Positions 1 through 32,000 of a DNA stretch of 32,000 bases are shown in pieces. The stretch lies in assembly GCF_000012545.1 (NCBI RefSeq), contig NC_007681.1, positions 600,001 to 632,000 on the forward strand, written 5' to 3'. The notes beneath the pieces were generated by a model. That model had not been told where the DNA came from. It saw only the letters and a list, made by a program, of their open reading frames with translations, and did not search any database. The first letter of the stretch is position 1. Every line of letters begins with the position of its first letter. The position numbers and the translations under genes are program-made. The DNA comes from Methanosphaera stadtmanae DSM 3091 (GTDB taxonomy: Archaea; Methanobacteriota; Methanobacteria; Methanobacteriales; Methanobacteriaceae).

Positions 1-186
1 TATGAAAGATGCAATAGATGGCGGAATTGCAGATTAAATGTATATGATGGATTAATATTCCATCTTATTAAGTATTTTTTACTACTTAAAATATTAAGTC
101 TCAATAATCAACATATTTAAGTTTATATTAATAGAAAATAAGTATTTTTTTTTAAAAAGAGAAAATTTAGTTAAGGAGGTTATGAT

Positions 187-2088
187 TTATCTTTTAAGAT
201 TTTTAACCTCTTGTGTAAATAGTGCTAGAACTTCTTCTTCTAATCCTTCTACGAATTTTAAAGATCCAGCTACTTCATGGCCTCCACCATCTGCTCCAGC
301 TTGTGGAATTTCTTCTTGTATTTTAGTAATTACATCGTTTAAGTTAAATTCAAACTCATTTTTAATTACTTCTGTTGCTCTTAGAACAGCAAAGTCTGGA
401 CCATTTGCAAGGGTCATTATTGGTTTGTCTTCTCCTTTTTCTTGTACTAATTTATCATGTACATATCCTGTTGTTTTTCCAGGTGCAGGATATGTGAATT
501 TATGTGCATATTTTTCAACATCTAATCTGTTGAATTGTATACCATTATCAAAGTATTCTGTTTCAACATTTGGTAGGGCTGCTTTAAGTTGTGTTTCAAC
601 TCTTTTATCTGATTCTGTTATTAGTACATCTAGTAATTCTTCTTGACGTTGTTTATCTTCAAGACCTAATATTGTGTTCATTACACCTCTTCCATTCATG
701 AATCTTAGGAAATATGCTTCAAAGTCTACACATGTAGCTACTTTATCAAGATCATCTCTTGTGTATCCTTCTTCTTCAGCTATTTTAAGGTATTGATCTA
801 CTTCCATACATTCTGCATGGTCTCCTACTGCTGCAATTCCAGGGAAGTGTCTTATTTTATCTCTTACATCAGGGTTTATCATTCCTGCTAGTTCTACAGC
901 TAGTGCTCCTGCTGTAAGTTGTGAATCTCCACCTACAAGGTATGGGTTTACATGTATATCTACATAGTTATCTATTAGTGCTCGTCCATTTTCTACTTCT
1001 CCTGGGTAGTGATGGTCTACTACTACAGATTCTATTCCATATACTTTTGAATGTCTAAGTGCTGCTACATCTTCTTCTGTTGATCCATTATCTAGTAATA
1101 CTAGTAATGGTAGTTTTTGTCCATGTCTTTCCATATCTTCTAGTGCATAGGATAGATCTTTTACTACATCTTCTAGTTCATAGAATGGTGCTTTACTAGG
1201 GGATCGTTTGAAAAAGTGCCATTCTGCATCTGCATCATTACTTTCCTCTCTTAGTATTGGTAGTACTGCTTGTTCTACTGCTATTCCTGCACATATTCCA
1301 TCTGCATCTGCATGATGTCTTACTAGTATTGATCTTCCATCAAGTATTGCTCTTCTTATTGCTTTTGCTGCTTCTGCAAGTTTTGGTCTTAGTTTGTTTA
1401 AAACTTCACTGTTTTCTATCATTACTGATGTATCTGTAGGTTGTGCTTTTTGGTCTATTGATTTATCTATTAGTTCTTTGAGTTTTTCTTCTTCTGTTTT
1501 GTCTAGTTTTTCAATGGTTTCTGATTCTATTTGTATTTTTCCACCATGTATTGATACTTCTCCAAGTATTTCTACTACATCATCTACTTCTAGTTCTGGA
1601 TACATTCGAACTCCAGGTTCATTGAATGCTGCAGACCATGTTATATCTGTTTCATCTCTTATTGTGAATATTGTTGGTCCACTTGTTTGTTGTATTTGTA
1701 TGATTTCTCCTTGTATTGCTACGTTTCTTCCTAGGTTGTCCTCTGATAAGTCGCCTATTTTTGTTCTTTTAACATTTCTTTTTACTGTTTTTGTTTCGTA
1801 GTCATTACCGTATTTTATTTTTGAGTAGCTTAAATCAACATCCATTTTTCCTTTATGTGGTTTTATTTCTGCTATTTTAACTACTATCTTGTTTCCTACT
1901 TTTTCTTTAGGATTTCGTGTTCTTAGAAGTCCATAAACACTTTTACTTAGACTTACAAAGAATCCGTATTTTTCTACTCTGGTAATAACACCTTCATAGT
2001 CACTGCCTATTTCTAGGTCTTCTATTTGACATGAAGGATTTAATACATATACTATAGGATTAGTAGATGTATTTTTGTTGTTTTTCAT
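187..2088 (-). CDS. RecJ-like DHH/DHHA1 phosphoesterase (putative ssDNA/RNA exonuclease) with N-terminal S1-like and OB-fold nucleic-acid-binding domains
   Basis: 633-aa ORF. It has an S1-like segment (GVITRVEKYGFFVSLSKSVYGLL) and an OB-fold-like segment (VAIQGEIIQIQQTSGPTIFTIRDETD...EILGEVSIHGGKIQI). DHH motifs are VRHHADADGICAG, LLDNGS and VVVDHHYPG; the DHHA1 motif is GGGHEVAGS. Confidence 0.8.
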   Translation of the reverse strand: MKNNKNTSTNPIVYVLNPSCQIEDLEIGSDYEGVITRVEKYGFFVSLSKSVYGLLRTRNPKEKVGNKIVVKIAEIKPHKGKMDVDLSYSKIKYGNDYETKTVKRNVKRTKIGDLSEDNLGRNVAIQGEIIQIQQTSGPTIFTIRDETDITWSAAFNEPGVRMYPELEVDDVVEILGEVSIHGGKIQIESETIEKLDKTEEEKLKELIDKSIDQKAQPTDTSVMIENSEVLNKLRPKLAEAAKAIRRAILDGRSILVRHHADADGICAGIAVEQAVLPILREESNDADAEWHFFKRSPSKAPFYELEDVVKDLSYALEDMERHGQKLPLLVLLDNGSTEEDVAALRHSKVYGIESVVVDHHYPGEVENGRALIDNYVDIHVNPYLVGGDSQLTAGALAVELAGMINPDVRDKIRHFPGIAAVGDHAECMEVDQYLKIAEEEGYTRDDLDKVATCVDFEAYFLRFMNGRGVMNTILGLEDKQRQEELLDVLITESDKRVETQLKAALPNVETEYFDNGIQFNRLDVEKYAHKFTYPAPGKTTGYVHDKLVQEKGEDKPIMTLANGPDFAVLRATEVIKNEFEFNLNDVITKIQEEIPQAGADGGGHEVAGSLKFVEGLEEEVLALFTQEVKNLKR

Positions 2089-2331
2089 ATATGGTTCTCC
2101 TCTTGAATCTACTGTTTTTGGAACGTATTTATTCCTATTGTTTTAATTTAAATTAAATTATTCATGTGAAAAAAAGGGATTATTATTTGTTCAAGTTGTA
2201 TTTTTTCTTTTTTTTAATTAATTTAATTAAAATTATTTTATTCATTTATTATTTTTGTTTTTTTTAATTAAAGTAGTTGTGTATATTTTTTTCATGTATT
2301 TTTTTATTTTTTCATACCTTTTATAAAAAAC

Positions 2332-2339
2332 TTTATTAA
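2332..2339 (+). promoter_or_regulatory. Putative archaeal TATA box (TTTATTAA) with an A-rich BRE-like tract upstream, for the SRP RNA gene
   Basis: TTTATTAA is centred about 27 nt upstream of the inferred 7S RNA 5' end at 2364, preceded by ATAAAAAA (2323-2330). The background is very AT-rich, so specificity is low. Confidence 0.3.
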
Positions 2340-2363
2340 CTGTGATATACATATATATTGTTA

Positions 2364-2669
2364 GGCTAGGTTGGGAGGCTAGTGGTCTCTTGTAAGCTCA
2401 AATCCTCTATATGGAGCGACCGAAGTTTTTGGAGAGGCATATTAAATGCTAATAAGCCTATTTCTATGATGTAGAAGTTTCGTCCCGTAGGATTAGCGGT
2501 AGTAGGAATTCAACTGGAGGGTTGAATTTAACTATTTTAATTAATTGAATGGGTCAGGTCTGGAAAGAAGCAGCTCTGTTTTAGACAACTGATGTTTACG
2601 GATTAACGGGATGGAGTTATGGATTTAGATAACTTATTTTTATGAGGTATGTCCATCCAATTACATGCC
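2364..2669 (+). ncRNA. Archaeal signal recognition particle RNA (7S RNA), about 306 nt
   Basis: The conserved SRP helix-8 motif GGUCAGGUCUGGAAAGAAGCAGC lies at 2552-2575. The 5' end GGCUAGGUUGGGAGGCUAGUGG...UGUAA...CGACCGAAG resembles archaeal 7S RNA 5' domains. GGUUGG (2369-2374) can pair with CCAAUU (2657-2662), and GGC (2364-2366) with GCC (2667-2669), closing the molecule. A T-rich tract follows. The region has no ORF and is locally GC-rich against the AT-rich background. Ends are approximate (+/-5 nt). Confidence 0.85.
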
Positions 2670-2744
2670 GTTTATTATATGGAAATTATAGTTAATTATA
2701 AATGTAATGACTTACAAACTATAATATAGATTTCTTTTATGTAT

Positions 2745-2828
2745 GTCGAGGTGGCCCAGCCTGGTACGGCGGTGGCCTGCTAAGCCACTGGACAGATGTC
2801 CACCCGGGTTCGAATCCCGGCCTCGGCG
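2745..2828 (+). tRNA. tRNA-Ser (anticodon GCU), class II tRNA with long variable arm, no encoded CCA
   Basis: I folded the cloverleaf by hand. The acceptor stem is GUCGAGG/CCUCGGC (one G-U pair) and the D arm has 3 bp with GG in the loop. The anticodon stem is GUGGC/GCCAC with loop CU-GCU-AA. The variable arm is GGAC-AGAU-GUCC, and the T arm is CCGGG-UUCGAAU-CCCGG. The discriminator is G. Confidence 0.95.
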
Positions 2829-2849
2829 CTTAATTAATTTTAACAAGAC

Positions 2850-2857
2850 TTTTTTTT
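2850..2857 (+). terminator. Oligo-T tract (T8) downstream of tRNA-Ser; candidate archaeal terminator
   Basis: A run of 8 T lies 22 nt after the tRNA 3' end. Archaeal RNA polymerase terminates at oligo-T tracts (established knowledge). Confidence 0.35.
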
Positions 2858-2929
2858 AATAAACTTTTTTAATTATTTAATTCAATAAATATAATTAGAA
2901 AACATTTAATATTTTTTTAGTTAAGTGGG

Positions 2930-3457
2930 TTGAATAGAATGTCAAGTGAAGCTAATAAAAAGTTTGTATCTAATATTAAAAAGGAAATACAACAAAAAAT
3001 TAAGACAGAGAATAAAAATATTAAAGCACTCAATGATGAAAACATGGAATTAACACGATCTATTGAGGGTTATTCTAATTTTTATCATGAAGTAGAACAT
3101 TTTTTCACTGAAAGTATGGCTGATTTTAATGTTAAACAGGATGAACTTCCAGACTATTTTAAAAGTAATATTAATGAGGTGTACCAGAATTATTCACAGA
3201 TTAGATTAGATGCTATTGATGAAAAAAATCACTTAAATGAATATATTCTACATTGTAAAAAAGAAATACAAACTAATCAAAGATCTTTAAAATTCTATAA
3301 GTCTCAATACTCTGATAGTGATATATTTAGTGAATGTCTTCCACTTGTTGATGTATATGAAAAGAAAATAGAATTATATGAAAAAAATATTCAAAAAACT
3401 AATGATATAATATCTACTTTAGATGAAATAATTAATATTCTTAGTAATTGGAAATAA
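2930..3457 (+). CDS. Hypothetical coiled-coil protein (no recognisable family)
   Basis: 175-aa ORF, Lys/Glu/Asn-rich with heptad-like character. The ORF-track start at 2930 is TTG; the first ATG is at 2939 (MSSEANKK...). No motif recognised. Confidence 0.5.
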   Translation: MNRMSSEANKKFVSNIKKEIQQKIKTENKNIKALNDENMELTRSIEGYSNFYHEVEHFFTESMADFNVKQDELPDYFKSNINEVYQNYSQIRLDAIDEKNHLNEYILHCKKEIQTNQRSLKFYKSQYSDSDIFSECLPLVDVYEKKIELYEKNIQKTNDIISTLDEIINILSNWK

Positions 3458-3461
3458 AAAA

Positions 3462-3482
3462 AAGAGTTTTAATAAAACTCTT
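3462..3482. terminator. Hairpin between convergent genes (9-bp stem AAGAGUUUU/AAAACUCUU, loop AAU), flanked by an A-run
   Basis: A perfect 9-bp inverted repeat (3462-3470 / 3474-3482) sits between the stop of the 2930..3457 ORF and the stop of the aminotransferase, overlapping the latter. It is preceded by A8, which is T8 on the minus strand. Confidence 0.35.
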
Positions 3483-4596
3483 ATACCACTACTTTTTCAA
3501 GTCTTTTCATGGCTTTTTCTAAGTTTTTATAACTTTGTGCATAGGATAATCTCACATATTCACGTCCCATACTTCCAAATGCAAGTCCTGGAACTAGAAT
3601 AACATCTTCTGTTAATGCTTTTTCAATAAATTCTTGTGAATTTCCAGCATGGAAAAATACATAGAATGCACCATCAGGATTACTACATTCAAGTCCCATA
3701 TTATTTAATGATTCAACAACAAGATTACGTCTTTTTTCAAATTCATTTCTCATATCATTTACACATTGTTGGGATGATGTTAGTGCTGTTGTACATGCTT
3801 TTTGTGTTGCAGTATCTACACATGCTACATTATATTGATGTACTTTTAATATTTCATCTATTATTTCTGAATTACTTGAACAATATCCACTTCTAAGACC
3901 TGTCATTGCATATGCCTTGGAAAATCCATTGATTGTTATTGCATTATCTGTGTATGCTTGGAAGCTATAATGTTTTTTGTTGTATATTATTTTTTCATAT
4001 ATTTCATCTGCTATTATAATTATGTCTTTGTCTGTTGCAATATCTGCTATTGCCTTTATATCTTCCTTATCCATCACAGCTCCTGTTGGATTACATGGTG
4101 AATTCATAACAATGGCCTTTGTATTGTTTGTTAGACTTTTTTGAACATCATCTACTGTTGTTTTAAAATCATTTTCTATTGTTGTATTTACTTCTATTGG
4201 ATTTCCACCTGCTAGAGTTACACATTCTTTGTAGGATAGAAATCCAGGATTTGGTATGAGAACATCATCATTTGGATTTACTAATGCTTGTATACTTGAG
4301 TATAATGCTTCACTAGCACCTACAGTTACTATTATATCTTCAGGTGTTGTTTTAATATTATTATCCTTGGATAATTTATTTGTTATTGCTTCTCTAAGTT
4401 CTATATCTCCCTTATTTTGTGAGTAATGTGTATAATTATTGTCTAGTGCATTTTTTAATGAATCTAGTATGTGTGGAGGAGTGTTAAAATCTGGTTCTCC
4501 TAATGCTAGATTTATTGCATTTGGACCTCCTTTACTAAACATTTTACGTATTTGTGATAAATTAATATTTTCTACTCTTTTTGCTGCATATTTCAT
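3481..4596 (-). CDS. Class I/II PLP-dependent aminotransferase (AspC-family)
   Basis: 371 aa. Motifs seen: LALGEPDFNTP, NSPCNPTG, and the PLP-lysine motif NGFSKAYAMTGLRSGY. A Shine-Dalgarno-like (SD-like) AGGAGA lies upstream of the ATG. Confidence 0.85.
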   Translation of the reverse strand: MKYAAKRVENINLSQIRKMFSKGGPNAINLALGEPDFNTPPHILDSLKNALDNNYTHYSQNKGDIELREAITNKLSKDNNIKTTPEDIIVTVGASEALYSSIQALVNPNDDVLIPNPGFLSYKECVTLAGGNPIEVNTTIENDFKTTVDDVQKSLTNNTKAIVMNSPCNPTGAVMDKEDIKAIADIATDKDIIIIADEIYEKIIYNKKHYSFQAYTDNAITINGFSKAYAMTGLRSGYCSSNSEIIDEILKVHQYNVACVDTATQKACTTALTSSQQCVNDMRNEFEKRRNLVVESLNNMGLECSNPDGAFYVFFHAGNSQEFIEKALTEDVILVPGLAFGSMGREYVRLSYAQSYKNLEKAMKRLEKVVV

Positions 4597-4659
4597 TTTT
4601 TTTATCTCCTATTTTACTTGATTATTTAACATGATCCACATTTATAACATCCATCACTT

Positions 4660-6183
4660 TCACACCATGGTGTTATCTGTGATTCTTTCATTTTTTTCAT
4701 ATTCTTTTCTAAGGAAAGATTCTTTAATTCCCACATCTATCTCATGCCATGGTAGAATTTTTTCCTTATTATTTTTTGTTTCATTTATTTTATAGGCTAT
4801 TTTATACCAGTCTTTAAAATGTATATTATGTCCTATTTTAAGTAATTTATTTAGTTCTACTCCACTGTTTGTGAGTATGTATTGTTTTGTTGCTTTTTTT
4901 AGATTTTCTTGTTTATGTTTATATTTAAGTCTTGAACTGTATGTTTTAAATTTCTTATTTAAATTGTCATAGTCAAATCCCATATATTGTAGGGGTGTGT
5001 GTGGTTTAGGTATTAGAGGATTTACACTTGTTTTTATTGTGTTGTATCTGACTGCTTTACTTGTTATGTCTCTTAGGAAGTTAATTAATTCCATTATATC
5101 ATCACTTGTTTCATATGGTGTTCCAAGAAGTAGGTACATTTTAACTTTTAATTTAAGTGACATTGCCCTATCGATAGTTTCTATGATTTGTTGGTCAGTC
5201 ATAGGTTTATTTAATTTCCAGCGTTGTTTTTCTATGGTTTCTGGTGCTATTGTTATTGTTTTAAGTCCATTTTCCTTTAAAATTTCAAGTAGTTCATCTG
5301 AGACTGATTCAACTCTAAGTGATGGTGTTGCTATTTGAAAACCTTCCTCTGTAAGTTTCCAGCATAACTCTTCAATACGACTATAATCACTAACAGCCTC
5401 TCCAAGTAGGGCAACCTTATTCTGTCCTGTAACTTGTCTTGTTTTAATAGCAGTTTCTATTAGTGTTTTTAGTGGTACTTCTCTTCGAGGTCTATACATA
5501 CAACCACTCATACAGAATCTACAACCCCTTGTACATCCACGTGATACTTCCATTAAAAATGCATTACTACCAAATGCGGGTGTAAATCTTTTATCATCAG
5601 TTTTTGTTACTATCTGGTAGATTGGTCTCCATGCATCCTTCATATTCTTTACTTGTTGAATTTTAGTTGGATGTCCTGGCTTGTATACACCAGGTATTTC
5701 AAGAAAATCATAGATATCAGCACGTGGATTATTTGTATCACTATTTACATCGATAATTTCATCAAGTATTAATTCTGCATCACCTATAACAAATAAGTCA
5801 ATAAAATTAGATATTGGAAGTGGATTTGATGTAGCACATGGTCCTCCTGCTATAACAAGAGGATGGTCTTTTGTTCTATCCTTACTCTCTAATGGAATAT
5901 TACTATGTTTTAGCATATCTATCATATTGAAGTAATCTTCCTCAAATTGTAATGTAAAACTAACAATATCAAAATCTGCTAAATCACTTCTTGTTTCAAT
6001 ACTCTTTGTCTGTGGATAAATTACTCTTTCACAGTATATATCTTCACGGGCATTAAGATAGTCATAGATTATCTGGTATCCCATGGAAGACATTGCTACT
6101 CTGTATATATTAGGATAACATGATGCAAAACGAGTTATGACTTTTTTTGGATTTTTAATTACTGTATTGTACTCTTCAATCAT
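4660..6183 (-). CDS. Radical SAM protein with N-terminal B12-binding-like domain (COG1032-type, function unknown)
   Basis: 507 aa. It carries the CxxxCxxC motif SRGCTRGCRFCMSG. The N-terminal region (FDIVSFTLQFEEDY...PLVIAGGPCATSNP...FVIGDAE) is typical of the B12-like domain of class B-like radical SAM enzymes. Confidence 0.85.
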   Translation of the reverse strand: MIEEYNTVIKNPKKVITRFASCYPNIYRVAMSSMGYQIIYDYLNAREDIYCERVIYPQTKSIETRSDLADFDIVSFTLQFEEDYFNMIDMLKHSNIPLESKDRTKDHPLVIAGGPCATSNPLPISNFIDLFVIGDAELILDEIIDVNSDTNNPRADIYDFLEIPGVYKPGHPTKIQQVKNMKDAWRPIYQIVTKTDDKRFTPAFGSNAFLMEVSRGCTRGCRFCMSGCMYRPRREVPLKTLIETAIKTRQVTGQNKVALLGEAVSDYSRIEELCWKLTEEGFQIATPSLRVESVSDELLEILKENGLKTITIAPETIEKQRWKLNKPMTDQQIIETIDRAMSLKLKVKMYLLLGTPYETSDDIMELINFLRDITSKAVRYNTIKTSVNPLIPKPHTPLQYMGFDYDNLNKKFKTYSSRLKYKHKQENLKKATKQYILTNSGVELNKLLKIGHNIHFKDWYKIAYKINETKNNKEKILPWHEIDVGIKESFLRKEYEKNERITDNTMV

Positions 6184-6297
6184 AAAAAATATTCCTAAAA
6201 TTAATACTTTTTTTTATATGGTTAAGTTATTATATATTTTTCATGGTTATTATTTTTTTATAAAAATTAGTAGATATAAAAAAGAGGGATGGGGGAT

Positions 6298-6771
6298 TTA
6301 TTTTTTATTTTGATTGAGGGAATTAATTGTAATATCATATAATATTTCTTTAATTTCATTTTTTTGTTTTTTATTAAGAAAACCACATACTTCCTCTTCC
6401 CATAGAGAATCAAAGTTTTCAATTAATGATGCTATTTTTTCCCCTTTTTCTGTAATGTATACGAAGTTTTGTCGTCTGTTGTTTTTATCAATTTTACGTG
6501 TTATAATATTTTTATCTTCCAAGTTACGAACAGTTCTAGCTATTGTACCCTCTGTCATGTGGAAAGCTTCTGCAAGTTCATGTTGTGTTTTTTTACCTTC
6601 TTTAAATAATTTCATTATTGTAGGATATTCACCTACTGATACATCATAGGGTTTTAGTGTATTTTTTAGATAGATTGTGTGTTGTCTGTATATTGTTGAG
6701 AGTATGAAACTTATGGGAAAATTATGGGCATTTTCTTTTGTAAATTTTTTTGGCATTGTCATTGGTATCAT
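6298..6771 (-). CDS. MarR-family winged-helix transcriptional regulator
   Basis: 157 aa with a wHTH region TQHELAEAFHMTEGTIARTVRNLEDKNIITRKIDKNNRRQNFVYITEKG. The first ATG abuts AAAAGG, so the real start may be ATG at 6762 or 6756. Confidence 0.8.
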   Translation of the reverse strand: MIPMTMPKKFTKENAHNFPISFILSTIYRQHTIYLKNTLKPYDVSVGEYPTIMKLFKEGKKTQHELAEAFHMTEGTIARTVRNLEDKNIITRKIDKNNRRQNFVYITEKGEKIASLIENFDSLWEEEVCGFLNKKQKNEIKEILYDITINSLNQNKK

Positions 6772-6813
6772 CCTTTTTTAATTATTTTTCAAAAAGAAAT
6801 ATTAGTATAAATA

Positions 6814-8205
6814 TTATTCTTTATATTTTATTAATCTTTTTAAATAATATTTAAATACTATAAATCCTATTATGGAACCTATTGCAACTCCTAGAACAAG
6901 TCCATAGTATAGTCCATACTGGGCTAGTCCAAATACAAATGTAAATATGAGTGTAAGTAGGAGTACTAATATTAATTCTCTTATTACTGTTAATATAAGT
7001 GATATTGTTCCTTTTCCCATTCCTTGGAATACACATGCTGAGCATAAACCTAGTGGAATTCCAAGTAGGAATAATGCAAGTATTCTTAATGTTTCTGTTA
7101 TTATAACTCCTAGATGTGCACTTGATGTTGAATAACTAAATAATAGTGCTATTTGTGGTGCAAATATTTCTATTAAAATAACTATTGCTATGGCTATTAT
7201 CATGGATAATTTTATTGAATAGTAACATGTTGTTTTAAGTTTTTCATAGTCTCTTGCTCCATATGCTACTCCTCCAACTGTTATTGCTGCTGTTCCTATA
7301 CCTACACTTGTCATCATACCCACTTGTATAACACTCCATGCTGCAGTGTATCCTGCAATTATTGTTGTTGTAGCAACAATGGATAATATTAAGTTTCCTA
7401 TTATTGTTAAAACGGATATTATAAGTTGTTCTACACTAGCTGGTAGTGCTACTGCAATTAATTCCTTTGTTATTTTTGCATTGTAATGGAATTCTTTTAT
7501 TTTAAATGATAAGTATGTGTCCTTTTTAATAAACATCCAGTATAACATTAAACATGTTGCTACTGTTGCTGAGAGTATTGTTGCAAGTGCGGCTCCTTCA
7601 ACTCCAAGATTTAATGTGTATATGAATATTGGATCTATTATCATATTTAGTACACCAGTAAATATAAGGGCTATTGTGGCACGTTTTACATCACCCTCTG
7701 CTCTTAATTCACTTGATAATATTCCATTGAATATTAGTGTAAATGATCCTAGTATTATGATTGCTGCATATGGTTTTGCATATGTTATTACTGATGAGGC
7801 ACCCATTACTATGAGTAGATTTTCAAGACATGGTAGTAGTATTAATGGTATAAGTATTGATAGTATAAGTCCTATTATTACTCCATGTAGTGCACTATTA
7901 TCTGCACTATCTTTTTTATTTGCTCCTATATATCGTGAAATGAGGGAGTTTGCTCCTGCTCCAAATCCATTTGCTATTCCACCTATTATAATAAATAATG
8001 GTGTTACAAATCCTATTGCTGCAAGTGGATCTGATCCTAGTCCTGCTACCCATACTCTGTCTACCATGTTATATACCATGTTGAGTACAAGTGTTATTAT
8101 CATTGGCCATGCTATTGCCTTTATTGCAATTTTAGGATCGCCTCTTATTAGATCTACTTTATCGTTTTTTTCATTATTATTTTTCATGTTTTTATTTGTG
8201 TTCAT
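6814..8205 (-). CDS. MATE-family multidrug/toxic-compound efflux transporter
   Basis: 463 aa with about 12 hydrophobic segments. The N-terminus (AIKAIAWPMIITLVLNMVYNMVDRVWVAGLG) is typical of MatE. A strong SD (AGGAGG) lies 5 nt upstream of the ATG. Confidence 0.85.
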   Translation of the reverse strand: MNTNKNMKNNNEKNDKVDLIRGDPKIAIKAIAWPMIITLVLNMVYNMVDRVWVAGLGSDPLAAIGFVTPLFIIIGGIANGFGAGANSLISRYIGANKKDSADNSALHGVIIGLILSILIPLILLPCLENLLIVMGASSVITYAKPYAAIIILGSFTLIFNGILSSELRAEGDVKRATIALIFTGVLNMIIDPIFIYTLNLGVEGAALATILSATVATCLMLYWMFIKKDTYLSFKIKEFHYNAKITKELIAVALPASVEQLIISVLTIIGNLILSIVATTTIIAGYTAAWSVIQVGMMTSVGIGTAAITVGGVAYGARDYEKLKTTCYYSIKLSMIIAIAIVILIEIFAPQIALLFSYSTSSAHLGVIITETLRILALFLLGIPLGLCSACVFQGMGKGTISLILTVIRELILVLLLTLIFTFVFGLAQYGLYYGLVLGVAIGSIIGFIVFKYYLKRLIKYKE

Positions 8206-8522
8206 ATTTTAGCCTCCTTTTAGTTTTTTTTTGGAATTTTTGAAAAATAATAATATACAATAATTCTTTCATATATAATTGTTTTATTTCAAATAATTTT
8301 AAATACAACTATTGCCTAAGCAAGTGTTTAATATTTTTTAAAATAATAATATATATACTTTTTGAATTTATGAAATATCTTTGATTTCTTTTAAAATTTA
8401 TGATTTAATGAAGTTTTCATAAAGTATTTCTATAAATTCCTTTAAATAATATTATTTAGAAATATAAAACTAGTGAATATTTTTAAACTTATTTTAAAGA
8501 TAAAATAGTAAAGGAATTTTAT

Positions 8523-8981
8523 ATGAAGGCGAAATATAGAAAAATAGCTGTGGGAGGAACGTTCGATAAACTACATAAGGGACATGAAGCCCTACTAGAT
8601 GCAGCTTTTACAATGGCAGATGAAGTTTTAATTGGTATAACTTCAGATGATTTTGCATCAATGAAAAATCACGTAATTGAACCATGTGAAGTCAGAATAA
8701 CTAAATTAAAATCAATAATAAAACCATACAACAAAAAATATATAATTAAAAAAATCATGGATTCAAATGGAACTGCAGATACTGATAAAAATCTTGATGC
8801 AATAGTAGTAAGTAAGGAAACAGAAAAATCAGCCATTGAAATAAACAAGATACGATGTGAAAATGGTTTAAATCCATTGGATATTATAATAATTGAATGG
8901 ATATTAGCTGATGATGGTGTTCCAATTTCTTCAACCCGTATAAGAAAAGGGGAAATAGATCAAAAAGGAACTTTATTATAA
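8523..8981 (+). CDS. Archaeal-type phosphopantetheine adenylyltransferase (cytidylyltransferase-like fold, COG1019)
   Basis: 152 aa with the nucleotidyltransferase motif GGTFDKLHKGHEALL and the C-terminal motif ISSTRIRKGEID. The overall pattern matches archaeal PPAT. Confidence 0.75.
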   Translation: MKAKYRKIAVGGTFDKLHKGHEALLDAAFTMADEVLIGITSDDFASMKNHVIEPCEVRITKLKSIIKPYNKKYIIKKIMDSNGTADTDKNLDAIVVSKETEKSAIEINKIRCENGLNPLDIIIIEWILADDGVPISSTRIRKGEIDQKGTLL

Positions 8982-8988
8982 CTTCTTT

Positions 8989-9159
8989 TTAGATATTAGA
9001 TAGTATGGAATTTCTACTGGTGTTTAAGATTATCTGTGTGTGATTGTTTATTTCATTTAGATAATTAATTGTAAAATGGGCTGTTATTAAAACAATCATA
9101 CTTATTGTAGCTAATATTAGTATTAATTCAGCACTTATCTGTCCTTTTTCATCTATCAT
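8989..9159 (-). CDS. Class III signal peptide (type IV pilin-like, DUF361-type) small protein
   Basis: I trimmed the ORF to ATG 9159, giving MIDEKG|QISAELILILATISMIVLITA. This has a short charged leader, the KG/Q prepilin-peptidase motif and a hydrophobic helix. The longer ORF-track version would overlap the upstream gene. Confidence 0.6.
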   Translation of the reverse strand: MIDEKGQISAELILILATISMIVLITAHFTINYLNEINNHTQIILNTSRNSILSNI

Positions 9160-9169
9160 TAATAGAACA

Positions 9170-9367
9170 TCATGTTTTATTTGTAAGATTGGCTCTAATT
9201 TGTTGAGCATCCTCTTTTGCACTGAATATATTTTCATTAGAAAAGTAACTAGAATATATTTGAAGGGCTATTAATGCTATAACTATTACTCCTCCAAATA
9301 ATAATATATATTCAGCAGCACCTTGACCTTTCTCATCAACAATTAATTTAATAATAACACCTCCCAA
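9170..9367 (-). CDS. Class III signal peptide (type IV pilin-like, DUF361-type) small protein
   Basis: The N-terminus is (M)GGVIIKLIVDEKG|QGAAEYILLFGGVIVIALIALQIY. The ORF-track start is TTG and overlaps a GGAGGTG sequence. No ATG/GTG lies in frame downstream before the KGQ motif, so the exact start is uncertain. Confidence 0.6.
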   Translation of the reverse strand: MGGVIIKLIVDEKGQGAAEYILLFGGVIVIALIALQIYSSYFSNENIFSAKEDAQQIRANLTNKT

Positions 9368-9499
9368 AGTATTACTTATTGTATATATTGGTATTACACA
9401 TATAAAAGTATTACTTTTTTTATAATATAGTAATACTTAAAATAGTATAAAATAAAACAACTAATATATAATATAAGTAAAAAATGGGTGTTATAACTT

Positions 9500-10645
9500 A
9501 TGAAAATACTAATTACAACATGTGGGGTAGGTATTGGTCATTCATCAAGGGATGTTGCACTAGCAAAACTACTTGAGAAAAAAGGTCATAAAATCTACTT
9601 TGCAAGCTATGGGACAGGACTACATTACCTGCAAAAAAACAACTACAAACCATATAATCTACCACCCATGAACTTCCACCATGAAGATGGAGTACTTGAT
9701 ATAGAAAAATCAGTGAAAAAATCTAAAGATATACCATTTACCTTCATAAAAAGTATGTATAGAGAATCAAGAATAATAAAAAAAATAAAACCAGATTTAA
9801 TAATAACTGATTCACTTTACTCTCCTCCAATAACAGCTAAATTTCTAAATGTTCCATGCTATATAATAACAAACGACCTAACATTTGGATTTTCACAAAA
9901 TACAAATATGACTTCAATAAAATACTTTGAAAAAAGTATAAGAAAATTCATAATAGAAATATCCAAGTCAACAAATAAAATATTAATACCTGATATACCT
10001 GAATCCATAACAATACCCAAGGAACTTGAAGATAAAACAGAATTTATAGGACCTCTACTACATAAAAACCCACAGGAAATAGATACTAAGGAAAATCTAA
10101 GAAGAAAATATGGCCTAGATAATAATGAAAAAATTCTTCTAGTAACAATTGGTGGAAGTGATTTTGGAAAAGAATTAATAACAAACATATGTGCAGTATC
10201 TGAAGAAATAGAAGTAGATAAAATTTTCATATTCACAGGTCTTGAATTAAATCCAGATATCTTTAAATTACCATCTTCTAATAAAAAGGTAATAATAAAA
10301 CAATTCACATACAATCTAATTGAATGGATGAAACTCTCAGATTTAACAATAACACTAGCAGGTCATACAACATCAATGGAATTAATATCAATAAAAAAAC
10401 CAAACATAATGATACCAATAAAAAATCATATAGAACAAGAGAGAAACCTTAAGAAAATGAGACAATACAACATAACAAAAACAATAGAAACACAACAAAA
10501 ACAACAATTACTAGAACTTATTAACAACACAATAAATAATCTAGATAAAATAGAAATAAATCCAAAATTATATGATACATTTCTAAAATACAATGGAAGA
10601 GAAAATGCCCTGAAAGTAATAGAAAATCTAAATAATATTAAATAA
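9500..10645 (+). CDS. GT-B fold glycosyltransferase, MurG/GT28-like (MJ1255-type family)
   Basis: 381 aa. It has the N-terminal G-rich motif MKILITTCGVGIGHSSRDVALAKLLEKKGH and a C-terminal MurG-like segment LAGHTTSMELISIKKPNIMIPIKNHIEQERN. Confidence 0.7.
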   Translation: MKILITTCGVGIGHSSRDVALAKLLEKKGHKIYFASYGTGLHYLQKNNYKPYNLPPMNFHHEDGVLDIEKSVKKSKDIPFTFIKSMYRESRIIKKIKPDLIITDSLYSPPITAKFLNVPCYIITNDLTFGFSQNTNMTSIKYFEKSIRKFIIEISKSTNKILIPDIPESITIPKELEDKTEFIGPLLHKNPQEIDTKENLRRKYGLDNNEKILLVTIGGSDFGKELITNICAVSEEIEVDKIFIFTGLELNPDIFKLPSSNKKVIIKQFTYNLIEWMKLSDLTITLAGHTTSMELISIKKPNIMIPIKNHIEQERNLKKMRQYNITKTIETQQKQQLLELINNTINNLDKIEINPKLYDTFLKYNGRENALKVIENLNNIK

Positions 10646-10682
10646 ACATATATAATATTAACATTACATGAGGATTGATAAA

Positions 10683-11387
10683 ATGAAGATAGAATACTTT
10701 GGACATTCAGCATTTAAAATAGTATCAGAAGAAGGATTAATTATGCTAATAGACCCATTTATTAGTAATAATCCCTTATGTTCAACACCTGTAGAAACAA
10801 TAGATGCAGATGTAATACTCATAACACATGGACATTCAGATCACTTTGGTGATGCACTTGAAATAGCAAACAACTCTGGAGCAACAATAATAGCCACAGC
10901 AGAAATAGCAAATTTTGTACAACGTCAAGGAATAAATGCAATAGCAATGAATATTGGAGGAACAGTATCAATTAACAATCTAGTAAATGTTACAATGACA
11001 GATGCAAGACATACCTCTTCAATAGATTTCACAGAAGAAGTAGAAGAAGGAGGATCAGCAACAGGTTTTGTAATAACACTAGAAAGTGGTAAAAAAATCT
11101 ATCATGCAGGGGATACAGGACTCTTTGGTGACATGAAAACAGTAATTGGAGACATATATAAACCAGACATAGCTCTAATTCCAATAGGAGATAAATACAC
11201 CATGGGAATAGAAGATGCAGCAATAGCAGCAAAATGGTTACAATCAAGAATAGTAATACCAATGCACTACAACACATTCCCGGGTATAGAACAAGATGTG
11301 GAATTGTTTGCAAAAAATGTGGAAGATGAAATTATAGGTACAATGACAGTTCCTCTAATGCCTGGAGAAGATTATAGAGAAGAATAA
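10683..11387 (+). CDS. UPF0173-family metal-dependent hydrolase (metallo-beta-lactamase fold)
   Basis: It carries the MBL motif ITHGHSDHFGDA and the N-terminus MKIEYFGHSAFKI. I moved the start to ATG 10683, where GAGGA lies 8 nt upstream; the ORF-track start is 10668. Confidence 0.8.
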   Translation: MKIEYFGHSAFKIVSEEGLIMLIDPFISNNPLCSTPVETIDADVILITHGHSDHFGDALEIANNSGATIIATAEIANFVQRQGINAIAMNIGGTVSINNLVNVTMTDARHTSSIDFTEEVEEGGSATGFVITLESGKKIYHAGDTGLFGDMKTVIGDIYKPDIALIPIGDKYTMGIEDAAIAAKWLQSRIVIPMHYNTFPGIEQDVELFAKNVEDEIIGTMTVPLMPGEDYREE

Positions 11388-11547
11388 ATAAAGTAAATTC
11401 AAATAATAAAAAAAGAAGTGTTTTATTTATAAATATTAATTTAAAAAAAATAAAACTTTATATATAAACATAGATATAATTTTAATTAGTAGGAAAGATT
11501 TAACATTTTATATCCTATATTTTTTTAATAAGAATGAAAAAACATTC

Positions 11548-13548
11548 TTATCTAATCTTTCCATACTTTTGATTATATTCACGAATATCTAATAAATCAC
11601 ATTTACCACTAGGTAAACTACGTACAATATCATCAATACTAAATACTTTTTCTGCATCAATTTTATGTAATATTTCCTTAGATATACGCTCTTTCTTTGT
11701 AAAACCTGGTTTTACAATAACGTATTTATCAGTCATTTCTTTTAGACATTCAACAGGTCCTGCCATAATTCTTTTATCATCATCATAATCAACAACACCA
11801 ATAGCAATTAACACTGGAACATTACGAATAAAATTCTTCTTACCTCTAATTACAAAAGCACCTTTTTTTAAGAATTCTCCACTCTGTGGTGTTTTAGATA
11901 CTTGATCTAGAGTAACCCAATATGCATCATATGAACTAAATCCTTCAGTCCAAGCACTGCTAAAACTACTTGCAAAACAAGCAGCATCATACAATGTACT
12001 CTCTGGTATTTCATCTTCATTCTTGTTTTGAATTATAGTAGATGGTGCTCCATGAATATCACAGTGTAGATATATGTCGTTATTTTTAGAATATTTCTTT
12101 ACTACCTGTTCATTACTATTAGCATCACGACCACCAATTACAAGATAACCATCTCTACTAATAAACCATCTGAGTTTTTCATACCATTTAAGTTCACGTT
12201 TTTCTCTTTTTTCCTGTTTCTGACGTAACAATTCAATAGCAACTTCTTTTTTATCTTCAAGCTTTTTAATTTCGGATTTAGTATTTTCTATAGCTTTGTT
12301 AACACCATCAATTTTACGTTTAGCTTTTTTACCCTTATTATAATACTTTTCAGTACTTTCAGGAATTCCAATATTACTATCTATTTGAACATGAGTATCA
12401 TCAAGTTTTAAATTAATTACACCCATTTTGTCAATAGACTCAATCATTTCAAGTTCTGGAATTTTACCTTCTTTTTTGGATTTTTTTATAATTGAACCAA
12501 TTTCTTTCCAAGAATAATTTTCACGTGCTTGATGTATTACATTGATTATCTGTTGAATTTCATTATAATGAGCATAAATAGTATCTCCTTTGTGTTGTTT
12601 ATCTTCAATTGTTTTATAGAATCCTTCAAGAGTTTCTTCCTGCATTTTCAAACGTTTTTCAAACTTACCAATACGTTTTGCCCATAATTTTTCTTCCTTA
12701 TTTTTAATATCACTAACAATCTTCTTACTATAAAATTCATCAGCAGCCATATTAAAGGTTTCAAATGATTTTGATTTAAATTGAGCATATTTATTCAATG
12801 TAATAGGTACTAGATCCTTATTTTTATCATTTTCATCAAGTATAATTTGTGGTTGTGGATTAGTTTCTATTTTATTAAATAATTCATTGATAGCATTATT
12901 TAGTTGTGTAATTTCATCATCAGTTAATTCCTTTGCAAGTTTTTCTTTGTTAATTGAGGTGTAGCTTATAACTTCCTCTGCATATAAACCACCAAGACCA
13001 TTTGTTGCAAGTGTTCTTGTTATATCTCTATCAGATGTATTTATAACAGTTTTTAAATCTTCAAATCTACAGTTATTTATGTTAATTCCCTTTTCTGGAG
13101 GATACTTATATTCCTCATGTGCAGTGATTTTTCTATCATGCCATGTTTTATGTTTTAATGGTGAAATAATGTTATTATCCTTATCTAATAGTATGATATT
13201 TCCTTTACTAAATAATTCAACAAGTATTGTGTATTCTTCCTTTTTTTGCACCTTGATTTTAATGATTCTATCGAAGTTATGTTGTTCTATTGATGTGATA
13301 CTTCCTCCACTTAAATGTTTTCTAAGTAACATTGGGAAATTTGGTGGTATTGTGGGGTTTGGTTGAGGGTAGTTTGTTAAATGAATTCGTACACCTGCTT
13401 GAATTACCAGGTCTTTACGTCCTTCTCCTGCTTTTCGTAGTTTTATTCTAATAGTATCAACATCAGGCTGGTATGCCTTGTCAATTCTAGTATTTATTAA
13501 TTCTTTGTTTAATTCATTAACCATTCTATGAATGTCTACGTTTGACAT
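11548..13548 (-). CDS. NFACT-family protein (FbpA/Rqc2/NEMF homologue; NFACT-N plus NFACT-R/DUF814 domains)
   Basis: 666 aa. The N-terminus is MSNVDIHRMVNELNKELINTRIDKAYQP, followed by a central coiled coil. The C-terminal DUF814-like block is YLVIGGRDANSNEQVVKKY...DIYLHCDIHGAPSTII. Confidence 0.8.
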   Translation of the reverse strand: MSNVDIHRMVNELNKELINTRIDKAYQPDVDTIRIKLRKAGEGRKDLVIQAGVRIHLTNYPQPNPTIPPNFPMLLRKHLSGGSITSIEQHNFDRIIKIKVQKKEEYTILVELFSKGNIILLDKDNNIISPLKHKTWHDRKITAHEEYKYPPEKGININNCRFEDLKTVINTSDRDITRTLATNGLGGLYAEEVISYTSINKEKLAKELTDDEITQLNNAINELFNKIETNPQPQIILDENDKNKDLVPITLNKYAQFKSKSFETFNMAADEFYSKKIVSDIKNKEEKLWAKRIGKFEKRLKMQEETLEGFYKTIEDKQHKGDTIYAHYNEIQQIINVIHQARENYSWKEIGSIIKKSKKEGKIPELEMIESIDKMGVINLKLDDTHVQIDSNIGIPESTEKYYNKGKKAKRKIDGVNKAIENTKSEIKKLEDKKEVAIELLRQKQEKREKRELKWYEKLRWFISRDGYLVIGGRDANSNEQVVKKYSKNNDIYLHCDIHGAPSTIIQNKNEDEIPESTLYDAACFASSFSSAWTEGFSSYDAYWVTLDQVSKTPQSGEFLKKGAFVIRGKKNFIRNVPVLIAIGVVDYDDDKRIMAGPVECLKEMTDKYVIVKPGFTKKERISKEILHKIDAEKVFSIDDIVRSLPSGKCDLLDIREYNQKYGKIR

Positions 13549-13751
13549 TGATTTAATATTTACACCCTCTATGTTTCTTTAATTATTAATACATTATATT
13601 TATATATGGTATTTATAATGTAATTTTCCTAATTTATATGTAAAAAAAAATAAGATTTATTTAGAGAATATTTATAACTTAAAAAGTAATAGTTACTTTA
13701 TAAAAAAAGAGTGATGTGTCTATTATAAAAAAAATAAGATAAGAAGAATAT

Positions 13752-13952
13752 TTATTTCATTGCAAGTGCAATGTCTTCTGCTTTAACAGTTTTTCTACCT
13801 GCGTGTTTTGCAAGAAGTATTGCTTGTGATGCAATTTCTTCTCCAATAACTTCTAATTCTTCTGCTAATGCTACAACTGCATCATCACTTACACGTGCTG
13901 CTCCAGCATTTTTTATTATTCTTGAAATTGGTGCGTGTGGTAATTCACTCAT
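13752..13952 (-). CDS. Archaeal histone (HMf/HMt family)
   Basis: [66 protein letters not shown] aligns along its length with HMfB-type histones. I moved the start to the second ATG (13952); AGGAGA lies 8 nt upstream of it and overlaps the first ATG (13961). Confidence 0.9.
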
Positions 13953-14402
13953 GTTATTCATCTCCTTTAATTATTAATATGTATAATCATAGTATATATA
14001 GTTATTTACAATTAGTTTTACATTTCTTTTTTTAATTCAAATACTCTTCCCATAATGATAGGAATATTCTTGTCTATTTGGAATATTTTACATGAAATAT
14101 CATATTCTCTTTTTGTATATTATTTATTATAAAATCATTCTTCTGTTCAATAAACATGAGGTGATTTTTGAAACAAAAATAGGAATAACAATATGTATTG
14201 TAGATTATTCTTTTTATTTAAATCATAATATACTTTAATTAAATATAGTATATTATATGACCTTTCATGCTTTGAAACATTAATTTAAAATAACTCTTTA
14301 TAAGAATACATAATTATTTAGTTATACCTCATAATAAAATACTTTATTATTAATTAAATATAAATTTTATAATTAAATTGAGGTTAAATAATAGATGATT
14401 AT

Positions 14403-15293
14403 ATGTCTAATGAATATTATAGAAAAGTTAGAGAAGTTTTAGTACTTATATTAATAATTAACATAGCTATAGGTTTAGTTAAAATTATATATGGATATAA
14501 AGCAGGAGTTTTAAGTATTACAGCAGATGGTTATGATTCACTACTTGATGCTGTTTCAAACATCGTTGGAATAGTAATACTACTTGTTTCAGCAAAACCC
14601 TCAGATAAAGAACATAGGTATGGACACTATAAATTAGAAACTTTTGCATCAATATTAATATCATTTACATTGTTTATAGTGGCATATGAAATAATTTCAT
14701 CTGCATTTGAACGTTTCTTTGCAATTACAACACCATCAATTTCTATAACAACATATCTTGTAATGATAATTACATTGATTATAACACTAATAGCTGCATA
14801 TTATGAAAAAAGCATGGCTAAAAAATTACATAGCAACATACTTCTTTCAGATAGTGAACATATAAAAAGTGATGCTCTTGCAACATTTATCATAATAATA
14901 AGTCTTGTATTTGTTCAATTAGGTTATACTATACTTGATCCAATATTATCTATTGGAATTTCATTACTAATTATAAAAACTGGACTAACAATCCTATACT
15001 CCAATATCAACATATTACTTGATAAAAATATCTTATCTACCTATGAAATAGAAGATGTAGTAAAAGATATAAATGAAATAAAGGAGGTACATAATGTACG
15101 AACAAGAGGAACAGCTTCAACAATTTTTTTAGATATGCATCTAGTATTATCTAAGGATTTATCACTAGCTGATGCACATAGGTTATCACATATTTGTGAA
15201 GAAAAGATATGTGAGGAATATCCTGAAATTAAGGATGTATTAATTCATATTGAACCTGAAGAGGGTATGGATGATAAGATTGAATATGAATAA
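14403..15293 (+). CDS. Cation diffusion facilitator (CDF) family divalent-metal efflux transporter
   Basis: 296 aa with six TM segments. Motifs seen: SITADGYDSLLDAVSN, EHRYGHYKLE and SDSEHIKSDAL. A C-terminal cytoplasmic domain (VHNVRTRGTASTIFLDMHL) is present. Confidence 0.85.
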   Translation: MSNEYYRKVREVLVLILIINIAIGLVKIIYGYKAGVLSITADGYDSLLDAVSNIVGIVILLVSAKPSDKEHRYGHYKLETFASILISFTLFIVAYEIISSAFERFFAITTPSISITTYLVMIITLIITLIAAYYEKSMAKKLHSNILLSDSEHIKSDALATFIIIISLVFVQLGYTILDPILSIGISLLIIKTGLTILYSNINILLDKNILSTYEIEDVVKDINEIKEVHNVRTRGTASTIFLDMHLVLSKDLSLADAHRLSHICEEKICEEYPEIKDVLIHIEPEEGMDDKIEYE

Positions 15294-15437
15294 TAATACA
15301 TCCACCATTTTTTTTGAATCTATTTTTAATGATTTTTTTGAATTTAATAATATTTCTTTTAATATAATTTTTTAATAAATTATTTCATTTAAGAAATATA
15401 AATATAATACATAATATAAGAAATAAAAAAAATAATA

Positions 15438-17462
15438 ATGGTGGATATAATCGTGGATTTTGAAATTAAATATAAAGATGCAATGGCAAGGGTAGGTAAA
15501 TTTAAAACACCACATGGAACTGTAACCACTCCTGCTCTAATGCCTGTAGTTCATCCAGGTAAACAAACATTAGATGTTAAGAAGTTAGGTGCTCAGATAG
15601 TTATTACAAATTCATATATAATCTATAAAAATGAAGAACTTAAGAAAAAAGCATTAGAAGAAGGAGTTCATAGTCTAATAGATTTTCCTAATACAATAGA
15701 AACAGACTCTGGTTCATTTCAATTATCAGTATATGGTGATATAGATATTACAAATGAAGAAGTAATAAAATTCCAAGAAGCAATAAAAACAGACATAGGA
15801 ACATCACTAGATATTCCAACAGCACCATATGTAAAAAGAGAAGAAGCAGAAAATGACCTTGAAATTACAATAGAACGTGCAAAGGAAGCAGCAAATGTAA
15901 AAAGTGATTTACTACTAAATAGTGTTGTTCAAGGTTCCACATTTCCAGATTTAAGAGAAAAATGTGCAAAGGAAATATCTAAGTATGATGCAGATATTTA
16001 TCCAATAGGAGCAGTAGTACCATTAATGGAAATGTATAGATATGCAGATTTAGTTGATGCTGTAATGTATTCAATGAGAGGACTACCTGAAAACAAACCA
16101 AGACATCTTATGGGAGCAGGACATCCAATGGTATTTGCACTAGCAACAGCAATGGGTTGTGATTTATTTGATAGTGCAGCATATATTTTATATGCAAATA
16201 AAGATAGATTCATGATGCCTGATGGTACACTAAGATTAGAAGATCTTATAGAAATGCCATGTAGTTGTAGAGTATGTTGTGAATATACTGTAGATGAACT
16301 TAAACAAATGGACCAGAAAAAACGTGCAAAACTCATAGCAGAACATAACCTTCATATTAGCTTTGCAGAAATTAGAAGAATAAGACAGGCAATTGTTGAT
16401 GGAGAATTAATGAAACTAGTAGAACTACGATGTAGATCACATCCATTTCTACTTGATGGACTAAGAAGACTCATGGAATATAAAGAAGATATGGAAAGAT
16501 TAAATCCTAGTAGTAAAAAATCAGCATTCTTCTACACAGGATATGAATCTCTTGCAAGAAGTGAAGTGCCTAAACACTTAAAACAATTAGAAAATATTAA
16601 GCCTAAGAATAAAAATCTAGTAATACTACCTCATACAAGAAAACCATACACTAAATATGTAAATAGGGAATATATTAAGAAATACACACCAAAAATACCA
16701 ACATATTACTCCAATACAACAAATACTGATTATTCAAACAGTGATGTTGTAGTAGCAGATATTCCATTTGGAATAATACCATTAGGATTAGATGAATTCT
16801 ATCCATTAGCACAAAATGAATCCCCTTCAATTCATGATTTGGATTCAAAAAGATTTATCAGAGATATTATTAACAACTACTCTAAAAAATATGATAATGT
16901 TTTAATTCATAGGAAAGTTATTGAAAAATTTGACATCACCAACTTTAATCTTATAGAAGATGAATTACAACTTCCTGAAGCTAAAATAAGTGATTTTAAC
17001 CGTTTAAATGATATTGCTGATTACCAGTTTGGATGTGGTGCTGGAAATGCATTATTTGGTGGAGATGAAGATAAAATCACCATAGAAAAAAGTCGTAAAA
17101 CTAAAAAAATACGACATGTATTTGAAGATAATGAAAATATAGTAAATATGAGGGCAAATGATGGATTTTTAATTCTATCAGATCTTGGAGCAAAAAGATT
17201 ACATAAATTCCTAGAATATCCACATAATAGGGTAGTTGTATCAGAAGATTCTGAACCATTTGCATTAAAGGGAAAATCAGTATTTAATAAGTTTGTACTA
17301 GATTGTGATGAAAATATAAGACGTAATGATGAAGTGTTAATTGTAAATAAGGATGATAAATTATTAGCATTTGGTAAGGCATTACTCTCAAGTTATGAAA
17401 TAAAAGACTTCAATACAGGTCAAGCTATTAAAACAAGAAAATGGAAAAAAGAAATAGAATAA
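15438..17462 (+). CDS. tgtA: Archaeosine tRNA-guanine transglycosylase (ArcTGT) with C-terminal PUA domain
   Basis: 674 aa. The N-terminus is FEIKYKDAMARVGKFKTPHGTVTTPALMPVV and the TGT catalytic core includes ETDSGSFQ and PRHLMGAGHP. Zn-site cysteines lie in CSCRVC...H. A C-terminal PUA-like region includes EVLIVNKDDKLLAFGKAL. Confidence 0.9.
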   Translation: MVDIIVDFEIKYKDAMARVGKFKTPHGTVTTPALMPVVHPGKQTLDVKKLGAQIVITNSYIIYKNEELKKKALEEGVHSLIDFPNTIETDSGSFQLSVYGDIDITNEEVIKFQEAIKTDIGTSLDIPTAPYVKREEAENDLEITIERAKEAANVKSDLLLNSVVQGSTFPDLREKCAKEISKYDADIYPIGAVVPLMEMYRYADLVDAVMYSMRGLPENKPRHLMGAGHPMVFALATAMGCDLFDSAAYILYANKDRFMMPDGTLRLEDLIEMPCSCRVCCEYTVDELKQMDQKKRAKLIAEHNLHISFAEIRRIRQAIVDGELMKLVELRCRSHPFLLDGLRRLMEYKEDMERLNPSSKKSAFFYTGYESLARSEVPKHLKQLENIKPKNKNLVILPHTRKPYTKYVNREYIKKYTPKIPTYYSNTTNTDYSNSDVVVADIPFGIIPLGLDEFYPLAQNESPSIHDLDSKRFIRDIINNYSKKYDNVLIHRKVIEKFDITNFNLIEDELQLPEAKISDFNRLNDIADYQFGCGAGNALFGGDEDKITIEKSRKTKKIRHVFEDNENIVNMRANDGFLILSDLGAKRLHKFLEYPHNRVVVSEDSEPFALKGKSVFNKFVLDCDENIRRNDEVLIVNKDDKLLAFGKALLSSYEIKDFNTGQAIKTRKWKKEIE

Positions 17463-17482
17463 AAAAAAGGGAAGTAAATAAC

Positions 17483-17944
17483 ATGACAAAATCTGAATTA
17501 AAAGTTAAAAGAATTAAAAATGGAACAGTAATTGATCATATTACTGCTAACCGTTCATTAAATATTTTAAACATGCTTAAATTACCAGATGATGAAACAG
17601 CTATTATGGTTGCTATTAATGTTGAATCATCAGATATGGGACGTAAAGATATAATTAAAATTGAAGGAAGAGAATTATCACAAGATGAAGTTGATAAGTT
17701 AGTTCTTCTAGCACCTCAAGCAACACTCAATATTATTAGGGATTATCAAAATATTAGAAAATCCCACTTACATCTTATGGATGAAATTACTGATGTAGTC
17801 ACATGTAGTAATCCAAATTGTATAACAAATTCCAATGAACCAATACAAAAGAGATTTGCTGTACAAAATAAGCAACCTATTACACTTAGATGTTATTATT
17901 GTGAAAGAACTATGGAATATGATGATATAGAATCACAATTTTAG
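17483..17944 (+). CDS. pyrI: Aspartate carbamoyltransferase regulatory chain
   Basis: LKVKRIKNGTVIDHI matches the PyrI N-terminus, and the Zn-domain cysteines are CSNPNC...CYYC. I moved the start to ATG 17483 (MTKSELKV); the ORF-track start 17441 overlaps the end of tgtA. Confidence 0.9.
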   Translation: MTKSELKVKRIKNGTVIDHITANRSLNILNMLKLPDDETAIMVAINVESSDMGRKDIIKIEGRELSQDEVDKLVLLAPQATLNIIRDYQNIRKSHLHLMDEITDVVTCSNPNCITNSNEPIQKRFAVQNKQPITLRCYYCERTMEYDDIESQF

Positions 17945-17953
17945 AGTGATGTC

Positions 17954-18364
17954 ATGTCAATAATACATAAAACAATAAGTATCAACACAAATAATGATAT
18001 TGAATTAATAGATATTACAGAAGATATTCAAAGTATTCTTAGAAGTCATGAAATTCATAATGGAATAATTAACATATCCACTAAACATACAACTTCAGCC
18101 ATTGTTATTAATGAAAATGAGAATGGTTTAAAAAAAGATTATATTAACTTTCTTAGAGAAATAGTTCCAAAAAAAGAATATTATCATGATTTAATAGATA
18201 ATAATGCAAGAAGTCATCTGATGGCTCTGTTTACCACAGCTAATCAAACATTACCAATAATTGATAGTATGATTAATTTAGGTACATGGCAGAGTATATT
18301 TTTTGTTGAACTTGATGGTCCACGAAGAAATCGGGTTATTAACATAACAATAATGGGAGAATAA
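17954..18364 (+). CDS. YjbQ/UPF0047 family protein (secondary thiamine-phosphate synthase-like)
   Basis: 136 aa. Motifs seen: ISTKHTTSAIVINENENGL, DNNARSHL and GTWQSIFFVELDGPRRNR. Confidence 0.8.
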   Translation: MSIIHKTISINTNNDIELIDITEDIQSILRSHEIHNGIINISTKHTTSAIVINENENGLKKDYINFLREIVPKKEYYHDLIDNNARSHLMALFTTANQTLPIIDSMINLGTWQSIFFVELDGPRRNRVINITIMGE

Positions 18365-18385
18365 GTATTTTCATACTTATCCCAC

Positions 18386-18400
18386 TTTTTTTTTAAAAAA
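18386..18400. terminator. T9-A6 tract between convergent genes; candidate bidirectional archaeal terminator
   Basis: TTTTTTTTTAAAAAA lies between the yjbQ-like stop (18364) and the stop of the minus-strand small ORF (18411). It presents an oligo-T tract on both strands. Confidence 0.4.
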
Positions 18401-18410
18401 TTAGATTAAA

Positions 18411-18674
18411 TCAGTATATATACAAATTTTTAGATAAATTAAGTAGATTTTCATTTTCTTTACTAATATTTGTTTCAGTAATTTTTTTCTTAGATAATTT
18501 TTTCTGATGTCCATATTCCTGAGCAAAGGAAACACACATATATTCTACACCTTTAAAATTGAGTATAATTTCATTATCTGATATTTTATTAATTTCTTTA
18601 AATAATTCTTTTGCTATTTCACCAATAGATAATATTCTTGGAATAATATTAACTACTTCTAATTCTTTAACCAT
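18411..18674 (-). CDS. Small STAS-like (DUF4325-like) protein, function unknown
   Basis: 87 aa. The pattern LSIGEIAKELFKEI...NEIILNFKGVEYMCVSFAQEY resembles DUF4325/STAS-like domains (x-LDFxGVxxISSSFAdE). The start lies 4 nt after the upstream AKR stop, with GGAG 9 nt upstream. The family call is by eye only. Confidence 0.45.
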   Translation of the reverse strand: MVKELEVVNIIPRILSIGEIAKELFKEINKISDNEIILNFKGVEYMCVSFAQEYGHQKKLSKKKITETNISKENENLLNLSKNLYIY

Positions 18675-18678
18675 TTAT

Positions 18679-19854
18679 TTAAGCTCCAAAATGTTTTTCT
18701 ACTACCTTTAATTCTTTAGGAATATTAATTGATTGTGGACATGATTCTATACATTTTTTACAATTTACACAGTTATGTGCCTGTCTATCTTCGTGCATGT
18801 GAAATTTATATTGAATTGAATTAATAGTTTCATCTCCAAGTAAATCCATATTATACTCTCTAAAACATTTAGGAATATTAACGCCATGTGGACAAGGCAT
18901 ACAGTAGTTACAGGATGTACATTTAATATGATTTAAATTATCATATTCTTCTTTTACTTGTCTTAATATTTTCTTATCATCATCTGATAATATTCCAATT
19001 TCTGTCTTATCAACTAGTTTAATATTTTCTTTTACTTGTTCTAATGAAGACATACCACTTAAAACACAGTTAACTTCTTTTTTATCCCATAAATAGTTAA
19101 AAGCCCATTCAAGAGGGGTGTATGATTTTGAGGATTTTTTGAATATTTCTTGAACTGTTGAGGGTTGTTTTTGTGCTAATTTTCCACCACGTAATGGTTC
19201 CATTATAATTGTTCCCAAACCTAATTTATTTATTTTTTCAACACCTCTTAAGCCAGTATTATCAGTTTCATCAAGATAATTTAATTGTGTTAGTACACAT
19301 TCCCATTTATCATAATCATCAAGTATTTGATTTAATAATTCATAAGATCCATGTGTTGAAAAACACACATGTTTTATTCTTCCATCACTTATAGCTCTAT
19401 CAACAAATTCATACAATCCACCTTCTTTAATATTTTCATAGAATGAATCTTTTATTGAATGAACAAAAAATAAATCAATAGTATCTGTTTTTAAACGTTC
19501 TAATTGTTTATCAAGTGTTGTATCAAAGTATTCCCATGATTTTATTTCCCATGAAGGCATTTTTGTTGATATGTGAACTTTGTCATAAAATCCTCTAGAG
19601 AGTATATCTCCAAGAATTGTTTCACTAACTCCAGGTTTACTTCTATCTGTTGTATGGTATACCCATGCTGTGTCAAATATGTTTACACCATGATTTATAG
19701 CATATTCAATCATCATCTCTGTTTCGTTAATATCAACATGTTCTGGATTATTATCAATAGTTGGTAGTCTCATTGCACCAAAACCTAAAATTGATGATTT
19801 AATACCTGTTTTTCCTAAAGTTCTATATTTCATATAATTATATTTATTTTTCAT
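18679..19854 (-). CDS. Aldo/keto reductase fused to a C-terminal 2x[4Fe-4S] ferredoxin-like domain (COG1453-type oxidoreductase)
   Basis: The AKR N-terminus is MKYRTLGKTGIKSSILGFGAMRLP. Two Cys clusters are present: CTSCNYCMPCPHGVNIP and CVNCKKCIESCPQSINIP. The likely true start is the second ATG (19833). No SD precedes either ATG, and a TTTTTATAA box about 27 nt upstream of 19833 would fit a leaderless mRNA. Confidence 0.8.
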   Translation of the reverse strand: MKNKYNYMKYRTLGKTGIKSSILGFGAMRLPTIDNNPEHVDINETEMMIEYAINHGVNIFDTAWVYHTTDRSKPGVSETILGDILSRGFYDKVHISTKMPSWEIKSWEYFDTTLDKQLERLKTDTIDLFFVHSIKDSFYENIKEGGLYEFVDRAISDGRIKHVCFSTHGSYELLNQILDDYDKWECVLTQLNYLDETDNTGLRGVEKINKLGLGTIIMEPLRGGKLAQKQPSTVQEIFKKSSKSYTPLEWAFNYLWDKKEVNCVLSGMSSLEQVKENIKLVDKTEIGILSDDDKKILRQVKEEYDNLNHIKCTSCNYCMPCPHGVNIPKCFREYNMDLLGDETINSIQYKFHMHEDRQAHNCVNCKKCIESCPQSINIPKELKVVEKHFGA

Positions 19855-20127
19855 GATTATAAAAAATTATTTATTTTTTTAGAAGAAATAGTACTTTTTT
19901 TTATTAGATTAAACTTTGTATTTAGATTTAAGAGTGTGCGACAATTATTGTTCTATTAATATTATTTATTATATATAATATACAAAAAAAACATCAAATA
20001 TTTGATAATTATAAAACATAGTAACAAGAAAATCTTGTTGAAAAACATCAAAAACAGAATTATTACATGTTCTCTTTAATTTTAAAAAAAGGTATAAAAA
20101 AGGAATAATTGAATTTATTTTTAAAAT

Positions 20128-21807
20128 CTATTCAACTTCACTAAATTCTACTTCAAATGCAATTACTGGATATTCAAGTTCAAAGTTAGTAAGAACTTCT
20201 GGATGAATTTCTCCAAAATATCCTTTAAATGTAAATGGTGTGTTTTTATTCAATGGTTTTGTAGTGAATTTAGCACAACGACCTTTAATAAATGCTGAAT
20301 CATCATGGTCTTCTAATTCCATTTCAAATCCCATATTTGCTACAAATGATTCAACTATTGATTTTATTGTTGTGAAGTTTGCAACAGAAGAGATTTGTGC
20401 AGCAGCTAATTTTTTAACAGTAACCATTTTTGTTTCTGCATTTTCATTGATATATGCTACATCCCCAATTTCAAATATTTTCTGTGGAAGTTCTTCATGT
20501 TTATTATCTTCTAAAAATTCAAGAAGACTGTTTATTAATGATTTTCTAATCATTGTTCTATCTTGTGTTATTGGTTGAGCTACTGTTACACGATCTTCTT
20601 CGACTTCTTTTCTAAGTTTTGTATAATGTTGTGTTTCACTTGTAAGCATTAAACTTTTTATTTCAGTAAATGATAATCCTATCATTACTTGTTCAAGAAT
20701 TTGGTCAAACTGTCTTTTTGAATCTGGATTTGCTACTGTTGCAAAGTCTGGTAGTTGTGCAGGTAATTCATTAAATCCATAACCTAGGGCTATGTTTTCA
20801 ATAATATCTACCTCATGTAGTATATCAATTCTATATCTTGGTACTGTAACACGTACAGTCTCTTCATTAATTTTTGTTGCATTGAATCTTGTTTTTTCTA
20901 GTGTTTCAACTATTTTATCTGCAGTTAAATCAATACCTATATATTCCTGTGCAGTTTTTGTATGTACATCTATAATTTTAGGTTCAAAGTCAGGATATGT
21001 TTTATTATCATGATATGGATAGTTTACTTCTATTGTTTCAATGGTTGCTCCATTTTCTGAGAGGTTTGCTGCAATAATATTTAATGCATTTGTAACAGCA
21101 TTAATATCTGTTCCTGTTACATCTATGAAGAGGTTTGTTGTTTTTGTTGTTAATTTTGTAAGTTCACTGTTTATTATTGGTGGCATAGACATTATATTTC
21201 CATTTCCATCAACAATTAATGGGTATTTATCAAATTCTTTGAGTAGTTTAGCGTATTTTTCTCCTTTTTCATGGTTTTCTAGAATTTCATTTAATGTTAG
21301 GTTTTCTCTAGATTCCAATGGTATAAATGATGTTTCATTAGGATTTCCTGCTTTATAATAAAATGGTCCTTCTACTTTATCAAGATCATGAATACCTATT
21401 GCTACTTTTTTCCTGTCCCTTCCAATTACCCAGTGTAGGTGTTCCTGGAATTCCATGATATTACGAAGTTGATTATCATCAATTTTAACATTTTTTATCA
21501 TACAACATGCAACATATGGTCTTATATTTTCAAGTTCACTATCCACTGTTATTGTTGTGTCTGTTTTTTTAACATCATATTCAGGTATTCCTTTTTCTAG
21601 TTCAAGGTATCCTTTTAGTGAACGTACAATTCCTTCTACACTGTAGTAGTCTGGTCTATTTGGAAAAAATTCTGCTTTTACTTCCACATCATCATATGAT
21701 TCAACATCACTTGATATCATTGGAAGTATGTTTATAAGTTCATCTTTTGGTAATTCTTCACCTAATTGTTCGAATAATTCTTCATATGTAAAATTGATTA
21801 CAGGCAT
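20128..21807 (-). CDS. pheT: Phenylalanine--tRNA ligase beta subunit, archaeal type
   Basis: 559 aa. The N-terminus is MPVINFTYEELFEQLGEELPKDELINILPMISSDVE, followed by B3/4- and B5-like regions. The C-terminus (FGEIHPEVLTNFELEYPVIAFE) is typical of archaeal PheT. Confidence 0.9.
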   Translation of the reverse strand: MPVINFTYEELFEQLGEELPKDELINILPMISSDVESYDDVEVKAEFFPNRPDYYSVEGIVRSLKGYLELEKGIPEYDVKKTDTTITVDSELENIRPYVACCMIKNVKIDDNQLRNIMEFQEHLHWVIGRDRKKVAIGIHDLDKVEGPFYYKAGNPNETSFIPLESRENLTLNEILENHEKGEKYAKLLKEFDKYPLIVDGNGNIMSMPPIINSELTKLTTKTTNLFIDVTGTDINAVTNALNIIAANLSENGATIETIEVNYPYHDNKTYPDFEPKIIDVHTKTAQEYIGIDLTADKIVETLEKTRFNATKINEETVRVTVPRYRIDILHEVDIIENIALGYGFNELPAQLPDFATVANPDSKRQFDQILEQVMIGLSFTEIKSLMLTSETQHYTKLRKEVEEDRVTVAQPITQDRTMIRKSLINSLLEFLEDNKHEELPQKIFEIGDVAYINENAETKMVTVKKLAAAQISSVANFTTIKSIVESFVANMGFEMELEDHDDSAFIKGRCAKFTTKPLNKNTPFTFKGYFGEIHPEVLTNFELEYPVIAFEVEFSEVE

Positions 21808-21907
21808 TTTATTATCATTCCTTTTTGTTTTTTCCTTGTTTTGTAAATAATATTTTGTTATATTAAAAAAAAGTTTTAATTAAAAAAATTTTTTAATTAT
21901 TTTTTTA

Positions 21908-22261
21908 TTATAGAGCTAGTACTATCATAAAGAATATTGATTCTATTGAAAAGTGTAGTGCTCTGTGTTGTAATGGAGTTAATTTTAAGTTATAGAAGTT
22001 ATGATATAAATCAATTATTAAGTGTATTGTTGCTGCAAGTACTCCTATTGTTATTGATTGGAATACTAGTGATAATACTATTAAGTGGAATATTGCTTCT
22101 AAAACTTCATGAACTATCCATGCTACGAATGGTGATTGCACTATATTATATACAATTTCACCAAATATTATGTAAAAGTCTGATAGTGTATGCCATAATA
22201 CTCCATGAATAATATCAGAACATGCTAGTACAATTGCTATATAAAACCATTCTATGTTCAT
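21908..22261 (-). CDS. Hypothetical His-rich integral membrane protein
   Basis: It has about four hydrophobic segments with repeated His (HGVLWH, HEVLEAIFH, IHLIIDLYH, HRALH). I moved the start to ATG 22261, where GGTGA lies 5 nt upstream; the ORF-track start 22273 is TTG. Confidence 0.5.
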   Translation of the reverse strand: MNIEWFYIAIVLACSDIIHGVLWHTLSDFYIIFGEIVYNIVQSPFVAWIVHEVLEAIFHLIVLSLVFQSITIGVLAATIHLIIDLYHNFYNLKLTPLQHRALHFSIESIFFMIVLAL

Positions 22262-22508
22262 TAGTTTCACCAAATAATATTTTTTTTACTTACAAGAAAT
22301 AAATATTATTCTTATATTTTATTTATATATTCAGTAATATATTATATTTGTTTAAATGGTACTTTTTTGTTATAATTAATTATATATAACATTGTGAATA
22401 ATATATATAGAAAGTAATTCATAAATATATAATGAAAATAAGTAGATTATAAATAAATAAAATTATACTAAAATACTAACTTTAATTATATCTTTGGAGG
22501 TAAATAAT

Positions 22509-22901
22509 ATGAAACCACCATGTGAAATAGTAGTATGGTATGTAATACCATCAATACGTTCAAAACTTGCAAAAGAATTATTAAACCTTGGAATGAAACA
22601 AAAAGATATCTCAGAACTACTAGATATAACACAACCTGCAGTATCACAATATATTAGTGATAAAAGAGGGCATGAACTAGATTTTGATCCTGTTGTAGAA
22701 CAATATATAAAAAATATGGCAAGAGACATAAAAAATGGGGAATTAGAACCAATAGATTTAATACCAAGATTCTGTCACATATGTAAAACAATAAAAACAA
22801 AGGAAATTCTCTGTCAAATACATAAAGAAAAGGTTAATATTCCACAATCATGTAGTGTGTGTATGGGAAGTGAATCATCAGATGGATGTGGATTCATATA
22901 G
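22509..22901 (+). CDS. HTH (XRE-like, COG2522-type) transcriptional regulator with Cys-rich C-terminal tail
   Basis: The HTH is MKQKDISELLDITQPAVSQYISDKRG. The C-terminus contains CHIC...C...H...CSVC...C. I moved the start to ATG 22509, where GGAGGT lies 8 nt upstream; the ORF-track TTG at 22494 overlaps that SD. Confidence 0.7.
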   Translation: MKPPCEIVVWYVIPSIRSKLAKELLNLGMKQKDISELLDITQPAVSQYISDKRGHELDFDPVVEQYIKNMARDIKNGELEPIDLIPRFCHICKTIKTKEILCQIHKEKVNIPQSCSVCMGSESSDGCGFI

Positions 22902-23082
22902 ACATATACACTTTTTTTTCTATTTTTACTTGTAGAAAATATATTTCTACAATAATTTTTAAAATTTAATTGTTGTAAAATCATATTTTTAAAATTTTTT
23001 GATACATAACTTTTTATAATACTTTTAAAATATAACAATTGTTAAAAAATATTAATATAAATAATATACAAACATATAATAC

Positions 23083-24486
23083 ATGAAAAATTATTTTAAT
23101 ATAGAAGAGATAGAAAAAATACTTACTAACAATGAACTTCTATCAGGAAACTTTGGATTAGAAAAGGAAGGTCTTAGAGTAACAAAAGATGGAAATCTAT
23201 CCTTAACACCACATCCAGAAGTCTTTGGAGATAAACTTAAAAATCCATATATAACAACAGATTTCTCAGAAAGTCAGATAGAAATAGTAACACCATCATT
23301 CAATACATTAAATGAAGTATATCAATTTCTGTCATTTATAAGTGATTTAGTAAACATAAATATTCCAGATAATGAATATATATGGAATCAATCACTACCC
23401 TGTATCATACCAGATGACTCTAAAATACCCATAGCCAAATATTCAAAAGAAGGTAAGGATGCATATGAATATAGAAAAAATCTATCAAAAAAATATGGAA
23501 GAAAACTACAGTTAATATCAGGAATTCATTATAACTTCTCATTTGATGAAAAAGTCATAGAAAAATTATATAAAAATATATCCCATGATCTTTCATATAA
23601 AAACTTTAAAAATCAGCTCTATCTTAAAATAGTAAGAAACTACCTTCGATATAAATGGCTAATAATATATCTAACAGGAACATCTATTGCATGTCATGAA
23701 ACATTTATAGAAAAATGTTACAATCTAATGAATAAAAAAGATAACTATGATAGTTATTATGGTACTGAGGCTGTATCATATAGAAATGCATCATGTGGAT
23801 ATAAAAATAAAACACCCCTCTATCCTAGATACACATCAGTAGATGAGTTTATAAGAGATGTTAAAGATTTTATTAATAAAGGTTTATTATCTGAATCAAA
23901 GGAATTATACACCCAGATACGTTTAAAACCACATGATAGAAATAACTTTTTAAAATCATTAAAAGAGGATGGAATTCAATATATTGAAATAAGGACTATT
24001 GATATAAATCCATTTGATAAATGTGGAATATCTATGGAGGATATGGAATTTATACACATATTCCTACTGTACTTGTTACTTAAAGAAGAATCCACTTATG
24101 ATAAATGGCAGGAAGAAAGTTTAATAAACGAGGAAAACACTGCAGAAAATGCATTTAATACTAATTTAAAACTATTAAATGATGGGTGTGAAGTATCACT
24201 AAAGAATTGGGCTTTTAATATAATTAATGAAATTAAACAAATAAACACTAGACTAGATTTAGGTAAGGATGAAATTATACATACTATGCAAGAGAGAATA
24301 GAAAATCCTAAAAAAACACATGCATATAAATTAAGAAATATTATTAAAAACAAGGGATATATTAACAGTCAACTATCAATTGCCAAAAACAATAAACAAA
24401 CAAGTGAAGATATTTTTAACATGGAACATATTATGAAAAATGAGAAACTCCTCAAATATTATAATGATGCCATAGAAAAAGTGTAA
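23083..24486 (+). CDS. gshA: Glutamate--cysteine ligase (gamma-glutamylcysteine synthetase), stand-alone bacterial type
   Basis: 467 aa. FGLEKEGLRVTKDGNLSLTPHPEVFGDKLKNPYITTDFSESQIEIVTP and LISGIHYNFS match the GshA / GshF N-terminal domain. No ATP-grasp extension is present. Confidence 0.85.
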   Translation: MKNYFNIEEIEKILTNNELLSGNFGLEKEGLRVTKDGNLSLTPHPEVFGDKLKNPYITTDFSESQIEIVTPSFNTLNEVYQFLSFISDLVNINIPDNEYIWNQSLPCIIPDDSKIPIAKYSKEGKDAYEYRKNLSKKYGRKLQLISGIHYNFSFDEKVIEKLYKNISHDLSYKNFKNQLYLKIVRNYLRYKWLIIYLTGTSIACHETFIEKCYNLMNKKDNYDSYYGTEAVSYRNASCGYKNKTPLYPRYTSVDEFIRDVKDFINKGLLSESKELYTQIRLKPHDRNNFLKSLKEDGIQYIEIRTIDINPFDKCGISMEDMEFIHIFLLYLLLKEESTYDKWQEESLINEENTAENAFNTNLKLLNDGCEVSLKNWAFNIINEIKQINTRLDLGKDEIIHTMQERIENPKKTHAYKLRNIIKNKGYINSQLSIAKNNKQTSEDIFNMEHIMKNEKLLKYYNDAIEKV

Positions 24487-24567
24487 ACTTCCATCTTAAA
24501 TTCCTCTTAGATTTAGATATAAAACTTAATAAAATAGGATATTAACTAAAAAGATGTAAAAAGGAGA

Positions 24568-25050
24568 TTAAATTAAATCTATTTCATCCCATTTAACATC
24601 ATTATCTTCTGTTAAGTATTCTTCATCACAATGAACCTTTTCTACTTTTCCAATAAATAATTCATGACTTCCAGGTTGTATTGAATCAACAACACTACAT
24701 TCAATATTTACTGGACAATCTGTAAGTATTGGTGCATCAATTATATCTGCATCAGTTGTGTTAATGGATGCTAATTTATCTTCATCACGTCCAGATACAG
24801 TTCCAAGGTACATGTATTTCTCACTAAATTCCTTTGTAGGTATATTTACAACGAATTTTCCAGTATCCTTTACCATATCATATGAAAATCTTGAAGGTAT
24901 AATTCCAATCATTACCATTACAGGATCGATACTTGCTACACTTGCAACTCCAACTGCTAATGCATTATCATGTCCATCTTTACGGCATGATACAATAGTG
25001 TTTGGCATGGGTTTTATTCTTGCTTTTGTTTTATCTGCTTCTTTTTTCAT
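24568..25050 (-). CDS. Flavin reductase-like (FMN-binding split-barrel) protein, paralogue A
   Basis: 160 aa. The pattern PMPNTIVSC...GHDNALAVG...PSRFSYDMVKDTGKFVVNIP...DKL...PILTDCPVNIEC...GSHELFIGKV is typical of flavin-reductase-like domains. GGAGA lies 7 nt upstream of the ATG. Confidence 0.75.
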   Translation of the reverse strand: MKKEADKTKARIKPMPNTIVSCRKDGHDNALAVGVASVASIDPVMVMIGIIPSRFSYDMVKDTGKFVVNIPTKEFSEKYMYLGTVSGRDEDKLASINTTDADIIDAPILTDCPVNIECSVVDSIQPGSHELFIGKVEKVHCDEEYLTEDNDVKWDEIDLI

Positions 25051-25066
25051 TTGATTATCTCCAATA

Positions 25067-25549
25067 TTATAATAAATCTATTTTTTCCCAATTAACAGAT
25101 TTCTCTTTTGTTAGATATTTATCATCACAATGAACCTTCTCAACCTTTCCAATGAATAAATCATGACTTCCAGGACTATACACATCTATAAGACTACATT
25201 CATAGTTTATAGGACAATCTGTAAGTATTGGTGCATTAATTACATCTGCATCAGTTGTATTGATTGATGTTAATTTATCTTCATCATATCCTGAAACACT
25301 TCCCAAGTAGTCAAATTCTCTTTTAAAGTCTTTTGTTGGTAGATTTACAACGAAGTTTTTAGTTTCTTTAATAATCTCATGTGAATATCTTGAAGGTCTT
25401 ATTGCTACCATTATCATAAGAGGATCTGTTGCAATATTTGAAATAAATCCTATTGCCAATGCATTATCATGTCCATCTTTACTTCTACATGATATAATTG
25501 CATTAGGCATTGGTCTTATCCAATTTGAATCATCTACATCAATTTTCAT
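25067..25549 (-). CDS. Flavin reductase-like (FMN-binding split-barrel) protein, paralogue B
   Basis: 160 aa, collinear with paralogue A and roughly 60% identical by eye. GGAGA lies 7 nt upstream. It stops 16 nt before the start of paralogue A. Confidence 0.75.
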   Translation of the reverse strand: MKIDVDDSNWIRPMPNAIISCRSKDGHDNALAIGFISNIATDPLMIMVAIRPSRYSHEIIKETKNFVVNLPTKDFKREFDYLGSVSGYDEDKLTSINTTDADVINAPILTDCPINYECSLIDVYSPGSHDLFIGKVEKVHCDDKYLTKEKSVNWEKIDLL

Positions 25550-25800
25550 CTATTCATCTCCAATTTTCTTTCTTTCAAATATTTATTTTGGGTTTTTTTT
25601 GAGTAGTTATTTAATGATTATAATTTAGATTATATTAAATTTATTGTATGTTTGATTGTAATTAATATCAATATATAGTGATACATATTTTTTTCATTAA
25701 AAAAAATAATTTCATAAAAATATGTGAATTAATAAGGCTAACTACATATTATTAAAAAATAATATATTATATATAATAAAAAAATAGGAGCATTAAATCT

Positions 25801-26577
25801 ATGAAAGTGGTCATACTTGCTGGAGGCTTTGGAACTAGAATTTCTGAAGAATCCTATTTAAAACCTAAACCAATGATTGAAATAGGGGAAAAACCAATTT
25901 TATGGCATATAATGAAAATATATTCCTACTATGGATATAATGAATTTATAATATGTCTTGGATATAAATCCCACATGATTAAAGAATTTTTCGCAGATTA
26001 CTATCTTCACACATCTGATGTAACATTTGACTTATCAAAAAATGAAATGGAAGTACATAACAATTATTCAGAACCATGGAAAGTTACTTTAGTAGATACA
26101 GGTCTTAACACTATGACTGGTGGACGTATTAAAAGAATTAAAGATTATTTGCCAGATGATGAACCATTCATGTTAACATATGGTGATGGGGTGTCTGATG
26201 TTAATTTAAATAAATTATACAATTTCCATAAGAAAAATAAAAAACTTGCAACAATAACAGCAGTGAATCTTGCAGGACGATTTGGTGTACTAAAAATAGA
26301 TGAAACTGAAACAATAAATAAATTCTCAGAAAAAACAAAAGAAGATGGTGGATGGATTAATGGTGGATTCATGATACTTGAAAAAGAAGCTATTGATTAT
26401 ATTACAGATGATACAACAGTTTTTGAAAAGGATCCACTTGAAAACTTAGCAACAAATGGTCAGTTAATGGCATATAAGCATCATGGATTCTGGAAATGTA
26501 TGGATACAAAAAGAGATCATGATGCTTTAGAAAAATTATGGCAAGAAGATAATGCACCATGGTATTTATGGAAATAA
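25801..26577 (+). CDS. rfbF: Glucose-1-phosphate cytidylyltransferase
   Basis: 258 aa. MKVVILAGGFGTRISEESYLKPKPMIEIGEKPILWHIMKIYSYYGYNEFIICLGYK and GGWINGGFMILE match RfbF/DdhA. Confidence 0.9.
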   Translation: MKVVILAGGFGTRISEESYLKPKPMIEIGEKPILWHIMKIYSYYGYNEFIICLGYKSHMIKEFFADYYLHTSDVTFDLSKNEMEVHNNYSEPWKVTLVDTGLNTMTGGRIKRIKDYLPDDEPFMLTYGDGVSDVNLNKLYNFHKKNKKLATITAVNLAGRFGVLKIDETETINKFSEKTKEDGGWINGGFMILEKEAIDYITDDTTVFEKDPLENLATNGQLMAYKHHGFWKCMDTKRDHDALEKLWQEDNAPWYLWK

Positions 26578-26596
26578 AGTATATAGTTGATAAATT

Positions 26597-27664
26597 ATGG
26601 ATAAATTCTTTAAAAATAAAAATATTTTACTAACAGGACATACAGGCTTTAAGGGTTCATGGTTAACAAGTATATTAGTTAAATATGGTGCTAATGTAAC
26701 AGGATACTCATTAAATCCACCATCTAATCCTAATTTATACGAATTATTAGATTTAGATAATGATATAAATTCAGTTATAGGTGATATAAGGGATTTAAAC
26801 ATGTTAAAAACCATATTTTATGATACTAATCCTTCCATTGTAATTCATATGGCAGCACAACCAATTGTAAGAGAAAGCTATAAAAATCCATTATATACCT
26901 ACCAAACAAATGTAATGGGTACTGTAAATATATGTGAATGTATTAGAGAATCAAATGTTAAATCATTTCTAAATGTAACAACAGATAAAGTATATGAAAA
27001 TACTGGAAAAAATGAGGGATACTCAGAATATGAAAAACTTGATGGATATGATCCATATTCAAATAGTAAATCATGCTCTGAAATAATAACACATTCTTAT
27101 AATAATTCATTCTTTAAAGAAAAAAACATCAATACTTCAACAGCAAGAGCAGGAAATGTTATTGGTGGTGGAGACTTTGCAAAGGATAGAATAGTACCAG
27201 ACTGTGTAAGAGCATGTATTAATAATGAAGATATTATTATAAGAAATCCAAATTCAATTAGACCTTATCAACATGTTTTAGAACCATTGTACATGTACTT
27301 AACAATAATAAAAAAACAATATGAAAATAGTGAATATGCAGGTTACTACAATGTTGGACCAGATGATGAAGACTGTATTACAACAAAAACTTTAGTGGAT
27401 ATATTTTGTAGCCACTACAATAAAATCACAAACAACAACATAAAATGGATAAATAAGAGTGATAATGGTCCACATGAGGCAACCTTCTTAAAACTTAACA
27501 ACCAGAAAATAAAGGATGTCTTTGGTTGGAGGCCAACATGGAATATTAAAGAAGCTATTGAAAAAACAGTTGAATGGACAAATGCCTATATTAACAATGA
27601 AGATATGAAAGAATACACCAGTAATCAAATAGATGAATATCAAAGGAGGAATCATTATATTTAA
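26597..27664 (+). CDS. rfbG: CDP-glucose 4,6-dehydratase
   Basis: 355 aa. It has the SDR Rossmann motif LLTGHTGFKGSWL and the catalytic YxxxK (YSNSKSC). The length is typical of RfbG/DdhB. Confidence 0.9.
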   Translation: MDKFFKNKNILLTGHTGFKGSWLTSILVKYGANVTGYSLNPPSNPNLYELLDLDNDINSVIGDIRDLNMLKTIFYDTNPSIVIHMAAQPIVRESYKNPLYTYQTNVMGTVNICECIRESNVKSFLNVTTDKVYENTGKNEGYSEYEKLDGYDPYSNSKSCSEIITHSYNNSFFKEKNINTSTARAGNVIGGGDFAKDRIVPDCVRACINNEDIIIRNPNSIRPYQHVLEPLYMYLTIIKKQYENSEYAGYYNVGPDDEDCITTKTLVDIFCSHYNKITNNNIKWINKSDNGPHEATFLKLNNQKIKDVFGWRPTWNIKEAIEKTVEWTNAYINNEDMKEYTSNQIDEYQRRNHYI

Positions 27665-28985
27665 AAATAAGACAGAGAAAGAAGCAAGAGAAGAAATATT
27701 ACAGTTAGTAAGGGAATATGCTGATAAATATCATAAACCTGTAGAGTATCATAGGGGAGATAAGATTTCATATGCTTCTAGAGTATATGACTGTGAAGAA
27801 ATGGTGAATTTAGTGGATAGCTCCCTTGAATTCTGGTTAACATCAGGAAGATATACTGATTCTTTTGAAAAAAAATTAGCTAAATATCTTAATATCAAGT
27901 ATTGTTCATTTGTAAATTCAGGATCATCTGCTAATTTACTAGCTTTTATGGCATTAACATCCCCCCTTCTTGAAGATAGACAAATACTTCCTGGAGATGA
28001 AGTAATAACAGTAGCAGCAGGATTTCCAACAACTGTTGCTCCAATAATACAGTATGGTGCAGTACCAGTATTTATTGATGTTACAATTCCACAGTATAAT
28101 ATAGATGTTAATCAACTAGAAGATGCCTCATCTGATAAAACAAAAGCTTTAATAATAGCCCATACTCTTGGTAATCCATTTAATCTAGAATACATAACTA
28201 AGTTTTGTAAAGAACATGATTTATGGTTAATAGAAGATAATTGTGATGCATTGGGAAGTAAATATGTAATTGATAATGAAGAAAAATTCACTGGAACAAT
28301 AGGTGATATAGGTACAAGTAGTTTTTATCCACCACATCATATGACAACAGGGGAAGGTGGAGCAGTATATACTAATAATCCTCTACTTAACAGAATCATA
28401 CGTTCACTACGTGATTGGGGTAGAGATTGTCAGTGTAGTTCTGGAGAAGATAATTTTTGTGGTAATAGATTTACACAAAAATATGGTAAATTACCTGTAG
28501 GCTATGATCATAAATATGTTTACTCCCATTTTGGATATAATTTAAAGGCAACAGATATGCAAGCAGCAGTAGGTTGTGCACAGATAGATAAATTCCCATC
28601 TTTTGTTGAAAAAAGAAAGAAAAACTTCAACAGAATAAAAGATGGACTACAGGGTCTTGAAGATAAATTAATACTACCTGAAGCAGAACCAAATAGTGAT
28701 CCTTCATGGTTTGGTTTTTTAATTACAACAAAAGAAAATAATAGAAATAGAATAGTACAGTATTTAGAAGATAATAATATTCAAACAAGAATGTTATTTG
28801 CAGGAAATATTATTAAACATCCATGTTTTGATCAAATAAGAGATAGTAATAAGTACAGAGTAGTTGGAGACTTAGAAAATACTGATAAAATTATGAATAA
28901 TACATTTTGGATAGGTGTATATCCTGGTATGACTAATGAAAAAATTGATTATATGATTGAAAAAATAAGAGAAGCTGTTGAATAA
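27633..28985 (+). CDS. rfbH: CDP-6-deoxy-L-threo-D-glycero-4-hexulose-3-dehydrase (E1; RfbH/DdhC), PMP/[2Fe-2S]-type member of the DegT family
   Basis: 450 aa with a DegT-family fold. The usual PLP-lysine position reads SFYPPHHMTTGEGG (His235/His236, nt 28335-28340). A Cys motif C204-X61-C266-X-C268-X7-C276 is present (nt 28428-28460 for the last three). ATG 27633 overlaps rfbG by 32 nt. An internal SD-like AAAGGAGGA (27642-27650) is followed only by in-frame ATT/ATA, so the start is uncertain. Confidence 0.85.
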   Translation: MNIKGGIIIFKNKTEKEAREEILQLVREYADKYHKPVEYHRGDKISYASRVYDCEEMVNLVDSSLEFWLTSGRYTDSFEKKLAKYLNIKYCSFVNSGSSANLLAFMALTSPLLEDRQILPGDEVITVAAGFPTTVAPIIQYGAVPVFIDVTIPQYNIDVNQLEDASSDKTKALIIAHTLGNPFNLEYITKFCKEHDLWLIEDNCDALGSKYVIDNEEKFTGTIGDIGTSSFYPPHHMTTGEGGAVYTNNPLLNRIIRSLRDWGRDCQCSSGEDNFCGNRFTQKYGKLPVGYDHKYVYSHFGYNLKATDMQAAVGCAQIDKFPSFVEKRKKNFNRIKDGLQGLEDKLILPEAEPNSDPSWFGFLITTKENNRNRIVQYLEDNNIQTRMLFAGNIIKHPCFDQIRDSNKYRVVGDLENTDKIMNNTFWIGVYPGMTNEKIDYMIEKIREAVE

Positions 28986-29011
28986 TAAATTCATAAATTT
29001 AAGTGATTGTC

Positions 29012-29794
29012 ATGAACACTACAGAAGAAAAAATGGTTGAAATACTAAAAATACTAAAAAAAGACTATGGTGTAATAGCAGTAAAATCAGAGTTTGAAAC
29101 AGAAGGCTCTAGAAAAAATGAATTAACAAAATTACGTGATATTATTTCTAAAGCAGGACTCAAAATGTACATTAAAATTGGTGGATGTGAAGCTGTAAGA
29201 GATTTGGATGATTGTAAAATATTGGGTGCAGATGGTATAATGGCCCCAATGATTGAAACACCATTTGCAGCATCAAAATTTAGAAAAGCATTTAATAAAG
29301 TATTTCCATCTAAAGATGATGGAGTAATTGATAGAATAATAAATCTTGAAACAATAACAGCATATGAAAATATGGATAATATTTTTAGGGAAAATAGTGA
29401 TTTTCTAGATACTGTTGTTATAGGAAGAAGTGATTTTTCAAGTTCATGTTCCATTCCAAAGAGTGAAATTAATGGTCAGAAAATGTTTGAATATTGTAAA
29501 ACAATAATTGATAAATCAAATGATTATGGATTTAACTCAGCATTTGGTGGAACATTATCAGTAAATAGTATTGATTTTATAAAGAAATTAGAGGATTCAA
29601 TTGATAGAATAGAAACAAGAAAAATAGTATTTGATATTGAAAAACTTGATGGTAATTATGCTAATGCAATAGATACAGCAATAACATTTGAATATCTTTA
29701 TCTTAAAAATAAATTAAATTATTATCAATCAGTAGTAGATGAAGATAAGGCAAGATGTGACGAACTTAAAAATAGGGTAAATGTTGAATTATAG
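29012..29794 (+). CDS. Aldolase-like TIM-barrel protein (HpcH/HpaI / PEP-utilising-type; function unknown)
   Basis: This is a clear ORF; the track starts at GTG 29003 and the first ATG is 29012, preceded by AAGTGA. KIGGCEAVRDLDDCKILGADGIMAPMIETPFAASKF and TVVIGRSDFSSSCSI resemble the HpcH/HpaI aldolase/citrate-lyase-beta pattern. The family call is by eye, so functional confidence is low. Confidence 0.5.
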   Translation: MNTTEEKMVEILKILKKDYGVIAVKSEFETEGSRKNELTKLRDIISKAGLKMYIKIGGCEAVRDLDDCKILGADGIMAPMIETPFAASKFRKAFNKVFPSKDDGVIDRIINLETITAYENMDNIFRENSDFLDTVVIGRSDFSSSCSIPKSEINGQKMFEYCKTIIDKSNDYGFNSAFGGTLSVNSIDFIKKLEDSIDRIETRKIVFDIEKLDGNYANAIDTAITFEYLYLKNKLNYYQSVVDEDKARCDELKNRVNVEL

Positions 29795-29804
29795 ACGTGA
29801 TTAT

Positions 29805-30827
29805 ATGAGTAAAGTTATTACCTTTGGAGAAATAATGTTAAGATTATCACCACCAGGATATAATAGATTTATACAAGCAAATAGTTTTGATATTAATTAT
29901 GGTGGAAGTGAGGCAAATGTATCATTTTCTCTAGCAAATTATAATATTGAAACTGAATTTGTTACAAAACTTCCAGATAATGAAATGGGAAGAGCCACAT
30001 TTAATAAGCTTAGACAATATGGTGTAGGTATAAACCATATAGTTTATGGTGGAAGACGTTTAGGTATTTATTATATGGAAAAAGGTGCAAGTCAGAGACC
30101 TTCAAAGGTAATTTATGATAGGGCTTTTTCTTCAATATCTGAGGCAGAATCTTGTGATTTTGATTGGGAAACCATATTTGAAGATGCTTCATGGTTTCAT
30201 TTTTCAGGTATAACTCCTGCATTATCTGATAACTTGGCAGAAATTACATTAGAGGCATGTATTGTTGCAAAAAGTATGGGTATTACAATTAGTTGTGACT
30301 TAAATTATAGATCTAAATTATGGACACAAGAAAAAGCAAACAAAGTAATGACAAAACTCATTAAATATGTTGATGTTTGTATTGCAAATGAAGAAGATAT
30401 AGAAAAGGTATTTGATATTAAAGCTTCTGATTCTGATGTGGATAGGGGAATATTAAATTATGAATCATATAAGGAAGTTGCAAGAGAGATTCATGAAAGA
30501 TTTGGATGTAAATATATTGCATGTACTCTTAGAACATCCATATCAGCAAGTGATAATAAATGGACATCATTAATATACTATGGGAATAAATGTTATCAAT
30601 CTAAGGAGTATTCTATTCATATAACAGATAGGGTTGGTGGAGGAGATAGTTTTGTTGCAGGACTTATATATGGATTTATGAAAAATATGAACATTGATAA
30701 AACTATGGAATTTGCAACAGCAGCAAGTTGTCTTAAACAAACAATAGAAGGGGACTTCAATTTAGTTACAGAGGAAGAAGTTAATTTACTTGCAAATGGT
30801 AATGCTTCTGGACGAGTTCAACGATAA
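29805..30827 (+). CDS. PfkB-family sugar kinase, 2-dehydro-3-deoxygluconokinase (KdgK)-like
   Basis: KVITFGEIMLRLSPPGYNRFIQANSFDINYGGSEANVSFSLANY is a close match to the Firmicute KdgK N-terminus. The PfkB signature DRVGGGDSFVAGLIYG is present. I placed the start at ATG 29805; the ORF-track start 29781 overlaps the upstream gene. Confidence 0.8.
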   Translation: MSKVITFGEIMLRLSPPGYNRFIQANSFDINYGGSEANVSFSLANYNIETEFVTKLPDNEMGRATFNKLRQYGVGINHIVYGGRRLGIYYMEKGASQRPSKVIYDRAFSSISEAESCDFDWETIFEDASWFHFSGITPALSDNLAEITLEACIVAKSMGITISCDLNYRSKLWTQEKANKVMTKLIKYVDVCIANEEDIEKVFDIKASDSDVDRGILNYESYKEVAREIHERFGCKYIACTLRTSISASDNKWTSLIYYGNKCYQSKEYSIHITDRVGGGDSFVAGLIYGFMKNMNIDKTMEFATAASCLKQTIEGDFNLVTEEEVNLLANGNASGRVQR

Positions 30828-30862
30828 TACATAAAAATAATTTAATTCAAGGAGACAATATA

Positions 30863-32000
30863 ATGAAAATAAGAGTAGCAGATTATATAGCAGAATTTTT
30901 AGCTGAAAACAACATAGATACATTATTTACAGTTGTAGGTGGAGGTGCAATGCATCTTAATGATGGATTTGGTCATAATGAAGATATTAAATGTATCTAT
31001 AATCATCATGAACAAGCATGTGCAATAGCAGCAGAAGGTTATTATAGAATGTCAAATAAACTACCTGCTGTGTGTGTAACAACAGGACCTGGGGGAACAA
31101 ATGCACTAACTGGAGTACTTGGAGCATATCTTGATTCAATACCAATGCTTGTAATATCAGGACAAGTAAAATATGAAATGACAGTAGATAGTACAGGGCT
31201 AGATCTTAGACAACTAGGGGATCAAGAATGGAATATTGTCTCAACAGTAGATTCAATGACAAAATATGCACATATGATAAAAAATCCTAATGAAATAAAA
31301 TATGTTCTTCAAAAAGCATTATATCTTGCTACTTCTGGAAGACCAGGACCATGTTGGATAGATGTTCCATTAGATATTCAGGGAGCTATTATTGATACTG
31401 ATGATTTAATAGAATTTAATGAAGATGAATTGGATATAGATTTAGGTGTTAAAGTAACAAAAGATACAATTGAAAATGTTATTTCCAAACTTAAATCTGC
31501 TAAAAGACCAGTTATTTATGCTGGTAGTGCTATTAGAACAAATAATGCACATGATGAATTTTTAAAACTTGTAAATAAATTACAAATACCTGTTGTAAAT
31601 GCATGGAATGCTACAGATTCACTTGAATATGATAATAAATTAACAGTAGGTTGTGGTGGATCATTTGGAGATAGACCAGCAAACTTCGCTGTACAAAATA
31701 GTGATTTAATACTATCCTTAGGTTGTAGATTAAGTACTAGACAAGTTTCATTTGCATATGATAAATGGGCATATGATGCATATAAGATAATGGTGGAAAT
31801 TGATAAGGCTGAAATAGAAAAACCAACAATTAATATAGATATGCCAATACAATCAGATATTGGTGATTTCCTAGAAATATTTAATAAGGTACTTGATGAA
31901 GAGTATATGGGCTATGAATTTAATTACAATCAATGGGTAGATAAATGTAATGAGTGGAAAAATAAGTATCCTGTATGTGATAAATTAAAATACCAACAAA
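30863..32000 (+). CDS. Thiamine-diphosphate-dependent enzyme of the acetolactate-synthase superfamily, YerE-like (5' partial; continues beyond window)
   Basis: This frame is not in the ORF track because no stop is reached. I translated it by hand from ATG 30863, with AAGGAGA 8 nt upstream. It reads MKIRVADYIAEFLAENNIDTLFTVVGGGAMHLNDGFGHNEDIKCIYNHHEQACAIAAEGYYRMSNKLPAVCVTTGPGGTNALTGVLGAYLDSIPMLVISGQ... and stays open to 32000. That covers the Pyr domain plus the middle domain (RPVIYAGSAIR). Confidence 0.8.
   Translation, partial: MKIRVADYIAEFLAENNIDTLFTVVGGGAMHLNDGFGHNEDIKCIYNHHEQACAIAAEGYYRMSNKLPAVCVTTGPGGTNALTGVLGAYLDSIPMLVISGQVKYEMTVDSTGLDLRQLGDQEWNIVSTVDSMTKYAHMIKNPNEIKYVLQKALYLATSGRPGPCWIDVPLDIQGAIIDTDDLIEFNEDELDIDLGVKVTKDTIENVISKLKSAKRPVIYAGSAIRTNNAHDEFLKLVNKLQIPVVNAWNATDSLEYDNKLTVGCGGSFGDRPANFAVQNSDLILSLGCRLSTRQVSFAYDKWAYDAYKIMVEIDKAEIEKPTINIDMPIQSDIGDFLEIFNKVLDEEYMGYEFNYNQWVDKCNEWKNKYPVCDKLKYQQ

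Follow-up and report, generated by a model that had tools for sequence, protein, structure and literature searches.

What could an aldolase-like protein (ALD) and a KdgK-type kinase (KIN) contribute between the genes of a CDP-dideoxyhexose route and a ThDP-dependent enzyme, and in an archaeon? The question is raised by the end of the window, the 32,000-nucleotide stretch of Methanosphaera stadtmanae DSM 3091 DNA analyzed here, where six co-directional, closely packed genes lie on the + strand. The gene assignments of an earlier sequence-only reading hold, as open reading frames with family-model matches:

25801–26577, + strand: rfbF, glucose-1-phosphate cytidylyltransferase, 258 aa (TIGR02623 equivalog, 405 bits, cutoff 300)
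26597–27664, + strand: rfbG, CDP-glucose 4,6-dehydratase, 355 aa (TIGR02622 equivalog, 428 bits, cutoff 278)
27633–28985, + strand: rfbH (E1), PMP/[2Fe-2S] CDP-6-deoxy-L-threo-D-glycero-4-hexulose 3-dehydrase, 450 aa (NF011936 RfbH equivalog, 729 bits, cutoff 423)
29012–29794, + strand: ALD, divergent HpcH/HpaI-like (pyruvate-kinase-type TIM barrel) putative class II pyruvate aldolase, 260 aa (ATG start; GTG at 29003 possible)
29781–30827, + strand: KIN, predicted KdgK-type 2-keto-3-deoxygluconate kinase, PfkB, 348 aa (start at 29805 possible, giving 340 aa)
30863–32000, + strand: predicted YerE-like ThDP-dependent carboligase, N-terminal 379 of 603 residues (TPP_enzyme_N and TPP_enzyme_M; the gene continues past the window)

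The intergenic distances are, in order, 19, -32, 17-26, -14 and 35 nt, with the KIN gene overlapping the ALD stop by 14 nt and AAGGAG preceding the start of the ThDP gene. This arrangement is not due to chance, because rumen Bacteroidales and three further Methanobacteriaceae genomes show the same set and order; the expectation that the order would recur in gut or rumen bacteria is borne out by Bacteroidales L046, L052 and L058. Since several window proteins match M. stadtmanae DSM 3091 proteins exactly (RfbH is identical to ABC56932) and the genes upstream of the cluster are archaeal housekeeping genes, the host is an archaeon. M. stadtmanae is a methanogen of the human gut, and the operon is bacterial in style. 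The metagenome contig L001 is identical to the window and extends the operon past position 32000 in the order ThDP enzyme (603 aa), SDR (299 aa), GT2, RmlC, FMN_red and GT2, the last of polyprenyl-phosphate type. The YerF-like reductase and glycosyltransferases that had been sought just beyond the window are thus present as the SDR and GT2 genes, and the window most likely holds the front half of a ~12-kb operon.

The first three genes are equivalent to those of the acceptor route to yersiniose A in Y. pseudotuberculosis (DdhA-D, YerE, YerF), where the same class of branching enzyme and then a reductase follow. Judging from gene identity, RfbF, RfbG and RfbH (E1) would convert glucose-1-phosphate to CDP-4-keto-3,6-dideoxyglucose. 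RfbF homologs in related loci are 55-82% identical. RfbH carries SFYPPHHMTTGEGG, with a histidine at the position of the aminotransferase Schiff-base lysine, and a C-x-C-x7-C motif, RDCQCSSGEDNFC; we take the two to be hallmarks of E1. Whereas the yersiniose A pathway has an E3 gene (DdhD), neither the window nor L001 contains an E3-type reductase (FNR-like with a [2Fe-2S] cluster); only Flavin_Reduct and FMN_red proteins lie near the cluster. The E3 role would be filled by an unlinked or non-canonical reductase.

The ThDP enzyme had been read as YerE-like rather than IlvB, and sequence comparison supports this assignment. The full-length protein (L001) scores 381.7 bits to JanthE (8rph) and 252 to 5ahk, compared with 229 for the best AHAS, and all AHAS equivalog models stay under cutoff (340.9 versus 538). 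5ahk, labeled acetolactate synthase II in the PDB, is presumably PpYerE, as the reference list of PMC12247030 indicates. The identity of 8rph as JanthE is confirmed by PMC12188165. These two solved YerE-like structures are the best PDB sequence matches, and K567 is conserved, as is the three-domain architecture.

The top NCBIfam matches are nevertheless AHAS models by name, and the usual partner of KdgK is a KDPG aldolase. One could accordingly picture a housekeeping or catabolic locus, with the ThDP enzyme as acetolactate synthase and ALD and KIN as a KDG-degrading, semi-phosphorylative Entner-Doudoroff-like pair, by chance beside the rfb genes. However, the AHAS scores are all far under cutoff and are exceeded by those of the YerE-like structures. 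The ilvN and ilvC genes, named beforehand as signs of a housekeeping enzyme, are both absent after the ThDP gene in L001, where the SDR-GT2-RmlC-FMN_red-GT2 stretch follows, and the gene block is kept across phyla within glycan clusters. M. stadtmanae, moreover, grows by methanol reduction with H2, and sugar use is not known from this organism. This explanation is effectively refuted, and we give it almost no weight.

We propose instead, with a probability of about 0.6, that the operon serves to synthesize and transfer a 3,6-dideoxyhexose, CDP-activated and bearing a long 4-C side chain, by the logic of the 'acyl-branched' sugars. Among the options raised from the sequence, a branched 3,6-dideoxyhexose whose non-pyruvate acyl donor comes from the aldolase and kinase thus emerges as the best supported. 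In Steitz et al. 2022 (PMC9306805), a scheme is proposed for erwiniose, caryophyllose and gastriose in which an aldolase provides an α-keto acid for YerE-like ligation to CDP-4-keto-3,6-dideoxyglucose, followed by a reductase; the ThDP step was tested. The systems covered there are M. marinum MMAR_2331-2333, P. atrosepticum ErwE/F/I/J and M. gastri MyGE/MygI/MygF. As in these, the M. stadtmanae cluster combines genes for CDP-4-keto-3,6-dideoxyglucose with those for a putative pyruvate aldolase, a YerE-like carboligase, an NAD(P)H reductase and a glycosyltransferase.

The claim that no known pathway needs the aldolase was therefore wrong, because exactly such logic had been proposed, and MMAR_2331 of the caryophyllose cluster is described as 'aldolase/citrate lyase family', the name that NCBI also gives to ALD. 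What lies outside the accessible literature is limited to the kinase, the archaeal host and the precise side chain: the main text of PMC9306805 mentions no kinase, and its hosts are bacterial. Nor is the system archaeon-specific, since ALD/ThDP pairs occur widely among bacteria. An ordinary-looking KDG kinase added to the 2022 bacterial scheme points to an undescribed side chain.

ALD itself is divergent. It reaches 26.7 bits with Pfam HpcH_HpaI, a weak match barely over the cutoff of 25, and has no NCBIfam family or model. Its AF2 model (pLDDT 90.3) matches HpcH/HpaI aldolases, malyl-CoA lyase, SbnG and the pyruvate kinase barrel in Foldseek, and a profile alignment places both metal ligands of YfaU (Glu and Asp) in ALD, although sequence similarity to these class II pyruvate aldolases is very low (E=0.0014 with the family profile). 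The catalytic arginine of ALD was not located. With fold and metal ligands in agreement, the modeled protein looks like an aldolase.

ALD belongs to a large family of its own (5752 clusters at E<1e-10). Relatives are encoded by at least 584 species genomes. In 63 of 75 loci, a YerE-like ThDP gene is no more than about eight called ORFs away from ALD, usually as its immediate neighbor; ALD is thus not an independent insertion, a possibility that had been entertained. RfbF/G/H are near ALD in most of the 75 loci. The gene beside it varies: KIN or a HAD phosphatase may stand there, as may LuxC/LuxE or a TIGR04425 AroB-like phospholyase together with an SDR. Such swapping is consistent with a module for tailoring the keto-acid donor. 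ALD+KIN and ALD+HAD pairs also exist without the ThDP enzyme (L025, L027, L029, L032, L040, L041, L043 and L047). Because these pairs stand beside class I/II aminotransferases, ATP-grasp ligases and DegT enzymes, they appear to be self-contained keto-acid modules. In L027 and L032, kinase and phosphatase, respectively, occupy the same slot beside near-identical ALDs. This exchange is not cleanly explained, so the ALD substrate is given as either glyceraldehyde-3-phosphate or free glyceraldehyde.

The ThDP-less pairs also lend some weight to a yersiniose-type reading, in which the ThDP enzyme takes pyruvate to give a two-carbon branch, whereas ALD and KIN serve another component of the same glycan by producing or using up a 2-keto-3-deoxy acid. 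Pyruvate is accepted in vitro by MyGE and JanthE, and YerE uses it in the yersiniose A pathway, which, unlike the M. stadtmanae cluster, needs neither aldolase nor kinase. Yet the closeness of ALD to the ThDP gene, in bacteria often with overlapping stop and start codons, argues for a joint function, and ErwE, the sole enzyme tested with an aldolase partner, does not accept pyruvate (PMC9306805).

The predicted ThDP pocket also tells against pyruvate. The window enzyme has F297, A298 and S568 where JanthE has Y297, D298 and L568, with K567 kept in both, and positions 298 and 568 adjoin Y297 and K567, which are hot spots of the JanthE pocket. A298, S568 and A581 are common to the archaeal and Bacteroidales ThDP enzymes of KIN-type clusters, which are not sister clades, whereas N298, L568 and either P or K at position 581 are found in most other ThDP enzymes. 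Judged from these alignments, pocket residues appear to co-vary with the type of accessory gene, although KIN-type L044 conforms only in part, with S568 alone of the three. Overall, we regard a pyruvate-derived branch as unlikely.

Against NF041633, a model of KDPG-aldolase/kinase fusions, KIN scores 564 bits over the kinase half, and against 2afb, the structure of the T. maritima KDG kinase, it scores 393 bits. KIN shares 63-64% identity with KdgK encoded in UxaC-Eda-KdgK and Eda-KdgK-KduI-KduD operons, as well as with an Eda-KdgK fusion, and 65-67% with its own orthologs in other Methanobacteriaceae. By similarity, KIN is predicted to be a KdgK, and by its recurrent placement directly after ALD (4 Methanobacteriaceae and 9 bacterial loci) it is part of the ALD/ThDP system. 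As in canonical KdgK-KdgA (Eda) hexuronate or pectin catabolism, the kinase is paired with an aldolase, but the partner here is class II-like (HpcH/PK barrel) rather than class I Eda, and the context is biosynthetic, within a glycan operon. No hexuronate pathway genes are in view at the M. stadtmanae locus.

PfkB kinases readily change specificity, and KIN falls short of the haloarchaeal and crenarchaeal KDG-kinase equivalog models (254 versus a cutoff of 440 and 126 versus 400). If KIN has drifted, to a C5 or C7 2-keto-3-deoxy acid or a sugar aldehyde, or if the phosphate is removed later, the branch would have another chain length or no phosphate; HAD-type clusters show that a dephosphorylated chain is wanted in many lineages. 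The score with 2afb, and the fact that KIN is as near to operon-proven KdgK as to its Methanobacteriaceae orthologs, make this rather doubtful. A late-acting kinase would be accounted for if the ThDP enzyme first added an acetyl branch from pyruvate, ALD then aldol-extended the methyl ketone with an aldehyde and KIN phosphorylated the extended chain. That order was raised as chemically possible, but tested and rejected for ErwE, in PMC9306805. Canonical KdgK, moreover, acts on a substrate with a carboxylate, and the ThDP-less ALD+KIN pairs in aminotransferase contexts need a free keto acid. We find branching before aldol extension improbable.

In the preferred acyl-branched route, metal-dependent ALD would join pyruvate to the C3 aldehyde, and KIN would keep the product pool as the 6-phosphate, KDPG or its C4 epimer. 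Counting against this, free KDG or glyceraldehyde has no obvious source in a methanogen. By homology and gene context, the ThDP enzyme would decarboxylate the α-keto acid and attach the five-carbon acyl group so formed to the CDP-sugar at its C4 ketone. The adjoining SDR would reduce the side-chain ketone, like YerF, and the GT2 enzymes would pass the sugar to a cell-envelope glycan.

We thus infer a KDPG-derived, five-carbon, possibly phosphorylated branch on a 3,6-dideoxy sugar that most likely sits at the cell surface. As the product we predict the C11 sugar 3,6-dideoxy-4-C-(1,3,4-trihydroxy-5-(phospho)oxypentyl)hexose, and the accessible literature holds no report of a long-branched sugar of this type from M. 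stadtmanae. While the acyl branches described in PMC9306805 are C4, C6 and C7, a phosphorylated, KDPG-like C6 acid as donor would give a C5 branch, between those of erwiniose (C4) and caryophyllose (C6).

The six genes between positions 25801 and 32000 lie on the forward strand, either overlapping or with gaps of no more than 35 nt. ORF calls and profile scores confirm the gene set of the sequence-only reading, every named frame being present with the limits assigned to it there:

25801-26577, + strand: rfbF, glucose-1-phosphate cytidylyltransferase (TIGR02623, 405 bits, cutoff 300)
26597-27664, + strand: rfbG, CDP-glucose 4,6-dehydratase (TIGR02622, 428 bits, cutoff 278)
27633-28985, + strand: DdhC-type 3-dehydrase RfbH, or E1 (NF011936, 729 bits, cutoff 423)
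29012-29794, + strand: ALD, an HpcH-like protein and putative class II pyruvate aldolase (Pfam HpcH_HpaI PF03328 only, 26.7 bits, cutoff 25)
29781-30827, + strand: KIN, a PfkB kinase of the KdgK type (564 bits against the kinase half of NF041633, a model of the KDPG-aldolase/kinase fusion)
30863 to the window end, + strand: first 379 residues of the ThDP enzyme, a YerE-like carboligase

The RfbH translation contains SFYPPHHMTTGEGG and CQCSSGEDNFC, which we take to be the marks of an E1 enzyme (a histidine in place of the PLP lysine, and a cysteine motif of the iron-sulfur kind). The genes upstream of the operon are archaeal housekeeping genes (HAN nuclease, archaeal RqcH, TgtA and archaeal PheT). 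Firmicutes homologs match RfbF, RfbG, RfbH and the ThDP enzyme at 50-75% identity, which at the level of sequence points to gut bacteria as the most likely source of the cluster. Over positions 26000-32000 of the window the GC skew is +0.14 to +0.33 (upstream, roughly -0.2 to +0.2) and G+C is slightly higher at 0.27-0.31, versus about 0.24-0.28 in the 4 kb before it; either a foreign origin or a uniform coding strand could account for this shift. A 467-residue protein further upstream (23083-24486, +) passes the model NF002688 for GshAB, the bifunctional glutamate-cysteine ligase/glutathione synthetase (438.8 bits, cutoff 425), with the match spanning the ligase half only. A γ-glutamylcysteine ligase of bacterial type is unexpected in a methanogen.

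No NCBIfam model matches ALD, and the marginal PF03328 match covers residues 54-169 only. Its AlphaFold (AF2) model (pLDDT 90.3) is a pyruvate-kinase-type TIM barrel, with Foldseek neighbours among the HpcH/HpaI aldolases, malyl-CoA lyase and SbnG (including 3qz6, 7nnk, 7et9 and 4b5w). In a profile alignment with YfaU, iinaEt of ALD pairs with vqvES and GRvDLSAS with GPADLSAS, and E113 and D141, both invariant in the ALD family, align in the family profile with the two metal ligands of YfaU. Four arginines are likewise invariant (R34, R63, R139 and R203); none is paired in this alignment with the catalytic arginine (R70 of HpaI, R74 of YfaU). The search with ALD itself returned more than 655 relatives and one seeded with a distant member 5752, and a genome scan shows at least 584 species genomes with a relative. 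Among the 120 listed of the 5752 matches to this seed, an actinobacterial ALD (locus L065), there is no Mycobacterium, and close environmental relatives are present. One homolog, P0027 from the complete 2.5-Mb genome of Methanosphaera sp. ISO3-F5, is short at 186 residues; it aligns to 65% of the query with 85% identity and may be a pseudogene or have a wrongly called start.

KIN has a score of 393 bits with the T. maritima 2-keto-3-deoxygluconate (KDG) kinase structure (2afb) and stays below cutoff in two archaeal equivalog models (NF041332, NF040938). Its closest bacterial relatives, 62-66% identical, reside in hexuronate operons (GntR-UxaC-Eda-KdgK; IclR-Eda-KdgK-KduI-KduD), and one is an Eda-KdgK fusion. 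Beside KIN itself there are no Eda/KdgA or hexuronate genes, its neighbours being ALD, RfbH and the ThDP enzyme. In the tree, KIN is equally close to canonical KdgK (63-64%) and to its other Methanobacteriaceae orthologs (65-67%). Kinases from bacterial glycan clusters are further away (52-58%) and fall into three groups with canonical KdgK branching among them, which suggests recruitment of an ordinary KdgK, probably on more than one occasion. If so, the wanted activity would be KDG phosphorylation itself.

To extend the operon past the window we used L001, a metagenome contig encoding a kinase identical to KIN. Here the complete ThDP enzyme (603 residues; N, M and C domains) is directly followed by a 299-residue SDR of the epimerase/dehydratase (Epimerase) family, and then by GT2, RmlC, FMN reductase-like and GT2 genes, the last three being:

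L001 6351-6923: RmlC equivalog (281 bits, cutoff 156)
L001 6992-7564: FMN_red protein
L001 7686-8390: GT2 resembling the polyprenyl-phosphate glycosyltransferases AglJ and PpgS

A YerF-like reductase and glycosyltransferases had been foreseen beyond position 32000, and the SDR and GT2 genes take these places. RmlC-like genes also occur in five other loci (L061, L063, L064, L066 and L086), and their products may act as 5- or 3,5-epimerases on the CDP-sugar.

The ThDP enzyme could instead be IlvB, the biosynthetic acetolactate synthase (AHAS). It does match TIGR00118, but at 340.9 against a cutoff of 538, and it falls far below the cutoff of every PRK AHAS model. Its best bit score is with JanthE (381.7), a characterised YerE-like enzyme (PDB code 8rph; PMC12188165), ahead of 5ahk (252), a PDB entry labelled acetolactate synthase II that we take to be PpYerE, and of the best acetolactate synthase (229). 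In L001 neither ilvN nor ilvC lies downstream, the next gene being the SDR, and in the window/L001 cluster and related loci the ThDP gene is accompanied by CDP-deoxysugar genes and a reductase. We therefore reject IlvB, and the earlier assignment as a YerE-like enzyme holds.

The E3 reductase that was also to be sought past position 32000 did not turn up: neither the window nor L001 contains an FNR-type gene for this partner of E1 (RfbI/DdhD/AscD, a [2Fe-2S] flavoprotein reductase). The only flavin proteins nearby are the FMN_red protein of L001 (6992-7564) and two tandem Flavin_Reduct paralogs of 160 residues within 24568-25549, divergent from rfbF:

24568-25050, - strand: Flavin_Reduct protein
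25067-25549, - strand: Flavin_Reduct protein

The pair could donate electrons to E1 in lieu of E3, but it is probably unrelated because the related archaeal loci (L013-L015) do not keep it beside the cluster. The Bacteroidales relatives possess an FNR-like gene (ORF cluster c39) that lacks a ferredoxin domain.

The sequence-only reading held that no known pathway explains the combination of genes. This is only partly right, since the aldolase is covered by a unifying scheme for acyl-branched sugars, proposed by Steitz et al. 2022 with an in vitro test of the ThDP step (PMC9306805). The scheme starts with a γ-hydroxy α-keto acid from a pyruvate aldolase and ends with YerE-like ligation to CDP-4-keto-3,6-dideoxyglucose and a YerF-like reductase; ErwE took aldolase products, not pyruvate (PMC9306805). 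In the caryophyllose cluster of M. marinum, MMAR_2331 (aldolase/citrate-lyase family) adjoins the ThDP gene MMAR_2332, and the proposed donor is a (poly)hydroxylated α-keto acid (PMC9306805). ALD bears the same NCBI family name as MMAR_2331, a genetically validated aldolase, the likeness being one of name. The aldolase-ThDP linkage, the reductase (the SDR, by family) and the glycosyltransferase (GT2) of the scheme are all found in the window/L001 cluster. According to a 2025 review, more than 200 YerE-like clusters have been surveyed in silico (Krug et al. 2024). Searches of the accessible literature turned up neither such a sugar in Methanosphaera nor a C5-branched 3,6-dideoxyhexose. The cluster is a variant of the acyl-branched 3,6-dideoxyhexose type, set apart as new by its recruited KdgK and archaeal host, and the initial interpretation is partly supported.

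We called and clustered ORFs in 80 of the loci from the genome scan for ALD relatives. A ThDP homolog lies near ALD in 63 of 75 loci, usually directly adjoining it, and most loci examined also contain RfbF/G/H homologs. KIN alone separates ALD from the ThDP gene in the window, and in bacterial loci the ThDP stop and ALD start often overlap. We reject the reading of ALD as an independent insertion, as it travels with the ThDP gene across phyla. KIN directly follows ALD in four Methanobacteriaceae and nine bacterial loci. The six-gene order, which was to be sought in gut bacteria, recurs in Bacteroidales (L046, L052 and L058: RfbF-RfbG-RfbH-ALD-KIN-ThDP-SDR, as in the window), while Bilifractor (L044) has ThDP-ALD-KIN-SDR. 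The possibility that ALD and KIN might be missing from otherwise identical clusters is not borne out within Methanobacteriaceae; among bacteria, however, KIN is one of several optional partners.

The slot beside ALD is occupied by KIN, by a phosphoglycolate-phosphatase-like HAD, by a NagD-like HAD (three loci) or by nothing, and ALD clades match the partner type in part. In five loci, all of which contain ALD and a ThDP enzyme, it holds LuxE/LuxC-like acyl-activating and acyl-reducing enzymes; these belong to Lachnospiraceae and Oscillospiraceae (L017, L019, L020, L026 and L055). The ThDP pocket differs in them (D/E293, H567 and R581), and the loci hint at lipid-like branches derived from fatty aldehydes. 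In 22 loci, ALD is accompanied by a FabG-like SDR and an 'AroB-related sugar phosphate phospholyase' (TIGR04425, 434 bits, cutoff 400):

L020 10805-12561: AroB-like gene and SDR after ALD; further examples are L061, L063, L064, L066 and L081

For this set we infer that ALD would make a DAHP-like 7-phosphate, and that phosphate elimination and reduction would yield 2-keto-3,7-dideoxyheptonate. Such a terminal-methyl keto acid would be a donor of the caryophyllose type, its structure being derived from the published side chain.

ALD and its partner also occur without a ThDP enzyme, as ALD-KIN in L027, L040, L041 and L047 and as ALD-HAD in L025, L029, L032 and L043 (around position 10000). The neighbours there are class I/II aminotransferase, ATP-grasp ligase and DegT-type sugar aminotransferase genes, suggesting that the same keto acid undergoes transamination there and is then joined to an amino sugar. 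Because both pairs persist in this setting, ALD plus partner is best read as a module that yields a tailored 2-oxo acid, used as ThDP donor or, once transaminated, as an acyl substituent.

The ThDP enzymes of the archaeal and Bacteroidales KIN-type clusters, which are not sister clades, share A298, S568 and A581; most others have N298, L568 and P or K at 581, and the Bilifractor enzyme has S568 only. Positions 298 and 568 flank Y297 and K567 of JanthE, identified as pocket hot spots by docking and mutagenesis (PMC12188165). The KIN-type-specific changes are to smaller or polar residues, and no KIN-type-specific lysine or arginine that might bind phosphate was found in the pocket. These shared changes lend indirect support to a distinct donor, as judged from the alignment.

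In the proposed pathway, RfbF, RfbG and E1 would supply a 4-keto-3,6-dideoxy CDP-sugar. ALD would couple a C3 aldehyde with pyruvate, and KdgK would set the pool as 2-keto-3-deoxy-6-phosphogluconate (KDPG) or its C4 epimer. KDPG could arise directly from GAP and pyruvate, with KdgK salvaging dephosphorylated KDG, or from glyceraldehyde and pyruvate via KDG and its phosphorylation. A phosphorylated ALD product is favoured by the near-identical ALDs of L027 (with KIN) and L032 (with HAD), and the glyceraldehyde route by the methanogen having no other KDG source. The ThDP enzyme, predicted by homology to use a ketone acceptor, would move the decarboxylated five-carbon unit to C4; the side-chain ketone would then be reduced by the SDR and the sugar transferred by the GT2 enzymes. 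Recruitment of KdgK thus predicts a KDPG-derived C5 branch, possibly phosphorylated.

We tentatively propose, with a probability of roughly 35%, that M. stadtmanae and the rumen Methanobacteriaceae and Bacteroidales with this cassette make a C11 sugar and that ALD is the hub of a donor-tailoring toolkit. The sugar would be a previously undescribed 3,6-dideoxyhexose with a 4-C branch, a KDPG-derived five-carbon polyol ending in phosphate. The toolkit partners of ALD would be KdgK, HAD phosphatase, AroB-like phospholyase with SDR, and LuxC/LuxE; together they would diversify long-branched sugars over hundreds of bacterial species and feed the aminotransferase/ATP-grasp route to N-acylated amino sugars.

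If correct, the proposal would give Archaea their first YerE-type branched sugar. M. stadtmanae, one of the two main methanogens of the human gut, has an unusually strong immunostimulatory effect; were its envelope to bear a rare, long-branched and possibly anionic deoxysugar, this would be a candidate antigen or phage receptor, and would mark gene flow from gut bacteria to archaea. ThDP carboligases are used in making chiral tertiary alcohols, and a YerE-like enzyme that takes a phosphorylated C6 keto acid would widen their donor range. A single ALD family, present in at least 584 species and partnered by exchangeable tailoring genes, offers testable predictions for many uncharacterised glycan clusters, for example that the 7-deoxy donor for sugars of the caryophyllose type comes from the AroB-like and SDR pair.

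Further variation is seen in individual clusters. A Methyltransf_23-type methyltransferase lies between rfbF and rfbG or before the ThDP gene in L013 (about 6300-7500) and L037 (6916-8094), including a Methanobacteriaceae cluster, and recalls the SAM methyltransferase of the R. palustris cluster (PMC9306805). In an Omnitrophota MAG (L060 9179-10777), two ALD paralogs in tandem, with 36% and 41% identity to the window ALD, adjoin the ThDP gene.
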